A stretch of DNA of 64,000 bases from Promethearchaeota archaeon (GTDB lineage: Archaea > Asgardarchaeota > Lokiarchaeia > Sigyniarchaeales > SOKP01), in the NCBI GenBank assembly GCA_048940805.1, contig JBHLOF010000004.1, positions 33,946 through 97,945 of the forward strand. Direction: 5' to 3'. Below, one piece after another: positions 1 through 64,000 of the stretch. Under the pieces are notes generated by a model. The model saw only the letters and a program-made list of their open reading frames with translations. It had not been told where the DNA came from and did not search any database. Made by a program: the position numbers and the translations under genes. Positions within the stretch are counted from its first letter, which is position 1, and the number at the start of each line of letters is the position of its first letter.

Positions 1-420
1 ATGGATTCCGCTAGCGGTAAAAAGGGTGTTCTTGAGGATGCCGCGCGCATGATAGTAGATCGGATTGGAAATAGCTATGGGCAAGCCACCCAGATGGGTG
101 CTGCCATGCGTACTTCGCACCAGGTATTAGAGGAATTTCAAAAAATGAATCCTGATCAACCTACAATGATTATACTACTTACTGATGGAATTCCCACTGA
201 TGGTGATGCCTTCTTCAATGAGATTAAGAAATTCTCAGAAAATCCTAATGTAGTTATTTATATAGTCGGATTAGGCAACCCAGACGATGAATTGATGGCT
301 CGTGCCGCTACATTATGCGGTGGGGAATATTTTAAACCAGAAGATGCAGGGGAATTGTTAATCTGGTATTCAAAACGAGCACGAGATCTCACAGTAAAAT
401 TAAAAGCTCATAAAGAGTAA
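1..420 (+). CDS. von Willebrand factor A (vWA) domain protein, C-terminal part (5' end outside window)
   Basis: The ORF runs to the window edge. 'PTMIILLTDGIPTDGD...VVIYIVGLG' is a typical vWA strand pattern. The first ~130 nt look GC-richer than the surroundings. Confidence 0.6.
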   Translation: MDSASGKKGVLEDAARMIVDRIGNSYGQATQMGAAMRTSHQVLEEFQKMNPDQPTMIILLTDGIPTDGDAFFNEIKKFSENPNVVIYIVGLGNPDDELMARAATLCGGEYFKPEDAGELLIWYSKRARDLTVKLKAHKE

Positions 421-424
421 ACCA

Positions 425-431
425 TTTTTTT
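425..431 (+). terminator. oligo-T tract downstream of the vWA gene (archaeal-type terminator candidate)
   Basis: T7 run 5 nt after the stop codon. Confidence 0.3.
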
Positions 432-654
432 CTTTACCATCAAATATTAAAAGATTTAATAAAATTCAAGATAATTTTAGTCTTTTTCATTTTAATTTTC
501 AATAGATCATCTAAATGTGATGGAATATCCAAGCTCGATTCTAGTAATAATATAAATTCTTTTTATATATGGTTTCTTAGAAACTTTAAAATTTAATTTT
601 TGAATAAAATATCTTGAAATCTAACAAAATTAATCATATTTTAGTGAAGAAAAT

Positions 655-1575
655 ATGAAAATGAAGGTCAATGCCAAAAAAATGGTTTTAATGATAATAG
701 GAATCCTTTTTGTTCTATCTCTGATGAATCCATTTAGTTTTAATCTTGCTCTTACTGTAAAGGAAAACAATAATTTCAATTTAAATCATGTACAATTGAA
801 GATTTCAGCAATTTCGGGAAGAATACACATTAATAACAATTGGTCTGATAGTAAAACAGCGGGAATATGTACTGGTTCAGGGACAGAATCCGATCCTTAT
901 ATTATAGAAAATTTAGAAATAGATGGACAGGGATTAGGAAGTTGTTTACTGATCGAAAACTCTAATGCCCATTTTAAGATTCAAAATTGTTATTTCAATA
1001 ATACTGGGAGTAGTTATTATGATGCGGGGATTAAATTAGATTATGTAGATAATGGTCAATTGCTAAATAATAATGCAACAGGTGAAGCATTTGGATTTTT
1101 TTTAAATAACACAAATACCATTCTTATTGTAGGAAATCGATTAACGGCTAAAAGAGGTTTATATATTGGAACTAGTTCTGGAACCATTATGTATCTCAAC
1201 GATCTTATAGGACAACAGCTGGATATGTTTATTGCAATAAGAGACGAATCTGCCTATAGGTTTTTTTCGCCTAAAAAGGCAATCTATACGTATAAAGGAA
1301 ATACATTCACACAATATCTTGGGAATTATTGGTCAGGTGATATTAGCAATTCTGATAATAATAATGATGGTATTGGAGATACTCCTCAGATTTATTATGA
1401 TTCATATGATCAACTTATTGATCGGTATCCATTGACAGACCAAGTTAAAAATTATGAAATAACGAGTTTTACGGAAGGATCTGAAGGTATGATCCCAGGA
1501 TATAATCCATTCTTACTGATTGCAATAATGAGTATAATATCGGTATTTTTACTTAAAAAAGTAAGAAAATCATAA
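655..1575 (+). CDS. secreted/surface right-handed beta-helix (NosD / pectin-lyase-fold-like) protein with C-terminal membrane anchor
   Basis: N-terminal hydrophobic signal/TM ('MVLMIIGILFVLSL'). Repetitive 'N-x-N/G' beta-helix-like rungs ('LLIENSNAHFKIQNCYF', 'GFFLNNTNTILIVGNRL'). 'DNNNDGIGDTP...DRYPL' motif typical of NosD-like repeats. C-terminal TM plus basic tail ('LLIAIMSIISVFLLKKVRKS'). Confidence 0.55.
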   Translation: MKMKVNAKKMVLMIIGILFVLSLMNPFSFNLALTVKENNNFNLNHVQLKISAISGRIHINNNWSDSKTAGICTGSGTESDPYIIENLEIDGQGLGSCLLIENSNAHFKIQNCYFNNTGSSYYDAGIKLDYVDNGQLLNNNATGEAFGFFLNNTNTILIVGNRLTAKRGLYIGTSSGTIMYLNDLIGQQLDMFIAIRDESAYRFFSPKKAIYTYKGNTFTQYLGNYWSGDISNSDNNNDGIGDTPQIYYDSYDQLIDRYPLTDQVKNYEITSFTEGSEGMIPGYNPFLLIAIMSIISVFLLKKVRKS

Positions 1576-1785
1576 AATGAACTCTTAAAATAAAAGCTCT
1601 TAAAGAATTCAATTTCTTTTTATTTTTGATAATATTAATCTTTTAATGATTTTTTCTTCATCCTCTTTTTCTTGAAATTTTTGCTTATTCAGATAACATT
1701 AATATTATTAATAATAATTTTGTTAATATTTATAAGAAAAATTTACCCATGAAATATTGAAATCATTAAAAGAAAAAGTTGATGA

Positions 1786-2196
1786 ATAACGAAGGACACT
1801 AAAATTATTACTATTGATAACCGGGGAAGGATTGTATTACCACTGATAACAAGAAAGAATCTCGGGATTACCGAAAATTCGCAGTTGATGTTAGTGAGTG
1901 ACTCTGAAACGAAAGAAATACGAATAACACCCGTTGGAATCACAAAAGATGAAAAACCAATCAAATTCAAAATTACTATGAATGATGAACCCGGTTCTCT
2001 AGGTAAGATTGCCAATGTTTTTGGCGATCTTGGCATTTCTTTAATGTATGGGGAAAGCGTTATTATTGAAAAATCAAAAACAGCGATTTGGACGGTAATA
2101 AGTCCTACTCCCACACATATTTCCCTTGAGGAACTAAGAGAAAATCTGATGACTAACGGGAAAGCTGTGAATGTTGAGATTATACCCTTTGATTAA
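1786..2196 (+). CDS. SpoVT/AbrB-like domain fused to an ACT domain (true start unresolved)
   Basis: The ORF track begins at TTG 1885. The same frame is open from 1786 and encodes 'KIITIDNRGRIVLPLITRKNLGITENSQLMLV', a SpoVT/AbrB swapped-hairpin signature. Downstream, 'ITMNDEPGSLGKIANVFGDLGISL' is ACT-like. Confidence 0.6.
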   Translation: MTKDTKIITIDNRGRIVLPLITRKNLGITENSQLMLVSDSETKEIRITPVGITKDEKPIKFKITMNDEPGSLGKIANVFGDLGISLMYGESVIIEKSKTAIWTVISPTPTHISLEELRENLMTNGKAVNVEIIPFD

Positions 2197-2219
2197 ATTA
2201 AAAATTAGAATGTAGGGGC

Positions 2220-3065
2220 GTGGTTATGGGGAAGAAGAAAAAGAAAGAAAAAAAGAAAAAAATAGAAGATAATACTGAAGATATAGCAGTAACACCTGAA
2301 TATTCACTAGATGTAGCGTTACATTCCACGAAAACGACAGAAACAACTTTACAGAGTTTAATGAGGGAAGTTTCTGAAGAGAAAGGATTTGTTAAAAAAG
2401 AGCAAGAAAAAATTCGACCCCAATTATCCCATGAAAGTAAAAGTGAAATCGCGGAAGCTTATGCTTTAGAGGATGTCCCAATAGCAGAGAGAAAAAAAAC
2501 TCAGAAGCGAGAGAGACCCCCACTTGTTTCCGAATCAAAAAATTTAGTGAAGCCCATGGAGTCCAAAGAGCAAGAGTTAAAAACTAAACCAAAAATACAG
2601 GTAGAAGTCACAACAGTTCCCACTCCTGTTGAAAAAAAACCATCAGTGTCTAGTGAAGATGTAGCTCCCTCACCTATCATTGAGGAAACTCTCGGTATTA
2701 AAAAAGAAAATATCTATCTTAAATTATCAGAGTTTTTTGAGGATCTACTGGGAGGTTATAGTGCGAGGTATGAAAGGTGGGAAAATTCGATATCTAACAT
2801 TCTGGCAATTATGAGGAAAATGAGAAAGATAACAAAGAAAAATACTGAGGATTTAACAATTAGTATTCAAAATTTATTTGGGAAAATCCAAAATCAGTTA
2901 GAACTTTTCAAAGTTAAACGTGATGAAGTTGAAAAAGTAGCCGAAGTAGACATTGAATCAATGTCAGGTGAGTTAAAAAGAGTAATGGGATTGCTTGAAT
3001 TACAGGTCAAAGAATATCGATTGAAAAGAGAAACAGATGAATTAATCCATGCATTAAAATACTGA
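2220..3065 (+). CDS. K/E-rich low-complexity protein with helical C-terminal domain, function unknown
   Basis: Poly-Lys N-terminus (MGKKKKKEKKKK; ATG at 2226), a long charged linker and a predicted helical C-terminal ~110 aa. It lies 49 nt upstream of the actin-family gene on the same strand. Confidence 0.5.
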   Translation: MVMGKKKKKEKKKKIEDNTEDIAVTPEYSLDVALHSTKTTETTLQSLMREVSEEKGFVKKEQEKIRPQLSHESKSEIAEAYALEDVPIAERKKTQKRERPPLVSESKNLVKPMESKEQELKTKPKIQVEVTTVPTPVEKKPSVSSEDVAPSPIIEETLGIKKENIYLKLSEFFEDLLGGYSARYERWENSISNILAIMRKMRKITKKNTEDLTISIQNLFGKIQNQLELFKVKRDEVEKVAEVDIESMSGELKRVMGLLELQVKEYRLKRETDELIHALKY

Positions 3066-3114
3066 TTATCACTGTTTTTCAGTTTAATATAAAATTAATA
3101 AATTTATATTTGCC

Positions 3115-4293
3115 ATGGCATCTGAAATCAAAAGTCAAACTCGACCACTTATACTCGATATTGGGAGTAATTTTTTTCGATTAGGATGGGCAGGAAGTGA
3201 TTATCCTGAAGTTATTGCCCCGAGTATCTATGTAAATAATACAGATTATTTATTTACCTCAGATGTAATTGATGGTTTAGAAGATATATTTGTGGGAGAG
3301 GATAATGTCGAGAATCAGTTATTTGGCCATGAAGCTTTAAAATATTCAAATGTGCTTAAAGTGCATGAAGTAAAGAGTAATTATAATATTTTGATGAAAT
3401 ATTTTCATTTTCATTATAAACAACTTGAAATTGAGAATGAATATCTTTTCAAACAGCCAATTATCATTATTATTCCTTTCTTTATGTCAGAAATAGAGAA
3501 AACAAAATTATCTGAGATGTTTTTTAACGTTTTTGATTTTCCTGCGTTATTTTTTTTACCGGATAGTCAAGGAGTGTTAGGTATATTACAAAAATCCAGT
3601 GGAGTGATTATAAATATGGGAGACGCGAACACATACATTACATCTTTTCTCCATGGCTTTACTAACATAATGGCAAGAGACACATACCCAATTGCAGGAA
3701 AGGACCTTACAGATGCGCTTCTAAATATGCTTTTAAAGGGATCCGCTAAGAACTTATATCTTGATTATATGATTGCAAAAGAAATTAAAGAAAAACTCGC
3801 ATTTTGCGCATTAAATCCTGAAGAAGAATTAAAAAGGATAAAGGATGGTCTAACTAAATTCAAGAGTGCAGTTGATTTACCTGATGGTTCGAAACTTGAA
3901 ATTAATTCAGAAAGAATCCAACTTGTAGAACCCTTATTTAATCCTTCAGTAATTCATATGGATTATATTAGTTTACCTGAGGCTGTAGTAAATGTTATCC
4001 GAACATGGGATCGGGAGGATTGGAGTGAACTATTACCAAATATTGTTCTTGCTGGCGGTGCTAGTTTAATCCCTGGATTAGAAAAAAGGTTAAAAATTGA
4101 AATTTCGAAGTTCTTTTCTGAACGATTAAGAGATAAAATTAATATAATTGCTACTACCGGAAGAGATACAATTAGTTGGGTTGGAGCAAGTGTACTGTGG
4201 GCTCAAGGAAAACTAACAAAAGGGTGGAGCTATAATCCCAATGCTCCAACTGAAGAAAAAAGTTCCAAAAATAATGATCTAAATTCTAATTGA
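3115..4293 (+). CDS. actin-family ATPase, divergent actin-related protein (Arp-like)
   Basis: Actin-fold motifs in the correct order: phosphate-1 'LILDIGSNFFRLGWAGSDYPEVIAPS', phosphate-2 'GVIINMGDANTYITSF', adenosine 'VLAGGASLIPGLEKRL', and connect-2 'WVGASVLWAQ'. Confidence 0.85.
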   Translation: MASEIKSQTRPLILDIGSNFFRLGWAGSDYPEVIAPSIYVNNTDYLFTSDVIDGLEDIFVGEDNVENQLFGHEALKYSNVLKVHEVKSNYNILMKYFHFHYKQLEIENEYLFKQPIIIIIPFFMSEIEKTKLSEMFFNVFDFPALFFLPDSQGVLGILQKSSGVIINMGDANTYITSFLHGFTNIMARDTYPIAGKDLTDALLNMLLKGSAKNLYLDYMIAKEIKEKLAFCALNPEEELKRIKDGLTKFKSAVDLPDGSKLEINSERIQLVEPLFNPSVIHMDYISLPEAVVNVIRTWDREDWSELLPNIVLAGGASLIPGLEKRLKIEISKFFSERLRDKINIIATTGRDTISWVGASVLWAQGKLTKGWSYNPNAPTEEKSSKNNDLNSN

Positions 4294-4312
4294 AGAAAAG
4301 GAAGCAACTATT

Positions 4313-6916
4313 TTGAGTGTCAACTTAGAGATTAATAAAGAGTTTTTAGAGGACTTCCAGAAAAAAATTATCATAGCACGTAAATTACTGTTTTCTGCAA
4401 ATCATAAATGGGCGTCAAAATTACTCGATAATTTAGGTATGGCAATCGAGAAAAACGATTGGCTAGACATACAGAAAAAGCATCAATTAAATATGATCAT
4501 TTCGAATTCATGGTGGATTTATTTAAATTCTCTGGTAAAAAGAAAAGAGGGAAAAGTTGAAATCGACCTTATAAGGTATATTGATGCATATAAACGATTT
4601 TTCGCCTTTTTAACAAGTTTAGATGATTCTTATTTATTTTATAATTTTGGAATAAATCTTCTTATGCAATTTATTACGATGGAGGATTTATCGCAGATTG
4701 GGATAACAAAATACATAAATTCCTTTTCTGTTGAGTTAGAAAAAAGAGAAGAATATCAAAAGTTAATCGAATTACAAATTTTATTAATACATTTAAGACA
4801 ATCAGTTAGTCCATCAGAGCATTTCCATCTAGGTATGGAGATTCTTGGAAAAACTATACTTAAATTAGAGCCCAGTAAGAGAGCATTATTTATTTATATG
4901 ATATTAGAAAATGTATGCATAAAATATCAACTTATGGAAGATTCTTCAGAATTCATTAAATCAATAGTTAAGATTATGATAAACCGCCTTCCACAATATC
5001 TAAAAAATGAATTTAGTGGTATCAGTAGGATCTCTATTAATGAGAGAAGTTTTAACACAATCATAATCGATCTTGAAGAAACAATTAATTATTTAAATGA
5101 TATTGGGGAATATCCTTGGATTATATTTATAATTAGAAATATATTTTCAAAAATAAAAGATTACCAATCGTTTGGTGATGCAATAACATATATACGTAAA
5201 TTTATTGATTTCTCAATAAGGAGAAATCGATTTGAAATTGCGTTTGAAATCTATGATTTTTTGGAAGATCTTTTTATTTACCAAACAGACCTTTCTTATG
5301 ATAATATTTTGATCGAACTCTGGGTTGAAGCATGTAAAAAATTCGTAGATATGAAGGAGAAAAAGTATTTATTACAGTCTCTTGAAAAATTGAATAATCA
5401 TCTAAAGATACCTCAAACAAGTGCTGAAATTTTTCATTATTTTTATACCTGTGATAAACTGTGGCAATTTAAATCAATGTTCTTTTCATTAGAGCAACGA
5501 GATTTCTGGAGAATGATGTTTTATCGAGCTTTATTCGAGGAAAAAAACTTTAACATTGCTCAGAAAATCGTTCCTTATCTTGATAAGGATTTAGGATCAT
5601 TATTATCCGATATAATTTCACTATCTAAAGAGGCAGAATCCTTTAAGGAAAAGATATACTCATTTGGCACGGAGGAAGATTTTCGTGTATTAGATGATAA
5701 AAATTTCGTAATAAAAGATATAATAATTCGGATTAATTCAATTGGGATAATTTCATATAGAATAAATTCGACTAATAACCAAATTGTTGAAGGAACTTTA
5801 AGGAGAGAAACGTGGAATGACACCCAAATTATTGAAATTTATAATGAATTGTTTTCTGAACCAGAAAAACGAAAATTTACATTCACTTTACATGAATTTG
5901 GTGAAATATTATACATTTTTTTACCAAAATTAATCCGAGATTTCTTCAAATCTTTTAAAATAAAAAGTTTGAATATAGTACCCCAAATTTATTTTATACT
6001 TGATAGTATGACTATACCATTTGATTTAATTTATGATAATAATTTCTTTTTATTAAAATATTCAAGTGGGTATAAAATTGGAGAGATCCCTCTTGGAGGC
6101 ATAGCATTTGAACATGAATCTTTGATAAAATCTCCTTCAGTATCCTCCTCAACAAAACATAATGTCTTAATTGTTGATTCAATAAATTCTAAAATACCGT
6201 TGAGATGGAATGAAGAACTCCAAAGAAAGGAATTAATCTATCCGTTCTCAGCGGGAGCAAATGAATTGAATTATATTGTAGATTTTTTCAATAAAATTAA
6301 TGAAATCGACCAAATTAAAACACTTATCGGGCCTTCTTCAACTAGGGATGCAATTTTGACTCACGTTACAAAAGATCTTTACCATATAATTGTCATCGTT
6401 GGAAATATCTTCTATTCAAAATGGAGTCCTAAAGATAGCTTTTTTTTAACAAATGATAATGAAACTATAACTTTCAGTGAACTGTGTAGTTACTTGCATC
6501 GAAAGGATGCAAAAATTCATCCCTTTTTATTTTTTAATGCCCAAATTTTTGATATTGAGGGTCAAAAATTAAGAAATGTTGTAAGACCTTTTGGTGAAAT
6601 TATCTCACAATTTAACCAAGATGAAATTACCGGTATAATTGTAAGACCATATCCATTATTTAATGAAGAAACAAAAGAAATTATTTCCCAATTTTTTCTT
6701 AATCTCCTTAGAAATGCAAGTCAAGGAGTATCTCTTCTTAAAGCCCGTCAAAAATGTATAGCAAATAAAATGGAAAAAATGGTAGAAGACCAATTTAAAG
6801 ATACATCTATGGAGGGTGGAAGTGTAAGAATCGATTTAAGAAGTAGTTTGGCCGTCTCAAGCTATTTACTTTTTGGAAAACCATGGAAAAAATTAAATTC
6901 TGAATCAAGGATATAA
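4313..6916 (+). CDS. large helical-repeat (TPR-like) protein with C-terminal CHAT-like (caspase-fold) domain lacking the catalytic dyad
   Basis: 867 aa. The C-terminal ~290 aa follow the CHAT layout: 'IYFILDSMTIPFDLI', 'LIGPSSTRDAILTHV..YHIIVIVGN', 'PFLFFNAQIF', and 'GIIVRPYPLFNEETKEIISQFFLNLLRNASQGVSLLKARQ'. It starts 19 nt after the actin-like gene. Confidence 0.6.
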   Translation: MSVNLEINKEFLEDFQKKIIIARKLLFSANHKWASKLLDNLGMAIEKNDWLDIQKKHQLNMIISNSWWIYLNSLVKRKEGKVEIDLIRYIDAYKRFFAFLTSLDDSYLFYNFGINLLMQFITMEDLSQIGITKYINSFSVELEKREEYQKLIELQILLIHLRQSVSPSEHFHLGMEILGKTILKLEPSKRALFIYMILENVCIKYQLMEDSSEFIKSIVKIMINRLPQYLKNEFSGISRISINERSFNTIIIDLEETINYLNDIGEYPWIIFIIRNIFSKIKDYQSFGDAITYIRKFIDFSIRRNRFEIAFEIYDFLEDLFIYQTDLSYDNILIELWVEACKKFVDMKEKKYLLQSLEKLNNHLKIPQTSAEIFHYFYTCDKLWQFKSMFFSLEQRDFWRMMFYRALFEEKNFNIAQKIVPYLDKDLGSLLSDIISLSKEAESFKEKIYSFGTEEDFRVLDDKNFVIKDIIIRINSIGIISYRINSTNNQIVEGTLRRETWNDTQIIEIYNELFSEPEKRKFTFTLHEFGEILYIFLPKLIRDFFKSFKIKSLNIVPQIYFILDSMTIPFDLIYDNNFFLLKYSSGYKIGEIPLGGIAFEHESLIKSPSVSSSTKHNVLIVDSINSKIPLRWNEELQRKELIYPFSAGANELNYIVDFFNKINEIDQIKTLIGPSSTRDAILTHVTKDLYHIIVIVGNIFYSKWSPKDSFFLTNDNETITFSELCSYLHRKDAKIHPFLFFNAQIFDIEGQKLRNVVRPFGEIISQFNQDEITGIIVRPYPLFNEETKEIISQFFLNLLRNASQGVSLLKARQKCIANKMEKMVEDQFKDTSMEGGSVRIDLRSSLAVSSYLLFGKPWKKLNSESRI

Positions 6917-7021
6917 ATAATAAAATTAAATAAAGATCAAATTAAGGTATAATTACAAAAATTAAAAGTGCCTCTTGAATAAAATAAACATAATATTAAT
7001 AATTTACTAAGGTTAACATCG

Positions 7022-7561
7022 ATGTCAGATCCCCGTATAATAGAACTAAGAGTTGAAAATAAGAAATTAAAACAGGAAATTGCATCTTTAGAAGAAAAGA
7101 TTTTATCTTTAGTTGGAATGTTTAATATTGAATCTTCTGGAGGGCAGGATAAAAAAAATGTACTCAATGATCAAATTTTTAATTTAATTGGATCAACAAA
7201 GGAACAACTTAATATTGTAACCCCCAAAATCGACGAATTTTATGTAAGAGAGTTGAAAAAACTTAGCCAAAAAGGAATCCCTATTCTAATGATTACGAAC
7301 GATAGAGCAAATTTGCCCAAACCTTATCGTCAAATTTATGATGATTTGAAAATTACAGAGGGGATAAGTATTATTAACAATCCAAATGTAAGGTTCTTGT
7401 TATTATTCAATATAACTCAAGCTATCTACTCTGGTGGTTCACTAGATAAAGAAGAGCTGGAAAAATCAATATTAGTAGTAACAACAATACAAGAAAAAGC
7501 AAAACTAAGAAAGATTGCAGAGATTTTCTCTTTAATGCTTCCCACTTTTATGAGGAAGTAG
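7022..7561 (+). CDS. coiled-coil protein with TrmB-C-terminal-like (inactive PLD-fold-like) domain, no HTH
   Basis: N-terminal heptad segment ('IIELRVENKKLKQEIASLEEKILSL'). It is followed by 'KEQLNIVTPKIDEFYVRELKKLSQKGIPILMITN', which resembles the TrmB regulator C-domain. The protein contains no His at all, so no HKD motif is possible. Confidence 0.4.
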   Translation: MSDPRIIELRVENKKLKQEIASLEEKILSLVGMFNIESSGGQDKKNVLNDQIFNLIGSTKEQLNIVTPKIDEFYVRELKKLSQKGIPILMITNDRANLPKPYRQIYDDLKITEGISIINNPNVRFLLLFNITQAIYSGGSLDKEELEKSILVVTTIQEKAKLRKIAEIFSLMLPTFMRK

Positions 7562-7568
7562 TAAAAAC

Positions 7569-9776
7569 TTGTTTTTTTTCAAAATGGGTCATAAAAAATC
7601 TATTAATTCTGAAACGATAGTAGAACGATTTGGTTTAGATTCAGACATTTATAAAGAGTTAATGAATTTTTTAAAAGAAAATCTTTCAAACGATTCCATT
7701 TATGAAAATAATCTAAAAGAATGGAATAAAGTTTTTACGAATATTTACGGGAATAATTTGAGTCCAGGTTTATTTTTGAAGCATACATATTTTGTCCTTA
7801 TATTAAAAATTGTTGTAGTTTATAAAATAAGTTTAGTAAAAGGCATTAACTTCGAAGAGATCTATAGTCGGTTAGCTGATATTGATAAAGAGGTATCTCA
7901 TATTTTTAATTTCAACTTTCTTTTTTGGTTTACTCCTAAAAAAGAGTTATTTGAAAAGGTGCTTAATGAGATTCAAGGCTTAGAGTTCGTAAAGGAAGAT
8001 ATCTTTAGTTATTTATATCAACATATCTTTGTTCCCGATATCAGGCATAAGAGAGGGGAATTCTTCACACCAACACGCCTTGTAAATAAGATGGTCGATA
8101 ATTCATACAAATTCGGATCAAAAGTTCTAGATCCTTCATGCGGTTCAGGTACGTTCTTAATAGGTATTATATTGAAGATTTTTGATTCTAACAAGTCAAA
8201 TCTGTCAAAATTTCAAGCATTTTCTAATGTTTTTGGTTTTGATGTGAATCCACTAGCGATAATCACAGCAAAAGCGAACATTTTCTTATTAATTATAGGA
8301 TATTTGGAGCCAAAGGATAATGCGATCTCACATATTAATATTTTCCATTGCGACTCCTTATTTCCAGAGGATTATGAGAATAAATCAGATGTTAATTTCA
8401 TCGATTTATATAATTCCTTCGATTTAATTATTGGAAATCCCCCCTGGATAACGTATAAAGATTTGAATAATAAGGCATATCAAAATAGAATTCGAGAATT
8501 AACTGATCAATTGAACATTAAACCCTCAAGTCAATACATTACTCACATTGAGTTAGCAACAGTTTTTTTTTATGCAATCCCAATCAAGTTTTTAAAAAAA
8601 AAAGGTGAAATCTTTTTTGTAATGCCTAAAAGCTGCTTGAATGGTGATCATTGCTATGAATTTAGGTCTTTTTCAATTTTTAATGCGGACCTAGAAATAT
8701 GGGATTTTCCCAATAATTACTTTTTCAATGTTGAACATGTTTGCTTAAAGGCTGAATACATTGGGATAAATGATAACATCTCAACTCGAGTACACTATCC
8801 AATTAAAGCTAAGATTTTTGATGGAAACATTAATCTTCTAAAAGAATTATCATATTCAAGTTTGAAAGTTGAGAATGATGGTGCACGGTTAATTTTGCCC
8901 GAACAAGATTTAAAAATTCTGAATCGAGTGGAAAATAGTGTTTATAAAAAAAGATTTGTTCAAGGAGCTACATTGGTCCCAAGAACACTTGTATTTTTCC
9001 AAATCAGAATAGAAAAAGATAACAGATTAATAATTGATTCTGATCCTGATGTATTATCAAGAGCAAAAGAAAAATGGATGTTCCGATTTCAAAATAAAGA
9101 AATTGAAGATAAATTCCATTTTAAAACATTTTTAAATATACATCTAATCCCATTTCATATAAAAATATTAAAAGATGTGTTTCTTCCAGTGGATGAGCAC
9201 CTTATGTTTAATATTGAATTTTTAAAACGCAATCCAAAAGCTTTTGAATTCTATAATGAAATAAATAATTTTTATCTAGAGAACAAAAAAGAAACAAGTG
9301 ATATTAATACCTTATCTGATAATTTAAATTATTGGAATAAATTGCAAAAGCAAGTAAATAATAAATCATTTATTGTTGTTTATAATGCTAGTGGCTCTAA
9401 TTTAAAAGCCGCGGTTATAAATAATGAGGATCAGAAAGTGATAATTGGATCTGAGAATTACTATCTTTCAACCGATTCAGAAGAAGAAGCTTATTATTTA
9501 TCTGCAATTTTGAATGCTCCCAATCTTTCAAGGAATATAAAGATAATAAAAAGTTCCAGGCACATACATAAACGACCCTTTAATTTCCCGATTCCTAATT
9601 ATAATCAAAATAATATAATTCATAAAAAATTAGCAAAAAAGGGAAAAAATTGTCATGTAGTAGTGCAAGAGTTATTTATGAATAATCCGAAAATTACTTC
9701 TAAAAAGGTAAGAATTTTCATTAATAGAAAGTTAGTAAAAATAGAAGAATTGACAGATAAGATTGTCTTCAAATAA
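7569..9776 (+). CDS. N6-adenine DNA methyltransferase (gamma-class, Eco57I/TaqI-like) with C-terminal target-recognition region
   Basis: Motif I 'VLDPSCGSGTFLI', 'FGFDVNPLAI', and motif IV 'DLIIGNPPWITYKD', in the order I then IV. An alternative ATG start exists at 7584. Confidence 0.85.
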   Translation: MFFFKMGHKKSINSETIVERFGLDSDIYKELMNFLKENLSNDSIYENNLKEWNKVFTNIYGNNLSPGLFLKHTYFVLILKIVVVYKISLVKGINFEEIYSRLADIDKEVSHIFNFNFLFWFTPKKELFEKVLNEIQGLEFVKEDIFSYLYQHIFVPDIRHKRGEFFTPTRLVNKMVDNSYKFGSKVLDPSCGSGTFLIGIILKIFDSNKSNLSKFQAFSNVFGFDVNPLAIITAKANIFLLIIGYLEPKDNAISHINIFHCDSLFPEDYENKSDVNFIDLYNSFDLIIGNPPWITYKDLNNKAYQNRIRELTDQLNIKPSSQYITHIELATVFFYAIPIKFLKKKGEIFFVMPKSCLNGDHCYEFRSFSIFNADLEIWDFPNNYFFNVEHVCLKAEYIGINDNISTRVHYPIKAKIFDGNINLLKELSYSSLKVENDGARLILPEQDLKILNRVENSVYKKRFVQGATLVPRTLVFFQIRIEKDNRLIIDSDPDVLSRAKEKWMFRFQNKEIEDKFHFKTFLNIHLIPFHIKILKDVFLPVDEHLMFNIEFLKRNPKAFEFYNEINNFYLENKKETSDINTLSDNLNYWNKLQKQVNNKSFIVVYNASGSNLKAAVINNEDQKVIIGSENYYLSTDSEEEAYYLSAILNAPNLSRNIKIIKSSRHIHKRPFNFPIPNYNQNNIIHKKLAKKGKNCHVVVQELFMNNPKITSKKVRIFINRKLVKIEELTDKIVFK

Positions 9777-9782
9777 AAAATT

Positions 9783-12700
9783 TCAAGCAAATTTTTCTTT
9801 CCACTCATCTAACGCATCAAGAAATTCTTTTTTGACTTTGTCTTCTAATATAGACCTTGTGGATCTTAATCGGCTAATCCATTGTCTTATTACATTTGCA
9901 GTAACAGCACCATGAGATTTCAATACTATATCTGAAATTTCTTGAAGGGAAATTGATAATATATTCCCTGGTGAAAGTTCTGTGTCTTGAATCAATTTAT
10001 CAATTAAAGAACTTAATCTACTACCACTATTAAAAGAGATTTCCAAATCTGGACTTTCAATTGAAGGCCCAAAATCTAATGATTGATTATTCTCATCTTC
10101 CTTAACGTATTTTTCTTTCCACTTGAAAAACACCATTACAAAATCTTCTTTAATCTCGCCACTGAGTGGATTCTTGATTTTACGGAGTTTGCTAACCCAA
10201 TCTTTTATATCTTTTAGAATCACAGAATATCCTTCTGTTTCCAAAATAATATCAACTATATTTTGCATACATTTACTGATGTCAATTCCACTTAATTCTG
10301 AGAAATTTTTTTCAATAGTCTCAAAATTTTCTCTTAATTCTGATGAAGGATCCTTCTTACTTGATTCTACGCTTCCAGTTATAGGCGAAATATTGTCATC
10401 TGTTTGGAATTGAGATTGAGACAAACCAGGACTAAAATATTCTTCTTCATAAACAGAAATTGAATTTTCTGCCTTTGATTTAGAAGCTGAAGGATTAATA
10501 GAAGACTGATCAACTCTTGATGAGTCACTTGGATGAGTGTGATTCAATATTCCCCATTTCCACCTTAATAAATCACTTTTAATTTGTTCTCTCTTTGATT
10601 CTTCCAAGATTTCATCGGTATCTGTCAAATTTTTCTTCCATTTGATAATTTGGGGATATCCTTGTAATTCTAGAACTACTTCAACTAATTTTTCAATCTG
10701 TTCTTTTAATTCTTTCTCGCTAAATTCTCCTATTTTTTTAAGAAAGATTTCAAATGTTTTATTGATTTTATCGGGATCGACCGTTTCAACTTTATATTCT
10801 TCCGAAATCATTTCCTCCTCTAAATCTTTTTGAACTCGTTCTTCGATTAGGGGGGGTCGGAATTCAGGGGGATAAATTAATTCAGTAGAGGAAAATTCAC
10901 TATTCAATCTATTAAGTTCATTAATAACATATTCTTTCAATTCATCAGATAAGGGAGTAAAAAGCTTCTCTATTTTTCCAATCAGTAATTTAAGCTCTAA
11001 TAAGTTAAGCGAGATTCCATTATTTTCAAAAGCAACGTCTAATAGCTTTTTTAATCTTTTAGCTATTTTTCTACCGGAATATTCATTTATATTTTCAATA
11101 ACTTCATTAAATCCTTTATTAATTTGGACATCTCTAGAAGGAAGAGCTTCATTTTTAATTTTAGATACAATTGGAATAAATAGATCAATCAACGGCCTAA
11201 AAGTAGTGTAAAAGCCGATTATATCATAATAAGGTTTCTGATCAATTTTTTGAAAAATTCCAAAAACCAAGTATGATTTATCCCCCAAAATCGCAATTGA
11301 TTTATTATCTAATAATCTTAAATAATCAAAATTTGGCTTTTCCCTAATAGCTGATGCATATTTGTTATTATGATCTTCCGATGAAATAAATGTGATATGT
11401 GGACCCATGTAATCAACTTTTTTATTCATTATTTTCTCTAAAGAAGATTTTTCTAATTCATTATTATCAGATGAATTTTCTGTTGTTTCTTCTATCTCCA
11501 CCTCTACTTTTAGAGTATATTCTTTTTTCCACTTTTCTATATGTTCTAAAAGTAAATACTGAGTATTTGAATCTAAATGTTTTCTAATGACTAACAACCT
11601 ATTTAACCACCCTTGTATGCTCTCGATAACTACCGATTCAGGATGAATTTCAGATATTTTTGACAATACTTCAGCAATATGATGACTGATTTCAAATCCT
11701 TTAAGCTCAGATACTTTTTTTGATACATTATCTAGCATTTGTTCAAATTCTTGCTTATGCTGCTTTGAAATGGATAGTTGTTTTTTCTGAGGTTTTTGAG
11801 GTTTAGTCTGAGTTTTCTCGCTTAGTGAAAATTCACTTTTTGTTTCAGCAAAAGAATCTAGATTTAATTTCTCTAGTGGAATAAAATTTGATAAACTGGG
11901 AACGATGATAGTTAACTCCTCTGTCGATTTATCAATTAAGATTGACACAATCTCTCTAATTTTCTCATAACTACTCACAGACAATAATTTCTCAAACACA
12001 AAACCATCGTTGCTGATGTAATCAGTTAGAATGTTGTATAATGACCTTTCTAACTTTTCAAATTTTCGAGCACTCAAGGAACTCTGTCCACCAGGTTTAA
12101 GAGAGAGTTCATTTATTCTTTTGTTAAGTGATTCACCTAAGTTTCTAATGAAGGTCTTAAAAGCATCAACTTGTTGAGGATTATCTGGATTCTCCATATC
12201 TTTTACGATAGCTCTAAATTGGGAAAACATATTTCCTGCAATTTCTTCAGATTCACTTACTTTTTTCTTAACAGCTGTGATCAACTTATTAATATCTCTA
12301 GCATCTATGGCTGACTGATTCTTTAGTGGGGTAATTAATTTGATTATATCAGTAAGGATTACTTCAGCAAACTTCTTAACATTTAGTTCAACTTCAGATA
12401 AAACTTCAGTTGTCTGACTGGTGTTGCTCTGATCGCATGTAGCATCAAGTAAATCTTGACTGATTCTTTCGAGATCTTGAAATAAATCATCTTGAAATTT
12501 TTCTAGATTTGAATCTTGCTTTACTTCATTTTTTTGAGCTTCAGAGGATTCTTCTATTAATTCTGTTATACTATTTAATATAGCCGCAATAGGGGGAATT
12601 GTAACATAATGAGGTAAAGAAGATGATGTCTGAAGGAGTAATTTTTTCTCAACAAGATTATCAATAATTTGTTGTATCTCTTCTTCTGATTGTTCACTCA

Positions 12701-12806
12701 TCATAGCTTTTATTTCATCCAAAGTTAGAGGAACTTTTCTCATACTCTCAGAATAAAGCTTAATTTCTTTATCAGAAAGATTAAACGATTTCAAAAGGGC
12801 TCTCAT
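9783..12806 (-). CDS. 1007-aa TrmB-like winged-helix protein with coiled coils, TrmB-C-like segments and four copies of a ~55-aa two-Trp repeat module
   Basis: N-terminus 'FNLSDKEIKLYSESMRKVPLTLDEIKAMM..IIDNLVEKKLL' matches the TrmB-type wHTH pattern. Internal repeats are listed in the findings. Confidence 0.6.
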   Translation of the reverse strand: MRALLKSFNLSDKEIKLYSESMRKVPLTLDEIKAMMSEQSEEEIQQIIDNLVEKKLLLQTSSSLPHYVTIPPIAAILNSITELIEESSEAQKNEVKQDSNLEKFQDDLFQDLERISQDLLDATCDQSNTSQTTEVLSEVELNVKKFAEVILTDIIKLITPLKNQSAIDARDINKLITAVKKKVSESEEIAGNMFSQFRAIVKDMENPDNPQQVDAFKTFIRNLGESLNKRINELSLKPGGQSSLSARKFEKLERSLYNILTDYISNDGFVFEKLLSVSSYEKIREIVSILIDKSTEELTIIVPSLSNFIPLEKLNLDSFAETKSEFSLSEKTQTKPQKPQKKQLSISKQHKQEFEQMLDNVSKKVSELKGFEISHHIAEVLSKISEIHPESVVIESIQGWLNRLLVIRKHLDSNTQYLLLEHIEKWKKEYTLKVEVEIEETTENSSDNNELEKSSLEKIMNKKVDYMGPHITFISSEDHNNKYASAIREKPNFDYLRLLDNKSIAILGDKSYLVFGIFQKIDQKPYYDIIGFYTTFRPLIDLFIPIVSKIKNEALPSRDVQINKGFNEVIENINEYSGRKIAKRLKKLLDVAFENNGISLNLLELKLLIGKIEKLFTPLSDELKEYVINELNRLNSEFSSTELIYPPEFRPPLIEERVQKDLEEEMISEEYKVETVDPDKINKTFEIFLKKIGEFSEKELKEQIEKLVEVVLELQGYPQIIKWKKNLTDTDEILEESKREQIKSDLLRWKWGILNHTHPSDSSRVDQSSINPSASKSKAENSISVYEEEYFSPGLSQSQFQTDDNISPITGSVESSKKDPSSELRENFETIEKNFSELSGIDISKCMQNIVDIILETEGYSVILKDIKDWVSKLRKIKNPLSGEIKEDFVMVFFKWKEKYVKEDENNQSLDFGPSIESPDLEISFNSGSRLSSLIDKLIQDTELSPGNILSISLQEISDIVLKSHGAVTANVIRQWISRLRSTRSILEDKVKKEFLDALDEWKEKFA

Positions 12807-13195
12807 TTTTCAAATCTCAATTTTCTGTAAGGGTAAATTATTTATAGTTTCCTTATATATCATGAAACTTCTTACTTTTTAATTTTCTGATAACAAAAAC
12901 TTGGGATTATTAAATGTACAACAAAACTAAATTTAAATCGACTATCAATATGATTAATTGTTTTATTTAAGACAATAAAAACTAAATTAAGTGATTCCGA
13001 CATAAGATTTAGGAATCAGTATCATTAAAATAATGTACTTTAATTCATTTTTAGAAGACATCTATACGAAATTTGATTCCAAGAATAAAAAATCCTTAAA
13101 AGGCAACCAAATTTTTTTGAAAAGGTTTTTCTTTAATGAAATATTATTTTAAGTGAAGTTGTGTGAAAAAAAGAATAAATTAATTGTGAAATAAA

Positions 13196-14347
13196 CTGAA
13201 TTTTGAAGAAATTGGCATTAACCATGGAAATGTTAATGCTTTACGGAATTTGAATATACTCTCGCCGACGCCTGTTCAGAAAAAAGCAATACCTTTAATC
13301 TTAAAGGGCAATAATATTATGGCTCAAGCTAAAACTGGGAGTGGAAAGACTTTAGCCTTTGTACTTCCTGTTATCGAACGACTAGCTTTTAAACAAGTTG
13401 AGTGTTTGATTTTGGAACCGACTAGAGAACTTGCTAAACAAGTTCATGATGTAATTAAAAGTTTAGGGAACCATAAAGTAAAATCACTTCCAATTTATGG
13501 AGGTGTGTCTATTGCTAATCAGATAAGGAAGCTAGAGCAGGGGGTTAATATTGTTGTGGGGACTCCTGGACGTATAATTGATTTATATAAGAGACGGAAC
13601 TTAAAGTTTAATAATATTAAATTTGCAATTGTCGATGAAAGTGATCGTATGTTTGATATGGGATTTGCTCCCGATGTTAAATATATTTTAAATCAAATAA
13701 AAACCGATTATCAATTTTTATTATTTTCGGCAACTTTAAGTTCTGATATAAGAAGATTAGTTAAGAAGTTTTCTAGAAACCGATTTGAGTTTCTTAATTT
13801 AAGTAGAGACAATCTAACGGTGGGTAGTACAAAACAATTTTACTACATGATCGATAGATTCGAAGAAAAATTTCGTACTTTTCTAAAAGTGTTGAAAAGA
13901 GAAAAACCAAAACATACTTTAGTATTTGTTAATACAAAAAAAACTGCTACTTGGTTGTCAAATAAATTAAGAACACTGAAAAATTTTAACTATAGAGTTA
14001 ATGTAATCTCAGGAAGCTTATCTCAAGCTCAACGGGAAAAAATTCTTTCAGCTTTTAGAGATCACAAAATTAATATGATGATTGCTACAGATGTCGCTGC
14101 TAGAGGTTTAGATATAGAAAATATTTCTCATGTTATAAATTATGATGTCCCCAAATATCCTGATGTATACGTTCATCGGATTGGACGCACATCAAGGATG
14201 GGTAAAAGGGGTGTCGCAATTACATTATGTCTAAGAGATGAGTATGAATACTTGTGTCATATTGAAGGTTTAATAGATAAGGAAATTAGGGAAAAAATCT
14301 TAGAAAGAAAAAAAGATACAAGAAAATATCATAATCCTTTCTACTAG
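13196..14347 (+). CDS. DEAD-box ATP-dependent RNA helicase (motif II variant DESD)
   Basis: Q motif 'F..(17)..PTPVQ', motif I 'AQAKTGSGKT', motif II 'VDESD', motif III 'SAT', motif VI 'HRIGRTSRMG'. The Q-motif Phe lies upstream of the TTG at 13250 used by the ORF track, so I extended the start to CTG 13196. Confidence 0.9.
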   Translation: MNFEEIGINHGNVNALRNLNILSPTPVQKKAIPLILKGNNIMAQAKTGSGKTLAFVLPVIERLAFKQVECLILEPTRELAKQVHDVIKSLGNHKVKSLPIYGGVSIANQIRKLEQGVNIVVGTPGRIIDLYKRRNLKFNNIKFAIVDESDRMFDMGFAPDVKYILNQIKTDYQFLLFSATLSSDIRRLVKKFSRNRFEFLNLSRDNLTVGSTKQFYYMIDRFEEKFRTFLKVLKREKPKHTLVFVNTKKTATWLSNKLRTLKNFNYRVNVISGSLSQAQREKILSAFRDHKINMMIATDVAARGLDIENISHVINYDVPKYPDVYVHRIGRTSRMGKRGVAITLCLRDEYEYLCHIEGLIDKEIREKILERKKDTRKYHNPFY

Positions 14348-14379
14348 ACTATTCTTGTTAGAAAAAATTAATTTATCAA

Positions 14380-15114
14380 TCACTTCTGTAGAGCCTTTAA
14401 TGCAATTTTAGCTACATTTCGCGCTTCTTCTACGTCCACCATACCAATTACGACAGCACGAATATTATGTTTTGAAATGTATTCATATGCCAATGTTGGG
14501 TCTAAATTTCCAGCTGCGAGAGTTTTCATGCCCATAAATGCTGTTTCATTTTTACTATCAATTAAATTCTCTAATTTTTGTTGATTTCCCATCAAAAAAC
14601 CCTTTGCATTAAAAGGTACTAAGTAAGTTTTAACCCCCAAATAATTTTTAAAAGCAAATTCCATTGTTGATATGGGATTATGAACCGCAAGGCCTGGAAT
14701 TATTCCCCTCGAAGAGATATCTTCCACTAATTTAGTAACACGATCACTTCTGTTATCTGAAATTGAAGCATGTACAAAAATAATTTTTGCATCTAAATCA
14801 ACTAATTGCTCTATGCCCGGATCAGGAGACATTTGAGGAAGTGTAGATCCTGTTATTATATAGTCGTCATGCGTTTCTTTCATTATCTTAACAGCTTCAA
14901 TTACTTTCCCGAAGGGAATCGCCCCTATTCCTCTTCCTCCTCCTTCATAGCACGCTTCCATAATTTCCAGCATTGCGTCTGCATTATTAAAAAATTTTTC
15001 ACGATAGATTTCTGCTTTCGCACCAAATTGACCGGAACCTGCAAATGGGGAGACTCCGGTTGAAACTAATGGTATTTTTACTCCTTCAAATACAGTATAT
15101 AACTTTATTCCCAT
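14380..15114 (-). CDS. hypothetical alpha/beta (possibly TIM-barrel-like) protein
   Basis: A 244-aa ORF with coherent alternating beta/alpha-like composition. I recognised no family motif. Confidence 0.4.
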   Translation of the reverse strand: MGIKLYTVFEGVKIPLVSTGVSPFAGSGQFGAKAEIYREKFFNNADAMLEIMEACYEGGGRGIGAIPFGKVIEAVKIMKETHDDYIITGSTLPQMSPDPGIEQLVDLDAKIIFVHASISDNRSDRVTKLVEDISSRGIIPGLAVHNPISTMEFAFKNYLGVKTYLVPFNAKGFLMGNQQKLENLIDSKNETAFMGMKTLAAGNLDPTLAYEYISKHNIRAVVIGMVDVEEARNVAKIALKALQK

Positions 15115-15139
15115 TTAGATCACGATTTAATATATATTT

Positions 15140-16339
15140 TTACTGTATCTTCCCTGCAAAATCTTTTCCAAATTCAACACATTTTGCTATACTTTCATCA
15201 TCGGGATTCCATTTGGCACGAATTCCATCATTGATAATCAAAAATCCTGATTTTTCTAGATGATCTGTTAATATTTTAACAGACTCACCACTCCAGCCAT
15301 AACATCCAAATGCTGCAGCTTTTTTTTTCTTAAACCGTAATCCTTTGATCATTTCCATAATTTCTGCAATAGAGGAGAGAATTCCTTTCCCTATCGTGGG
15401 AGAACCAACTAGAATTGCCTTAGATTTAAAAATTTCTGTGATTATATCGTTTTTATCAGAATTAGCAACGTTAAAGATTTTAATGTTGATTTCAGAATCG
15501 GCTTGTTGAATCCCTTTCGCTATAAAATCTGCCATCCTACGAGTTCCCTGCCACATTGTATCATATATAATTGTGATTTGATTTTCTTGGTAATCGTTTG
15601 ACCAAGTTAAGTATTTCTCTACTATTTGAATAGGATTATCTCTCCAAATAACGCCATGACTTGTGGCAATTATATCTATCGGGATTTTGAGTTCAAGAAC
15701 CTCTTTGATTTTTTTATCAACAAGAGCACTAAAAGGTGTAAGAATGTTAGCATAATACTTAATGCATTCTGTAAAAAGTTCGTTTTGATTGACTAGATCA
15801 TTATACATAAATTCACTTGCATAATGTTGCCCAAATGCATCATTACTAAAAAAAATATTATCTCCTGTCAAATAACATGCCATACTGTCGGGCCAATGAA
15901 GCATTCTCATCTCAACAAATATTAAATCTTTACCATTTCCAAGGCTCAGTTTATCCCCTGTTTTTACAACTTGAAAATTCCAATCTTTATGATAATGTCC
16001 TTTTAATGATTCAACACCATTTTTTGTACAGTATACAGGAGTATCTGGAATTTTTTCCATAAGTTCTGGTAACGCTCCGCTGTGATCGATTTCTGCATGA
16101 TTTGCTATGATATAGTCAATTTTTTCTAAATCAATTTCACGAGCGAGATTTTCAACAAATTCTTTTGAATAAGGTAACCAAACCGTATCAATTAATGCTA
16201 CTTTCTCCTCCTTAATTAGGTAAGAATTGTAAGTTGTTGCTCTATGTGTGGAATATTCATTTCCATGGAATTTTCTTAACTCCCAATCGACTTTTCCGAC
16301 CCAATATACATTACTTTTGATATTAAAGCTCATTTTCAT
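15140..16339 (-). CDS. flavodiiron protein (metallo-beta-lactamase-like plus flavodoxin domains; O2/NO reductase type)
   Basis: Di-iron ligand motif 'HAEIDHSG'. C-terminal flavodoxin-like 'ILVGSPTIGKG'. The ~400 aa length is typical of FprA-type FDPs. Confidence 0.9.
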   Translation of the reverse strand: MKMSFNIKSNVYWVGKVDWELRKFHGNEYSTHRATTYNSYLIKEEKVALIDTVWLPYSKEFVENLAREIDLEKIDYIIANHAEIDHSGALPELMEKIPDTPVYCTKNGVESLKGHYHKDWNFQVVKTGDKLSLGNGKDLIFVEMRMLHWPDSMACYLTGDNIFFSNDAFGQHYASEFMYNDLVNQNELFTECIKYYANILTPFSALVDKKIKEVLELKIPIDIIATSHGVIWRDNPIQIVEKYLTWSNDYQENQITIIYDTMWQGTRRMADFIAKGIQQADSEINIKIFNVANSDKNDIITEIFKSKAILVGSPTIGKGILSSIAEIMEMIKGLRFKKKKAAAFGCYGWSGESVKILTDHLEKSGFLIINDGIRAKWNPDDESIAKCVEFGKDFAGKIQ

Positions 16340-16585
16340 TTTCTAAGTAGTATGTTTTTATATTTATTATAGTTATTTTGTATTTTATCTTAATCATTAA
16401 AATTTATTAATTTTTAAAGATCTATTCTTTATTCATAATATTTAGATATTAGTCTTAAATACATACAAGAATACGACTTTCTTTAGTTAAAAATCACAAA
16501 ACTTTTCTTTTGCAAATTTTTATATTACAAGAGTCTTATAGATTTTATAAGATCTAATTTAAATTAACTAATTTTGTTAAAAATT

Positions 16586-16590
16586 GAGGT
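16586..16590 (+). promoter_or_regulatory. Shine-Dalgarno-like GAGGT upstream of the GTPase TTG start
   Basis: GAGGT lies 9 nt upstream of TTG 16600. Confidence 0.35.
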
Positions 16591-16599
16591 TCGATAAAT

Positions 16600-17214
16600 T
16601 TGCCTAGCCGTCGTGGGGATGGAACACTTGTATTCAAAATTTGTTTTTATGGACCTTCACTTGGGGGAAAAACTACCGCACTTGATTGGGTTTATCGTCG
16701 TGAAGGTTTAGCTTCAGGTGATATGCAACAAATTCAAGACCCAACAGGACGTACTTTGTTTTTTGATCGGGTAGTAGCAAGAGTTTCTAATGTTGTGTTC
16801 CAGGTTTATACAGTTGCAGGTCAGAGACGTCACAAATTTCAAAGACAAACGGTATTGAAGGGAACTGACGCAGTCATATTCACATGGGATTCTTTAATAG
16901 ATCAATGGGAAGAAGATATGTGGTCTCTTAAAGAACTGCTCAGATTCTACGGAGATAAATTAATCCCTCCCGAAGCTTTCGCCCCACCAGAGGTACCTCT
17001 TGTATTGTTAGCAAACAAACGTGATTTAGTAGATATCGTGGAGATTTCTAAAATACGGAAAGTCTTAGATGTCGCCAGGCTAAATCACTGTTTAATTTAT
17101 GAAACGATTGCGATCCAAGGAATTAATGTAAAACGGGCTTTTGTATATGCAGCCCGTCAAGCAGTGCTTAATCATTATAAAAAACTTTCAGGAAAGTCAA
17201 TGGAAGAAACCTAA
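16600..17214 (+). CDS. MglA-type small Ras-superfamily GTPase
   Basis: P-loop 'YGPSLGGKTT', 'GRTLFFD', G3 'TVAGQ' (Thr instead of the Ras Asp) and G4 'NKRD'. Layout is collinear with bacterial MglA. Confidence 0.8.
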   Translation: MPSRRGDGTLVFKICFYGPSLGGKTTALDWVYRREGLASGDMQQIQDPTGRTLFFDRVVARVSNVVFQVYTVAGQRRHKFQRQTVLKGTDAVIFTWDSLIDQWEEDMWSLKELLRFYGDKLIPPEAFAPPEVPLVLLANKRDLVDIVEISKIRKVLDVARLNHCLIYETIAIQGINVKRAFVYAARQAVLNHYKKLSGKSMEET

Positions 17215-17228
17215 ATATAATGATCTAC

Positions 17229-17235
17229 TTTTTTT
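17229..17235. terminator. oligo-T/A tract between convergent genes
   Basis: T7 run in the 36-nt gap between the GTPase (+) and the phosphoesterase (-). Confidence 0.3.
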
Positions 17236-17250
17236 AGCCTACTTTTAATT

Positions 17251-17781
17251 TTATAAATATATTATCTCTGGCTCAATCTTCTCTTTTGATATCTTCAATA
17301 ATCCATAGGAATTAACGCTAGTAAAAACTTTATCGGTTGGTGTCCCGGGACTGATATACCATTTTCCATCCATCCATTTCTCTGCAAATGGTCTATGAAC
17401 ATGACCAAATATAATTATATCATACGTAGCTAACTCAGGTATCTCACTCAATCTTTCTATTATATCTTTTGGACCACCAGTTCCATGTGTTATAAAAATT
17501 TTATGTCCTAATAATTCCAATTCTGTAGTTTTAGGCAAGTTTCCTTTTACTTGTTGGCTGTCCATGTTACCTTGAATTGCGATCACTTTATCTTTTCCAA
17601 ACTTTTCGTAAAGGTTTTTTAATATATTCAATTTAACAAAATCCCCCAAATGAATTAGATAGTCAATATTTTTGTCTTCAAAATCAGTAATAATTTTTTG
17701 GGGAATTTCAGAAGCTTGAGAAGGAATATGAGTATCTCCAATTAAACCAATCAATATCTCTTTTTTATTAGTCTCAACCAT
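17251..17781 (-). CDS. metallophosphoesterase, YfcE/MJ0936 family
   Basis: 'IGDTHIP', 'HLGDF', 'GNMD' and 'GHVHRP' motifs in order. Length is ~176 aa. Confidence 0.85.
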   Translation of the reverse strand: MVETNKKEILIGLIGDTHIPSQASEIPQKIITDFEDKNIDYLIHLGDFVKLNILKNLYEKFGKDKVIAIQGNMDSQQVKGNLPKTTELELLGHKIFITHGTGGPKDIIERLSEIPELATYDIIIFGHVHRPFAEKWMDGKWYISPGTPTDKVFTSVNSYGLLKISKEKIEPEIIYL

Positions 17782-18697
17782 TTTTTTCCGCTTCCTTCAT
17801 TTTTGTCTTAGCAACTCTTAAAGCGTGGTTAATAACTTCTTCGAGATTGTTCCACTTTCCCATGTTTATCATTTCTTTAATCCAATAAAAGAGATCTTGA
17901 TTTATAGGAACAGTTGTGAAAATTGGTTTTAGAGCTTGTTCCTCTTCAGAATTTGCCTTGTTCAATAGCCATGATATAATATTTCCAACTAATTTGAAAT
18001 TATCAGCCGCTCGAATCCCGTAAGATTCATTCAAACCAGAGAAAAGAGACATATTTCCAATTGCTACAACCTTGCCTAAATAATAATGAGAGACACCGAT
18101 AATGGGGAGATGTTGGTCGGATTTATCGTGCCATCCATTTCCATCCAAACAGCTATGCCATGAAGTAACCTCAGAGGAATAAGCTATTGCGTTGACATCC
18201 ATATTTTCATTCTCTATTGATTTGTCGATCTTTAAAGTACATCCATTTGAATGTATAAATTGAGTAATATCTCTTGTTATGAAGTGGCTACTGAAATCTT
18301 TCACTATTGGATGAGAATTATCTGTAAAGAAATATTTATTATCAAAAAGTTTATCTGGATTAAACTCAATACCAAAATTTTTAGAAAGTTCGGAAAGATT
18401 ATTTTTGTTTTCATAATCTCCACCCCCATCATTGATAATTAAGAGACTTCCACCGTCCTTAACGTATGACACTAATTCTTTTATTTCATCCTGATCCAGA
18501 TCTGGACCTAAATAAGGCACCCCAATTATTAAAATATCATAATTATTCAGTTTTTCAAGAGTTATACCTGCTTCAATTTTCCCCAATTGGAAATTTGAAT
18601 CAAAAAGATACTGGATAAAGTCATTAAATGCATTATTTTCTATTATTAATTGATTATTATGTGTATAATCGAACCCAATCGCTATTTTCTTTGTCAT
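17774..18697 (-). CDS. DUF4350/GldG-like (class-I glutamine-amidotransferase-like fold) protein with possible C-terminal ribbon-helix-helix
   Basis: 'YDILIIGVPYLGPDLDQDEIKELVSYVKDGGSLLIINDGG' pattern. The C-terminus 'TVPINQDLFYWIKEMINMGKWNNLEEVINHALRV' is RHH-like. It overlaps the downstream phosphoesterase start by 8 nt. Confidence 0.4.
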   Translation of the reverse strand: MTKKIAIGFDYTHNNQLIIENNAFNDFIQYLFDSNFQLGKIEAGITLEKLNNYDILIIGVPYLGPDLDQDEIKELVSYVKDGGSLLIINDGGGDYENKNNLSELSKNFGIEFNPDKLFDNKYFFTDNSHPIVKDFSSHFITRDITQFIHSNGCTLKIDKSIENENMDVNAIAYSSEVTSWHSCLDGNGWHDKSDQHLPIIGVSHYYLGKVVAIGNMSLFSGLNESYGIRAADNFKLVGNIISWLLNKANSEEEQALKPIFTTVPINQDLFYWIKEMINMGKWNNLEEVINHALRVAKTKMKEAEKNG

Positions 18698-18779
18698 GAG
18701 ACAAGTGTATTAGTGTTGCATTTTTTAATTTATTTTTAATTTGATATCATTTTAATAGATTAAGAATTTTACATACACG

Positions 18780-19139
18780 ATGATAAAAAAAAATTATCAA
18801 GAGATAGAAGAAAAGCAAGCTACCTTAACAAATGGAACTGAAGTAAAAGATGTTAGTGTAAGATGGTTGATTGATGCTAATTCTGGTGCTAAGAATTTTG
18901 CAATGAGACGATTTGAAATAAAACCAAGAGGAAGAGTCCCGCTTCATAGTCATCCAGAAGATCATGAGATATATGTATTATCTGGAAAAGGTAAATTTTA
19001 TAATAATGAGGAAAAACAAGAAACCGCAACAACAGGAGATGTAGTATATATTCCTCCTAATGAAATGCATGGAATCGATAATCTGGGTGAAGAAAATTTT
19101 GTATTTATCTGCCTTATCCCTTATATAAAAAAGGAGTAA
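18780..19139 (+). CDS. cupin domain protein
   Basis: 'PLHSHPEDHEIYVLSGKG' and 'GDVVYIPPNEMHG' are the two cupin motifs. Confidence 0.8.
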   Translation: MIKKNYQEIEEKQATLTNGTEVKDVSVRWLIDANSGAKNFAMRRFEIKPRGRVPLHSHPEDHEIYVLSGKGKFYNNEEKQETATTGDVVYIPPNEMHGIDNLGEENFVFICLIPYIKKE

Positions 19140-21578
19140 TTATATTTCTTTTTCGCATTTACCAATTGCGACTACCGAATCATCTTCGTAAAGTTTGATA
19201 ACACGAACTCCTTTAGCTGTTCTATGGGTAATTCTTATAGAATCTACAGGCAATCTTATTACTTGCCCTTTTTCTGTCCCTATGAGCATATCCATATGTT
19301 CAGCAATTTTAATGGCAATAACTTTATCAAGTTCTTCTATATTAAGTGATATGTTCTTTACTCCCTTTGCACCCCTTCCCGTTTTTCTATATTCTTTTAC
19401 ATATGTTCTTTGCCCATATCCATTTTTGGTTAATGTTAATGCAATTTTTTCATTGGTTACTAATAATGTATCTACAACAGCATCCCCTTCTCTTAGATCT
19501 ACACCTTTAACCCCCATTGAGTTTCTCCCTAATTCTCTTAATTCAGATTCATCGAACCTTACAGCATAACCTAATTCTGTAGCAATAAATATATCTTCAA
19601 GTTCATTTGATAATCTTTTAACACTCACCAATTCATCATCTGGCCTAATTCGCTGAGCCCTAACCCCTGTACTCTTAAATTTCGAAAATAACCGTAGAGG
19701 TGTTTTCTTAATTATCCCGTTTTTAGTAGTCATAATGAGCATTTCATTTGTGTTGAAATTATTAATGGGGATCATAGAAGAAATTTTTTCCTCACTTTGA
19801 AGGGCAATAAAGTTGATAATTGGTTTTCCACGAGCTGTGCGCTTTTGAAGCGGAATATCATAGCATTTAATTGAATATACCCTTCCTTTTGATGTAAAAA
19901 CTAATATCGTATCGTGAGTAGAACATACAAATAGATCAGTAATGAAATCTTCTTCGCGTACTGTCATCCCTTTTTTACCACGTCCCCCTCTTCCTTGTGT
20001 GCGATATGATTCAACTGAAATTCTTTTTACATATTGATTCTTTGTGAAGATCACTATAGTTGGTTCCTTTTTAATGAGATCCTTGGTTTCAATATCTTTT
20101 GGGGTTTCTTCTTCTCTGATTTCAATTTCTGATTTTCTGGGATCTCCATATTTGCTGCTGAGCTCAGATAGTTCGGTTTTAATAATACCTAATTGTAACT
20201 TTTCACTCGCTAAAATTTTCTTAAAATCTTTTATACTTTGATTAAGGGATTTCTCCTCATCTACTAGCTTCTGTTGTTCTAAATTAGTTAATCGTGACAA
20301 TTGCATACTTAATATTGCCTGAACTTGAATCTCGCTCAAATTATAAGCTTCTATAAGTTTTATTTTCGCTTCATTTGTATCATTTGCATTTTTGATTATA
20401 TTAATCACATTGTCAATATCATTTAATGCTATAAGTAAACCTTCTACTCTATGAAGACGGTCTTCCGCTTTTTTTAAATCAAACTCAATCCTCCTTTTAA
20501 TAATCAGAAGTCGATGATTTATATATTCTTGAATTATTTCTTTTAAAGTGAGAATTTTCGGTTGTTTCCCATCATTGATTAACACTAAATTGATAATATT
20601 AAAACTTGTAAACAACTTAGTCCTTTTAAATAAAATATTTTTAATAATTACAGGTTGAGCATTCTTCCGCAATTCGATGACTATTCGCATTCCGTGTCTA
20701 TCAGATTCATCGCGTAAATCTCTAATATCTTTGAGGACTCCATCTTTGATCAGTTTCGCAATTGATTCGATTAACAAAGATTTATTTACTAAGTATGGAA
20801 TTTCCGTAATAATTAAACTAGTTTTATCATCTTTTATTTCAGTCTCAATCTTTCCGGTGATATTTACATTCCCGATTCCAGTGGTGTAAGCATTATATAT
20901 CCCATTTGTGTCAGAAATAATTCCCCCCGTAGGGAAATCAGGACCTTTAATAATTTCCATGAGCTCTTGAATTGATATTTCAGGATCGTCAATAGTAGCT
21001 ATTATTCCTTGACAGACTTCATTTAAGTTATGGGGAGGCATTGATGTTGCCATCCCCACCGCAATACCCTTAGTTCCATTTATTAAGATATTTGGTAATT
21101 TTGCGGGTAAATAAACTGGTTCAACTTTACTATCATCAAAATTGGGGATAAATTCAACAGTTTCTTTTTTTATATCCTCAATTAATTCATCCGAAATACG
21201 AGATAACCTAGCCTCTGTATACCTATAAGCTGCAGGTTCATCCCCGTCAATAGAGCCAAAATTCCCTTGAGGATCGATGAGTGGATATCTTAAGGAAAAA
21301 TCTTGTCCCATTCTTACTAATGCATTATATACTGCCGCATCTCCATGAGGATGATAATTACCTAGAACGTCTCCTACAATTTTAGCACATTTAACATGCG
21401 GAGAGCGCGCATCCCATCCATTTTCTGACATTGCATAGATGATTCTTTTCTGAACGGGTTTAAGGCCATCCCTTACATCAGGGATTGCACGTCCAACGAC
21501 TACGCTCATTGCATAATCAATATAACTGCTTTCCATCTCACTTTTAAGCAAAACTTCTTCAATCTGTTCTGAAGCCAA
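19140..21578 (-). CDS. gyrA: DNA gyrase subunit A
   Basis: '[25 protein letters not shown]'-type N-terminus, active-site region '[10 protein letters not shown]', and a C-terminal beta-pinwheel repeat region. 812 aa. Confidence 0.95.
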   Translation of the reverse strand: [812 protein letters not shown]

Positions 21579-21625
21579 AATAATTCCCCACTATTTTGAA
21601 TTAAAAAATTCTAAAATGATTGAAA

Positions 21626-23659
21626 TTAAATATCTAAAACATTAACTTCATCAAAATTACTAATAATGAACTTTTTACGGGCTTTAACTTCTTTTCCCAT
21701 AAGTTTTGTAAACATAAGATCATTTTCTAAATAATCTTCATAAGTTACCTTTTTCAATTTCCGTGTGTCACGATTCATAGTGGTAATATATAGCTCTTCT
21801 GCGTTCATTTCACCAAGACCTTTGTATCTTTGAATTCGAATTGAATTTGTGTCTTTAAGCTTATATTTTGTTTTTAGCTCCTGGAAATAATCCTCTTTTT
21901 CCTTGTCGGTATAGACATAGATCTGGTCTTTTTTATAACTGACCTTATACAAAGGTGGACATGCAATATAAAGATATCCCTCATCTATTAGTGGACGCAT
22001 ATATCTAAAGAAAAATGTAAGTAGAAGCGTTTCAATATGGAAACCATCTACATCTGCATCACACATAATTACAACCTTGTGATAACGTAATTTAGTCAAA
22101 TCAAAGGTTTCTTCAACATCTTCTCCGTCTTCCATATCCCCATTGGTTCCATTCAAATCATTTGTTTCCTGTATTCCAACCCCCAGAGCCTTAATAATGG
22201 ATTGAATTTGCTCATTTTGCAATATCTTGTTCATCCGTGCTTTCTCAACATTAAGAATCTTACCTCTAAGAGGTAAAATAGCTTGATAATTTCTATCTCT
22301 TCCTTGTTTAGCAGAACCACCAGCAGAATTTCCTTCAACAATAAATATTTCAGCCTCCTCGGGATTATTTGAAGAACAATCGGCAAGTTTACCAGGCATC
22401 CTTGCACTATCTAATGCGGATTTTCTTCGGATAAGCGTTCTTGCTTTTTGAGCAGCTTCGCGAGCCATCTTGGCATTGAGTGTTTTTAAGATGATCCTTT
22501 TAGCCGTTTGGGGGTTTTCTTCGAAATATTGGGTTAATCTATCTGTTACTATTTGACTTACTATTTGTCTAATTTCAGGATTGCCTAATTTGATTTTAGT
22601 TTGACTTTCAAATTGAGGATCCGGAAGTTTAATAGATATAACTGCAGATAATCCTTCTCGGGTATCTGCTCCGCTTAATACTTGACCTTTATATTTCTTT
22701 TCCATATAGTTTTCTATGTAAAAGTTAAAAACTCTTGTTAAAGCTGATTTAAATCCAGTGAGATGTACTCCTCCTTCAATTGTATTTATTGTATTTGCAT
22801 AAGAAAGAATATTTGTTTGAAAACCTTGATTATACTGCATAGCAACATCACAGTAAACATCTGCTCCATCATCATCTTTAGCAGTATCGGTTATGTAAAT
22901 TATATCATTATGTAAAGGCTGTTTATCTTTATTCAAATATGTAATAAACTCGTTTATTCCTCCTTCATAGTGAAATTCTTCTATCTCATCTGTAATTTTA
23001 TTGTGTAATTCGAATCTCGTATGTGGGGTAAGAAAAGCAAGTTCCCGCATCCTTGATATTATGGTATGAGCACTAAATATATAGTCTTTAGGATCAAATT
23101 CAAATATTGAGTTGTCTGGATAGAAAGAAATTTTAGTGCAAGAATTTTTATTTTTAATTGGTATAATTTCAGGTTCAGTAACTTTTTTTCCCTTTGAGAA
23201 TTTTTGTTTATAACAGAGGCCATCCCGACAGACCTCAACTTCCATCCATTCAGTTAGAGCATTCACAACTGAGAGTCCTACACCATGTAAACCTCCTGAT
23301 ATTTTATAACTTTTACTATCGAATTTTCCACCAGCATGTAAATGTTCCATTATAACTTCTAGAGCTGGTTTGTTAAATTCTGGATGATCATCGATGGGTA
23401 TACCTCTCCCATTATCAGAAACCAACACAGAATTGTTCTGGTAGAGTGTAACTGAAATTTCATCTGCATAACCTCCGATAGCTTCATCTACAGAGTTATC
23501 AAGGACTTCAAATATCAAATGATGAAGACCCTTTTTGTCCGTATCGCCAATATACATAGCAGGTCTTTTACGTACTCCGTCTAAGCCTCTTAAGACAGTG
23601 ATATCGTCTGCGTCGTAAGAGTTATTATTGGTTTTAGGCATAGGAAATCGATTCTTCAA
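21626..23659 (-). CDS. gyrB: DNA gyrase subunit B
   Basis: GHKL ATPase motifs 'LHHLIFEVLDNSVDEA', 'DNGRGIP' and 'GGLHGVG'. Toprim 'EIFIVEGNSAGGSA' and 'IMCDADVDGFHI'. It sits immediately upstream of gyrA. Confidence 0.95.
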   Translation of the reverse strand: MKNRFPMPKTNNNSYDADDITVLRGLDGVRKRPAMYIGDTDKKGLHHLIFEVLDNSVDEAIGGYADEISVTLYQNNSVLVSDNGRGIPIDDHPEFNKPALEVIMEHLHAGGKFDSKSYKISGGLHGVGLSVVNALTEWMEVEVCRDGLCYKQKFSKGKKVTEPEIIPIKNKNSCTKISFYPDNSIFEFDPKDYIFSAHTIISRMRELAFLTPHTRFELHNKITDEIEEFHYEGGINEFITYLNKDKQPLHNDIIYITDTAKDDDGADVYCDVAMQYNQGFQTNILSYANTINTIEGGVHLTGFKSALTRVFNFYIENYMEKKYKGQVLSGADTREGLSAVISIKLPDPQFESQTKIKLGNPEIRQIVSQIVTDRLTQYFEENPQTAKRIILKTLNAKMAREAAQKARTLIRRKSALDSARMPGKLADCSSNNPEEAEIFIVEGNSAGGSAKQGRDRNYQAILPLRGKILNVEKARMNKILQNEQIQSIIKALGVGIQETNDLNGTNGDMEDGEDVEETFDLTKLRYHKVVIMCDADVDGFHIETLLLTFFFRYMRPLIDEGYLYIACPPLYKVSYKKDQIYVYTDKEKEDYFQELKTKYKLKDTNSIRIQRYKGLGEMNAEELYITTMNRDTRKLKKVTYEDYLENDLMFTKLMGKEVKARKKFIISNFDEVNVLDI

Positions 23660-23937
23660 TATATTCGTAAGGTTAAATTAATCAAAACTTAATTGAATAT
23701 GGTAGATTATTTAACAGTTTACATATAATATAAGGTAATACTCAAATTTAAATATAAGCACATTTTTTCATAGTTTTTCAGTACTCAGAGAAGCTTATAG
23801 ATTGTTGATATTAGCTGCAATCTATTTTGAATGGAGGAAAAAGATTAGTCCCTTATTTGGGCTAAAAATGTTGCGTAAATTATATTAAAAAGCTTCATTT
23901 TTGAAGATCAGAAATATCTTTTTATAACTCTACAGAG

Positions 23938-24798
23938 CTAATTATCTCGAATTTTTTTTGCCATTTTAACCATTTCTATGAGTTGGTTATCTACATCATG
24001 AGTTCGAACGATATGTGCCCCATTATAAACCGCTATCGCTGTTGAGGAGAGTGTTCCATTTAGCCTATCTTTAGGGTCAGGAATATTTAATGTTGTGCCG
24101 ATGAAAGATTTCCTTGAAATAGCGACTAAAATAGGCTTAGTCAATTTTTTTAGTTTCGGTAGTTCGTTAATAATTTTCAAATCATAAGTATAAACCTTCT
24201 CTTTGATCCATTTACCTATACCGGGATCCAGGATCATTTTATTTTCATCATATCCATTTGTAATCAAAACCTCTGTTGTTTTTTCGAATTCATCAATAAT
24301 CTCATCAATAGTACATAAATCTCCAGGGATGTTTTTTGATGCCATTAATACCATTGGAAGATCGTATTTAATCACAAAATCCTGTAAACTTGGATCTGTT
24401 TTTAAACAACTCACATCATTAATGATTATTTTTCTTTCATATTCAAGAGATATATTATATGCTATTTCCGCTACTTTTCTATATTGTGTATCAACAGAGA
24501 TAATAATACCCTCGGGGATTATTCCACATACTATTTTCATAGCTGATTTTAGTCTATCAATTTCTTCTTCAATTGTTATTCTTTGAGACCATGGTGCCGT
24601 CGATCGGGCGCCTAAATCTAACATTTTCGCACCATTATTTATCATTTTTTGTGCTGCCTTTTTTAAACTTCGAACATCCGAATAGACAGAACCTTTATAA
24701 AAGCTTTCAGGGCTTAAATTTAAAACACCCATGATAACTGTTGGGTATCTATCGCCAATCTCCAGTATATCGTATAAATTCATATAGATCTCATTCAT
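23938..24798 (-). CDS. folP: dihydropteroate synthase-like pterin-binding protein
   Basis: 'IMGVLNLSPESFYKG', 'LDLGARST', 'ISVDT', 'INDVS', 'ILDPGIG', 'SRKSFIG' and 'IVRTHDV' in DHPS order. Confidence 0.85.
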   Translation of the reverse strand: MNEIYMNLYDILEIGDRYPTVIMGVLNLSPESFYKGSVYSDVRSLKKAAQKMINNGAKMLDLGARSTAPWSQRITIEEEIDRLKSAMKIVCGIIPEGIIISVDTQYRKVAEIAYNISLEYERKIIINDVSCLKTDPSLQDFVIKYDLPMVLMASKNIPGDLCTIDEIIDEFEKTTEVLITNGYDENKMILDPGIGKWIKEKVYTYDLKIINELPKLKKLTKPILVAISRKSFIGTTLNIPDPKDRLNGTLSSTAIAVYNGAHIVRTHDVDNQLIEMVKMAKKIRDN

Positions 24799-24805
24799 CT
24801 ATAAC

Positions 24806-26206
24806 CTACTCCCCTGTGTTCTTTCGTTTTTTATTATATACATACAGATTAAGAAAAGCTTTAGCAGCACTTTCAAAACTATTAAAGATTGGTACATTCA
24901 TATCAATTATTCTTTTCCTATAATTTTCTCTGTTTTGAAAGCTTGTAAAGGGTAATGAAAGAAAAAATGGCTTCTTTTGCTCACGACATAATTCTTTAAG
25001 AAATCTTAAATTATCAAAGTAATTTTCCCATGAATTTATATCATAAGGCTGATAAGTTTCTGCGAGAACACCACCGATATATGGTTCTTTTATTGCGATT
25101 TCTGCAATTTTTGAGTATTCATCTGAGAAATTTTTCCAAGGGAGATCCAATGGATTTACAACACCCCCAAATCTAATTAAATTTCTCAATTTTGCTTTAG
25201 TCTCATCGCTAAACTCCGGTATCGTTGCCCCAAGTTGAATTATTAAATCTGTTGCTATTGTCGCATTTCCACCAGACCATGTCATTAATAGAATCCCTTT
25301 TTCCTCGGGAAGATAATCTTTACAGTAATTGAACGCTAATGTTGTTTCTACCAGTTCCTCGAACGTCCTAACTTGAATAGTATTTGTTTGAGAAAATATT
25401 GCGTCCCAGATCTGATTTAAGGTTGTAAGACTACCTGTATGCGATTCAGCTGATCTTTTCCCTGCTTCCGTCTTTCCAGTTCTTAAAAAAATGACAGGTT
25501 TATTAGTCTCTTTCAGCACATTATAAAGTCTTCTACCCTCGTTTTGATGATATCTTGAAAATCCTTCGAAATATATGCTTATTATTTCAATTCTATCATC
25601 ACTATTGAAATATTGTATGAGATCCGTTACATTTATTGAAATAGAATTCCCTATACTTGCTCCTACTGAAAAGTTAACACCAAGATAATTTAAATTTCCA
25701 ACAAACCTTTCGGTGAGATCTCCAGATTGAGATATAATTGCCACATTACCAACAGGATCTGCTTTGAATGAAGGATTGAATGAAAAACGTCCACCAGTAG
25801 AATATAAACCCAAACAATTAGGACCAATTGCTCGAGTTTTACTTTTTTTTAATAAGTTATAAATTTTATACTCAATTTCCCTTCCCTCTTGATCCCATTC
25901 ACCTGTTCCTGCTGAAAAAATATGGATAGTAGCGAATTTCTTATTAATACATTTCTTCACAATTTCAACTAATTGGTCCCGATTAACCGCAATTATGGCA
26001 TGATCAATATTATTAGGAAGATCATCCACATCTTTTACGCAGTCAACACCTAGTAGTTTGCCATGTCTTTTCGAGACAAAATACAAGTCTCCTTGGAAGT
26101 TTCTATCGACATATCCTTGAAGCTGCCACATTCTCTTCTTTGATGCACCGATAATCGCTATAGATTTAGGATAGAATAACTTTTCAAAATAATTTATCTG
26201 TTCCAC
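24806..26206 (-). CDS. ADP-forming acyl-CoA synthetase, alpha (CoA-binding/ligase-CoA) subunit
   Basis: 'PKSIAIIGASKK', 'GPNCLGL', and a phospho-His loop 'AESHTGSL'. No ATP-grasp beta subunit is adjacent. Confidence 0.75.
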   Translation of the reverse strand: MEQINYFEKLFYPKSIAIIGASKKRMWQLQGYVDRNFQGDLYFVSKRHGKLLGVDCVKDVDDLPNNIDHAIIAVNRDQLVEIVKKCINKKFATIHIFSAGTGEWDQEGREIEYKIYNLLKKSKTRAIGPNCLGLYSTGGRFSFNPSFKADPVGNVAIISQSGDLTERFVGNLNYLGVNFSVGASIGNSISINVTDLIQYFNSDDRIEIISIYFEGFSRYHQNEGRRLYNVLKETNKPVIFLRTGKTEAGKRSAESHTGSLTTLNQIWDAIFSQTNTIQVRTFEELVETTLAFNYCKDYLPEEKGILLMTWSGGNATIATDLIIQLGATIPEFSDETKAKLRNLIRFGGVVNPLDLPWKNFSDEYSKIAEIAIKEPYIGGVLAETYQPYDINSWENYFDNLRFLKELCREQKKPFFLSLPFTSFQNRENYRKRIIDMNVPIFNSFESAAKAFLNLYVYNKKRKNTGE

Positions 26207-26353
26207 GCAAGTAAAAATATATTTTCAAAATTAAGTTTATTGCATGAATTTGTAAAATCTTAATATAACATCAACTTACCATAAGGTATTGAATTTATAT
26301 TTAATTTTTAATTAATTGTAAGATAATTTTTCATCAATTTAGATTATTTAAAA

Positions 26354-26971
26354 ATGATAAAGCTTCAAAATTTATATCAAATAAAGAGTATTCCTTTAAA
26401 CAAAGCAGCAGAAGTTATTTCAAAAGCATTTCATGATGATCCCTTATATGCTTACATTATCCCTGATGAATCTGATAGAATTAAATATTTCCCATATATA
26501 TTTAAAGCCTATATTTGGTATTGCCTTCATTTTGGTGAAGTATATGCATCTTCACCCAATTTAGAAGGGATAGCACTATGGCTTCCTTCGGAATTTGCAT
26601 ACATCACCCCAGAGCGATCAAAGGAATGTGGAGATGAGGTATTTTTTTATGTGCTAAGTAAAAAATATCTTGAAAGACTCTCCGTAACTGCTCATCCTAA
26701 TGAAATACATGAGAAGCTATTAACGGAACCACATAGATACCTTATGGTTATTGCTGTTGATCCAGAATTCCAAAGGAAAGGCTTTGGTACAAAACTCCTA
26801 CTCCCAATGATGAAAACTTTAGATGAAAATAATCAAAAATGTTACTTAGATACCAACAAAGAAAGTAATGTTTTGTATTATCAAAATTTTGGATTCCAGG
26901 TATTGAAAAAATTTGAAATTAAAAATACTGGAGTAACAAACTGGTCAATGTTAAGAATCCCAAAGAATTAG
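26354..26971 (+). CDS. GNAT-family N-acetyltransferase
   Basis: Acetyl-CoA binding motif 'VDPEFQRKGFGTKLL'. Confidence 0.7.
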   Translation: MIKLQNLYQIKSIPLNKAAEVISKAFHDDPLYAYIIPDESDRIKYFPYIFKAYIWYCLHFGEVYASSPNLEGIALWLPSEFAYITPERSKECGDEVFFYVLSKKYLERLSVTAHPNEIHEKLLTEPHRYLMVIAVDPEFQRKGFGTKLLLPMMKTLDENNQKCYLDTNKESNVLYYQNFGFQVLKKFEIKNTGVTNWSMLRIPKN

Positions 26972-27009
26972 TTTATATTAATAGATAAATATGACATAAG
27001 AAGAATAGA

Positions 27010-28311
27010 ATGAGTTCAGTAAAATTAACTCCAATAAAGTGGATACAAGATAATCAAGAAGATCTTGTTAAATTCATACAAGATATAGTTCGGATTCCTA
27101 GTGTTTCTGGGAAAGAAGAAGATGTTCAGAAATTTATATTTAATAAGTTGAATGAATTGAACCTTGAAACTAAATATGTCTATCCCGATATTGAAACATT
27201 ACGAAAAAATGAGGATTTTTTCGAGACAACTTCTTTTACTAAGTATGGTTATGAGAATCGCCCGAACGTAGCAGGTGTTCTTAAAGGAACTGGAAATGGT
27301 CGATCTATATGTCTTAATGGACATGTTGATGTAGTTAGCCCAGAACCAGTAGAACACTGGATTTTTGATCCGTGGGGTGGGGAAAAGGAAGGTGATTTCA
27401 TTTATGGAAGGGGTGCTGGGGATATGAAAGCCGGTGTCGCATCTATAATTTTTGCTTTACAAGCTCTTAAGGAAACAAATACAAAATTAAAAGGAGACGT
27501 TTTTATTGAGACCACTATTGATGAAGAAGATGGGGGTATTGGGGGGTGCCTGTATATGCGCCTAACTCAACCAAAAGCAGATGCTGCCCTAATACCTGAG
27601 CCTGGGGGATATACAATTGGCGTTGCTAGTGCAGGAGTGATGTATTTTCGTGTAATTGTTACGGGTATTCCCGCGCATGCAGCTACCGCCCATTATGGTG
27701 TGAATGCGATTGTTAAGATGGTTCCCATTATTAAAGCTCTCAAATCATTAAATGAGAAAAGACAAAAAGAAATTAGGTATCAATATGCAGAAGTAGATCC
27801 AAGCATGAAGGGAAAAGCGACAACTCTTAATATTGGTGTAATTAACGCAGGAGATTGGCCTTCTACGGTACCTGCTTTATGTACTCTCGATTGTCGAATC
27901 GGATTTCCTCCGGGAGAAACTCGGGAAATGGTAATCGATCAAATTGAAAACGCAATCCAAGAAACTACGCAAAAAGATGAATGGCTGAGGGAACATCCAC
28001 CAAAAATAGAATGGTTTGGTTGGAAGGCAAGGCCTCATGAACAAGATCCTAATCATCCGTTTGTAAAAGTTCTAGAAAATAATATAAAAAAATTTATGGA
28101 ATTAAGTCCACTTTATGTTGGTGGTTCAGCAGGTCTAGACGCGCGATTTTTTGTTCATCATGGCATTCCAGCAATATCATTTGGTCCATATGGGGAGAAA
28201 ATTCATTCTATTGATGAAAGAGTTTCAATTAGCTCTACTCTAAAAATAACCGAAATAATAATAAGTACCATTATGGACTGGTGTGGAGTAGAAACAGATA
28301 AAAAAGATTAG
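27010..28311 (+). CDS. M20-family metallopeptidase (ArgE/DapE/acetylornithine deacetylase-like)
   Basis: 'LNGHVDVV', 'GRGAGDMKAG' and 'DEEDGG' metal-ligand motifs. Confidence 0.85.
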   Translation: MSSVKLTPIKWIQDNQEDLVKFIQDIVRIPSVSGKEEDVQKFIFNKLNELNLETKYVYPDIETLRKNEDFFETTSFTKYGYENRPNVAGVLKGTGNGRSICLNGHVDVVSPEPVEHWIFDPWGGEKEGDFIYGRGAGDMKAGVASIIFALQALKETNTKLKGDVFIETTIDEEDGGIGGCLYMRLTQPKADAALIPEPGGYTIGVASAGVMYFRVIVTGIPAHAATAHYGVNAIVKMVPIIKALKSLNEKRQKEIRYQYAEVDPSMKGKATTLNIGVINAGDWPSTVPALCTLDCRIGFPPGETREMVIDQIENAIQETTQKDEWLREHPPKIEWFGWKARPHEQDPNHPFVKVLENNIKKFMELSPLYVGGSAGLDARFFVHHGIPAISFGPYGEKIHSIDERVSISSTLKITEIIISTIMDWCGVETDKKD

Positions 28312-28313
28312 TA

Positions 28314-29576
28314 TTATTTATCCTTGCTTTTATCTTCCAAAATCTGGAGACTTTCTTCCATTATTTTGAACCCTTTGTCTAAATCTTCATCCTTTATTAT
28401 TAGTGGCATAAGCAATCTTATAGTATTTCCAAACTTACCACATGTTAGAATTACCAAGCCTTTCTTATGACACAAATTAACCATTTCTACAGCTTTATCT
28501 TTAGCAGGTTGTTTTGTTTTGGGTTCAATTATTTCAAAAGCCATCATTGATCCCATTCCATTTATATTACCAATGATATCAAAATCCTTTTGCCAAGTTT
28601 TTAGTTGTTTGAATATCTTTTTTCCTAAAATTTCCGCTTTATTCAATAAATTTTCTTCTTCAAAAATTTCTAAAACAGCTAATGCAGCTCTACAAGCAAC
28701 AGGATTTCCACTAAAAGTGCCACCCAACCCTCCTATATGAGGTGAATCCATAATTTCTTTACGCCCTATTATAGCACTTAAAGGCAATCCTGCAGCTAAA
28801 CTTTTTGCCAAAACTATAATGTCTGGGACAACATTCCAATGATCTACAGCGAACATCTTTCCTGTTCGACCCATACCTGACTGAATCTCGTCTGCGATGA
28901 ACAAGATTCCATATTCTTGGCATATTTCCGCTAATTTTGGGAAGAAGTTAGATGACGGTGCAATAAATCCCCCTTCTCCCTGAACGGGTTCTGCTATTAT
29001 TGCAGCTACAGATTCTGGAGCAATATGATCAATTAAAAAGGTCTCAAAGAGATCAGTATCACCATAAGGGATTCGATAAATCTCTGGGGCAAATGGTCCA
29101 AAACCTAATTTATACGGTTTTACTTTGCTTGTAAGACTCATACCCATGAGTGTTCTCCCATGAAAGGCATTTTCAAATGTAATTATCCCTTGTCGTTTAG
29201 TATAATATCGAGCTATTTTTATAGCATTTTCTACAGCCTCAGCACCACTATTTGCGAAGAAGGCCATTTTTGGAAAATCCCCAGGCGTAATCTCACATAA
29301 TTTTTTTGCTAATTTTATATATGGTTCGTACATTGCGACATGAAAGCATGTATGAAGATATTTTTCCGTTTGATCTTTAATGGCATCCACAACTTTAGGA
29401 TGACAATGACCAACATTGAGTGTTGCTATACCTCCTGCAAAATCTATCATTTCAAAACCCTCAACATCTATCATTTTTGCTCCACTAGCTCTTTCTATAA
29501 AAGAAGGAATGGTGTTATAAACTGCTTTGGGTACATACTGATTGCGTAAAACTAGTAAATCTTCATTTCTTGTCAT
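28314..29576 (-). CDS. class III PLP-dependent aminotransferase (GabT/ArgD/LysJ-like)
   Basis: 'NSGAEAVENAIK', 'FIADEIQSGMGRTG', and the PLP-Lys context 'DIIVLAKSLAAGLP'. Confidence 0.9.
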   Translation of the reverse strand: MTRNEDLLVLRNQYVPKAVYNTIPSFIERASGAKMIDVEGFEMIDFAGGIATLNVGHCHPKVVDAIKDQTEKYLHTCFHVAMYEPYIKLAKKLCEITPGDFPKMAFFANSGAEAVENAIKIARYYTKRQGIITFENAFHGRTLMGMSLTSKVKPYKLGFGPFAPEIYRIPYGDTDLFETFLIDHIAPESVAAIIAEPVQGEGGFIAPSSNFFPKLAEICQEYGILFIADEIQSGMGRTGKMFAVDHWNVVPDIIVLAKSLAAGLPLSAIIGRKEIMDSPHIGGLGGTFSGNPVACRAALAVLEIFEEENLLNKAEILGKKIFKQLKTWQKDFDIIGNINGMGSMMAFEIIEPKTKQPAKDKAVEMVNLCHKKGLVILTCGKFGNTIRLLMPLIIKDEDLDKGFKIMEESLQILEDKSKDK

Positions 29577-29708
29577 AATCTCAATTTCTCATAATTTAGA
29601 TTTTGTATTTATTTTATCAATTATATTTTCATATATTTTTTCCTAAAAAAGATTTGATAAATCATAACGAAAATTGATATAAGATAAGTCAAATTCTTTT
29701 TAGTCACT

Positions 29709-30497
29709 ATGGAATTATTTTCAATTAAGCTTCCCCTCATTAAAGAATATGATGATTTATTAACAATCATCATTGAGAATATCAGGGAAAAATATGAAAC
29801 TTTGAAAGAAGGAGACGTCATAGTCATCGCAGAAAAAGTTATAGCTACTTCACAGGGAAGAGTGGTGCGTTTATCTGAGGTGACTGATATTTCAGAAAGA
29901 GCAAGTGAATTAGCAAAAGAATATGATATGGATGATCGGTTTGTAGAGCTTATATTAAGAGAATCTTCTATGATATTAGGCGGGATGACTCATGTTATAT
30001 TAGCGCAAGTTAATGATTTTTTAATCGCAAATGCGGGAATTGATCAATCGAACGCAGGACCGGGTAATGTTGTTCTTCTACCAAAAGATCTGGATAAGGT
30101 TGTATGGGAATATTGGGAAGTATTAAGAAAAGAATTCGATATCGATAATTTGGGAGTAATAATCTCAGATTCGAGAGTTCAACCCCTTAGAAAAGGTACT
30201 ATTGGAATAGCGATAGCAACAGCGGGATTTGAACCTGTGGAGGATTTAATAGGGAAACCAGATCTTTTTAATAGGCCAATGGAAATAACTATGAGAGCAA
30301 TAGCAGATGATCTTACAAGTGCAGCTCAATTTCTTCTTAGTGAAGCTGATCAACAAACTCCTGTTGTTATCATTAGAGACAGTCAAGTGGAGTTTACTGA
30401 AAATCCTAAAACAACACCAGAGATGGCCCCAGAGAGATGTTTATATATGAACATCTTCTCAAAATACTTACTAGAAAAGGGTAAAAAAGTAGGATAA
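29709..30497 (+). CDS. CofE-like (F420-0:gamma-glutamyl ligase family) protein
   Basis: 'EGDVIVIAEKVIATSQGR' and 'ANAGIDQSNA' are characteristic of the CofE fold. Confidence 0.65.
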   Translation: MELFSIKLPLIKEYDDLLTIIIENIREKYETLKEGDVIVIAEKVIATSQGRVVRLSEVTDISERASELAKEYDMDDRFVELILRESSMILGGMTHVILAQVNDFLIANAGIDQSNAGPGNVVLLPKDLDKVVWEYWEVLRKEFDIDNLGVIISDSRVQPLRKGTIGIAIATAGFEPVEDLIGKPDLFNRPMEITMRAIADDLTSAAQFLLSEADQQTPVVIIRDSQVEFTENPKTTPEMAPERCLYMNIFSKYLLEKGKKVG

Positions 30498-30499
30498 TA

Positions 30500-30991
30500 T
30501 TAATTTCCAGAAGATTTTATAATTGTTTTTTTTCTAAAATCATATCTATTTCTAATGTAACTACCAAGAACTCCACCAATTGCTCCACCCAAAATTCTTG
30601 GCAACGTCTGAAACGGGAAATAGATCCCAAATACAAAAATTATAAAGTAAATAGAAGGATACGTCAAATTCATTGCCAATAACATTCCTATTGCCCCGCT
30701 TAGTGCCCCTATTTTTGTATCAGGGCTAAATATACCCGCCGTAATTCCACAAATAAAACAAAACAAAAAATATCCTACAAATTGTAAGGAAAATAAATAA
30801 AATAGCCATCCTGAAAAATTAACATCAATAATGATATAAAAAATAGCTGATACAAAAATTCCAAGGAAAAGATTTTTGTCATGAAATTTTCTATGAAGTA
30901 AATATAAGAACAGAAACAATATAGCAACATAAATAGGAACCAAAATAATAGCAGAAGGGTCCAGGGGAATTATGAGTAGATAGAATATCAA
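30500..30991 (-). CDS. small polytopic membrane protein
   Basis: Four to five hydrophobic segments. No family was recognised. Confidence 0.5.
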   Translation of the reverse strand: MIFYLLIIPLDPSAIILVPIYVAILFLFLYLLHRKFHDKNLFLGIFVSAIFYIIIDVNFSGWLFYLFSLQFVGYFLFCFICGITAGIFSPDTKIGALSGAIGMLLAMNLTYPSIYFIIFVFGIYFPFQTLPRILGGAIGGVLGSYIRNRYDFRKKTIIKSSGN

Positions 30992-31146
30992 CTTTGTATT
31001 AGATAATATTGTAAAACGATTATAATTAGGAGCTGAAATTATTCATTGATATATAAAGCTTATTTGATTTTTGAAAAATGGGGTTGTTTATCAGAAAAAC
31101 TTTTTTGAAATCAATAACAAGATAGGATATAGTCAATGCAAAATTC

Positions 31147-32460
31147 TTGAATAAAAAGATGAAAGATTCTAAATTCATTACGATTAAAGAAGCTTTGGAA
31201 AGTAATGCCTCTCAAGTGAACCTGAGAGGGTGGGTATATAGAGAACGAAAATCAAACAAATTTGTTTTTATTGTGTTAAGAGACGGATCAGATATCATTC
31301 AGTGCGTTATCTCAAAAAGCAAAAATCCAGTGATTTTTGAGGCCGCTGAGAAATTAACAATTGAATCTTCAGTTAAAATTTCGGGTGAATTAAAAAAGGA
31401 TGAAAGGGCGCCTACGGGGTTTGAAGTGTCGGTTAATGATTTAGAGGTTATTCAAATTGCTGAACCCTTTCCAATCACCGAGTATCAATCACCTGAACTA
31501 TTATATGATAATCGTCATTTATGGTTAAGATCACGGAGATTAAGTTCAATTTTAAAAATTCGTCATACAATAGTTGGAGCTATTCACAAATTCTTTAGAA
31601 AGAATGGATATTATGAATTTGATGCGCCAATTTTCCAACCTAGTATGTCGGAAGGTGGATCAACATTATTTGAAGTCAAATATTTTAAGGATAAAGTATA
31701 TCTTAGTCAATCATGGCAATTATATGCAGAAGCAGGAATATTTTCTTTAGGGAAAATTTATAATATGGGGCCCACCTTCAGAGCAGAAAAATCAAAAACA
31801 TCAAGACATTTATCTGAATTTTGGATGGCAGAAATGGAAGCAGCATTTATGCAGCTAGATGAGGTTACAGAAGTTGCCAAAGATGAAATACGTTTTATTA
31901 TTCAACAAGTGTTGAAGCATAATAAAAAGGAACTGGAAATATTGGAAAGAGATATCAGTTTATTAGAAGAATATGCTAAGACAAAATATCCAACAATTAA
32001 ATATTCTGAAGCTTTAGATATATTGAATAAAAAATACAATATGAATGTTCCTTGGGGTAAGGATCTAAGAACTAATGAAGAAGCTAAAATTGCTGAACAT
32101 TTTAAGGTCCCAGTTGTGGTAACTCATTATCCTACTGAAATAATGGGTTTTTATAAACCACCTAGTGATGAGAATTCTAAGGAAGCACTATGTTTTGATA
32201 TGTTGGCTCCGGAGGGTTATTGTGAGATTATAGGAGGGTCAGAAAGAAGTTTACTTGTAGACAATATGAAAGAACGGTTAAGTGCAGAAGGAGAAGATCC
32301 AGAAACATATTTCTGGTATTTTGATCTGAGACGATACGGTAGTGTTCCTCACTCTGGTTATGGTGTGGGTGTTGAAAGAGTAGTTTCTTGGATATGTGGA
32401 TTAGACAACATAAAAGATGCTATTCCCTTCCCGAGGACTATGCTACGAAAGACTCCGTAA
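31147..32460 (+). CDS. asnS: asparaginyl-tRNA synthetase (class IIb)
   Basis: OB-fold N-terminus, motif 2 'GPTFRAEKSKTSRHLSEFWMAEME', motif 3 'GYGVGVERVV', and C-terminus 'IPFPRT'. An alternative ATG lies at 31159. Confidence 0.85.
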   Translation: MNKKMKDSKFITIKEALESNASQVNLRGWVYRERKSNKFVFIVLRDGSDIIQCVISKSKNPVIFEAAEKLTIESSVKISGELKKDERAPTGFEVSVNDLEVIQIAEPFPITEYQSPELLYDNRHLWLRSRRLSSILKIRHTIVGAIHKFFRKNGYYEFDAPIFQPSMSEGGSTLFEVKYFKDKVYLSQSWQLYAEAGIFSLGKIYNMGPTFRAEKSKTSRHLSEFWMAEMEAAFMQLDEVTEVAKDEIRFIIQQVLKHNKKELEILERDISLLEEYAKTKYPTIKYSEALDILNKKYNMNVPWGKDLRTNEEAKIAEHFKVPVVVTHYPTEIMGFYKPPSDENSKEALCFDMLAPEGYCEIIGGSERSLLVDNMKERLSAEGEDPETYFWYFDLRRYGSVPHSGYGVGVERVVSWICGLDNIKDAIPFPRTMLRKTP

Positions 32461-32529
32461 AGCTAAACAAGTGGAGCCAAATAAGAGTAATTAAATAGAT
32501 CCTTTTCCTTAATTATTTAAAAGTGTGGT

Positions 32530-34011
32530 TTGTGTGAAATGAAACTCTATGAATATATGGCATATGAACTCATTGAGAAGATAAAAAATAACGAAATAAC
32601 GATTGAAAATGTTATTCAACGAGTTTATGAAAGAATAGAGGAAACTGATCATAAAATACATTCATTTGTTTATTTATCGAAGGAAAAGGCAATAACTAAG
32701 GCTCAAAAGTTAGACGATAACTTAAAAAATGGTAGGAATATCGGAAAGCTATATGGCTTACCCATAGCAGTAAAGGATCTTATCTGTATAAAAGATAGTC
32801 CGACTACTTGTGGTTCCAAGATTTTGCAAAATTACTATCCTCCTTATAATGCTACTATAATTGAAAATTTGATTGAAAGAGAAGATGCAATTTGTGTTGG
32901 GAGAACAAATATGGATGAATTTGCAATGGGTTCTTCAACTGAAAATAGTAGCTATGGTCCAACTTTAAATCCATGGAATTTAACTCATGTACCAGGAGGA
33001 TCGAGTGGTGGCTCAGGGGCATGTGTAGCATCAGGTCAAACACCGGTCTCTTTAGGAAGTGATACTGGTGGAAGTATAAGATGTCCCGCGTCCTATTGTG
33101 GGGTAGTAGGATTAAAGCCTACATATGGGAGAGTTTCTAGATATGGTTTAGTCTCATATGCGAATTCGTTGGATCAAATTGGCCCTTTATCGAGATGTGT
33201 GTATGATACAGCATTACTATTAGAAATTATTGCGGGGGTTGATCCTTTAGATTCTACAACGGTAGATGTCAAAGTGGATAATTATACGGAGTTACTCGAA
33301 CAACCAATAGATAATATGACAATTGGTGTTCCAAAAGAATTCCTAGGGGACGGGATAGAAAAGAGTGTAAAGGATAAGGTTAATAGCGCAATTGAGAAAA
33401 TTTGCAGTCTAGGTGTGAAAAAAATTGAAATTTCATTTCCACATTTAGAGTACGCCATCCCGACATATTATCTAATAGCTATGAGTGAAGCAAGTTCGAA
33501 TTTAGCTAGATATGATGGATTAAGATACGGTTTAATGAGTGATAATACTAAAGGAGATGTTTATGATGTGTATAGTCAAACACGGAATGAGAAATTTGGT
33601 GCTGAGGTAAGACGGAGAGTTATTTTAGGAAGTTATGCTCTTTCTGCTGGTTATTATGATATGTTCTATATGAAAGCATTAAAAGTGAGGTCTGTAATTA
33701 AGAAAGATTTTCAAAAGGCTTTTGAAAAATGTGATGTGATTGTTAGTCCTACGATGCCTACTCCTGCTTTCAAAATTGGTGAACTTTTAGATGACCCTTT
33801 GCAAATGTATTTAATGGACGTTTTGACTTGCCCCGTTAATCTTGCAGGGTTACCTGCTCTTTCAATACCATGTGGATTTGATAATAAAGAACTCCCCATA
33901 GGTTTTCAAATAATAGGTAACTATTTTGATGAAAAATCAATTCTTAATGTTGGATATCTCCTTGAACGAGATTTAAATATTTACAGAAAAATAGCCCCTT
34001 TGAATAACTAA
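32530..34011 (+). CDS. gatA: aspartyl/glutamyl-tRNA amidotransferase subunit A
   Basis: Amidase signature 'GGSSGGSGA...GSDTGGSIR'. The ATG at 32539 is a more likely start than TTG 32530. Confidence 0.9.
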   Translation: MCEMKLYEYMAYELIEKIKNNEITIENVIQRVYERIEETDHKIHSFVYLSKEKAITKAQKLDDNLKNGRNIGKLYGLPIAVKDLICIKDSPTTCGSKILQNYYPPYNATIIENLIEREDAICVGRTNMDEFAMGSSTENSSYGPTLNPWNLTHVPGGSSGGSGACVASGQTPVSLGSDTGGSIRCPASYCGVVGLKPTYGRVSRYGLVSYANSLDQIGPLSRCVYDTALLLEIIAGVDPLDSTTVDVKVDNYTELLEQPIDNMTIGVPKEFLGDGIEKSVKDKVNSAIEKICSLGVKKIEISFPHLEYAIPTYYLIAMSEASSNLARYDGLRYGLMSDNTKGDVYDVYSQTRNEKFGAEVRRRVILGSYALSAGYYDMFYMKALKVRSVIKKDFQKAFEKCDVIVSPTMPTPAFKIGELLDDPLQMYLMDVLTCPVNLAGLPALSIPCGFDNKELPIGFQIIGNYFDEKSILNVGYLLERDLNIYRKIAPLNN

Positions 34012-34021
34012 GGAATTTAAA

Positions 34022-35473
34022 ATGAGTTCAAACTATCAAGATGTTATCATTGGTTTAGAAGTCCATATTCAACTTACTAATTTAAAAACTAAATTATTTT
34101 GTAGTTGCAATGCTAACTATCGAGGAGCTGAACCAAATACGTATAATTGTCCTGTTTGTCTTGGACTGCCAGGATCATTACCTACAATAAACAAAAAAGC
34201 TATTGAATATGCTACAAGACTTGCCATAGCACTAGATTGCAAGATAAATGATGTAATGTACTTCTTTCGTAAAAATTATTTCTATGTGGACCTACCTAAA
34301 GGTTTCCAAATCAGCCAATATAATAAAGCAGGAGGAAGAGCTTTTGGGGATGGAGGAAAAATCACAGTTAAGTTAAATGGAACTAAAAAAGATATACAAC
34401 TTAACAGAATTCATTTGGAGGAAGACCCTGCACGATTAGTACATAAAGGATCTATTTCAACATCCCCCTACACGTTGGTGGATTATAATCGATCAGGTGT
34501 TTGCCTTATTGAAATCGTAAGTGAACCTGTTATAAATTCTCCGGAAGAAGCAAGGGAATTTCTTAAGCAATTAAAATCGATAGTACAATATACTGAAATA
34601 TCAGATTTGGATTTACCTGGAGCTGCTCGAGTTGATGCAAATATATCAATTAAGGGACATAAGCGCAGTGAAGTTAAAAATATTAATAGTTTTAAAGAAG
34701 TTGAGCGAGCTTTAAAATGGGAGATTCAACGGCAAAGAAATTTGATAAAACGAGGTAAAGAATTAACTCAAGAGACTCGACATTGGGATGATAAGAGGAG
34801 AATAACGATTTCTTTAAGAACAAAAGAATTTGAAGAAGATTATCGCTACTTCCCTGAACAAGATTTAGTTCCAATAAAAATTAGTCATGAATTCATACAA
34901 GAAGTTATGGATGACTTACCGGAAATGCCGAACGAAAGATCGGTTAGGCTTAGCAGAGACTATAATCTGTCCGAATTTGATTCAGATAATCTAGTATTAG
35001 ATAAAGATATAGCAGATTTTTATGAGGATGGAGTAAATCTAGATCCATCATTTGGTCCTACGGAATTTAAACAGTTTTGCAATTGGGTTATGAATGATGT
35101 CTCCCGCAGATTAAACGAACAAAATAAGACCCTAAAAGACACAAAATTAAAACCAAAGCAATTAGTTGATTTAATTCACTTCATTAAAGATGGAAAAATA
35201 ACTACCAAAATAGCTAAATCCCTAATAGATGAAATGATGATGGGCACATCGGTTTCAAAGATTGTTGAAACAAAAGGCAAAAAAAGAATTTCGAACGAAG
35301 AAATCATAGAAAAGTATAGTGTAGAAGTAATAGAGGAGAACCCAAATATAGTAGAAGATTTCCGTGAAAATCCAAAAGCTATTGAAGCTTTGATAGGTAG
35401 GGTTATGGGGAAAACTAAAGGTCAAGCAGACCCGGAAATAACCAGAAAAATAATGAGAAAACTTCTTGAATAA
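34022..35473 (+). CDS. gatB: aspartyl/glutamyl-tRNA amidotransferase subunit B
   Basis: 'VIIGLEVHIQL', 'CPVCLGLPGSLP', 'IHLEEDPARL' and 'DYNRSGVCLIEIVSEP'. C-terminal GatB/YqeY tail. Confidence 0.9.
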   Translation: MSSNYQDVIIGLEVHIQLTNLKTKLFCSCNANYRGAEPNTYNCPVCLGLPGSLPTINKKAIEYATRLAIALDCKINDVMYFFRKNYFYVDLPKGFQISQYNKAGGRAFGDGGKITVKLNGTKKDIQLNRIHLEEDPARLVHKGSISTSPYTLVDYNRSGVCLIEIVSEPVINSPEEAREFLKQLKSIVQYTEISDLDLPGAARVDANISIKGHKRSEVKNINSFKEVERALKWEIQRQRNLIKRGKELTQETRHWDDKRRITISLRTKEFEEDYRYFPEQDLVPIKISHEFIQEVMDDLPEMPNERSVRLSRDYNLSEFDSDNLVLDKDIADFYEDGVNLDPSFGPTEFKQFCNWVMNDVSRRLNEQNKTLKDTKLKPKQLVDLIHFIKDGKITTKIAKSLIDEMMMGTSVSKIVETKGKKRISNEEIIEKYSVEVIEENPNIVEDFRENPKAIEALIGRVMGKTKGQADPEITRKIMRKLLE

Positions 35474-35516
35474 GAGAAAATAATACTTTAATAGAATTGA
35501 ATAATGAAATAAAAAA

Positions 35517-37175
35517 ATGATTGAAAATTCGAAAAAAAAACCAGAACATTGGATTGATCAATTAACAACTGATGTAATAAAGAATTGGCCAGGAATTAAA
35601 AGTTTTAATTGTAATAGTGGTCTTTCGGTATCGGGAGTTTGCCATGTTGGGAATTTAAGAGGTGAAATAGTTCTTACCAATGCTGTTGCAAACGAACTCA
35701 ATGCACGAGGTTATGAAGTCACTCATTATTTGATTTTATATACTTCTGACCCTTGGAAAGCTAAAAAATCACAATTAGATTTATATGAAGATCCCAAAAA
35801 GGCAGAAGAATACAAAAACTGGAGATTAATCGATGTTCCTTCTCCAATCAATCCAAATCTAAATTGGATAGATGAGTATTGGAAAGATTTTGGGGACCCA
35901 TTGCCTAATTTTGGACGTGACATTAAGATTATTCGCACCCATGAGTTATATCAGGAAGAAAGGATGAAAGAAGTTGTAATTAAGTTAATTAGCAAAAAAG
36001 ACCAAATTAGAAAAATTATAAACAAATATCGAAAAGAAAAGCCTTTCCCCAAAGATTGGATTCCAATTGTACCATTTTGTGAATCTTGTAATCGAATAGG
36101 AACATCAGAAGCTTTAGAGGTTGATATGAAAACGTATCAGGTCCGGTATTTCTGTAATGTATGTAAGAAAGAAGATTGGTCAGATATTAGCAAAGGTAAA
36201 TTGAACTGGAGACTTGAATGGGTGGCATTCTGGTATATTCTTAACGTCCATTTTGAACCTTATGGAAAAGATCTAGCAACTCCAGGAGGTGCTAGAGATA
36301 GTGGTTTAGAAATTGTGGAAACTATTTTAAATCACAGAGGTCCTTATGGTTTCTGGAATGAATGGGTTGGCTATTCTGAAGGTCGAACAGATTTTGGGGA
36401 TATGACAGGTTCTGGTTTTATAGGATTTACACCAACTGAGTGGCTTGAATTTGCTGAAGCAGAAGTACTTAAGTATATCTATCTAAAAACTCCACCTAGA
36501 AGACGGATTATACTCGGTTTAGATAAAATTCCTAGTTATATTTCAGAATATGACAGAGCTCAGAGAATCTATTATGGAATCGAATCATTTGAAGAACCAA
36601 ACGAACTTCACACGATAAGACGGAGCTATGAAATTGTATTTTATAACACACCACCTCAATACCGGGGATTTCAATTAGATTACCAGCATGCAATAATATT
36701 ATCTCAATTAATTACTCCAGATCAAGATGGGATTTCACAAGCTATTCAAAAACTAATGACTACGGAAATTTTGAAAGAGGAACCATCGGAGGAAATCATT
36801 GAACACATTAAATTGCGTCTGAATCAAGGTCGAAATTGGATAAATTCTAGTTATGCCCCAAGTCATTTGAAAATTCGATTGGAAGAAGAATTCTCAAGAA
36901 GCAATTTGGAGCAATATGATATAAAAATACGTAATTTAATCCCCAACCTCGCAAAATCTCTCGAAGGAACAAAATGGACTGAAGAAGGGATAAAAAAAGA
37001 AATGATGGATTTAAAAGAAAAAGTAGGATTATCAAGAAAAGAAATGACTCAATTTTTTCAGATCTTATACCAAATCTTTCTAGGGAATACAAAAGGACCT
37101 CGATTAGCACCATTTTTAGCGACATTGGAGAAAGATTGGGTTATCAATAAACTTCAAGACGCTAAAGATTCTTAA
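35517..37175 (+). CDS. lysK: class I lysyl-tRNA synthetase-like protein (divergent KMSKS region)
   Basis: 'SGLSVSGVCHVGNLRGE' HIGH-type motif, Zn-knuckle insertion 'CESCN...CNVCK', and C-terminal 'PRLAPFLATL'. The KMSKS-equivalent position reads 'DMTGS'. Confidence 0.7.
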   Translation: MIENSKKKPEHWIDQLTTDVIKNWPGIKSFNCNSGLSVSGVCHVGNLRGEIVLTNAVANELNARGYEVTHYLILYTSDPWKAKKSQLDLYEDPKKAEEYKNWRLIDVPSPINPNLNWIDEYWKDFGDPLPNFGRDIKIIRTHELYQEERMKEVVIKLISKKDQIRKIINKYRKEKPFPKDWIPIVPFCESCNRIGTSEALEVDMKTYQVRYFCNVCKKEDWSDISKGKLNWRLEWVAFWYILNVHFEPYGKDLATPGGARDSGLEIVETILNHRGPYGFWNEWVGYSEGRTDFGDMTGSGFIGFTPTEWLEFAEAEVLKYIYLKTPPRRRIILGLDKIPSYISEYDRAQRIYYGIESFEEPNELHTIRRSYEIVFYNTPPQYRGFQLDYQHAIILSQLITPDQDGISQAIQKLMTTEILKEEPSEEIIEHIKLRLNQGRNWINSSYAPSHLKIRLEEEFSRSNLEQYDIKIRNLIPNLAKSLEGTKWTEEGIKKEMMDLKEKVGLSRKEMTQFFQILYQIFLGNTKGPRLAPFLATLEKDWVINKLQDAKDS

Positions 37176-37199
37176 AATTTTGAAAAAAGAGAAAAAAAA

Positions 37200-37562
37200 C
37201 TAGAGAAGATTTTTTATTTCTGAACTAGCAGCATCCAATTTTAAATTTATAATACCAAGTTTTGCTTCTTTTGTGGTAATTATTGTGAGAATATTTCCCT
37301 CAATCTCACTAAAAAGTATTTTTCCTTTTTCAGACTCAATAATAGCGCTGAAAAATTGCCCTTGTTCTAATTCTTTTGTAGCTCTTTGGCTAGCCTTTAA
37401 AATTAAAGTCACCATAGCAGCAACTGCTTCAGGATCGACCCATCCTGGGAGAGCACTCCCCTTAATTAAGCCAAATTTTTCGATAAGAGCTGCTCCATGA
37501 ACTCCTTTTATTGCTTTTAGAGAATCTAAGATATGTGTTAACCTTTCACTCATCTGACTCAT
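37200..37562 (-). CDS. Roadblock/LC7/MglB-family protein
   Basis: 120 aa. 'LKAIKGVHGAALIEKFGLIKGSALP...AAMVTLILKASQRATKEL..G..ILFSEIEGNILTIIT' fits the Roadblock alpha-beta-alpha layout. Confidence 0.8.
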   Translation of the reverse strand: MSQMSERLTHILDSLKAIKGVHGAALIEKFGLIKGSALPGWVDPEAVAAMVTLILKASQRATKELEQGQFFSAIIESEKGKILFSEIEGNILTIITTKEAKLGIINLKLDAASSEIKNLL

Positions 37563-37788
37563 ACCAATTGTTATAGTGAGATATAAAATTTATTGTAATT
37601 ATATATACAAATCCTTCTTAAAAAAACTAATTGTCATCCTATTTATTTTCTTGATTGGGAAATCTTAAAAGAAATTATCAAAATCATTATTTCTTATTTA
37701 AGCACCTCTGAATATCTCATTTATGAGATAAACATAAATATTCAAATTAGGATTTTTATTATAACAGAGTTAAACTCTACCTTATTAT

Positions 37789-38580
37789 GTGGGGATAATG
37801 GGAAACGAAATAGATAAAGCAAAAAAAGTGTTTAAAGCGGGTTTTGAAGCATTAAGTGATTATTTCGATGAGAAACGTTCAGATATAGTTGTAGAGGATG
37901 AAAAAAGAGCTAAAAAAGGAAAAGTCGCATTAGCAAAATTCTCAAAGGGATTAATAGGAAAGACAGATAAAATAAATTTTAGAATTCTAATTGGACATAA
38001 AAAACAGATTGGAGATATTATTTATGAGGCAATATATCTAAGTGATAAAAAAGAACCTCGAATCTATGTTTATGAAATTAATAAAGGAAAACCATGCAAT
38101 ACAATCCTAATGAATTTTAAGGAGGAAGATTGGAATGGTTATAAGAAAGTTCAAAAATACAAGTCGTTGACTAAATTCTTAGAAATTGTGTATAAAGAAG
38201 GTATTTACTATAAAGAGAAAAAGGAGAAAAAAGAAGAAGCCTTAAATCGATTAGTCAAGGGCTTAAAACGTTCTTTAGAAGCAGTTGGGGACGATGAAAA
38301 ATCAAAGAAGGGTAGTAATAGTCCAATTGCAGTAAAAATTGCAAAAGTTGTTGCTGTAGCAGCAGTAACAACTATAGTATCTGCAGCCTTAACTCCCGCG
38401 GTCAGTGTTATTGCAGAGGAAGTAGTTGGAGGTGGGACTATCGGAGGAGATGTGATTGGACAAGCAGGAGAAGCAGCAGTACAAGGTCTTAAAAACTTAG
38501 CTGATCCTACAAAACTAGCTAGGAAGGTAATTACCAAAGTGATAACCAAAGGTAAAGATATACCTGGTGCTGATAGATAA
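37789..38580 (+). CDS. hypothetical protein with Ala/Val/Gly-rich hydrophobic C-terminal segment
   Basis: 263-aa ORF (ATG at 37798). It has a charged helical N-terminus and the hydrophobic stretch 'IAVKIAKVVAVAAVTTIVSAALTPAVSVIA'. It is divergent from the Roadblock gene. Confidence 0.45.
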   Translation: MGIMGNEIDKAKKVFKAGFEALSDYFDEKRSDIVVEDEKRAKKGKVALAKFSKGLIGKTDKINFRILIGHKKQIGDIIYEAIYLSDKKEPRIYVYEINKGKPCNTILMNFKEEDWNGYKKVQKYKSLTKFLEIVYKEGIYYKEKKEKKEEALNRLVKGLKRSLEAVGDDEKSKKGSNSPIAVKIAKVVAVAAVTTIVSAALTPAVSVIAEEVVGGGTIGGDVIGQAGEAAVQGLKNLADPTKLARKVITKVITKGKDIPGADR

Positions 38581-38816
38581 TCTTAAAAATAGTAACATAC
38601 TTAACTTATTCTTTTTTCAATTTCATAACTTAAGCAACTATTTAATTAATAAAGCAAGTGATTTAAATTTCAATATTAAGAGAACGATATATAGTTAGAG
38701 GTATTACGATTTCTGCCTTAATAACAACAGGGTCTTATATATTTCTCTCTATCATATCTATTATCTTCAGATTTATTTTTGCAGGGTTCTATCTTTTTGC
38801 AGATGTTCACTTTGTA

Positions 38817-39155
38817 TTGGGAACTGTTATTGGAGTAATTTACACTTTAAACAACAGAGATAAAAATCAAAAAATTTTAAAAAGTGGTGCGATTACTGGA
38901 GTTCTAGGTGGAATAATATCAGCATTCTTTATTAGTTTTTATCAATTGATACTTATAGCCATCCTCATAGTTCCAGATATCACAGTCTTCTTTTTATACC
39001 TCGGACTTTCTTTAGTTTCAGCAATTGCTATTGGATTAATAGTAGGAGCACTCATCAGTACATATTATACGTATAGAGAGATGAAAGGAGAAACAAAAGT
39101 AAAAGAATCATCGATAGATGACGACTTTAATTTTGATGAACTTATCAAAAAATAA
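38817..39155 (+). CDS. small membrane protein
   Basis: Two to three TM segments and an acidic C-terminal tail. The frame is open upstream to 38667 without a canonical start. Confidence 0.45.
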   Translation: MGTVIGVIYTLNNRDKNQKILKSGAITGVLGGIISAFFISFYQLILIAILIVPDITVFFLYLGLSLVSAIAIGLIVGALISTYYTYREMKGETKVKESSIDDDFNFDELIKK

Positions 39156-39198
39156 TTCAAATTAATATTAAAAAAAAAGAAAAATTTGGAATTTGAAT

Positions 39199-40137
39199 TT
39201 ACATTAGAGAAGCAAGAGAAGTTGCTAAAGTTTCTTTTGCTGGTTTACCTTCTAATAACTCTTTTTCAACACGTTCAGCTAAGATCTGGGGTGTGAATAC
39301 TTCTCCATTATTATTTATTTGTTTATAGGTAGTCCATCCTATTAGGGAAAACACTCGATCACCCACGACTCTAAAAACTTCTCCGTTAATTCCACTTGCT
39401 TTATCTGAGGCTAGAAATACAACCATAGGAGCAACATTAGTGGGATTGAAAATATCAAATCCTCTCTTATCTTTCATGCTCATTGTACCAGCCATAGTGG
39501 GTGTCGCATCTGTTGTAAGACGAGTTCTAGCCACGGGTACAATACAGTTAACAGTAGCATATTTTTTTAATTCCATTGAAGCGATATTTGTAAATGCTGC
39601 TATGCCTGCTTTAGCGGCACCATAATTTGATTGGCCCACATTTCCTAATAAACCAGCATCAGAAGCAGTATTAATAATTCTACCAAAATTACCTAAAGAT
39701 TCATTAGCTTTTCCTTGTTCCCTAAAGTATGCGGATGCATGTCGAGTCATATTAAACGTGCCTTTCACATGAACTGCCATAACATCATCAAATTCTTGCT
39801 CTGTCATATTGAAAAGCATACGATCTCGAAGAATTCCTGCATTATTTACCACGATATCTAGCTTTCCATATTCAGATATCGCTTGATCGATCATACCTTT
39901 CGCTTTATTAAAATCCGTAACAGTATCGTAATTTCCTACTGCTTTAACACCTAATTTCTTACATTCTTCCGCAATTTCATCTGCAACTTTAGTTTCGGCA
40001 CCGCTTCCATCAAAACTTCCACCTAAGTCGTTTACAACTAAATTACACCCCTCTTTGGCAAATAATAAAGCTTCTTCTCGCCCTAAACCACGACCCGCAC
40101 CTGTTATGATGGCAATTTTTCCTTCTAACATTCCCAT
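39199..40137 (-). CDS. short-chain dehydrogenase/reductase, MFE-2-type (3R)-hydroxyacyl-CoA dehydrogenase-like
   Basis: 'ITGAGRGLG', 'NNAGI', and catalytic 'S...YGAAKAG' within 'GRIINTASDAGLLGNVGQSNYGAAKAGI'. Confidence 0.9.
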   Translation of the reverse strand: MGMLEGKIAIITGAGRGLGREEALLFAKEGCNLVVNDLGGSFDGSGAETKVADEIAEECKKLGVKAVGNYDTVTDFNKAKGMIDQAISEYGKLDIVVNNAGILRDRMLFNMTEQEFDDVMAVHVKGTFNMTRHASAYFREQGKANESLGNFGRIINTASDAGLLGNVGQSNYGAAKAGIAAFTNIASMELKKYATVNCIVPVARTRLTTDATPTMAGTMSMKDKRGFDIFNPTNVAPMVVFLASDKASGINGEVFRVVGDRVFSLIGWTTYKQINNNGEVFTPQILAERVEKELLEGKPAKETLATSLASLM

Positions 40138-40262
40138 ATTTTTTCACTTTTGTTTTTCAATTTGATTTCTGATATGTTAATTTCAGTTGCAAGTTTAAAA
40201 AATTTTAAGGATTTTATTGAATTTCACAAAAATATCGAAGAAAAATTAAGATAAGTATATAA

Positions 40263-40760
40263 ATGGAATTTATAACTCATAATTTATTTGCTGTAATTAT
40301 ACAAATTTTATGTTTTAAATTTGCTATTTTCCCTTTTAATATAATCCTAACCATTATCTTTGCTTTTGTATCTCATATTATAACTGATGCCATATCAATT
40401 ATAACTTATCATACTCCAGAAGTTCAGAAAAACCTTTTTTGGATTGTATGGCATGTCATTATATATATCCTCTCAGCAGCATCATTAGTTGTGTTTATAA
40501 TCCCCTTTTGGTTGGGGATATTTTTTGCTAACTTAATGGATTTGTGGGATTGGGCCATATTGAGACCAATTCAGAATAAGAAAAAGAAAAAAAATCCAGA
40601 AACAAAATGGGGAGAAAAGTATTATTTTCATCGTATTGTTGATATAACAAGAAATGAATTGTTCTTTTGGCTACCCAGATGGAATTATAAGAAAGCAGGG
40701 ATATTAATTGAAATTTCTGTAATTGTTATTTTAACTGTGGTCATCTTTTTTCTCATTTAA
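40263..40760 (+). CDS. membrane protein, possibly DUF457/YdjM-like metal-dependent hydrolase
   Basis: 'FITHNLF' and 'SHIITDA' His/Asp motifs lie inside TM helices. This is a weak call. Confidence 0.35.
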   Translation: MEFITHNLFAVIIQILCFKFAIFPFNIILTIIFAFVSHIITDAISIITYHTPEVQKNLFWIVWHVIIYILSAASLVVFIIPFWLGIFFANLMDLWDWAILRPIQNKKKKKNPETKWGEKYYFHRIVDITRNELFFWLPRWNYKKAGILIEISVIVILTVVIFFLI

Positions 40761-41163
40761 TGATATTCGAATTACCAAGATCTTTAAATTCCTTAATATA
40801 AAACAAATGACTAGGACAGTCGCAATCAGTAGAGCCAAAATTGCTGATATAATTTTCTGTAGCTGTTTTTAATTCTTTAGCAATATTACATTCTAGTCGC
40901 TCAACTGAGGGGATTAAATATATTCGAGAGATATAGGTATTTTTTTGTTTTAATAAATAGTCAATATGCCAGTGAATTTTTTTATTCTCTGAAGGTTGAA
41001 TATGTCTATTTACACGATTAAGTAGTGTGGAAGATCCATAATTTCCCATCGCAGAACCAATATACAAATAATCTCCTCGTTTAAATATTAATTTACCGAG
41101 CGATCCTATGTAGATTTCCTCATCATCAGGAATACTAATAACTAGGATATAAGAACCTTTCAT
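40753..41163 (-). CDS. GIY-YIG superfamily (DUF123-type) endonuclease-like protein
   Basis: 'GSYILVI', 'GDYLYIGSAMG', 'LLNRVNRH' and 'KIHWHIDYLL' match the DUF123/Uri pattern. Confidence 0.75.
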   Translation of the reverse strand: MKGSYILVISIPDDEEIYIGSLGKLIFKRGDYLYIGSAMGNYGSSTLLNRVNRHIQPSENKKIHWHIDYLLKQKNTYISRIYLIPSVERLECNIAKELKTATENYISNFGSTDCDCPSHLFYIKEFKDLGNSNIIK

Positions 41164-41337
41164 TTATTTACATTCTTTTTTATGATCATGATAACAACTA
41201 TCACAATAATAGAGACCACAATTCTTACAAATATTAGCACACATGTCACATAGGGGATTGTTACAATCTTCACAATCATAGATATTGTTGTCGGTATTTT
41301 CCCCACAATTTCCACAGATTAATACATCTTCATTCAT
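41164..41337 (-). CDS. unannotated 57-aa Cys-rich multi-zinc-finger protein
   Basis: My translation of the minus strand is MNEDVLICGNCGENTDNNIYDCEDCNNPLCDMCANICKNCGLYYCDSCYHDHKKECK. It has five CxxC pairs plus H-x-H-x3-C. Its stop codon (41164-41166) directly abuts the ATG of the GIY-YIG gene (41163). It falls below the 60-aa cutoff of the ORF track. Confidence 0.6.
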   Translation of the reverse strand: MNEDVLICGNCGENTDNNIYDCEDCNNPLCDMCANICKNCGLYYCDSCYHDHKKECK

Positions 41338-41513
41338 TTTAGTTCACTGATTTAATTTCAAAATTAATGGCAGTATAAAAAATTCAATAAAAATCTCTTC
41401 CATTATTAGATAAATAAGTTGAATTTCCTTTATTTAATCTGATCTTATTAATCTTTTACTAAAACTTTTTTTAAACTAAAAAATTCATGATAAATAATTA
41501 GTTAAGAGAAAGC

Positions 41514-43271
41514 TTGTTATTTATGGAAAAAGGAGACGATAGAAAAGAGCTTAAACTCGATTTTTCTAAATCTCGAAGATTTTTTGAGCAAGAAGGGAGT
41601 TCTCGGGTAATTACATCTGGTTCTCTTAATATGTTTTTTGCTTTAATAAATGCTAGTTGTATTTGGATTTTTATAATATTTGCTACAGGATGGGAAGGTC
41701 TAAAATATTTTGGACTTACAACAGCCATAAACGGTATCGTATCATTAATAGGTATTGGTATCTCAAGATATTTCATTGCTGAAATCAAAACAGCATTCAT
41801 TATTGATGAAGAATTAGGAAAGCTGAAAGGTACTACTTATTCCAAAATTTTATTTTTGATTGGTTTAACATTAGGAGTAGCTATGATAACAATGCCTTTT
41901 TCATTAGGGACTGTTATAACTAACCAGTTATTAAGAGATTGCATTTTTGCCTCTGGATTTTCATCTATTTTATTATATATTAATTTTGTATTTCAAATTG
42001 GTTTAGAAATTAAGAATAGATACGATATTACAGCGTTTCTTTCCATTTTTAATGGGATGTTCCTATTGGGGTGGGGATTCCTTTTTATGACTTTTAACTT
42101 TAATCCTTTTTGGTTCGCTTTTTATCCATTTTTTAATATCACAACCACATTTCTATTAGCTTTTTTTTTTATTAGAGTTGCTCCCTATTCAGTTAAAGAT
42201 ATAACTCACGCAGGATTAAGAACAAGAACAATGAAGAAAAGAGCTTCTCCAAACGTTAGAAAATTGATTGAAGAACATCAAATATGGTTGTATATAAAAA
42301 ATTCACTTTTCTCTATGCTTACTAATATCCAAAATTCTAGATTTTTTGAAGATATCCTATTTTTCTTCGCTGCGATATATTTAGCAATTTTTACTGGTCC
42401 TGCCTATCAAGGTTATGCGTTGAGTTTATTAACCGTCTTGATGACATATGGGTCGGTTAAAACAGTAATACTCTATTATTCAGCACCGTTAAATATTGAA
42501 ATTGCAGAAGCTTGTGTTAAAGACAAACATGAAACTATTGAAGCTTCTATTAATGATTCAACTAGAATTTCAAGTATCTTAGCTTTTGGTTTCCTAACTG
42601 CACTGGTAGCTCTTGCGAGAGAATTGTTACTCTATTTACATCCTGACTTGTTTTATGATGGTGGAGTCCTTAATTCAGCTAATTATTCTCTGGCTCAAAT
42701 TTTATTTCTTCTTATCATATTAGGTCAGTTTATTTATGGATATTCAACGTTATTCGGAAATGCATTAATAGGATCAGGAAATGCTAAATTAGCGGCTCGG
42801 GGATTTCTAATAACTTTTTTAATAATATCTGCATTATCCCCAGCGTTTATTCTATTTTTCGGACTTTTGGGTATAGGTATTGTAATGTTAATCTCATCGT
42901 TGTTCTTATTACCTTATGTGATAATTCAACTCAAAAACAAGCTTAATATCCGTTACAAGCTTAGGATTTATCGATTAATCCCTAATTTGTTAATTCTTTT
43001 CATTATTTTATGGGTTTTTCCATTCATTAATATTATTACGCTCTTTTTTGGCATAATTATAGGAGCAATAATATATTTATTATTAAATCCATTCTTTGGA
43101 GTATCAATTCCAGAGGATTTGCAAATGATTAACGATTTATTCACTACACTAAGGCTGAGTTTTGTAGGGGATTTGATTGTTAACACAATGAAGAGAACAT
43201 ATAATTTCAGTCCATTAAATAAGGATAAAATTGTATCTGAAAAAAATAAGTTAATTTTGGTAATGAAATAA
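41514..43271 (+). CDS. polytopic membrane protein, possibly MOP-superfamily (Wzx/MATE-like) flippase
   Basis: ~12-14 hydrophobic segments over 585 aa. The likely start is ATG 41523. Family assignment is weak. Confidence 0.45.
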   Translation: MLFMEKGDDRKELKLDFSKSRRFFEQEGSSRVITSGSLNMFFALINASCIWIFIIFATGWEGLKYFGLTTAINGIVSLIGIGISRYFIAEIKTAFIIDEELGKLKGTTYSKILFLIGLTLGVAMITMPFSLGTVITNQLLRDCIFASGFSSILLYINFVFQIGLEIKNRYDITAFLSIFNGMFLLGWGFLFMTFNFNPFWFAFYPFFNITTTFLLAFFFIRVAPYSVKDITHAGLRTRTMKKRASPNVRKLIEEHQIWLYIKNSLFSMLTNIQNSRFFEDILFFFAAIYLAIFTGPAYQGYALSLLTVLMTYGSVKTVILYYSAPLNIEIAEACVKDKHETIEASINDSTRISSILAFGFLTALVALARELLLYLHPDLFYDGGVLNSANYSLAQILFLLIILGQFIYGYSTLFGNALIGSGNAKLAARGFLITFLIISALSPAFILFFGLLGIGIVMLISSLFLLPYVIIQLKNKLNIRYKLRIYRLIPNLLILFIILWVFPFINIITLFFGIIIGAIIYLLLNPFFGVSIPEDLQMINDLFTTLRLSFVGDLIVNTMKRTYNFSPLNKDKIVSEKNKLILVMK

Positions 43272-43286
43272 ATTATTAGAAATGAT

Positions 43287-44138
43287 TTAATAATCGAAAA
43301 ATCCACGTTTGGTTTTTCTTCCTAATAAGTCATCATCCACCATTTTTTTTAATAGTTTACTTGTTTGAAATTTTTTTCCAAGTTGTTTTGTCAAATATTC
43401 ACCAATATGATAATATATATCATTTCCCACAAGATCAGAAAGTTCTAATGGTCCCATCGGAAAGTTAAATGCTAATTTACAGGCAATATCAATATCTTCT
43501 GCACTCGCGATTCCTTCTCTTAGGATCTCTATAGCTTCATTACATAAAACATATATAAGTCGACTAGTTACAAATCCAGGGGAGTCTCTTACAGAAACAA
43601 CAGTCTTATTTAAACTCTCAGAAAAGTTTTTTGCTTTCTCGAAAGTGTCATCAGATGTCTTCTTACCTCTAACTAGTTCAATTAATTTCATAACAGGAGC
43701 AGGATTAAAAAAATGTATTCCAACTATTCTCTCCTGTAATTCAGATTTTGAAGCTATATCCGAAATACTTAATGAAGAAGTATTGGATGCTATAATTACT
43801 TCCCTCTTGCATATAGTGTCAAGTTCAGAAAACAATTGCTGCTTTAAACTCATATCCTCAAAAATAGCTTCAATTACAATTTCTGTGTCTTTAACTGATT
43901 CCTCTTTATTAGTATTTATATTAATTCTATTCAAAATTTTATTTGCTTCTTCTTCAGATATTTTATTCTTTCTTACAAAAAACCTCTCTAAGTTATTTTC
44001 AATGGCTACTTTAACATTTTCAAGTATTTCGACATTAATATCCACTAAATTAACGTTATACCCATGAGTTGCACATAATTGTGCAATTCCTGAACCCATT
44101 ATCCCAGATCCAATAACACACACATTTTTTATCTCCAT
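43287..44138 (-). CDS. hbd: 3-hydroxyacyl-CoA (3-hydroxybutyryl-CoA) dehydrogenase
   Basis: Rossmann 'VCVIGSGIMGSGIA', 'ASNTSSLSI', 'HFFNPAPVMKLIE' and 'PGFVTSR'. I trimmed the start to ATG 44138 (MEIKNV...), preceded by GAGGA. The longer ORF would overlap the upstream gene. Confidence 0.9.
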   Translation of the reverse strand: MEIKNVCVIGSGIMGSGIAQLCATHGYNVNLVDINVEILENVKVAIENNLERFFVRKNKISEEEANKILNRININTNKEESVKDTEIVIEAIFEDMSLKQQLFSELDTICKREVIIASNTSSLSISDIASKSELQERIVGIHFFNPAPVMKLIELVRGKKTSDDTFEKAKNFSESLNKTVVSVRDSPGFVTSRLIYVLCNEAIEILREGIASAEDIDIACKLAFNFPMGPLELSDLVGNDIYYHIGEYLTKQLGKKFQTSKLLKKMVDDDLLGRKTKRGFFDY

Positions 44139-44148
44139 GTTATCCTCA

Positions 44149-44943
44149 CTATTTTCTAAACTGGTTAAAGTCTGCTTTACGTTTTTCAATGAAGGCATTT
44201 TTACCTTCAACAGCTTCATCAGTATTATAGTAAAGAGATAACCCACCTACACCCAATTGAGTAATACCTGTTACGCCATCAGTCTCAGCTAAGAATGCAT
44301 ATTTCAACATTTTTAATGCAGTTGGGCTTTTATCCAGAATTTCTTGGCACCATTGATTCACTTCTTCGTCTAACTTTTCCATTGGTACAACGGCATTAAT
44401 CCATCCCATTTCTAGAGCTTGTTGAGCAGTATAACGACGACATAGATACCAGATTTCTTTTGCTCGCTTTATACCAACTGAACGCATTAAGTCACCAGTA
44501 CCATAGCCGGGATCAAATGACCCCACACGAGGACCTGCCTGACCAAATTGTGCATGTTCAGCTGCGATGCTAAGGTCACAGTTAACTTGCCATACATTCC
44601 CTCCACCAATTGCATACCCATTAACTCTTGCAATAACAGGTTTAGAGAGCGTTCGGATCAAATGAGTTACTCTTTGCCATCCCACTTCCAATGGTAATAG
44701 GTGTCCTCCTTTATAACCACCTTTCTCACGGGTAGACTGATCTCCTCCAGTACAAAATGCCTTTTCCCCAATACCAGTAAATACAACAACACCAATGTCA
44801 TTACTTGCGCACCTACTAAAAGCATCAATTAATTCATGAACAGTTTGCTGTGTGCAAGCATTATAAACTTGAGGGCGATTAATTGTAATACGAGCAATTT
44901 TATCCTCTACTTCAAACATAATCTCATCGTAATTCATAATCAA
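44149..44943 (-). CDS. crotonase-superfamily enzyme of the MenB/BadI subgroup
   Basis: 'ITINRPQVYNA', 'FCTGGDQS..GGY', 'VNGYAIGGG', 'FGQAGPRVGSFD', and C-terminal 'EGKNAFIEKRKADF', collinear with naphthoate synthase/BadI. Confidence 0.85.
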   Translation of the reverse strand: MIMNYDEIMFEVEDKIARITINRPQVYNACTQQTVHELIDAFSRCASNDIGVVVFTGIGEKAFCTGGDQSTREKGGYKGGHLLPLEVGWQRVTHLIRTLSKPVIARVNGYAIGGGNVWQVNCDLSIAAEHAQFGQAGPRVGSFDPGYGTGDLMRSVGIKRAKEIWYLCRRYTAQQALEMGWINAVVPMEKLDEEVNQWCQEILDKSPTALKMLKYAFLAETDGVTGITQLGVGGLSLYYNTDEAVEGKNAFIEKRKADFNQFRK

Positions 44944-45017
44944 ATCTCACCATATTTTTTATTATATTTAATCCTAATATATTTCTTTTGTTTATTAACC
45001 CGAATGAATTCGGGATA

Positions 45018-45312
45018 AGTAATGAAAAAGCTGGCTCTCATGCAGGTGAGGTTGAAACCTCCCAAGTGTTAGCTATAGCAGAAAATCAGGTTAAAAAAAG
45101 AACTTTTTACAGCAGGATACATGGGTGTAATTGTTCTAGAAGAAGAGAAAGGGTTATATGAAAAAGGAATCTCTTTTATATCTGAAATAGGTGTTATAGG
45201 TGATCCAACTCAATCAAATATAGAGAAAGGCAAGATTTTTATTGAGAAGTTAGCAGAAAAGCTAACAGATGATATTAAAAAGATATTAATCCATATTAAA
45301 TATTTAAGCTAA
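45018..45312 (+). pseudogene. creatininase-family (creatinine amidohydrolase/MftE-like) gene remnant, 5'-truncated and frameshifted
   Basis: Frame 3 encodes 'GSHAGEVETSQVLAIAENQVKK'. After an A7 run (45093-45099) the sequence continues in frame 1 as 'ELFTAGYMGV...IGVIGDPTQSNIEKGKIFIEKLAEKL'. The N-terminal ~110 aa of the family are absent. Confidence 0.65.
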
Positions 45313-45365
45313 TTACTTAAATAGAGATTTTCCCAAGAGTTTCATTATTATTTAAAACATTTATA

Positions 45366-45902
45366 TCATAATACCATTTTTTGTCTAATCTCTTGTACCA
45401 TTTTGAATCCATTCTCATTTATTTCAGTTAAAATATCTCTTAATATTTCATTTATTGCCATTCCATGCAAATCACATGAAACATAGAGAAGTGATATAAT
45501 TTCCTTTGCTAACATTGATAGAGTTTTAACATCTTTAATAGGAATTCTAATTCCAAGAGCTTTTAAATCCATATGAGTCTCCTTTTCTTGTTGTCTAATT
45601 GTTATTAGTATATCGTTTTTTCGACCCTTCCACTCTTCTGAAACGGCTCGGAGAGATAAAATATATTTTTTAGTCGGACTCCCAATACCTTTAACATCTT
45701 TTGCAAAGTTTAATGGCTCAGAATTCCTTATCGTCTTTAATCCAAATGTTCTATTCAGCTTATAATTTTTGTCTAATTTAACTTTCATTTTAGAGATTTC
45801 ATCAGTTAGCTGTTCCACTTTCAAAGCTAACTTTTCAAACTTTTGGAGTAATAATTCCTCAACATTTGATTCATAACTACTCATAACGATCACTGTAAGC
45901 AA
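45366..45902 (-). CDS. hypothetical protein with N-terminal coiled coil
   Basis: 178-aa ORF with no recognised motifs. Confidence 0.4.
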   Translation of the reverse strand: MLTVIVMSSYESNVEELLLQKFEKLALKVEQLTDEISKMKVKLDKNYKLNRTFGLKTIRNSEPLNFAKDVKGIGSPTKKYILSLRAVSEEWKGRKNDILITIRQQEKETHMDLKALGIRIPIKDVKTLSMLAKEIISLLYVSCDLHGMAINEILRDILTEINENGFKMVQEIRQKMVL

Positions 45903-46069
45903 ATTGAAGTATGATACTTTTTGATTATCTGTTTAATAAACCTAATTATTAAACTATTAATCTATGGAGAATTTTTAATTTTTAATCGATATTACAGATG
46001 AAAATTCCTTTATCATACATTTAATATTAAAAAAAAGGAATTATGTTAAAATTAAAAGAGTTATTTTTG

Positions 46070-47320
46070 CTAAGAACCATCTAGACTTTCTTCAGAAAAA
46101 TCCTTGTTACCTTCTTCATAACCGCTGGATTCAGATGTTTCCAAACTTTCTTCTGCTAAAATCGGTTTGGATTCATAGGTTGTCGATTCTGATATAAGGA
46201 TTTCTTTTTCTTCTTCCAATTCTTCTTTTTCTAATTCTTTACGCTCTTTATGAGATTTATTTATTTCATATATCCCAATAATTATTAATACAGCAATGAA
46301 GAATAAAAGAACAGCAATATTTTTTGCAGTATTAATAAGGTTATCATCTAAAAAACTTAATTCATTTATCCAGGGAAACCAAGGAATATTGACGGCATTA
46401 AAGATATCATAAGGGAAATAATGAATAAACTCATATGTTACCTTTGAGAGAATCAACCAAATGATTACCGTATCAAGACCAAATCTTTTTAATCTTTTGC
46501 TTAGAAGCTCTGCTTGTGAACCCATAAGAGTGCTAAGAGAATAAAAGATAATTAAGAGATCAGGGATAATTATTCCCAGATATGCCCAAATAGATGCTAT
46601 TTGGTTTTGTTCTGTACCAATACCAACGATACCCATATAGATTTTCATTACTAAAAACAAGGTATAAAACGAGACTAAAATTGCGAATATTCCAAACCAT
46701 CCATTAAAACTTTTCTTAAACATATAAACGATACAGATAATAGCAAGTCCTATAAGTACCCCACCCACTACAAGATAAATCCCATTTAAGTACCAAGGGA
46801 CAGCTAATGGCGTTTCAATTATGATTGAAAAATCTATTAATGAGGGTCCTATAATAAAAAGATACATGAGGAATAATGAAACTGCTAATCCCCCGAAAAA
46901 AATTATAAATCTTAAAAATTTTTTTCCTTTTTTGTCTGAAATCATTTTTTTATCTACTCTTTTTCCGATCAAATAACAACCGTAAAATATGAACCAACTT
47001 GTGAAAAAGAAGTATGTAATAACAGAGATTGCAAACAAAACTATTAAAATAATTGATAATAATAGCATTATTGGCAACGACACCAGTAGAAACAATAAAA
47101 TTTTCCAAGGGGGATAATCAAATATACTCCTTTTAGAAATAAGAGATAGCAAGAAAAGGAACATTAAAAATACTAAAAAAGGTAAGAAAATCAAAATTCC
47201 TATAATTGATACGATACGGTTAGGATAAGGAATAATTGAGACTCCAATCAACAACCAAATTACGAGGGCAGTTAATCTCCAATTTTTGCCTATTTTCTTT
47301 AAATTATCGATGATATCCAT
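46070..47320 (-). CDS. polytopic membrane protein with acidic C-terminal tail
   Basis: ~10 TM segments followed by 'ERKELEKEELEEEKE...' and an acidic tail. Confidence 0.5.
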   Translation of the reverse strand: MDIIDNLKKIGKNWRLTALVIWLLIGVSIIPYPNRIVSIIGILIFLPFLVFLMFLFLLSLISKRSIFDYPPWKILLFLLVSLPIMLLLSIILIVLFAISVITYFFFTSWFIFYGCYLIGKRVDKKMISDKKGKKFLRFIIFFGGLAVSLFLMYLFIIGPSLIDFSIIIETPLAVPWYLNGIYLVVGGVLIGLAIICIVYMFKKSFNGWFGIFAILVSFYTLFLVMKIYMGIVGIGTEQNQIASIWAYLGIIIPDLLIIFYSLSTLMGSQAELLSKRLKRFGLDTVIIWLILSKVTYEFIHYFPYDIFNAVNIPWFPWINELSFLDDNLINTAKNIAVLLFFIAVLIIIGIYEINKSHKERKELEKEELEEEKEILISESTTYESKPILAEESLETSESSGYEEGNKDFSEESLDGS

Positions 47321-47404
47321 AAAAAATAAGTTAAACTTAATATATTTAAACTTTCTTATTCAGTAGAATCATTTAAAAATCAACGTAAAGTCCTAGGATG
47401 ACAT

Positions 47405-48208
47405 TTACTCCATAAAATCAATTAAACTTTTCTGAGTGTTAAAATGGTAAAATTTTAATCCCCATTGTTTTTTTAACTGATTAACAGACTCTGGTGCGAA
47501 ACCAGCAAAATGGTTGTTAACAATGATAAATATTTCATAAATATTAGGTTTTTTTTCCAATATTTCAATATTTCTTCTTAAATCTGATAAGGAATTCTTC
47601 TGGTCTCTTTGTATTCGATTAAACGTGGTTAATTCTCTATCTCCTATCAATCTAATATAATAAACATTTTGATTTTCTAAATAGTAAGGCAAAATTCCCG
47701 GTTTATAGGTAGTTCCAAGAATAATCCTTTTACCATCTATAAAATTAGAAAGGATTCTTGGGTTATACCAAGAATTATCTCTTAATTCTATAATATATTT
47801 AGATTCAGAGGGAAGTTGATTAATTAATAATTTTAATTTTCTTTGATGAATTTCTGAATAATTAAACCAAGGAGGGAATTGAAAAAGAAAGAATTCAATT
47901 TTATCTTTTAATAACGATAAATTGGAGAAGAATTGGGAAAGGTATAAATCCATATCGGGATCCCCCAGATTGTGTGAGATTTTTTGCCATACTTTCACAG
48001 TGAAGCGGAAATTCTCTGGTACACGATTATTCCAACTTTTTACCATTGATGTAGTAGGCAAATTATAAAAAGTTGAATTAATTTCAACAATATCGAAAAA
48101 TTTTGAATAATAGCTAAGATGATGAGTGCTTTCAAGCCCTTTTGGATAAAATGGACCAATCCAATCTTTATACTCCCATCCAGCAGTTCCAATTTTGATT
48201 TTTTCCAT
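47405..48208 (-). CDS. DUF72 (UPF0759) family protein
   Basis: N-terminal 'IGTAGWEYKDWIGPFYP' signature. The ~267 aa length is typical. Confidence 0.85.
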   Translation of the reverse strand: MEKIKIGTAGWEYKDWIGPFYPKGLESTHHLSYYSKFFDIVEINSTFYNLPTTSMVKSWNNRVPENFRFTVKVWQKISHNLGDPDMDLYLSQFFSNLSLLKDKIEFFLFQFPPWFNYSEIHQRKLKLLINQLPSESKYIIELRDNSWYNPRILSNFIDGKRIILGTTYKPGILPYYLENQNVYYIRLIGDRELTTFNRIQRDQKNSLSDLRRNIEILEKKPNIYEIFIIVNNHFAGFAPESVNQLKKQWGLKFYHFNTQKSLIDFME

Positions 48209-48322
48209 TTGATTGAAGATGAAACCTTAGCTTATTTTAAGGATTCAATATTTTTCTATACTGAAATATTTAATTTTTATAAAAAATTGAATGTGTTTTT
48301 TAAGAACGTGATAATAGAAAAA

Positions 48323-48328
48323 AGGTGG
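48323..48328 (+). promoter_or_regulatory. Shine-Dalgarno-like AGGTGG upstream of TTG 48339
   Basis: The same AGGTG element precedes the paralog at 49201. Confidence 0.35.
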
Positions 48329-48338
48329 ACTTAAATCT

Positions 48339-49064
48339 TTGATTGATTGGGCTCTGGCTGAAGAACGACCACAGAAGAAACAATCAATTGACGGAAAAAA
48401 ATTATTAGAGCTTCGGTCGAAAATCAATAACTTGGAACAGAATTTTACTCAAAAAACGAAAGATTTGGAAGATTGTTTAGCTGAATTGAAATCCACCAAG
48501 AAAAAATTAGCTGGTCGAGAAAGAAGTTTGATTCACCTTACTGAAAAGAAGTCTTCAGCACGAGAGTCCCTTGATAAAATCAAAGAAGAGAAACTACACG
48601 CTGAGATTCAAGTTACTAAGTTAACTGGAGCAAAAGCAGAATTAGAGAAGAAGCTAGCTGAGGGTAATGAAAAAATAACAACTTTAGAAGGTCAGTTAAA
48701 TAAAGTTGTTTTAAAATTTGAAGAAATTGAACAAAAGATTCTGCAAAAAGAGAAAGACGATCATTATCGAGAGGAAGAAATCTTAGTTAAAACAAACGAA
48801 ATATTAGAAAGAGAACAAGAGCTACAGAAATATAAGTCAATAATAGAACAAAGAGATAAAGAAATTGAATTTCTTAAAAAAAATTTGGAAGTTGAGAAAG
48901 GGAAAACGGCATATCAAATAAAAAGGGTTGAATCTATCGAAGCTCAAATCATAATGGCAGAAAATGTTTTGAAGATTATAACTAAGATTAAGGAGTTAAT
49001 TGGGGTTAAAGGATTTCTATCCGATAAGGAACTTGAATCTATTCTTGTAGAAATTGAGGAGTAG
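48339..49064 (+). CDS. coiled-coil protein with SHOCT-like C-terminus (paralog A)
   Basis: Conserved N-terminus 'IDWALAEERPQKKQSIDGKKLLELRSKINNLE', ~180 aa of heptad-rich sequence, and C-terminus 'IKELIGVKGFLSDKELESILVEI'. Confidence 0.6.
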   Translation: MIDWALAEERPQKKQSIDGKKLLELRSKINNLEQNFTQKTKDLEDCLAELKSTKKKLAGRERSLIHLTEKKSSARESLDKIKEEKLHAEIQVTKLTGAKAELEKKLAEGNEKITTLEGQLNKVVLKFEEIEQKILQKEKDDHYREEEILVKTNEILEREQELQKYKSIIEQRDKEIEFLKKNLEVEKGKTAYQIKRVESIEAQIIMAENVLKIITKIKELIGVKGFLSDKELESILVEIEE

Positions 49065-49189
49065 GCAATCAATATCTAAATTTTTTTAAAAATCCCAAGT
49101 TATATATTTATCTGATATGTTGATGTAAAATTTATAAATAATAGATTTTAAGAACATAAATATATAACAAAGTATTATTAATTTAAACA

Positions 49190-49194
49190 AGGTG
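49190..49194 (+). promoter_or_regulatory. Shine-Dalgarno-like AGGTG upstream of TTG 49201
   Basis: 6-nt spacer to the TTG start. Confidence 0.35.
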
Positions 49195-49200
49195 TAAAGA

Positions 49201-49935
49201 TTGAGCATAGACTGGATAAAAGCCGAAGAAAAGCCTGAGAAAAAATTATCTGTTGAGGGGAGATTTTTGCTGGATTTAAGATCTAAAATTAACAATCTGG
49301 AAAAAAAATTAACTCAAAAAACGAAAGACTTAGAAAAAACAACGAACGATTTTAAAAATACACAAGAAAAATTAAGAGAAGTTGAGAAAATCGCTGAGGA
49401 AAAATCTCAAGGTTTTGAAGAATCACAAAAGAATTTCGAAAGAGCAAGGGAAGAAAAACTATATGCTGATGCTGAAATTAATAAAATAAAAAATTCCAAA
49501 TCGGAAATTGAAAAGAAATTAGAAGAAGCTAATTCTAAAATTACGGAAATAGAAAAAGAGTTGAACGAAGTTTCAATAAAAGCTGAAATATTGGAAAAAG
49601 AAAGGGAGGAAATTAAAACTAATATAGAGAAGGAAGTAGTTGCCCTTAAAGAAGAACTTCAGCAAAAAGAGAATGAATTCGAGGGTATAAAGAAGGAATT
49701 ACAAACTACAGTATCAGAGAAGTATGTTGAGGTTGAAAGTCTTAGTAATGAAAAAGAGACCCAAACAAAAGAAATAGCCGATCTAAAACAAAAAGTTGAA
49801 TCACTTGAAGGAACTATATCTGAAGCTAAAGGAGCGCCTCAACTTATGGAGGAAATAAAAGATATCATGACTCACAAAGGATTTTTGAGCGATCGTGAGT
49901 TTGATGATCTCCTGGCAAAATTAGACATTAAATAA
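49201..49935 (+). CDS. coiled-coil protein with SHOCT-like C-terminus (paralog B)
   Basis: N-terminus 'IDWIKAEEKPEKKLSVEGRFLLDLRSKINNLE', C-terminus 'IKDIMTHKGFLSDREFDDLLAKL'. Length and layout match paralog A. Confidence 0.6.
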   Translation: MSIDWIKAEEKPEKKLSVEGRFLLDLRSKINNLEKKLTQKTKDLEKTTNDFKNTQEKLREVEKIAEEKSQGFEESQKNFERAREEKLYADAEINKIKNSKSEIEKKLEEANSKITEIEKELNEVSIKAEILEKEREEIKTNIEKEVVALKEELQQKENEFEGIKKELQTTVSEKYVEVESLSNEKETQTKEIADLKQKVESLEGTISEAKGAPQLMEEIKDIMTHKGFLSDREFDDLLAKLDIK

Positions 49936-49957
49936 ACAAATTCTTTTTATTTATAGA

Positions 49958-51064
49958 ATGGTAAAGTTAACTTGGGATAGTAAAAAAGATGTTAACATAG
50001 ACCACGAGGAAATTAACAAGAAATACTTTAATTATTTTAAAAAAATTTTAGAATTTCCAGCAATGGAAAGTAATCAATCTCTATCTAGTTCTGAGTATAG
50101 GGATTGGCAAAATAAATTATATTGGGGCGAAAATTTAGAGGTTTTGTATTCCTTATTAGACCATTTTGAAAACAAAATAAATCTCATATACGTAGATCCA
50201 CCATTTTTCTCAGGGATAAACTATAAAATAGAAATCTCAGAAGAAAATAGAATATATGATTCGATAGCATATGATGATACATGGCAAAAAGATTTGGATT
50301 CTTATATTCAGATGCTTTATGAACGGATAGTATTATTTAAAGAACTCCTCTCAAATAAAGGTCTATTATTTATTCATTTAGATTGGCATGCGAGTCATTA
50401 TATCCGAGTATTACTAGATGAGATCTTTGGGGAGGATAAATTTGTTAACAATATTATCTGGTATTATTACAATAAATATTCTGCTGGAAAAAAAAATTTA
50501 CCACGAGCATATGATAATATTTTGGTATATTCCAAATCAAACAATTATACTTTTAACGAAATCAGAATACCTCGTAAAAGACCGAGACGTCAATTAATGA
50601 GAGTTAATGTTGATGGTGTTTTAAAAAATGCTAAAGACGAGAATGGACATGTTAAATATCGTATTGTCACTGATAAGAAATTAGATAATGTTTGGAAAAT
50701 CCCCTGTCTACAGCCAGCTTCGAAGGAATGGACAGGATTTCCAACCCAAAAACATCATCTTTTGCTTGAAAGGATAATCAGATTAGGATCAAATGAAGGT
50801 GATTTAATCGCAGATTTTTTTTGTGGTTCAGGAACTACTTTACTTGTAGCTGAAAAATTGAATCGAAGATGGATTGGATGTGATATATCTGAGTATTCTA
50901 TATATTTAACCCGGAACAGAATTCTTAAATATCTTGAAAATCAGAAGGAAAAAAAAAGTAATAATGCCCCATTTGAAGTACTTACTCACTTTGATTCTAA
51001 TAAGAGAAAATTAGTTATTTCTGGATTTTTCAACAAAGATATAAACATTAAGAGATTTAAGTGA
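49958..51064 (+). CDS. beta-class N4/N6 DNA methyltransferase (DNA methylase N-4/N-6 family)
   Basis: Motif IV 'IYVDPPFFSG' precedes motif I 'DFFCGSGTTLLVAEKLNRRWIGCDI'. Confidence 0.85.
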   Translation: MVKLTWDSKKDVNIDHEEINKKYFNYFKKILEFPAMESNQSLSSSEYRDWQNKLYWGENLEVLYSLLDHFENKINLIYVDPPFFSGINYKIEISEENRIYDSIAYDDTWQKDLDSYIQMLYERIVLFKELLSNKGLLFIHLDWHASHYIRVLLDEIFGEDKFVNNIIWYYYNKYSAGKKNLPRAYDNILVYSKSNNYTFNEIRIPRKRPRRQLMRVNVDGVLKNAKDENGHVKYRIVTDKKLDNVWKIPCLQPASKEWTGFPTQKHHLLLERIIRLGSNEGDLIADFFCGSGTTLLVAEKLNRRWIGCDISEYSIYLTRNRILKYLENQKEKKSNNAPFEVLTHFDSNKRKLVISGFFNKDINIKRFK

Positions 51065-51101
51065 TTTAATTTTTCATATCTCAAGAACAGAGTATTTTTT
51101 T

Positions 51102-52535
51102 TTAATCTTGATTATGATAAAAGACATTCCATCCCAAATATTTTGTTAAGGCTTCATACACAATATTACCAACCCTATTCAAGGATGCAGCAACATGATG
51201 AGCAAAACCTTCAACACATAATTTTTTTAATAAGGCTTGTAGATTAGGAATCTCAACTACTCCGTATCCCCCAAATGTATCTAATTTATCCTCTGTATAA
51301 TCACCTTCTGTAAGAATAGCTTTGATCTCACCATACAAATCATCTGTTTCAATTCTGAGTAATGTACAAGGTTTAGGCTTAATTCGTCCTTGAATTGCAC
51401 CAAAACTTACATCTCCTCCCTTTAAATCCGAAATAATTGGGTGAATTGTCATTTTAGTATCCTTAAAGAATGATTTTGGGAGATTGCTACAATGAAATAA
51501 AACTAGTTTATTTAGATTTTCCCCATAATTATTGTTCCAATCGAGAATAGCAGAGGGTGTGGCTGAAGCGATCTGTAGGATTAACATGCTAATCAATCCA
51601 GAGATATCTGCTTCACAAGCGGCAGGTATTAATCCCTCACTAAACATACTTAACACAGCACAAGGCACGATACCGAAATTATCTTGAATCGAAGGCCAAC
51701 ATTGAAAGGCAAAACCGTCCAACTCATTTTCAATTATCCAATTCTCAACTACTACAGATAATTTTGCCAATTTAAGAATCCCCTCATCTGGAAAAGATTT
51801 AGTGGCAGTGTAGCTTTTAATAAAGTTTATTTTTTCTCTCACTGCGGGTTCATCATTATTTAAGTTATTAATTAAACCTAAGATTTCAGATAAATCAATA
51901 GGCTCGATACTTATTCCATTGAATTCCAATATTTTTTCACTATATCGTACAGTATTAAAGGCATTAGGTCTTGTGCCGATTTGTCCTAATCTAACATTTC
52001 GAAGTTTATTTACAATCATACATAATTTTTCAAATTGAGCTAAATCATTCATAAAAATATCTGATTTTATTGGACAAGTATGGTATTTGGTAAGTGTAAA
52101 TGGTATCCCATATTGGTATAACACATTAGCGACTGAAATCTTACCACAAAATGCGTCCCTACGATTTGGTCGATCCATTTTCTCAATTTTATCGGATGAA
52201 GCTTGAATTAAAACAGGAACATTAAGATTTGCAAGTTTTAGGGTATTAGCGACTCCCTTTTCGTCACCAAAATTAGGGAGTACTACTACAATTCCCTTTA
52301 TTTTTTCCTTATTAGATTTAAACAAAGATGCGCATTTTTTAGCATCCTCATAGGTTTCTACTGCCCCGAAATTTGTATCACTCTCACTTAGAATAACGTA
52401 ATTATATCTCAATTTTTCCATGACATTAATAATTTCAAGTCTTCCTTCTAAAGCGAGATGATCGGGAAATACATCACGATTTCCTACAATTATTCCAAAA
52501 GTCATTTCTTCCGGTTTTATTGAATTAATTACCAT
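51102..52535 (-). CDS. L-fucose/L-arabinose isomerase-family protein (COG2407-like)
   Basis: The size and the N-terminal 'FGIIVGNRDVFPDHL...' pattern fit this family. The call is from overall resemblance only. Confidence 0.55.
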   Translation of the reverse strand: MVINSIKPEEMTFGIIVGNRDVFPDHLALEGRLEIINVMEKLRYNYVILSESDTNFGAVETYEDAKKCASLFKSNKEKIKGIVVVLPNFGDEKGVANTLKLANLNVPVLIQASSDKIEKMDRPNRRDAFCGKISVANVLYQYGIPFTLTKYHTCPIKSDIFMNDLAQFEKLCMIVNKLRNVRLGQIGTRPNAFNTVRYSEKILEFNGISIEPIDLSEILGLINNLNNDEPAVREKINFIKSYTATKSFPDEGILKLAKLSVVVENWIIENELDGFAFQCWPSIQDNFGIVPCAVLSMFSEGLIPAACEADISGLISMLILQIASATPSAILDWNNNYGENLNKLVLFHCSNLPKSFFKDTKMTIHPIISDLKGGDVSFGAIQGRIKPKPCTLLRIETDDLYGEIKAILTEGDYTEDKLDTFGGYGVVEIPNLQALLKKLCVEGFAHHVAASLNRVGNIVYEALTKYLGWNVFYHNQD

Positions 52536-52626
52536 AATTCATTTCTCGAGGTTTAATTATTAAAAGATTTAATTAAGTAATTTAATTAAAGAATTTAAAA
52601 TTAAAATAAAATTTGCTAAGTTTTTC

Positions 52627-53889
52627 ATGAATATAAGATCTAGACTTCTTACTCGTGTAAAACAGCTGTGGGATCAAAAACTATTTCGATATGCCGTGAT
52701 CCTTCACAGTTTTTACTTTTTTCTTTCAATAATATTATTTTTTCTATTTTATAGAGAAAAAAATGACTTTTTAATATTTTATAATGTAGGAGATATTTTT
52801 CTCAATGATATTGGATCTTTATACAATCAATCATATTATTTATGGGATTTTAGATATTTTCCTTTATCGGCGTTATTTTTCATACCATTTTCAATATTAC
52901 CCTTTGAATTTGCTTTTATCCTTTTTAATACTATTAATGTATTACTTAACATTCTGATTTCAATTATCCTTTACAAACTTATTATGTTAGTTAGGTTTAG
53001 AGATCATGAAAAGAATGATAATAGAGTAATAACATATATATGTGTGTATTTAATGGGATTACCCCACATTCTTAATTATATATACGGACAAATTAACACA
53101 TATATCACCCTATTTATTTTAGTCTCGCTTTATATTTTCCTTAGATTTAAGGGCCTAAAATGGCAATTTATTGGAAGTATAATCCTTGGAATAAGCATCA
53201 TCATTAAACCTACAGCATTTTTTTTAATTCCATTTTTGTTAGTCTTACAATATAGTTTTGAAAAAAGGAAGTTTTCTTTTGATGTTATTAAAAGTCTAGT
53301 GAGATTAATTGGTGTAATTTTACCAGTATTACTAAATTTTATATTATTTATAATTTATCCAACTTTATGGGAGGGATTTCTGGAAACAAATTTTACAGGG
53401 AGTAATCCGGTTGCTTTAAATTTTTCTTTTAGTATTTCGAAATTAATTATTAATTTCTGCTACTTTTTTAATATTCCTTTTAATCAACTTTATATCTTAG
53501 TTGGAGTAATTGGTATCATCGGTGGTTTAGGATTTATAATTTTTATAATAAGAAGAACTGATAAAAATGATATGATTTATGGTTTTGGATTTGGTATAAT
53601 TATTATGCTCCTTGTTTACTATGATTCTTGGGACCATCATCTATTAAATTTAACTCCAATTTTGATTATTATGTTATTCATTCTTCCCAAATATTCGAAA
53701 TTGACAAACTATATTAAGTTAAGTTTGATTTTCTTTAGCTTTTTCGATCTTGCCTTTGTAGGTATTTGGTATCTTATATATCCTTTATTTCCATTTAATT
53801 TTGAAGCGACATTTTTCTTGATAGTCTCTTTTTATGCCGTTTATAAAAGTTTAATTAAGAAAAACACAAGCCATTCAGAGGAGGGTTAA
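52627..53889 (+). CDS. GT-C-fold membrane glycosyltransferase, DUF2029/GT87-like (paralog 1)
   Basis: ~11 TM segments, an early loop 'DFLIFYNVGD...LYNQSYYLWDFRYFPLSA', and 'IIIKPTAFFLIPFLL'. Confidence 0.55.
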   Translation: MNIRSRLLTRVKQLWDQKLFRYAVILHSFYFFLSIILFFLFYREKNDFLIFYNVGDIFLNDIGSLYNQSYYLWDFRYFPLSALFFIPFSILPFEFAFILFNTINVLLNILISIILYKLIMLVRFRDHEKNDNRVITYICVYLMGLPHILNYIYGQINTYITLFILVSLYIFLRFKGLKWQFIGSIILGISIIIKPTAFFLIPFLLVLQYSFEKRKFSFDVIKSLVRLIGVILPVLLNFILFIIYPTLWEGFLETNFTGSNPVALNFSFSISKLIINFCYFFNIPFNQLYILVGVIGIIGGLGFIIFIIRRTDKNDMIYGFGFGIIIMLLVYYDSWDHHLLNLTPILIIMLFILPKYSKLTNYIKLSLIFFSFFDLAFVGIWYLIYPLFPFNFEATFFLIVSFYAVYKSLIKKNTSHSEEG

Positions 53890-53893
53890 AAAG

Positions 53894-54688
53894 TTGAAGA
53901 AAAGAATGTTTCTATTATCTTTCACTCTTATTGTAATTGTATCAAGTGGATTAATTTCTAAAGTATATGCTGGAAATTTTAATTTAGGTGTAAGACAAAA
54001 TGAGAATATAATTTGGAAGTGTGGGGTTTGTAATAAAGCTGAAATGGAAAACGTTTTTGGAATGGGATGGGATAATTCCGGAGTATTTAAAAATTTGAAT
54101 AAGGGAATGAGAATGAAATGGAAAATAAATTCAACTGAAATAAATAATACTATATTTACCATTAAATATGACATTTGGAACTGGAACTTAAATCAAGAAT
54201 GGGGGGTAAAGGATAATACTTCTCAAGTCAATATCTATGTAAATCCTATGGAATATTCGACGAACCTCTCATTTTTAAATTATACATCTCTTGTACCATT
54301 TTTTCTTCCTATTCCAATAGGAGCGTATATCGGTGGTTTAAGTTTGAAACTAAATGAATGGTATGATATTGATAATAGAGTACTCCCTACGATAAATGTT
54401 GAGATTTTCAAGGATGGTATTAATCCGGGCTATCCTAATAAGAACATTAAGATAGTTGCTATTTACAATGATTACGGGGTATTGAATTCATATAAACTAT
54501 ATGGAAAAGATAACACAGTTATTATTGATATTTATTTAGATTTCTTACCCTTTTATGTAATACCCACATTAATTATTCTAGTTGCTGCATTATTAATAGG
54601 TTTAGGATACTATCTATTTAGAAATAGAATTCATATTATTAACTCTTGTAGGAATAATGAAAAGGAAAATAATTTTACCACAGATTAA
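53894..54688 (+). CDS. type-I membrane-anchored surface protein, sequon-rich
   Basis: Signal peptide 'MKKRMFLLSFTLIVIVSSGLISKVYA' and C-terminal TM 'VIPTLIILVAALLIGLGYYLF'. At least five N-x-S/T sequons lie in the ectodomain. Confidence 0.5.
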   Translation: MKKRMFLLSFTLIVIVSSGLISKVYAGNFNLGVRQNENIIWKCGVCNKAEMENVFGMGWDNSGVFKNLNKGMRMKWKINSTEINNTIFTIKYDIWNWNLNQEWGVKDNTSQVNIYVNPMEYSTNLSFLNYTSLVPFFLPIPIGAYIGGLSLKLNEWYDIDNRVLPTINVEIFKDGINPGYPNKNIKIVAIYNDYGVLNSYKLYGKDNTVIIDIYLDFLPFYVIPTLIILVAALLIGLGYYLFRNRIHIINSCRNNEKENNFTTD

Positions 54689-55934
54689 ACAAAAACTAAA
54701 GATACTTTGGGGATACAATATCTTCAAGTATACAATAATCATTCACGGAGGATATTTTGTAGCTTCAATATTTTTAACACTCTTCCTTTTTAGAGAAATG
54801 AATGATTTCCTCGTTTATTACAAAGTGGGAGAGGTGGTACTTAGAGATATTAATCAACTTTATATTGAGTCCTACAATTGGCCTTTTAGGTATTTTCCAC
54901 TTTCAGCACTTTATTTTGTTCTATTTTATCTGATGGGATTTGATTTAGGATTTGTTATTTTCAATTTTATCAATTTAATATTAAATATTTTAATCTGTGT
55001 ACTAATCTATAGAATCATTAATTTTGTGAAGGCAAGTGATCATGAAAATGATGATAAAAGGGTTATTCTCTACATTTGTTTATATATGATTTCTTTGCCC
55101 CAAATTTTTAATTATATTTTAGGTCAAGTTAATTTATATGTCACCTTGTTGATATTGTTATCGTTGTTTTTATTCCTGAAATACTCTGATATAAAATGGC
55201 AACTAATTGCGAGTATTATATTAGGATTAAGCATTGTGATTAAACCAATAACATTATTTATGATCCCTTTTCTAATTGCAGTTCAATTTGATTTGAAGAA
55301 GAAAAGGTTTAAATTTGATATCGCGCGTAGTATTACAAGATTAGTGGGAGTATTAATACCCATTTTTCTCAATCTTATAATGTTTTTAATATTTCCTAAG
55401 TTATTACAAGGATTTATTGCTACAAACTTTACAAGCTTGGAACCGTCACAAGTCAACCATTCATTTAGTATAACAAAATTGATTATTAACTTCTTTTACT
55501 TCATAGGATTCTCAGAAAACCAAGTATTATTTATTCAATTACCTTTATTTTTAATTATTTTAACCATATTTGGAAGTATAGCATTTATTTCATACGTAAT
55601 AAGAAAGAATATCAATCATTCGATAATATATGGTTATGGTTTTGGGATTTTGGTTATGTTAATCTGTTATTACGATTCTTGGGACCATCATTTACTAATT
55701 CTGATACCCCTATTAATAATTATTATATTTAATTTGCCTCGACAATCTAGTATTACAAATAAATTTATTAAACCTAGTTTTTTCTTTCTATGTTTCATTG
55801 ATCTGGCATTTATGGGATTATATTTCTTGATTATCAACATATTCCCTTTTAATTTCGCAAGCACAGTTTTTCTAATACTTATCTTTTATGCTTTAATTAA
55901 ATATTTAAATTCTAAAAATAGAAACATCAAGTAG
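54657..55934 (+). CDS. GT-C-fold membrane glycosyltransferase, DUF2029/GT87-like (paralog 2)
   Basis: Collinear with 52627..53889, sharing for example 'YYDSWDHHLL' and 'IKP..F.IPFL'. It overlaps the preceding gene by 32 nt. Confidence 0.55.
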   Translation: MKRKIILPQIKQKLKILWGYNIFKYTIIIHGGYFVASIFLTLFLFREMNDFLVYYKVGEVVLRDINQLYIESYNWPFRYFPLSALYFVLFYLMGFDLGFVIFNFINLILNILICVLIYRIINFVKASDHENDDKRVILYICLYMISLPQIFNYILGQVNLYVTLLILLSLFLFLKYSDIKWQLIASIILGLSIVIKPITLFMIPFLIAVQFDLKKKRFKFDIARSITRLVGVLIPIFLNLIMFLIFPKLLQGFIATNFTSLEPSQVNHSFSITKLIINFFYFIGFSENQVLFIQLPLFLIILTIFGSIAFISYVIRKNINHSIIYGYGFGILVMLICYYDSWDHHLLILIPLLIIIIFNLPRQSSITNKFIKPSFFFLCFIDLAFMGLYFLIINIFPFNFASTVFLILIFYALIKYLNSKNRNIK

Positions 55935-55937
55935 AAA

Positions 55938-56658
55938 ATGGAAATAATTCCAGCTATAGATATTAGTAATGGAAAATGTGTTCGACTGTTTAAAGGTAAG
56001 AAGGGAACAGAAAAGATATATTTCGAAGATCCTATTGAGGCATTAGATTTTTGGGTTGAAAAAGGTGCGAAAAGGTTGCATTTTATTGATCTTGATGGCG
56101 CATGGGGCTCAAATGTAAATAATAACTTATTACATAAGATGATTAAAAGAAGCTCTAAGAAGGTAAAGATTCAAATAGGAGGAGGAATCAGAAGTGTAGA
56201 AACGGCTTTAAAATTAATTAAGATTGGTGCTGATCGTGTAATTATCGGGACTTTAGCGATCCAAAATCCGGAAGGCATAAAAGAAATGCTGGTAAAAATA
56301 GGGAAGGAAAAAATTATTGTAGCAATTGACTATAAAAAAGAAAGAGTTGCCATCAAAGGATGGACTGAATTTTCGAATAAAGATCCATTTTCTTTTGGGA
56401 AAGAATTGGAGGAATTGGGCATCAAATTCATTCTTTTTTCCTCTATTGAAGCAGATGGAACCTTAACGGGTCCGGATTTCCAAAATATTAAAAAGATGGT
56501 CGAAAACGCTAGTAAAACTTCAATTTATGTTGCGGGGGGGAATAAGCAATATTTCAGATCTAATTAAATTAGAAAGTATTGGTGTGAAAGGAGTTATAAT
56601 TGGAAAAGCATTTTACGAAAATTCCTTACCATATTCTATAATCAAAAATTCTAAATAG
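55938..56658 (+). CDS. hisA: HisA (ProFAR isomerase), reading frame interrupted at a G7 run
   Basis: 'IIPAIDISNGKCVRL' and 'LHFIDLDGA'. The ORF track ends at 56567. Frame +1 from the G7 run (56534-56540) encodes the expected C-terminus 'GGISNISDLIKLESIGVKGVIIGKAFYENSL', ending at 56658. Confidence 0.8.
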
Positions 56659-56742
56659 GATGATAAAAATATAATAAAAGAAGACCAAAAATTAACCTTC
56701 AAAAGGTTTAAGAATTATATATTGAATATCATCTCATAAAAA

Positions 56743-57477
56743 ATGTTTCAAGGATTTTATCTTCCACCACTATTGGTAGTTTTTGCACCTGCATTTACTC
56801 TAGGGATCCTTCATACGGCGATTCCGTGTGAAGATAAAGCTATATTCTTCTTTTGGTCTTTTGGGATATCAAAAACACCAAAAAGGAGTCTCTTTATTTT
56901 AATGCTTTATGGACTAGGTTTGATATCATCAAATTTGTTAATTGCAATAGGGACTGTTGTTATAAGCTTTATACCTCAGTTTTTCTTTCCTGCTATTATC
57001 CCCGAAGAACCGTTTTCAATAAATTTTTTCGGAGCAGTAACCTCTATGTTTGCAGGATTTATATTGTTATTTTTAATAATTAGAAGAGGATATATACCTC
57101 ATTCAAAGTATAAAGAGGAAATTATCAAATTTAACTGGGAGAAGAAAAAGACACCATACCTTTTTGGCATGGTAGCAGGTTTTGCGCCTTGTATTTTTGA
57201 GTTGCTTATATATACTTGGTGTTTGCAGTGGTCATTACAAGGTGGGCTTGGATTTATTGATGGAATTTTTACAGTATTTTATTTCTCTTTAGGAACGTTT
57301 ATTGGACTATTTCCACTGGCATTAGCAAAACAAGGTACATCTCATATAGTTAAAACCACAGAGCATCAACGAAGAGGGGTGTTAATTACTATGATATTAA
57401 TCATTGTAATCTTTAATGCCACAGTAATGATTTTATCTTTTCTTAGAATTCCCGTTTTTCCAAAGGTTCCTTTTTAA
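56743..57477 (+). CDS. membrane protein with two intramembrane Pro-Cys motifs (DsbD/CcdA- or UreH-like)
   Basis: 'LHTAIPCEDKAI' and 'GFAPCIFELL' sit in separate TM helices. Family assignment is tentative. Confidence 0.4.
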   Translation: MFQGFYLPPLLVVFAPAFTLGILHTAIPCEDKAIFFFWSFGISKTPKRSLFILMLYGLGLISSNLLIAIGTVVISFIPQFFFPAIIPEEPFSINFFGAVTSMFAGFILLFLIIRRGYIPHSKYKEEIIKFNWEKKKTPYLFGMVAGFAPCIFELLIYTWCLQWSLQGGLGFIDGIFTVFYFSLGTFIGLFPLALAKQGTSHIVKTTEHQRRGVLITMILIIVIFNATVMILSFLRIPVFPKVPF

Positions 57478-57627
57478 AAAAATCCAATAACTATAATAAT
57501 AAAAAAATTAATTATTTCTCAATTATTCATTAAAAGAAGAAATAATAAAATTGGACTCTATAAATATTTTAAGCTGAAGTTTCTTTATATTTATATAGTC
57601 AATAACGATGCAAACGGGTTTAAAATT

Positions 57628-60000
57628 ATGAAATGCTTATACTGTGAGAACCAGAAAGTCGATTATACTTGCGAAAAATGTAAATCCAGTTTTTGCATTA
57701 ATCATATTGCCTCAACCGAAATTCACGAGTGTAAAAAGCATAATATTATTTATTCTAAAGCAAAAGCAGCAGAACGAAATTTTAAATGTACTATAGTTGA
57801 AGATAGTGCGTGCCCTGTTTGTAAATCACTTTTAAGATTGGAAAGATTATCTTCAGGACAATATTATTTAGAGTGTACTAACCCTCAGTGTCCTGATTCA
57901 TGGAATTCTTATTCTAAAACACCAGGATTGTTTTTTCCTTCTAAGGAAAAATTAGCAAGAGAAGCATTGAGATATAATCTAGTAAAAGGAAATAGATTGT
58001 TATTATGCGGAAAGAGATTACGACATATAATTGGAAAAGAAGTTTGTCCTAATTGTTTCCTAGATTTATTAAAAAGAGCTACTCTCACAAATTTCTCTAC
58101 AATTATGGAGTCATTTAATATAACAGCAGACCAGATGATTAAATTCATAAATAAGTATATGGAAGAAGAGAGAATTTATGGTATAATTGACCAGAAAAAC
58201 CAAATGTTTTATTATATATCCCCCGAAATGAGGGAAAAGATACTCTCTAAATTTAACGATGAGGGAATCATCAAAGTTGAAGATTTAGCTGCTATGTTGG
58301 ATATGAGTAGTGAAATTGCACGTAACGTTATTTATAAATTAATAAGCCAATATCAGATTAAAGGGTCATTTTCACAAGATAAGCTCACCTATTATACCCA
58401 AAAATACATTATGGATAATTTGATTGAAAAAATCAAGAAGAAAGGAAGAGTTTCGTTGAAACATCTTGCAAACGAATTTGATCTTCCAAAAGAACTTGTA
58501 AAATCATTTTGTGTTAATTTGATGAGAGCCAAAGCAGTTAATAGTTATTTTGCTGATAGAGGTAACGAAGTTATTACCGCAGCTCAAATCCATAAGGAAA
58601 TTAAAGCATACTCAAAAGACACGGGATTATTTGAATTAAATAAACTTGCTTCTAAGTTGAAAATCGCCGTTGAACTTGCTAGAAAGAGCTTACATGAACT
58701 CATTAAAACGGGGAAGATAAAAGGTATCTTCACTCAAAGAAGAGAATTTATGACTTTTAAACATCTAGAATCAAAAATTAAAGATCTCGCAAGGGCATAT
58801 AGAACGATGCCATTAAGAGAACTTTCAAACAGACTTGGGGTTACTGAATCAAGTATTGAGGAAAATTTAGCAGCAGTTATTGCACGAGGAGATATAGACG
58901 GATATATAGACATGTCGAAAAGAACCTTTGTGGCATATTCAGTACCAATTGACGATAAAACAATTGCTAAGCCACAAATTACAAAAGCTTCACCCAAAGG
59001 TAACGTAGAGGTAGTTCGTGAATATGATTTCATTGGAGGTCAATTACATATGAAGATTGCCGTTCGAAATAAGAGTGATATGGCAATAAATTCTGTGAAA
59101 GTTATCTTAGATGCCCCCTCAAGTTACAATGTAAAAAATCCACTAATAAACATCCCGGTAATTGAAGCTCAAAATTCTCGAGGTGTAGATTTTTATTTAG
59201 AACCAAAAGAATGTGGAATATCATCAATTGGTGGAGATGTAATCTACAAGACAGCATCAGGAGAGAAAAACACAGTACATATCAGAAGGAAAGAAGTTCA
59301 AATTAAATGCCCTCTTGTGGTATCATGTTTAGCAACCATCGAAGATGTCCAGATTGCAATAGCAGATCTTCCAAATGATGCCCGTGCTTTTTTAATAGCC
59401 GATCTAGATCCACGATTAGCATTTAGAGCGGCAGTGAGAACAATTAAGCGCTTCGAAGTAAGTGCAGTAACATCCCATGAAGGTAAAGATCCTAAGGGAA
59501 AGTATGAAGCCGAAGCATGGTTCTGTAGTGAAGCAAAAGTCGGCGGAGGGAGAATAGTGACTCGGATCTTTGTTTCTGAGACAAATCAATCACTGGAAGT
59601 TAGAGTTTGGTGCGGGGAGGCTGGTCAACTTACTGGATTCTTAGCAAAAGTGATCGAATTATTATTTGAAGAGATTAACATTATCCGTAAGATTAGATCC
59701 GAAGAACGTGAAAAAACTATTGATGTTATGGCGATTACACAAAATTTAGCAGAAATATCTGACTATTGTATGCTCAGATGGAAAGCCCAAAATATAAGAA
59801 ATAAATTACATGATACTTTTGTACGAGTCAGGAAAATTCTTGGGAATGATGGGGATGCAGTTTTAGGTAGGATGGAATTTTGGCTTACAGAACTTAATAA
59901 ATACGGGAAAGACGATAAGATCTCTGATGACAATGCAGATAAACTAGTGAATGATGTCGAAAATTTCAAAACTGTCATTGCCCGTTCAATAAAATTATGA
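57628..60000 (+). CDS. 790-aa protein: AN1-like zinc finger, zinc ribbons, five tandem PCI-like winged helices, C-terminal beta-sandwich/alpha domain
   Basis: C3-x2-C-x8-C-x2-C-x4-C-x2-H-x6-H-x-C at the N-terminus, then 'CPVCKS...CTNPQC' and 'CPNC'. Five WH-like units follow at 60-aa spacing, for example 'RIYGIIDQKNQMFYYI' and 'ARGDIDGYIDMSKRTFVAY'. Confidence 0.6.
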   Translation: MKCLYCENQKVDYTCEKCKSSFCINHIASTEIHECKKHNIIYSKAKAAERNFKCTIVEDSACPVCKSLLRLERLSSGQYYLECTNPQCPDSWNSYSKTPGLFFPSKEKLAREALRYNLVKGNRLLLCGKRLRHIIGKEVCPNCFLDLLKRATLTNFSTIMESFNITADQMIKFINKYMEEERIYGIIDQKNQMFYYISPEMREKILSKFNDEGIIKVEDLAAMLDMSSEIARNVIYKLISQYQIKGSFSQDKLTYYTQKYIMDNLIEKIKKKGRVSLKHLANEFDLPKELVKSFCVNLMRAKAVNSYFADRGNEVITAAQIHKEIKAYSKDTGLFELNKLASKLKIAVELARKSLHELIKTGKIKGIFTQRREFMTFKHLESKIKDLARAYRTMPLRELSNRLGVTESSIEENLAAVIARGDIDGYIDMSKRTFVAYSVPIDDKTIAKPQITKASPKGNVEVVREYDFIGGQLHMKIAVRNKSDMAINSVKVILDAPSSYNVKNPLINIPVIEAQNSRGVDFYLEPKECGISSIGGDVIYKTASGEKNTVHIRRKEVQIKCPLVVSCLATIEDVQIAIADLPNDARAFLIADLDPRLAFRAAVRTIKRFEVSAVTSHEGKDPKGKYEAEAWFCSEAKVGGGRIVTRIFVSETNQSLEVRVWCGEAGQLTGFLAKVIELLFEEINIIRKIRSEEREKTIDVMAITQNLAEISDYCMLRWKAQNIRNKLHDTFVRVRKILGNDGDAVLGRMEFWLTELNKYGKDDKISDDNADKLVNDVENFKTVIARSIKL

Positions 60001-60071
60001 AATAATTTGCAATAAAAGTTTATATAGTTTAATTTGATAACTATTATTAATATAACATAAATTTCAAGACC

Positions 60072-60494
60072 ATGTCGCCAATTATCTCTGTATCTTTGAA
60101 TGAAAGCCTTAAGAAATTTATTAATAAATTAATCTCGAAAAATCAATATGAAAATAAATCAAAACTAATAAGAGATGCACTGCTAAGATTAATGTCAACA
60201 GTGGATATCTCTAATATTGATGATATTAGCGATACTACACCGTATCAAACTCAAAAAAGTATCATCGGTAACATGATTATGGTTGCTCCTAATGATTCTA
60301 CTATTCAAAAAAAGATAAACAGAATAGAAAATGAATTTAAGGATCAAATCGTCAGTAAAAATCAAAATTTTGTGGATCACAGTGTCGTAATTTTCATGAT
60401 ATTTGAGGGAAAACTTCAAGATTTTCAAAAACTCGTTGTTGAAATAAATAGTATTGAAGAACTCAAAAATTTCAGATATTTAATTATTAATTAA
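60072..60494 (+). CDS. ribbon-helix-helix (CopG/NikR-like) regulator with ACT-like C-terminal domain lacking the His-rich Ni site
   Basis: 'IISVSLNESLKKFINKLISKNQYENKSKLIRDALLRL' is an RHH. The C-terminal ~80 aa are NikR-C-like in layout but His-poor. Confidence 0.55.
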   Translation: MSPIISVSLNESLKKFINKLISKNQYENKSKLIRDALLRLMSTVDISNIDDISDTTPYQTQKSIIGNMIMVAPNDSTIQKKINRIENEFKDQIVSKNQNFVDHSVVIFMIFEGKLQDFQKLVVEINSIEELKNFRYLIIN

Positions 60495-60573
60495 GTATCA
60501 ATTTCTTTCAAAAACATTGGATAAACTAAAATAGATTATCTATTTAAATTGTTAATTACGTAGTGATAATAAA

Positions 60574-60933
60574 ATGGGAAAAAATAAGTATGGAAAAGGA
60601 TATCAAAAAGGTGGAAAATCTCCAGCTAGTGGATCTAATAAAGAGGGAGATCCCATACGTGGAGGGAAGATAAAGGCAAGCCATATCTTAGTTGAAAAAT
60701 ATAGTAAATCCCAAGAAATATATGAAGATCTCGAGGCTGGAGATAATTTTCAACAACTTGCTCAAAAATTTTCTACTTGTCCTAGTAAGAAAAGAGGGGG
60801 AAATTTAGGTGAATTCTCAAAAGGGGATATGGTTCCAGAGTTTTGGAATGCGTGCACTAAACTAAAACTGGGTGAAATTTCCCAGCCTGTAAAAACTAAA
60901 TTCGGATATCATATTATAAAACGAACTGGTTAG
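60574..60933 (+). CDS. parvulin-type peptidyl-prolyl isomerase with Gly/Lys-rich N-terminal extension (Par14-like)
   Basis: 'KASHILVEK', 'GGNLGEFSKGDMVPEF' and 'PVKTKFGYHIIKR'. The N-terminal 33 aa are 'MGKNKYGKGYQKGGKSPASGSNKEGDPIRGGKI'. Confidence 0.9.
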   Translation: MGKNKYGKGYQKGGKSPASGSNKEGDPIRGGKIKASHILVEKYSKSQEIYEDLEAGDNFQQLAQKFSTCPSKKRGGNLGEFSKGDMVPEFWNACTKLKLGEISQPVKTKFGYHIIKRTG

Positions 60934-60951
60934 AAAGAAAATAGCCCAGCA

Positions 60952-61055
60952 CGGATTCGAACCGTGGTCTAGGGGTTCAGGGCCCCCAATGCTTGACCGT
61001 TATGCTATTGAGTAAAAAACTTACTCAAATCTACACCACTGGGCTGATATTGCTA
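60952..61055 (-). tRNA. tRNA-Gln(CUG) candidate with a ~31-nt non-canonical intron in the D-loop
   Basis: Hand fold: acceptor AGCCCAG/CTGGGCT plus discriminator A. T-arm CACGG-TTCGAAT-CCGTG. Anticodon arm GGGGG-CCCTGAA-CCCCT. D-arm GTGT...GCAT is interrupted at about 61010-61040 by an insert with an 8-bp hairpin (TTGAGTAA/TTACTCAA). No CCA is encoded. Confidence 0.75.
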
Positions 61056-61066
61056 GTTTTAATATT

Positions 61067-61082
61067 AATAATCAATTTTTTC
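61067..61082 (-). promoter_or_regulatory. TATA-like A/T box upstream of the tRNA
   Basis: ATTATTAATATTAAAA (minus strand) spans about -27 to -12 relative to the tRNA 5' end. The genome is AT-rich, so specificity is low. Confidence 0.3.
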
Positions 61083-61394
61083 TAAAAAAATTTTTGCAAA
61101 TTTATAGAATCTTAACAATTTTGGGGAGAAATCCATCAAAAAATAAGAATTTCCTCATTTATTAATTATTGCCAAATAGGATAAATTTATTTATTAAGAT
61201 CGATATTAATATCGTGGATTACACGTTCTTAATTTGGAGGACTAAAAAGGTATCAGTTTCAAAAACTAATTTTATATATATATATACCCCGTGACTGAAA
61301 ACAAACAAAAAACCCCTGTAAACTGTTGTACTTTTTAACTGTTATCCTCCTGAGTGTAATCCACCCTTTTTGAATTTTTAAAATCATGTGATAC

Positions 61395-62090
61395 ATGGAT
61401 AATATTTTACCAGTATTAACGAAAATGGAAAGGATGATGGAAATTGTGCTGAATAAAGATATAATCCTTGAATTGAGCGAGCTCCTTACCAAACTTATTT
61501 ATAATTTAAAAAAGGGTAATGAGTATCGTGAACTATTTACCCTACTGAAAAATTTGTATGATTCGATTGGTTATTATACTTATGATGAGTTAGAACCCAA
61601 GGAGGTTATTAGTTATTCCTTATGGCTAGCTGTAGGGTTAAAACAGAGATTTTATTCTTTAGATGATTCTCGGTTAATTGAGCGTGTAAAAGACCTGACG
61701 ATAAAAATCAACAAGTATATAGAAGATGTTCATGGGCTTAGTAACCTGATAGTGGTTCCCGAGTGGCCCGAAGGACTTACCGAGAAAGATCAAATGGAAC
61801 GAGACATTAAGATAATCACGTGGCGTTTTGGAAGTTGTCTTGCTATATGCCTTCGTGCAGGAGGGAGTAAAAGGGATAGATTTATCCAATTTCTATTTGA
61901 ATTTTTTGATTATCTTAATAAAGGACTCTATAGTTCTCAAGGAATAAGCATAATTGAAGAGAATCTCTCTCATTTTGAGAAAAGACTTGAAAATGAGTTC
62001 GACGTATTAGATTTTCTTGATGAATCACTTAAGATCATCAAAGGGGAGTACAACTTTACTGTTAATAAACTTAAAGAAATATTTGATTAG
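61395..62090 (+). CDS. hypothetical all-helical protein
   Basis: 231-aa ORF with no recognised motifs. Confidence 0.4.
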   Translation: MDNILPVLTKMERMMEIVLNKDIILELSELLTKLIYNLKKGNEYRELFTLLKNLYDSIGYYTYDELEPKEVISYSLWLAVGLKQRFYSLDDSRLIERVKDLTIKINKYIEDVHGLSNLIVVPEWPEGLTEKDQMERDIKIITWRFGSCLAICLRAGGSKRDRFIQFLFEFFDYLNKGLYSSQGISIIEENLSHFEKRLENEFDVLDFLDESLKIIKGEYNFTVNKLKEIFD

Positions 62091-62096
62091 TAAATT

Positions 62097-63770
62097 TTAA
62101 TATTTACTCCAAAATTTATCACTTTCATATTTTGTATTGTAATCATGAGCGAGAATCGATTTAAATTCTTCAAGTCCTTTATATTTGTCAAAATCAGATG
62201 ATTCCTTAATGAGTTTTTTAATCTCCAACTCTCCACTAAAATCATCGAAGACAGCACCTGCTCTAATTGATTCTTCTAATAACTGGAATGCTTCCTTCTT
62301 ATTATTTTGTAGCGCTGCAGCCCGAGCCTTATGAAATAGTGCTAAAGACCAAAGATTATCCCAATTTATCATACCTTCGACCTGATCTAAAAGTTTTATT
62401 GCTTCATCATATTTTCCTCTATCTACTAACATTCCTCCCTTTCCAACTACAGCTTCCGTATATTCTGGTGAAATCTTTATCATATTTTCATAACAATTGA
62501 ATTCACCTTCAAGATCGTTTAATTTTTTATAAAAAGAAACTTTTTCTTCCCAGATATTCATATCACCAGGTTCCAATTCTGTTATTCTGTCAAAATTTTT
62601 GAGGGCGAGTGTATATTTACCCATTTCAGCAAATATATTTGCTTGACTTTCCAATATGTATACATTATTTGGAGCAAATTTCAATGCACTATCGAGACTA
62701 TTAATTGCTATTTCATTATTACCTAATACTTTATGAATATTTCCGAGTAAAAATAAGCAAGATGCATCGTTAGGATTAATCTTTAGCGCCCTCTCGCAAT
62801 ATTTGAGAGATTCTTTAGTTGGACGTTTATCATCATAAGTTCCTTTTTTGTACAAGGCGAAAGATTTATTAAAATTTGCAACCAAATTAAGATCGTCCAA
62901 TTCTAATACCTCGTCAAAGTATTCGATTGACTCAGTTAAGACACCAATATTGTTTAATGCGCACATATTTTCTGGTTCAATCTTTAGTGCGGTATTAAAA
63001 TATTCAACCGCTTCATTATCTTTATGTAGCTTCCTTAGTAAAGTGATACCTTTGTTATTCAAAATGCAGGCATTCTTATTATTTTTCTCTAGCAAGTTAT
63101 CGAGATATAATGCTATATAATCGTACATCCACCAATGAATAATAGATGCATATCTAAACAGAATTATTGGTTTATCAGAACAGAATTTAGAGGTTATTTC
63201 TGATTTGTCATTAATTTTTACGTTAATCCCCATCTTACCCCATAATAATCTATATTCTAATCCTGATTCAGAAAGCTTATCATGATAATTTATAGCTTCC
63301 TCTAGAATGTTAATATATCGCTTTAGATAAAGTATATATTCCACATCCTCACAAATCTCTCTTAATTTAGCTATTAATAATCCCCGTAAATAGAGTCCTT
63401 CTAATTCATATGAATATATTTCTAAACATATATCAATTTGTCTTAGAGTGTCAAGAATATCTTCTTTCTTTTGTATATGGCTCAAGTTTCTTGCTTTTTT
63501 AACATAATATGAGTGCTTATTGTGTTTTCCCAATTTTTTATAAATCACACTTTTAAGATAGAAAGCGATAATGTTTATAGGATCATCTTCTAATACTTTA
63601 TCAAGATCATCGAGTATAATTTCATTTTTACCCGTTCTTCCAATCATTAATACCTTATCTAAAATTTTGTTTATATTACCTATTTCAGACATTTTATCTT
63701 CTTTATTAAAGACTCTTTGAATCTTGTTCATCCAATTTATAATATAAATAAAAAAATCGAATACTGCCAT
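62097..63770 (-). CDS. tetratricopeptide-repeat (TPR) protein
   Basis: Multiple 34-aa TPR-like units in the C-terminal half ('AVEYFNTALKIEPEN', 'SLKYCERALKINPND', 'AINSLDSALKFAPNN', 'ALKNFDRITELEPGD'). The true start is probably an internal Met (MNKIQ or MSEIG). Confidence 0.8.
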   Translation of the reverse strand: MAVFDFFIYIINWMNKIQRVFNKEDKMSEIGNINKILDKVLMIGRTGKNEIILDDLDKVLEDDPINIIAFYLKSVIYKKLGKHNKHSYYVKKARNLSHIQKKEDILDTLRQIDICLEIYSYELEGLYLRGLLIAKLREICEDVEYILYLKRYINILEEAINYHDKLSESGLEYRLLWGKMGINVKINDKSEITSKFCSDKPIILFRYASIIHWWMYDYIALYLDNLLEKNNKNACILNNKGITLLRKLHKDNEAVEYFNTALKIEPENMCALNNIGVLTESIEYFDEVLELDDLNLVANFNKSFALYKKGTYDDKRPTKESLKYCERALKINPNDASCLFLLGNIHKVLGNNEIAINSLDSALKFAPNNVYILESQANIFAEMGKYTLALKNFDRITELEPGDMNIWEEKVSFYKKLNDLEGEFNCYENMIKISPEYTEAVVGKGGMLVDRGKYDEAIKLLDQVEGMINWDNLWSLALFHKARAAALQNNKKEAFQLLEESIRAGAVFDDFSGELEIKKLIKESSDFDKYKGLEEFKSILAHDYNTKYESDKFWSKY

Positions 63771-64000
63771 TAAGTTTATGTCTTATTTATTAAATAAAAA
63801 GAATTGAATATTTAAATCTGTCATTGCTGATTTTCAAGATGTTCTTATAAACCATTTAATATTCTCATGTAACTGAAATTTGTTTTGTATAGTGTTACAA
63901 AATTTGTTGGAATTTAATACCCAACAATAATTTTTCTAATTTAGTTTTTTGGGAGTCATAGATAAGTGGGAGCATTTCGTTGAAATGTGTAAAATGGACT

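What the first reader, a model, noticed from the sequence alone, without database searches (positions are those of the whole stretch)
57628..60000. Giant AN1-like zinc finger / 5x winged-helix / beta-sandwich protein
The N-terminus (aa 3-35) has C-x2-C-x8-C-x2-C-x4-C-x2-H-x6-H-x-C. That is within one residue per spacer of the AN1 zinc-finger pattern, C-X2-C-X(9-12)-C-X(1-2)-C-X4-C-X2-H-X5-H-X-C. Two further CxxC...C..C ribbons follow.

Aa ~155-438 (nt ~58090-58941) then contain five winged-helix-like units at a strict 60-aa period. Each ends in a PCI/ESCRT-II-like 'h-x-G-x-h-D/x...h-h-h' wing. Examples are 'ERIYGIIDQKNQMFYYI', 'QYQIKGSFSQDKLTYYT', 'TGKIKGIFTQRREFMTF' and 'ARGDIDGYIDMSKRTFVAY'.

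Aa ~460-565 read like an Ig or appendage-type beta-sandwich ('LHMKIAVRNKSDMAINSVKVILDAP...VIEAQNSRGVDFYLEP'). AN1 fingers and tandem PCI-type WH domains are building blocks of eukaryotic ubiquitin/proteasome and ESCRT-II machinery. I do not recognise this combined architecture as described.
Basis: partly seen in the sequence, partly recalled or inferred. Interest (0 to 1): 0.75.

Follow-up and report, generated by a model that had tools for sequence, protein, structure and literature searches.

The report
Known Asgard zinc/winged-helix/appendage/Vps28-C adaptor
This 790-residue protein is a real, highly conserved Lokiarchaeial "eukaryote-like" scaffold (zinc module, five UFL1/PCI-type winged helices, adaptin-like appendage, Vps28 C-terminal bundle), but the architecture is already catalogued (asCOG cog.003822) as a putative ESCRT-linked adaptor, so it is not new.

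Summary

- The Cys/His pattern is present.
- There are five winged helices at a strict 60-aa period. Pfam matches: PCI 5.5e-26, DDRGK 1e-15, UFL1 2e-14. The best fold match is the human UFL1-DDRGK1 array.
- A beta-sandwich follows. Together with an alpha/beta "platform" it matches whole adaptin/COPI appendage domains.
The top PDB hits of its profile are all Vps28 CTDs.

The AN1 call is only weakly supported. zf-AN1 is the commonest Pfam hit but always sub-threshold. The AN1-specific His33 is Trp in 47 of 78 species, whereas His/Cys38 is conserved. The confident 153-aa zinc-module model (pLDDT 92.5) has no significant structural neighbour.

The novelty claim fails. Liu et al. 2020/21 and Makarova et al. 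[quoted passage not shown] The published contig has the same NikR/parvulin neighbours.

The gene occurs at 65-87 % identity in at least 80 Asgard species genomes and has no conserved operon.

Most likely function (inferred): a soluble ESCRT-II-docking adaptor, an ESCRT-0/I analogue.

The parts
57585..57598 (+). TATA-like element TTTATATTTATATA, 30-43 nt upstream of the ATG. Putative own archaeal promoter.
   Evidence: Read directly from the sequence. Inference only, because such motifs are common in 30 % GC DNA.
57628..60000 (+). Complete ORF, 790 aa plus stop. Member of asCOG cog.003822 (NCBI name 'PCI domain-containing protein').
57628..57747 (+). aa 1-40: AN1-like eight-ligand (presumably cross-brace) zinc finger. 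The conserved ligands are C3, C6, C15, C18, C23, H26, C35 and H38. H33 is not conserved.
57748..58047 (+). aa 41-140: rest of the compact zinc module. It holds the ribbon C62/C65/C83/C88 and most of a second invariant Cys set, C54/C127 (plus C140/C143 at the start of WH1). aa 1-153 fold as one confident unit.
   Evidence: (pLDDT 92.5, pTM 0.76)
58048..58221 (+). WH1 (aa 141-198). Its first helix carries C140/C143.
58222..58398 (+). WH2 (aa 199-257)
58399..58578 (+). WH3 (aa 258-317), basic (pI 9.6)
58579..58755 (+). WH4 (aa 318-376), basic (pI 10.1). Carries the invariant wing motif GIFTQRREF.
58756..58941 (+). WH5 (aa 377-438), the best Pfam PCI stretch (aa 383-436)
58942..59004 (+). aa 439-459: poorly conserved, low-confidence hinge (23 % mean identity against 69-81 % elsewhere)
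59005..59307 (+). aa 460-560: Ig-like beta-sandwich, the appendage proximal subdomain. Conserved motifs are REYDFxGGQ, RGVDFYLEP.ECG and IKCPL.
59308..59682 (+). aa 561-685: alpha/beta 'platform' subdomain (TBP-like per the literature). Modelled at low confidence.
59683..59997 (+). aa 686-790: Vps28 C-terminal-domain-like helical bundle

Best explanation
**Identity (shown).** The gene encodes a soluble, basic, 790-aa modular scaffold that is near-universal and strongly conserved in Lokiarchaeia (Promethearchaeia). It is a member of the published family asCOG cog.003822. Its parts, in order:
1. A compact multi-zinc N-terminal module. It holds an AN1-like eight-ligand finger, a zinc ribbon and a further four-Cys site.
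2. Five tandem 60-aa winged helices of the PCI/UFL1/DDRGK1 type.
3. A variable hinge.
4. A bipartite adaptin/COPI-like appendage (Ig sandwich plus platform).
5. A Vps28 C-terminal-domain bundle.

**Mechanism (inferred).** The constant C-terminal cassette is the docking end. Vps28-C binds ESCRT-II, as it does in eukaryotes, and the appendage acts as a hub for short-motif partners. The zinc module plus WH array is the family-specific recognition end for a cargo or partner, which could be protein, ubiquitin-like, or RNA/ribosome. The protein would thus feed a particular client into the Asgard ESCRT/membrane-remodelling machinery without canonical ESCRT-I, as a functional analogue of ESCRT-0/I adaptors.
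For: **Domains**
- WH array: Pfam PCI 5.5e-26, DDRGK 1e-15, E3_UFM1_ligase 2.2e-14.
- WH array fold: Foldseek hits 8b9x (UFL1-DDRGK1) at E = 2e-11 with TMt 0.66-0.68, and UFL1 on the 60S ribosome at 2.6e-9.
- Appendage fold: Foldseek hits the AP2 alpha and beta2 ears, the gamma-COP appendage and the BBSome at E = 1e-6 to 1e-4, over about 235 columns that span both subdomains.
- Vps28-C: the isolated aa 686-790 scores 27.0 bits against a gathering score of 24.5. The four best PDB hits of the family profile are all Vps28 CTDs (2j9w, 3.8e-5).

**Modularity**
- More than 100 representative proteins of 300-2100 aa share only the aa ~450-700(+) cassette. Their N-termini differ: Zn ribbons, HTH/PCI, NHL, NosD, TPR, Ras/Roc, TIR.
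- The zinc module is only ever seen fused to the WH array.
- The hinge is the only unconserved stretch.

**Constraint and spread**
- Identity to the window protein is 65-87 % in at least 80 species genomes.
- It is 74 % identical to the Loki_b31 orthologue, as high as the best-conserved neighbouring enzymes.

**Literature**
- cog.003822 carries this exact description, and the published contig has the same NikR/parvulin synteny.
- Makarova et al. 2024 propose that Vps28-C/appendage proteins bind ESCRT-II and act as ESCRT-0 analogues.
- Liu et al. 2020 predict 'ubiquitin-dependent membrane remodeling'.
Against: - No experiment exists for any member of the family.
- There is no conserved operon and no ubiquitin or ESCRT neighbour, in the window or in distant orthologues.
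- The platform subdomain was modelled at pLDDT 45-60. The appendage matches have TMt of only 0.3-0.37 with high rmsd.
- At sequence level the appendage signal is sub-threshold, and a profile search of PDB sequences found no adaptin.
- That Asgard Vps28-C binds ESCRT-II is extrapolated from eukaryotes.
- The client of the Zn/WH end is unknown.
Confidence: 0.55

Rival explanations
1. A UFM1-independent forerunner of the UFL1/DDRGK1 scaffold. The WH array, with its basic WH3/WH4, and the zinc module bind the large ribosomal subunit or another RNP. They either scaffold transfer of a ubiquitin-like modifier or simply tether ribosomes to membrane or ESCRT factors.
For: - The best structural and sequence neighbours of the WH array are UFL1-DDRGK1, including ribosome-bound UFL1.
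- Picchianti et al. 2023 infer that UFL1 and DDRGK1 originate in Asgard and pre-date UFM1.
- The protein is basic (pI 9.1), with WH3/WH4 at pI 9.6-10.1.
Against: - UFM1, UFC1 and UFSP2 are reported as exclusive to eukaryotes.
- No UFC1-binding N-terminal helix or partial-WH complementation is evident. All five WHs are complete, and the first is fused to the zinc module.
- The UFL1 C-terminal ribosome-binding domain is replaced by the appendage plus Vps28-C.
- Sequence identity to UFL1-DDRGK1 is only 16-18 %.
Confidence: 0.17
2. A ZFAND/Cuz1-like proteostasis adaptor. The N-terminal AN1-type finger recruits the proteasome or Cdc48/p97 to clients held by the rest of the protein.
For: - zf-AN1 is the commonest Pfam hit of the finger, in 12 of 12 N-termini.
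- The best whole-domain PDB match is the AN1 finger of the Cdc48-associated protein Cuz1, followed by ZFAND1.
Against: - All AN1 scores are below Pfam's threshold, and zf-HIT scores as well.
- The AN1 H-x-C ligand pair is not conserved.
- No AN1 structure appears in the fold search.
- The finger is an integral part of a larger 153-aa module that has no known analogue.
Confidence: 0.1
3. A DNA-binding transcription factor with five wHTH domains and zinc ribbons, as some automatic annotations imply (ArsR/Lrp/DeoR-type regulator).
For: - JGI names include 'ArsR/Lrp family transcriptional regulator'.
- Weak HTH_DeoR, FeoC and Lrp hits.
- A basic protein.
Against: - The significant hits are to the PCI/DDRGK/UFL1 WH families, which are protein/RNP scaffolds.
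- The 'recognition' helices are near-neutral, with net charge -2 to +2.
- The C-terminal half is a trafficking-type cassette.
- There is no conserved target-gene neighbourhood.
Confidence: 0.05
4. A subunit or self-assembling core of a PCI-type complex (lid/CSN/eIF3-like). The WH beta-sheets would oligomerise as they do in PCI horseshoes.
For: - Pfam PCI is the strongest hit, with five stretches.
- PCI WHs mediate complex assembly (established knowledge; cited).
Against: - Only the WH part of the PCI profile is matched (positions ~29-82 of 84).
- No helical-repeat N-terminal halves exist between the 60-aa units.
- The units are tandem in one chain, like UFL1, rather than one per subunit.
Confidence: 0.06

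Closest known systems
[quoted passage not shown] 2020/2021; Makarova et al. 2024, Table S2)
   Same: - The same domain order.
- The same lineage (Lokiarchaeia).
- The same downstream neighbours, NikR-family then parvulin.
- The LCGC14 orthologue P0094 is 77 % identical over the full length.
   Different: Nothing architectural differs. This work adds detail: the ligand set of the zinc module, the five discrete WHs, the hinge, and conservation statistics.
Human UFL1-DDRGK1 winged-helix array (PDB 8b9x; 8qfc/8ohd on the 60S ribosome)
   Same: Tandem ~60-aa PCI-like winged helices forming a rod. This is the best fold hit (E = 2e-11, TMt 0.66-0.68), and Pfam UFL1 and DDRGK score above threshold.
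   Different: - A single chain rather than a two-protein composite with a split WH.
- No UFC1-binding helix is recognisable.
- No UFL1 C-terminal domain.
- The host lineage lacks UFM1 and UFC1.
- It is flanked by a zinc module and an appendage/Vps28-C cassette.
Adaptin/COPI appendage ('ear') domains (AP2 alpha 1b9k/1w80, beta2 1e42/2iv9, gamma-COP 1pzd/1r4x) and BBSome GAE+platform
   Same: A bipartite Ig-like sandwich followed by an alpha/beta platform, preceded by a flexible hinge. Foldseek gives E = 1e-6 to 1e-4 across both subdomains. There are weak Alpha_adaptinC2, GAE_BBS1 and Coatamer_beta_C hits.
   Different: - It is not attached to a HEAT/ARM trunk.
- Sequence similarity is sub-threshold.
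- It has its own strongly conserved motifs, including two invariant Cys (C529, C561).
- The platform was modelled at low confidence.
Vps28 C-terminal domain (ESCRT-I; PDB 2j9w, 2g3k, 2j9u)
   Same: A C-terminal helical bundle of about 100 aa. It scores above Pfam's VPS28 threshold when isolated, and the profile's top PDB hits are all Vps28 CTDs.
   Different: It lacks the Vps28 N-terminal core (steadiness box) that builds ESCRT-I, so it is not a Vps28 orthologue.
AN1 zinc fingers (ZFAND1/Cuz1, ZNF216; Pfam PF01428) and HIT fingers (PF04438)
   Same: Eight Cys/His ligands. The first six have AN1 spacing to within one residue, with an 'FC..H' core.
   Different: - Below Pfam's threshold.
- The last ligand pair is C-x2-[HC] rather than H-x-C.
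- It is embedded in a 153-aa multi-zinc module that has no structural neighbour.
NCBIfam NF045535 'Sel_Asgard', putative selenocysteine system protein
   Same: Aligns end to end (positions 2-192 of 195) with aa 592-786, i.e. most of the platform plus Vps28-C.
   Different: 41 bits against the equivalog cut-off of 132. It is a distant stand-alone paralogue, not the same family.

Membership tests
asCOG cog.003822 (Asgard Zn / UFL1-like WH / Adaptin-C / Vps28-C protein) | Domain architecture: Zn-binding domains + UFL1-like WH region + adaptin-C + Vps28-C | tested here: met
   description
asCOG cog.003822 (Asgard Zn / UFL1-like WH / Adaptin-C / Vps28-C protein) | Orthology to the Lokiarchaeum GC14_75 member, including shared synteny (NikR, parvulin downstream) | tested here: met
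   P0094 (LCGC14) is 77 % identical over the full length. The gene order is the same.
zf-AN1 (PF01428) | Score at or above Pfam's gathering threshold (27.9 bits) | tested here: not met
   12.8 bits in the full protein and 18.8 bits isolated. The best of 12 diverse N-termini is E = 8.5e-4.
zf-AN1 (PF01428) | Conserved C-x2-C-x9-12-C-x1-2-C-x4-C-x2-H-x5-H-x-C ligand set | tested here: not met
   The first six ligands are conserved, with one spacer a residue short. The seventh (H33) is W in 47 of 78 species and Y/F/K/L in distant orthologues. The conserved alternative is H/C38.
zf-AN1 (PF01428) | AN1 fold | tested here: inconclusive
   The model is confident (pLDDT 92.5), but Foldseek finds no hit at E <= 1e-3 and no AN1 entry. 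Foldseek has little power on 40-aa zinc knuckles.
PCI domain (PF01399) | Pfam score above the gathering threshold | tested here: met
   91 bits against 22, with five stretches
PCI domain (PF01399) | Bipartite domain: a helical-repeat N-terminal half plus a C-terminal WH | tested here: not met
   Only profile positions ~29-82 of 84 (the WH part) are matched. AF2 shows back-to-back 60-aa WHs with no helical-repeat halves.
UFL1/DDRGK1 winged-helix array (PF09743, PF09756) | Pfam scores above the gathering thresholds, and structural similarity to the UFL1-DDRGK1 WH rod | tested here: met
   54.2 against 23.2 bits and 58.3 against 27.8 bits. 8b9x at E = 2e-11, TMt 0.66-0.68.
UFL1 (UFM1 E3 ligase) | N-terminal UFC1-binding helix, and a partial WH completed by DDRGK1 | tested here: not met
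   The N-terminus is a zinc module, and all five WHs are complete in one chain.
UFL1 (UFM1 E3 ligase) | Presence of the UFM1/UBA5/UFC1 cascade in the organism | not tested
   Only a 64-kb window is available. Picchianti et al. 2023 report UFM1, UFC1 and UFSP2 as exclusive to eukaryotes.
Adaptin/COPI appendage domain | Ig-like sandwich followed by an alpha/beta (TBP-like) platform | tested here: met
   Foldseek hits to the alpha, beta2 and gamma-COP ears cover about 235 of 240 columns at E = 1e-6 to 1e-4. Caveat: the platform has pLDDT 45-60 and TMt is 0.3-0.37.
Adaptin/COPI appendage domain | Sequence-family membership (Alpha_adaptinC2, B2-adapt-app_C, COP-gamma_platf) at the Pfam threshold | tested here: not met
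   Only sub-threshold hits: GAE_BBS1 at 0.0098 in this protein, and Alpha_adaptinC2 in 4 of 14 relatives (best 4e-4). The profile found no adaptin in PDB sequences.
Vps28 (ESCRT-I) | C-terminal helical-bundle domain | tested here: met
   PF03997 at 27.0 bits against 24.5, over profile positions 89-180 of 188. The profile's top four PDB hits are Vps28 CTDs. AF2 helices have pLDDT 80-92.
Vps28 (ESCRT-I) | N-terminal core / steadiness box that binds Vps23 | tested here: not met
   The Pfam match covers only the C-terminal half of the VPS28 profile. The upstream sequence is the appendage.
Vps28 (ESCRT-I) | Binding of the C-terminal domain to ESCRT-II | not testable with these tools
   Needs interaction assays or multimer modelling

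The most novel reading that the evidence does not exclude
The family is the surviving prokaryotic precursor of the UFL1/DDRGK1 ribosome-binding scaffold. In Lokiarchaeia it would physically couple ribosomes or another RNP, held by the Zn/WH end, to ESCRT-II-driven membrane remodelling, through the appendage/Vps28-C end. That would be a pre-eukaryotic link between translation quality control and membrane trafficking. Its N-terminal four-zinc module would be a previously undescribed fold.
Probability: 0.1. Interest if true: 0.75.

Novelty: already known. Interest (0 to 1): 0.3.

Why it matters
The protein combines building blocks of four eukaryotic systems in one Asgard polypeptide: ubiquitin-like ligase scaffolds, PCI complexes, vesicle-coat appendages and ESCRT-I. 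It is therefore relevant to how eukaryotic trafficking and proteostasis machinery was assembled from domain modules.

It is near-universal in Lokiarchaeia and under strong purifying selection along its entire length, which argues for a core cellular role. That makes it a good experimental target in the cultured Lokiarchaeia.

As a discovery it is not new. The architecture has been in the asCOG catalogue since 2020 and was discussed again in 2024. What this analysis adds is modest:
- The ligand set of the zinc module, and the fact that it is not a canonical AN1 finger.
- The lack of any structural analogue for that module.
- The hinge.
- The constant-cassette / variable-head logic of the superfamily.
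- The link to the 'Sel_Asgard' family.

Tried and rejected
1. **Operon context as a functional clue: rejected.** The synteny GT87 - DsbD_2 - target - NikR-like - parvulin holds only among close Loki relatives. It is absent around the 41-42 % identical orthologues P0122 and P0123. No ubiquitin or ESCRT genes lie nearby.
2. **Fold test of AN1: uninformative.** The N-terminal model is excellent, but Foldseek gave nothing at E <= 1e-3. The best hit was dynactin p62, at 2.8e-3 with probability 0.54.
3. **Profile of the appendage module against PDB sequences.** There were no adaptin hits, only a generic Ig domain of a GH20 enzyme.
4. **Stand-alone zinc modules: rejected.** P0246 is a split gene, because the next ORF continues into the WH array. 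P0158 is cut by a contig end.
5. **C2H2 zinc-finger hits of the N-terminal profile** (2i13, 5v3g, 1mey). These were dismissed as repeated matches to the short 'YKCxxCGKSF' string only.
6. **'Ribosomal protein S25', 'ArsR/Lrp regulator' and 'DUF2042' source names.** These are automatic labels triggered by the WH units. Ribosomal_S25 is below threshold.
7. **First genome-collection scan.** The scan with the 12-sequence alignment A2 failed because it had no conserved stretch. It was repeated with A8.
8. **tRNA scan of the window.** None were found.
Full report
**1. Observation**

The window is 27-35 % GC. It carries ordinary chromosomal genes: gyrA/gyrB, AspRS, GatA/GatB and class I LysRS. At 57628-60000 (+) there is a 790-aa ORF.

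The five proposed winged-helix units align without gaps at a strict 60-aa period. Pairwise scores reach z = 13 against shuffles. Pfam's PCI model matches five stretches at E = 5.5e-26.

A full-length AlphaFold2 model was built on 99 family members (mean pLDDT 72.7). It shows:
- five H-E-H-H-E-E winged helices at pLDDT 80-90 (aa 141-438);
- a low-confidence hinge (aa 442-458);
- a sandwich of about eight strands (aa 460-559, pLDDT around 75);
- an alpha/beta region (aa 570-685, pLDDT 45-60);
- three long C-terminal helices (aa 692-788, pLDDT 80-92).

**2. What the parts are**

*Winged helices.*
- Besides PCI, the DDRGK (1e-15) and E3_UFM1_ligase (2.2e-14) models score above their thresholds.
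- The best PDB sequence hit is the DDRGK1-UFL1 fusion 8b9x.
- Foldseek's top hits for the model are 8b9x (E = 2e-11, TMt 0.66-0.68 over 255 columns) and ribosome-bound UFL1 (8qfc, 8ohd, 9gy4).
- Only the WH half of the PCI profile is matched, and there are no helical-repeat halves.
- The units are therefore PCI-type winged helices arranged like the UFL1/DDRGK1 rod. They are not complete PCI domains, and they are not generic MarR/TrmB HTHs.

*C-terminal cassette.*
- After UFL1, the fold hits are the BBSome, the AP2 alpha and beta2 ears, and the gamma-COP appendage. They come in at E = 1e-6 to 1e-4, and each alignment covers essentially the whole bipartite appendage.
- At sequence level the signal is only sub-threshold: GAE_BBS1 in this protein, Alpha_adaptinC2 in 4 of 14 relatives, and Coatamer_beta_C once. 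A profile search of PDB sequences found no adaptin.
- The last 105 residues pass Pfam's VPS28 threshold when scanned alone: 27.0 against 24.5 bits, over profile positions 89-180 of 188.
- A 14-sequence profile of that region has Vps28 C-terminal-domain structures as its four best PDB hits, led by 2j9w at 3.8e-5.

*Zinc module.*
- C3, C6, C15, C18, C23, H26, C35, C54, C62, C65, C83, C127, C140 and C143 are invariant in 78 species-representative orthologues. They are also invariant in relatives down to 22 % identity. C88 is nearly so, being Asp in 4.
- Position 33, the His of the AN1 'H-x-C', is Trp in 47 of 78 species and His in 31. It is Y, F, K or L in distant orthologues.
- Position 38 is always His, or Cys in two distant relatives. 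That is a typical ligand exchange.
- The obligatory pattern is therefore C-x2-C-x8(10)-C-x2-C-x4-C-x2-H-x8-C-x2-[HC].
- All 12 diverse N-termini hit zf-AN1 more often than any other Pfam family, but never at threshold (best 8.5e-4). zf-HIT hits 8 of 12 at 7.2e-4, and B-box hits 7 of 12.
- The best whole-domain PDB sequence match is the AN1 finger of Cuz1 (5ij4, E = 0.012). ZFAND1, other AN1 entries and HIT fingers follow at E = 0.08-4.
- With a more diverse alignment, aa 1-153 fold as one compact unit (pLDDT 92.5, pTM 0.76).
- Foldseek finds no significant neighbour for that unit. The best hit is dynactin p62 at 2.8e-3, and no AN1 entry appears.
- Conclusion: an AN1-related (AN1/HIT-class) eight-ligand finger with a shifted last ligand pair, embedded in a multi-zinc module. 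The module probably holds four zinc ions (inference), and as a whole it has no solved analogue. 'AN1-like' is a fair nickname, but AN1 membership is not shown.

**3. Family, distribution and context**

- The 90 %-cluster database returned 262 hits. The best 120 are mostly full length (about 788-791 aa; some are partial) and all 73-100 % identical. They are mostly named 'PCI domain-containing protein' from Promethearchaeota/Lokiarchaeota MAGs. Older names are DUF2042 and 'E3 UFM1-protein ligase'.
- A scan of one genome per GTDB species confirmed 140 loci. The best 80 are nearly all full length at 65-87 % identity, and all but one mislabelled record are titled as Asgard or uncultured-archaeon MAGs.
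- Per-domain identity across species is uniform at 69-81 %, except for the hinge at 23 %.
- Against Loki_b31 the protein is 74 % identical. That is as conserved as the neighbouring fucose-isomerase-like enzyme (73 %) and parvulin (77 %). It is well above the GT87 glycosyltransferases (50-55 %) and DsbD_2 and NikR-like (61 %).
- The exhaustive search of 1.84 billion representatives found only three more full-length orthologue clusters, at 41-47 % identity.
- The same search found more than 100 proteins of 300-2100 aa that share only the aa ~450-700(+) cassette. Their N-termini are Zn ribbons, HTH/PCI arrays, NHL, NosD, TPR, Ras/Roc or TIR.
- Helarchaeota proteins share the zinc module plus WH array but have another C-terminal half.
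- The zinc module is never found alone.
- The neighbours are GT87, DsbD_2, a NikR-like gene and parvulin. They are syntenic in close relatives but not around the 41-42 % orthologues.
- The gene has its own TATA-like element and appears monocistronic.

**4. Comparison with what is known**

- Liu et al. (bioRxiv 10.1101/2020.10.19.343400; Nature 2021) describe Asgard proteins that fuse Vps28/Vps23 elements with adaptin/COPI C-terminal domains and E3 UFM1-protein ligase 1. They predict a role in 'ubiquitin-dependent membrane remodeling'.
- Makarova et al. [quoted passage not shown] It is followed by NikR and a parvulin, which is the gene order of this window.
- The same paper argues that Vps28-C/appendage proteins with TPR, Ig or HTH/PCI domains may bind ESCRT-II without core ESCRT-I and act as ESCRT-0 analogues.
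- Picchianti et al. 2023 (PMC10183829) infer that UFL1 and DDRGK1 originate in Asgard archaea, while UFM1, UFC1 and UFSP2 are eukaryote-only.

**5. Mechanism**

*Shown:* domain identities, modular recombination of the cassette, the hinge, and strong constraint along the whole protein.

*Inferred:*
- The appendage plus Vps28-C cassette is a docking and hub end. Vps28-C would bind ESCRT-II as in eukaryotes, and the appendage would bind short motifs.
- The zinc module plus WH rod is the specific recognition end.
- I put about 0.95 on the identity and about 0.4-0.5 on the ESCRT-adaptor mechanism.

*Rivals:*
- A UFM1-independent UFL1/DDRGK1-like ribosome or RNP scaffold. It is supported by the best structural neighbour and by the basic WH3/WH4.
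- A ZFAND/Cuz1-like proteasome or Cdc48 adaptor.
- A PCI-complex core.
- A DNA-binding regulator. This is the least likely, given near-neutral recognition helices and the trafficking-type C-terminus.

**6. Verdict**

It is, however, already catalogued and discussed. The increments here are the non-canonical ligand set, the apparently novel fold of the zinc module, the conservation statistics, and the homology of aa 592-786 to NCBIfam 'Sel_Asgard'. Interest 0.3; novelty: already known.

Noticed in passing
window 55938-56650: The hisA-like ORF (Pfam His_biosynth, 4.7e-62) ends prematurely at 209 aa. Its conserved C-terminus 'GGISNISDLIKLESIGVKGVIIGKAFYE' continues in the +1 frame. This is a frameshift, so either a pseudogene or an assembly indel.
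   Followed up: partly
window 59401-59985 (aa 592-786 of the target): NCBIfam NF045535 'Sel_Asgard, putative selenocysteine system protein' (195 aa) aligns end to end with most of the platform plus the Vps28-C region. E = 1.8e-10, but 41 bits is far below its 132-bit cut-off. That Asgard Sec-associated protein therefore looks like a stand-alone paralogue of this cassette.
   Followed up: partly
protein P0219 (representative search hit): A 359-aa protein with an N-terminal TIR_2 domain (2.9e-16) followed by two tandem Vps28-C-like bundles. This is an unusual fusion of a TIR domain with an ESCRT-type module.
   Followed up: no
proteins P0136 and P0138 (Helarchaeota, 723-724 aa): They share the same zinc module and WH array as the target. 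Their C-terminal half is different: a region with the motif 'DLVSGFLQAISSFGSE', followed by further UFL1/DDRGK-like winged helices.
   Followed up: partly
window 59212-59214 and 59308-59310 (C529, C561): Two cysteines in the sandwich ('ECG' and 'KCPL') are invariant in all orthologues. They are nearly invariant across the whole appendage-cassette superfamily at 20-30 % identity. They could form a structural pair or a functional site, and this is not a feature of eukaryotic ears.
   Followed up: no
L060 (DATKTW010000042.1): A 72 %-identical full-length orthologue sits on a contig labelled 'Candidatus Nanopelagicaceae bacterium', an actinobacterial family. This is almost certainly a mis-binned or mislabelled MAG.
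   Followed up: no
L006, L013, L015, L027 and proteins P0011, P0053, P0062 and others: Orthologues more than 80 % identical to the window protein carry NCBI labels of different Asgard phyla (Hod-, Hermod-, Thor-, Odin-, Heimdallarchaeota).
   Followed up: no
window 4313-6916, 9783-12806 (-), 41514-43271: Three large ORFs (867, 1006 and 585 aa) have no Pfam hit at E <= 1e-5. The 231-aa ORF at 61395-62090 and the 264-aa ORF at 53894-54688 also have none at E <= 0.01.
   Followed up: no
window 60072-60494 and 60574-60933: A NikR-like gene (RHH + NikR_C) and a parvulin PPIase follow the target, in the same order as in Lokiarchaeum GC14_75. In Loki_b31 an Fe-S gene is inserted between them. The linkage is lost in distant orthologues, so it is probably just inherited synteny.
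   Followed up: yes

Follow-up and report, generated by a model that had tools for sequence, protein, structure and literature searches.

D-loop introns and C33 in the glutamine tRNA genes of a Lokiarchaeial archaeon

Gene identity and organization

A 104-nt tRNA gene was located at positions 60942–61045 on the minus strand of the window, the term used here for the whole 64,000-nt stretch of DNA that was analyzed. The evidence set out below supports the view that it is a genuine tRNA-Gln(CUG) gene and the sole CAG-reading tRNA of the genome. The gene is interrupted by a 31-nt insert in the D-loop, and its anticodon loop has C instead of U at position 33. We consider it highly probable that all of these features belong to a single tRNA-Gln(CUG), with an intron of the HBh′ type that would be spliced by an α/β endonuclease EndA and the ligase RtcB, and with a C33 that is tolerated.

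The gene extends from A1 at 61045 to the discriminator base A73 at 60942, and does not encode CCA. The minus strand from 61045 to 60942, with strokes at the exon boundaries, reads AGCCCAG UG GUGU AG / AUUUGAGUAAGUUUUUUACUCAAUAGCAUAA / CGGUCAA GCAU U GGGGG CCCUGAA up to the end of the anticodon loop, and continues with CCCCU AGAC CACGG UUCGAAU CCGUG CUGGGCU A. Exon 1 (61031–61045), which corresponds to tRNA positions 1–15, contains the acceptor 5′ strand, U8, G9, the D-stem nucleotides G10–U13 (61036–61033), A14 and G15. The intron (61000–61030) lies between positions 15 and 16 when the cutting rule for bulge-helix-bulge (BHB) motifs is applied. Exon 2 (60942–60999; positions 16–73) comprises the remainder of the D-loop (CGGUCAA), the 3′ strand of the D-stem (GCAU, 60992–60989), the anticodon arm, a 4-nt variable loop (AGAC), the T arm and the acceptor 3′ strand. 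A preliminary description of the locus had placed the gene at 60952–61055 and the intron at about 61010–61040, coordinates that are 10 nt too high.

The canonical acceptor, T and anticodon arms claimed in that description are all read on the minus strand. The acceptor stem is formed by 7 bp (AGCCCAG/CTGGGCT), the T arm by CACGG-TTCGAAT-CCGTG, and the anticodon arm by GGGGG-CCCTGAA-CCCCT with a G27·U43 pair. The anticodon loop CCCUGAA (60976–60982) consists of C32 at 60982, C33 at 60981, the anticodon CUG at 60980–60978, A37 and A38. In-silico removal of 61000–61030 yields the 73-nt product with D-loop AGCGGTCAA that had been anticipated, and ARAGORN recognizes it as tRNA-Gln(ctg) with four regular arms. 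The A1-U72 pair and A73 are both present; a first pair A1-U72 together with A73 is typical of the archaeal tRNA-Gln used by the amidotransferase GatDE. The genome, which is 97% complete, has only two tRNA-Gln genes, and the CUG gene is single.

The assignment agrees with the genes found at the same place in relatives. The comparison with orthologues that had been proposed as a check yielded three intron-less, 73-nt genes in the same neighbourhood (L054, L062 and L065), whose first 26 nt, including the D-loop AGCGGTCAA, are identical to those of the predicted spliced product; L054 is identical to this product at 69 of 73 positions. Both this identity and the in-silico splicing bear out the proposal of a tRNA-Gln(CUG) with a D-loop intron.

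Genomic context and flanking elements

The assembly comprises 4.33 Mb in 200 contigs and has a G+C content of 31.7%. The tRNA gene is convergent with a parvulin-type peptidyl-prolyl isomerase gene (60574–60933, plus strand) that serves as a synteny anchor. The closest relatives of the latter are found in metagenome-assembled genomes (MAGs) of Promethearchaeota/Promethearchaeia, that is, Lokiarchaeia of the Asgard group, and the placement of tRNA-Gln(CUG) just past the parvulin gene, on the opposite strand, recurs in many Promethearchaeota MAGs.

The discriminator base is directly followed by a T-rich tract, UUUUCUUUCU (60932–60941, minus strand), which is likely to function as an archaeal oligo-T termination signal; T-rich trailers follow most of the orthologues too. 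On the upstream side, TTTTTTTAGA at −45 to −36 and the AT-rich ATTATTAATATT at −27 to −16 (together within 61061–61090, minus strand) precede the gene. A similar arrangement, TTTTTTAGA-(spacer)-ATTATWA, is found upstream of many orthologues from the same neighbourhood (for example, L010, L012, L054, L062 and L065), with TTTTTTAGA about 40 nt and ATTATWA about 20–25 nt ahead of the tRNA-Gln(CUG) genes. These elements probably constitute the promoter (BRE/TATA), and ATTATTAATATT is the candidate TATA box. A scan for bacterial promoters and terminators was set aside, as it is not meaningful for an archaeal host.

Detection by annotation programs

ARAGORN with default settings and Rfam at gathering scores reported no RNA gene anywhere within the 64-kb window, and the unspliced 104-nt gene alone gave no ARAGORN call. 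With a relaxed threshold, the Rfam model RF00005 aligns to the unspliced gene at 60942–61014, with a wrong 5′ half and a score of 24.7 bits; the gathering threshold of this model, applied here to unspliced letters, is 29 bits. Five intron-less genes (L054, L062, L037, L009 and L043) score from 50.6 to 59.6 bits on the same model, with 52.7 bits each for L054 and L062. When introns were allowed, ARAGORN returned the exact bounds of the gene with a wrong inner model, a tRNA-Arg(acg) with a 13-nt intron in the anticodon loop. In tools of the ARAGORN and Rfam type, the modelling of introns is confined to the anticodon loop.

These outputs raise the alternative that the locus is a decaying pseudogene, or that the true tRNA is the segment 60942–61014, in which the 3′ arm of the insert's hairpin would act as an acceptor strand. 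Such a reading could draw on the end-to-end alignment of the Rfam tRNA model at 24.7 bits, and on the fact that ARAGORN with introns proposes still another structure. The alignment, however, has four acceptor and two D-stem columns that are non-standard and two extra nucleotides before the anticodon stem, and its score lies below the gathering value; for these reasons, and on the evidence of the orthologues, this segment was rejected as a tRNA. The tRNA-Arg(acg) model, in turn, was rejected because it ignores a perfect anticodon arm and the orthologues disagree with it. A pseudogene is also at odds with the integrity of all four stems, with the conserved neighbourhood, and with the absence of any other CUG glutamine tRNA from a genome that is 97% complete. 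We therefore judge this alternative extremely improbable and retain the tRNA-Gln(CUG) with a D-loop intron. Covariance models and ARAGORN had been put forward in the preliminary description as a test of its proposal; both fail on the unspliced gene or misplace the intron and the anticodon, and the orthologues identify these discrepancies as failures of the tools.

The difficulty extends to the rest of the genome. An "intron" was required in 23 of the 31 ARAGORN calls, in keeping with reports that the tRNA genes of Asgard archaea are heavily interrupted (PMC11291895; bioRxiv 10.64898/2026.10.13.758758). Two further loci, G000 C94:19155-19777 and C197:11009-11674 (L113 and L114), were called by ARAGORN with introns as tRNA-Lys(ctt) and tRNA-Asn(gtt), with "introns" of 530 and 569 nt, respectively, and neither has an Rfam match at E ≤ 0.1; these calls may be false, or may represent multiply interrupted genes. 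A gene that is missed or mis-modelled by both ARAGORN and Rfam is a concrete example of how Asgard tRNA sets come to appear incomplete.

Structure of the D-loop intron

The intron folds into an 8-bp hairpin, h′ (61008–61028, minus strand), with the sequence UUGAGUAA-GUUUU-UUACUCAA (in DNA letters, TTGAGTAA-GTTTT-TTACTCAA). Next to it, the intron carries GCAU (GCAT in DNA; 61002–61005, minus strand), a copy of the 3′ strand of the D-stem. In the minimum free energy (MFE) fold of the 104-mer (−39.3 kcal/mol, z = −3.3), this copy pairs with the exonic nucleotides G10–U13 to form a central helix H of four pairs, G·U, U-A, G-C and U·G, two of which are thus G·U wobbles. The same fold contains the acceptor stem, the h′ hairpin, and the anticodon and T arms.

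Homologous inserts of 29–33 nt are present at the identical site in 14 other tRNA-Gln genes. For the analysis of covariation, an alignment of 14 tRNA-Gln genes from this genome and its relatives was used, which covers both isoacceptors and inserts of 29–31 nt; one gene of another family with a 33-nt insert (L008) was excluded. The hairpin is 96.9% paired in this alignment, compared with 22–55% for slid controls, and two-sided changes occur in six of the seven pairs. It begins one nucleotide (in a few genes, more) after G15 and is followed by the triplet R-C-A, about three nucleotides, and then the segment with G18 and G19. Three pairs of helix H, U11-A, G12-C and U13-G/A, persist in all 14 genes, with substitutions on one side only (G/A, C/U, A/G), while the fourth, with G10, is formed in only 4 of the 14, this gene included. 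The conserved pairing of the RCA triplet and the covarying hairpin indicate that the mimic of the D-stem is real and conserved; both the 8-bp hairpin and the GCAT copy had been noted in the preliminary description.

The 5′ splice site lies in a 4 × 2 internal loop (AGAU versus UA), and the 3′ site (AAC, with the cut at AA/C) is not closed by an outer helix, as the exon helix h is absent. Because of this loop and of the unclosed AAC, the intron is assigned to the relaxed HBh′ class and not to the canonical BHB. The label of a relaxed BHB arrangement given to it earlier is consequently appropriate, as the HBh′ type, whereas the two strict 3-nt bulges that had been described are not found. A clean 3-nt bulge at the 5′ site is, however, present in the UUG paralogue of the same genome and in most UUG orthologues. 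Under the usual rule, which places the cut after the second bulge nucleotide, the junction would be G15/C16. A shift of one nucleotide in the 3′ direction results in an equally plausible D-loop, AGAGGUCAA, which is also found in intron-less orthologues, and the boundary is therefore fixed to within 1 nt. In this arrangement, a copy of the D-stem strand borne by the intron itself builds the splicing helix, which illustrates a way for an intron to be maintained at a site whose exons could not form the motif by themselves.

Orthologues and intron turnover

The second glutamine tRNA gene of the genome, tRNA-Gln(UUG) (L115; G000 C194:1891-1993, minus strand), has a 30-nt insert at the same site of the D-loop. 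It shows a cleaner 3-nt bulge, AGG, and its anticodon loop, CCUUGAA, also contains C33. ARAGORN with introns labels this gene tRNA-Pro(ggg), and no Rfam match was obtained for it at E ≤ 0.1.

Across the tRNA-Gln family, four sites carry inserts in differing combinations: the D-loop, 37/38, the variable loop and the T-loop. Some genes lack inserts altogether. Inserts of 29 nt at 37/38 are found in L010 through L015, and inserts of about 30 nt in the variable loop of L020, L025, L027 and L029. T-loop inserts of about 29 nt (GGTTCGAA ... TCCGTG) are carried by L004, L017, L023, L029, L032, L034, L039, L041 and others. The maximum is three inserts per gene, in the 162-nt L029, and the presence or absence of inserts differs among close relatives. 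Asgard tRNA genes are known to be heavily interrupted, with the D-arm introns being those that tRNAscan-SE misses (bioRxiv 10.64898/2026.10.13.758758; PMC11291895). The combinations seen here follow the pattern of repeated gain and loss of the 2026 preprint, so the D-loop intron is of an already documented kind; unannotated D-arm introns in Asgard tRNAs are already published, and this intron adds one more example.

These data also bear on whether the insert is kept in the RNA, so that the tRNA would work with an enlarged D-arm and an extra hairpin. The relaxed splicing motif could be taken to favour retention, as could the MFE folds of some orthologues, which keep the exonic D-stem and accommodate the hairpin within the D-loop. 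Against it, orthologues that have no insert keep identical exons, and the same family has inserts of a similar kind at 37/38 and in both the variable loop and the T-loop, all of which must be removed. Retention would furthermore disrupt the contacts of G18 and G19 with the T-loop, and would leave the conserved intronic RCA beside the hairpin without a role. We thus regard a retained insert as very improbable, and excision of the 31-nt insert remains the preferred reading.

Splicing and charging machinery

The genome encodes two EndA paralogues. In the α paralogue, the segment expected to be catalytic (...GLEHSLFMVHV...SVRKKF...) contains the conserved His, which the β paralogue lacks; from their sequences, the pair is consistent with an (αβ)2 enzyme. 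Asgard EndA has been described as (αβ)2 with an L1 loop that confers broad specificity, and such enzymes splice D-loop HBh′ introns (PMC5829648). The genome would accordingly possess an EndA of the predicted type that accepts relaxed motifs, and it encodes the ligase RtcB as well.

With regard to charging, a profile search of the genome identified GatE at 588.7 bits and found no GlnRS above the cut-off. The genes for GatE and Elp3 share the minus strand of one contig and lie no more than about 3 kb apart (G000 C54:4880-6772 and C54:9539-11110), possibly by coincidence. In the window itself, a GatB-like gene (34187–35470; G000 C123:68132-69415) belongs to an asnS-gatA-gatB cluster and gives a weak match to the GatE model.

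The following pathway is proposed for the maturation of the tRNA. A precursor of at least 104 nt would be transcribed, and its 31-nt D-loop insert would fold into the 8-bp hairpin h′. The intronic GCAU beside the hairpin would capture the exonic G10–U13 to form the central helix H, leaving the 5′ splice site exposed in the loop, at A14-G15/A, and the 3′ splice site two nucleotides past GCAU (AA/C), in the unclosed region of this relaxed HBh′ form. The α/β endonuclease would cut at both sites and RtcB would join the exons, upon which G10–U13 would pair again with the exonic GCAU (positions 22–25) to give a normal 73-nt cloverleaf. After the addition of CCA, the tRNA would be charged with Glu and the product converted to Gln by GatDE, a route proposed because the genome has GatE and no GlnRS above the cut-off. 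The mature tRNA would retain C32-C33 ahead of the anticodon, and C33 would be a tolerated variant, specific to glutamine tRNAs, that alternates freely with U33 in the lineage.

Distribution of C33

U33 is among the most conserved nucleotides in biology. The apparent C33 noted in the preliminary description is confirmed at 60981: the register is set by the perfect 5-bp anticodon stem and by orthologues, such as L003, that read CUCUGAA at the same place, and Rfam alignments of intron-less orthologues also position a C in the U33 column of the model. As the UUG paralogue has C33 too, a sequencing error is not the explanation. U33 is found in the other tRNAs of the genome whose anticodon arms could be read with confidence, at least 20 in number.

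Among 54 species-level genomes of the genus, C33 is present in 59 of 98 tRNA-Gln genes (29/46 CUG and 30/52 UUG). Both isoacceptors were available from 39 genomes, of which 17 are C/C, 10 are U/U and 11 are mixed between the two isoacceptors; the remaining genome combines C33 and U33 in its UUG genes. A genome-wide switch was rejected as an explanation in view of the 11 mixed genomes. The states of the two isoacceptors are weakly associated (Fisher p = 0.018 for the 38 genomes in which each isoacceptor has a single state, uncorrected for shared ancestry). The nucleotide differs even between very similar genes with homologous introns: L003 (U33) and L047 (C33) are identical at 99 of 104 positions, L015 (U33) and L013 (C33) at 96 of 102, and L025 and L020 (both U33) share 118/133 and 120/134 positions, respectively, with L027 (C33).

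C33 is not confined to the genus: other genera of the family have it, as does a sister family, in which two single-contig genomes have C33 in both isoacceptors. It is also scattered in at least five further Asgard families, while one family (f18) is uniformly U33. This survey of the phylum relied on a fixed sequence pattern, so that divergent lineages are under-sampled. C33 is a real, glutamine-specific feature that repeatedly flips between C and U among close relatives. U33 would be dispensable specifically in tRNA-Gln in these close relatives of eukaryotes, and the polymorphism, although a modest curiosity, is real.

Possible significance of C33

A full-text literature search found no description of C33 in archaeal tRNA-Gln, and C33 is not mentioned in the two papers on Asgard tRNA introns (PMC11291895; bioRxiv 10.64898/2026.10.13.758758). 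In reviews, C33 is listed only for eukaryotic initiator tRNAs (PMC5041475), and it has been recorded together with G27·U43 in tRNA-Cys(GCA) of Sulfolobales (PMC7668247). Experimental data are available for engineered variants: a yeast tRNA-Gln(CUG) with U33C (sup70-C33) is viable and has a mild pseudohyphal phenotype (PMC3664417), while human Elongator binds tRNA-Gln(UUG) with U33C and loses its activation in ELP123 assays (PMC11096365). Sulfolobus TrmJ is inactive on a C33 substrate (PMC4105751). In the one pertinent result found, the γ-toxin of K. lactis is unaffected by U33C (PMC2275089), and an escape from an anticodon nuclease was set aside as an unsupported role for C33.

C33 might be a functional switch, either as an anti-determinant against those anticodon-loop enzymes that need U33, or as a nucleotide restored to U by C-to-U editing. 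The anti-determinant version is conceivable because Elongator is not activated by U33C and TrmJ is inactive on C33, and the genomes encode Elp3. We view the switch as a rather unlikely reading. If true, it would mean that species of one genus differ in the modification of their CAA/CAG decoders. Three readings are thus conceivable: C33 may exempt tRNA-Gln from such enzymes, the Asgard enzymes may not need U33, or the C may be edited to U. A link between C33 and the absence of Elp3 was considered and rejected: this genome encodes Elp3 (677.8 bits), and 43 of the 54 genomes from the genus have a match above the family cut-off, irrespective of their nucleotide 33. In two genomes of the genus, the Elp3 match is split in two by an in-frame TAA (G062:C40:181957-183559 and G024:C25:115799-117398), and in G065 the match contains one TGA; these stops could be breaks, sequencing errors or recoding.

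A different possibility is that C33 is only genomic, with the RNA being converted to U by C-to-U editing, so that C and T would be equivalent in the gene and drift freely. We consider this improbable, since we know of no organism in which tRNA position 33 is edited. The reading would accommodate the alternation of C33 and U33 among close genes with homologous introns and the mixed states within single genomes (11/39), a toggling that resembles known editing sites, and C-to-U editing of archaeal tRNA does exist, at C8 in Methanopyrus (cited in PMC5829648). Natural tRNAs with C33, however, function unedited as far as known, as in eukaryotic initiators (PMC5041475); C33 is also recorded in the tRNA-Cys gene of Sulfolobales (PMC7668247), and the yeast tRNA-Gln(CUG) with U33C is viable (PMC3664417). 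A C33 that is retained and tolerated in the mature tRNA is preferred.

Elongator needs U33 on this very tRNA, and the natural C33/U33 pairs therefore offer a ready comparison, useful for studies of wobble-uridine modification and of the function of the U-turn. Cultured Lokiarchaeia would be a suitable place for such work if their tRNA-Gln genes carry C33.

Comparison with known systems

Non-canonical BHB introns of the HBh′ type in the D-loop are known from the Methanopyrus kandleri pre-tRNA-Glu(UUC), at 20b/21, and from the Aeropyrum pernix pre-tRNA-Thr(UGU) (PMC5829648). The intron described here resembles them as a D-loop intron that would be spliced by proteins, in its relaxed motif, which has a well-formed helix-bulge-helix at one splice site and little structure at the other, and in its predicted dependence, deduced from the genes, on an endonuclease of the (αβ)2 type. 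By contrast, it is located at position 15/16 and not at 20b/21, and its central helix is built from a copy of the D-stem 3′ strand within the intron, so that the splicing fold cannot coexist with the mature D-stem. The host also differs, being a mesophilic, AT-rich Asgard archaeon.

The published Asgard tRNA introns (PMC11291895; bioRxiv 10.64898/2026.10.13.758758) are closer in several respects. They likewise come from Asgard lineages in which most tRNA genes are interrupted, and include D-arm inserts of about 20–30 nt with BHB-like boundaries that are missed by standard annotators and whose presence or absence varies among close relatives. Those studies concentrate on Freyr-, Jordi- and Atabeyarchaeaceae, whereas the present case is one Lokiarchaeial tRNA-Gln; the terms "Lokiarch" and "Gln" are absent from the main text of the preprint (bioRxiv 10.64898/2026.10.13.758758).

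With regard to C33, eukaryotic initiator tRNA-Met and Sulfolobales tRNA-Cys similarly have C in place of the U-turn uridine in a tRNA that is necessarily functional, and the 27-43 pair is a G·U wobble here as in Sulfolobales tRNA-Cys(GCA). Unlike in those tRNAs, C33 is found here in an elongator, tRNA-Gln, in both isoacceptors, and its state is unfixed, with C33 and U33 alternating within one genus. The engineered U33C variants of tRNA-Gln (PMC11096365, PMC3664417) have the same tRNA identity and the same substituted position. They are laboratory mutants with defects, whereas the C33 described here is natural and occurs in genomes that encode Elp3.
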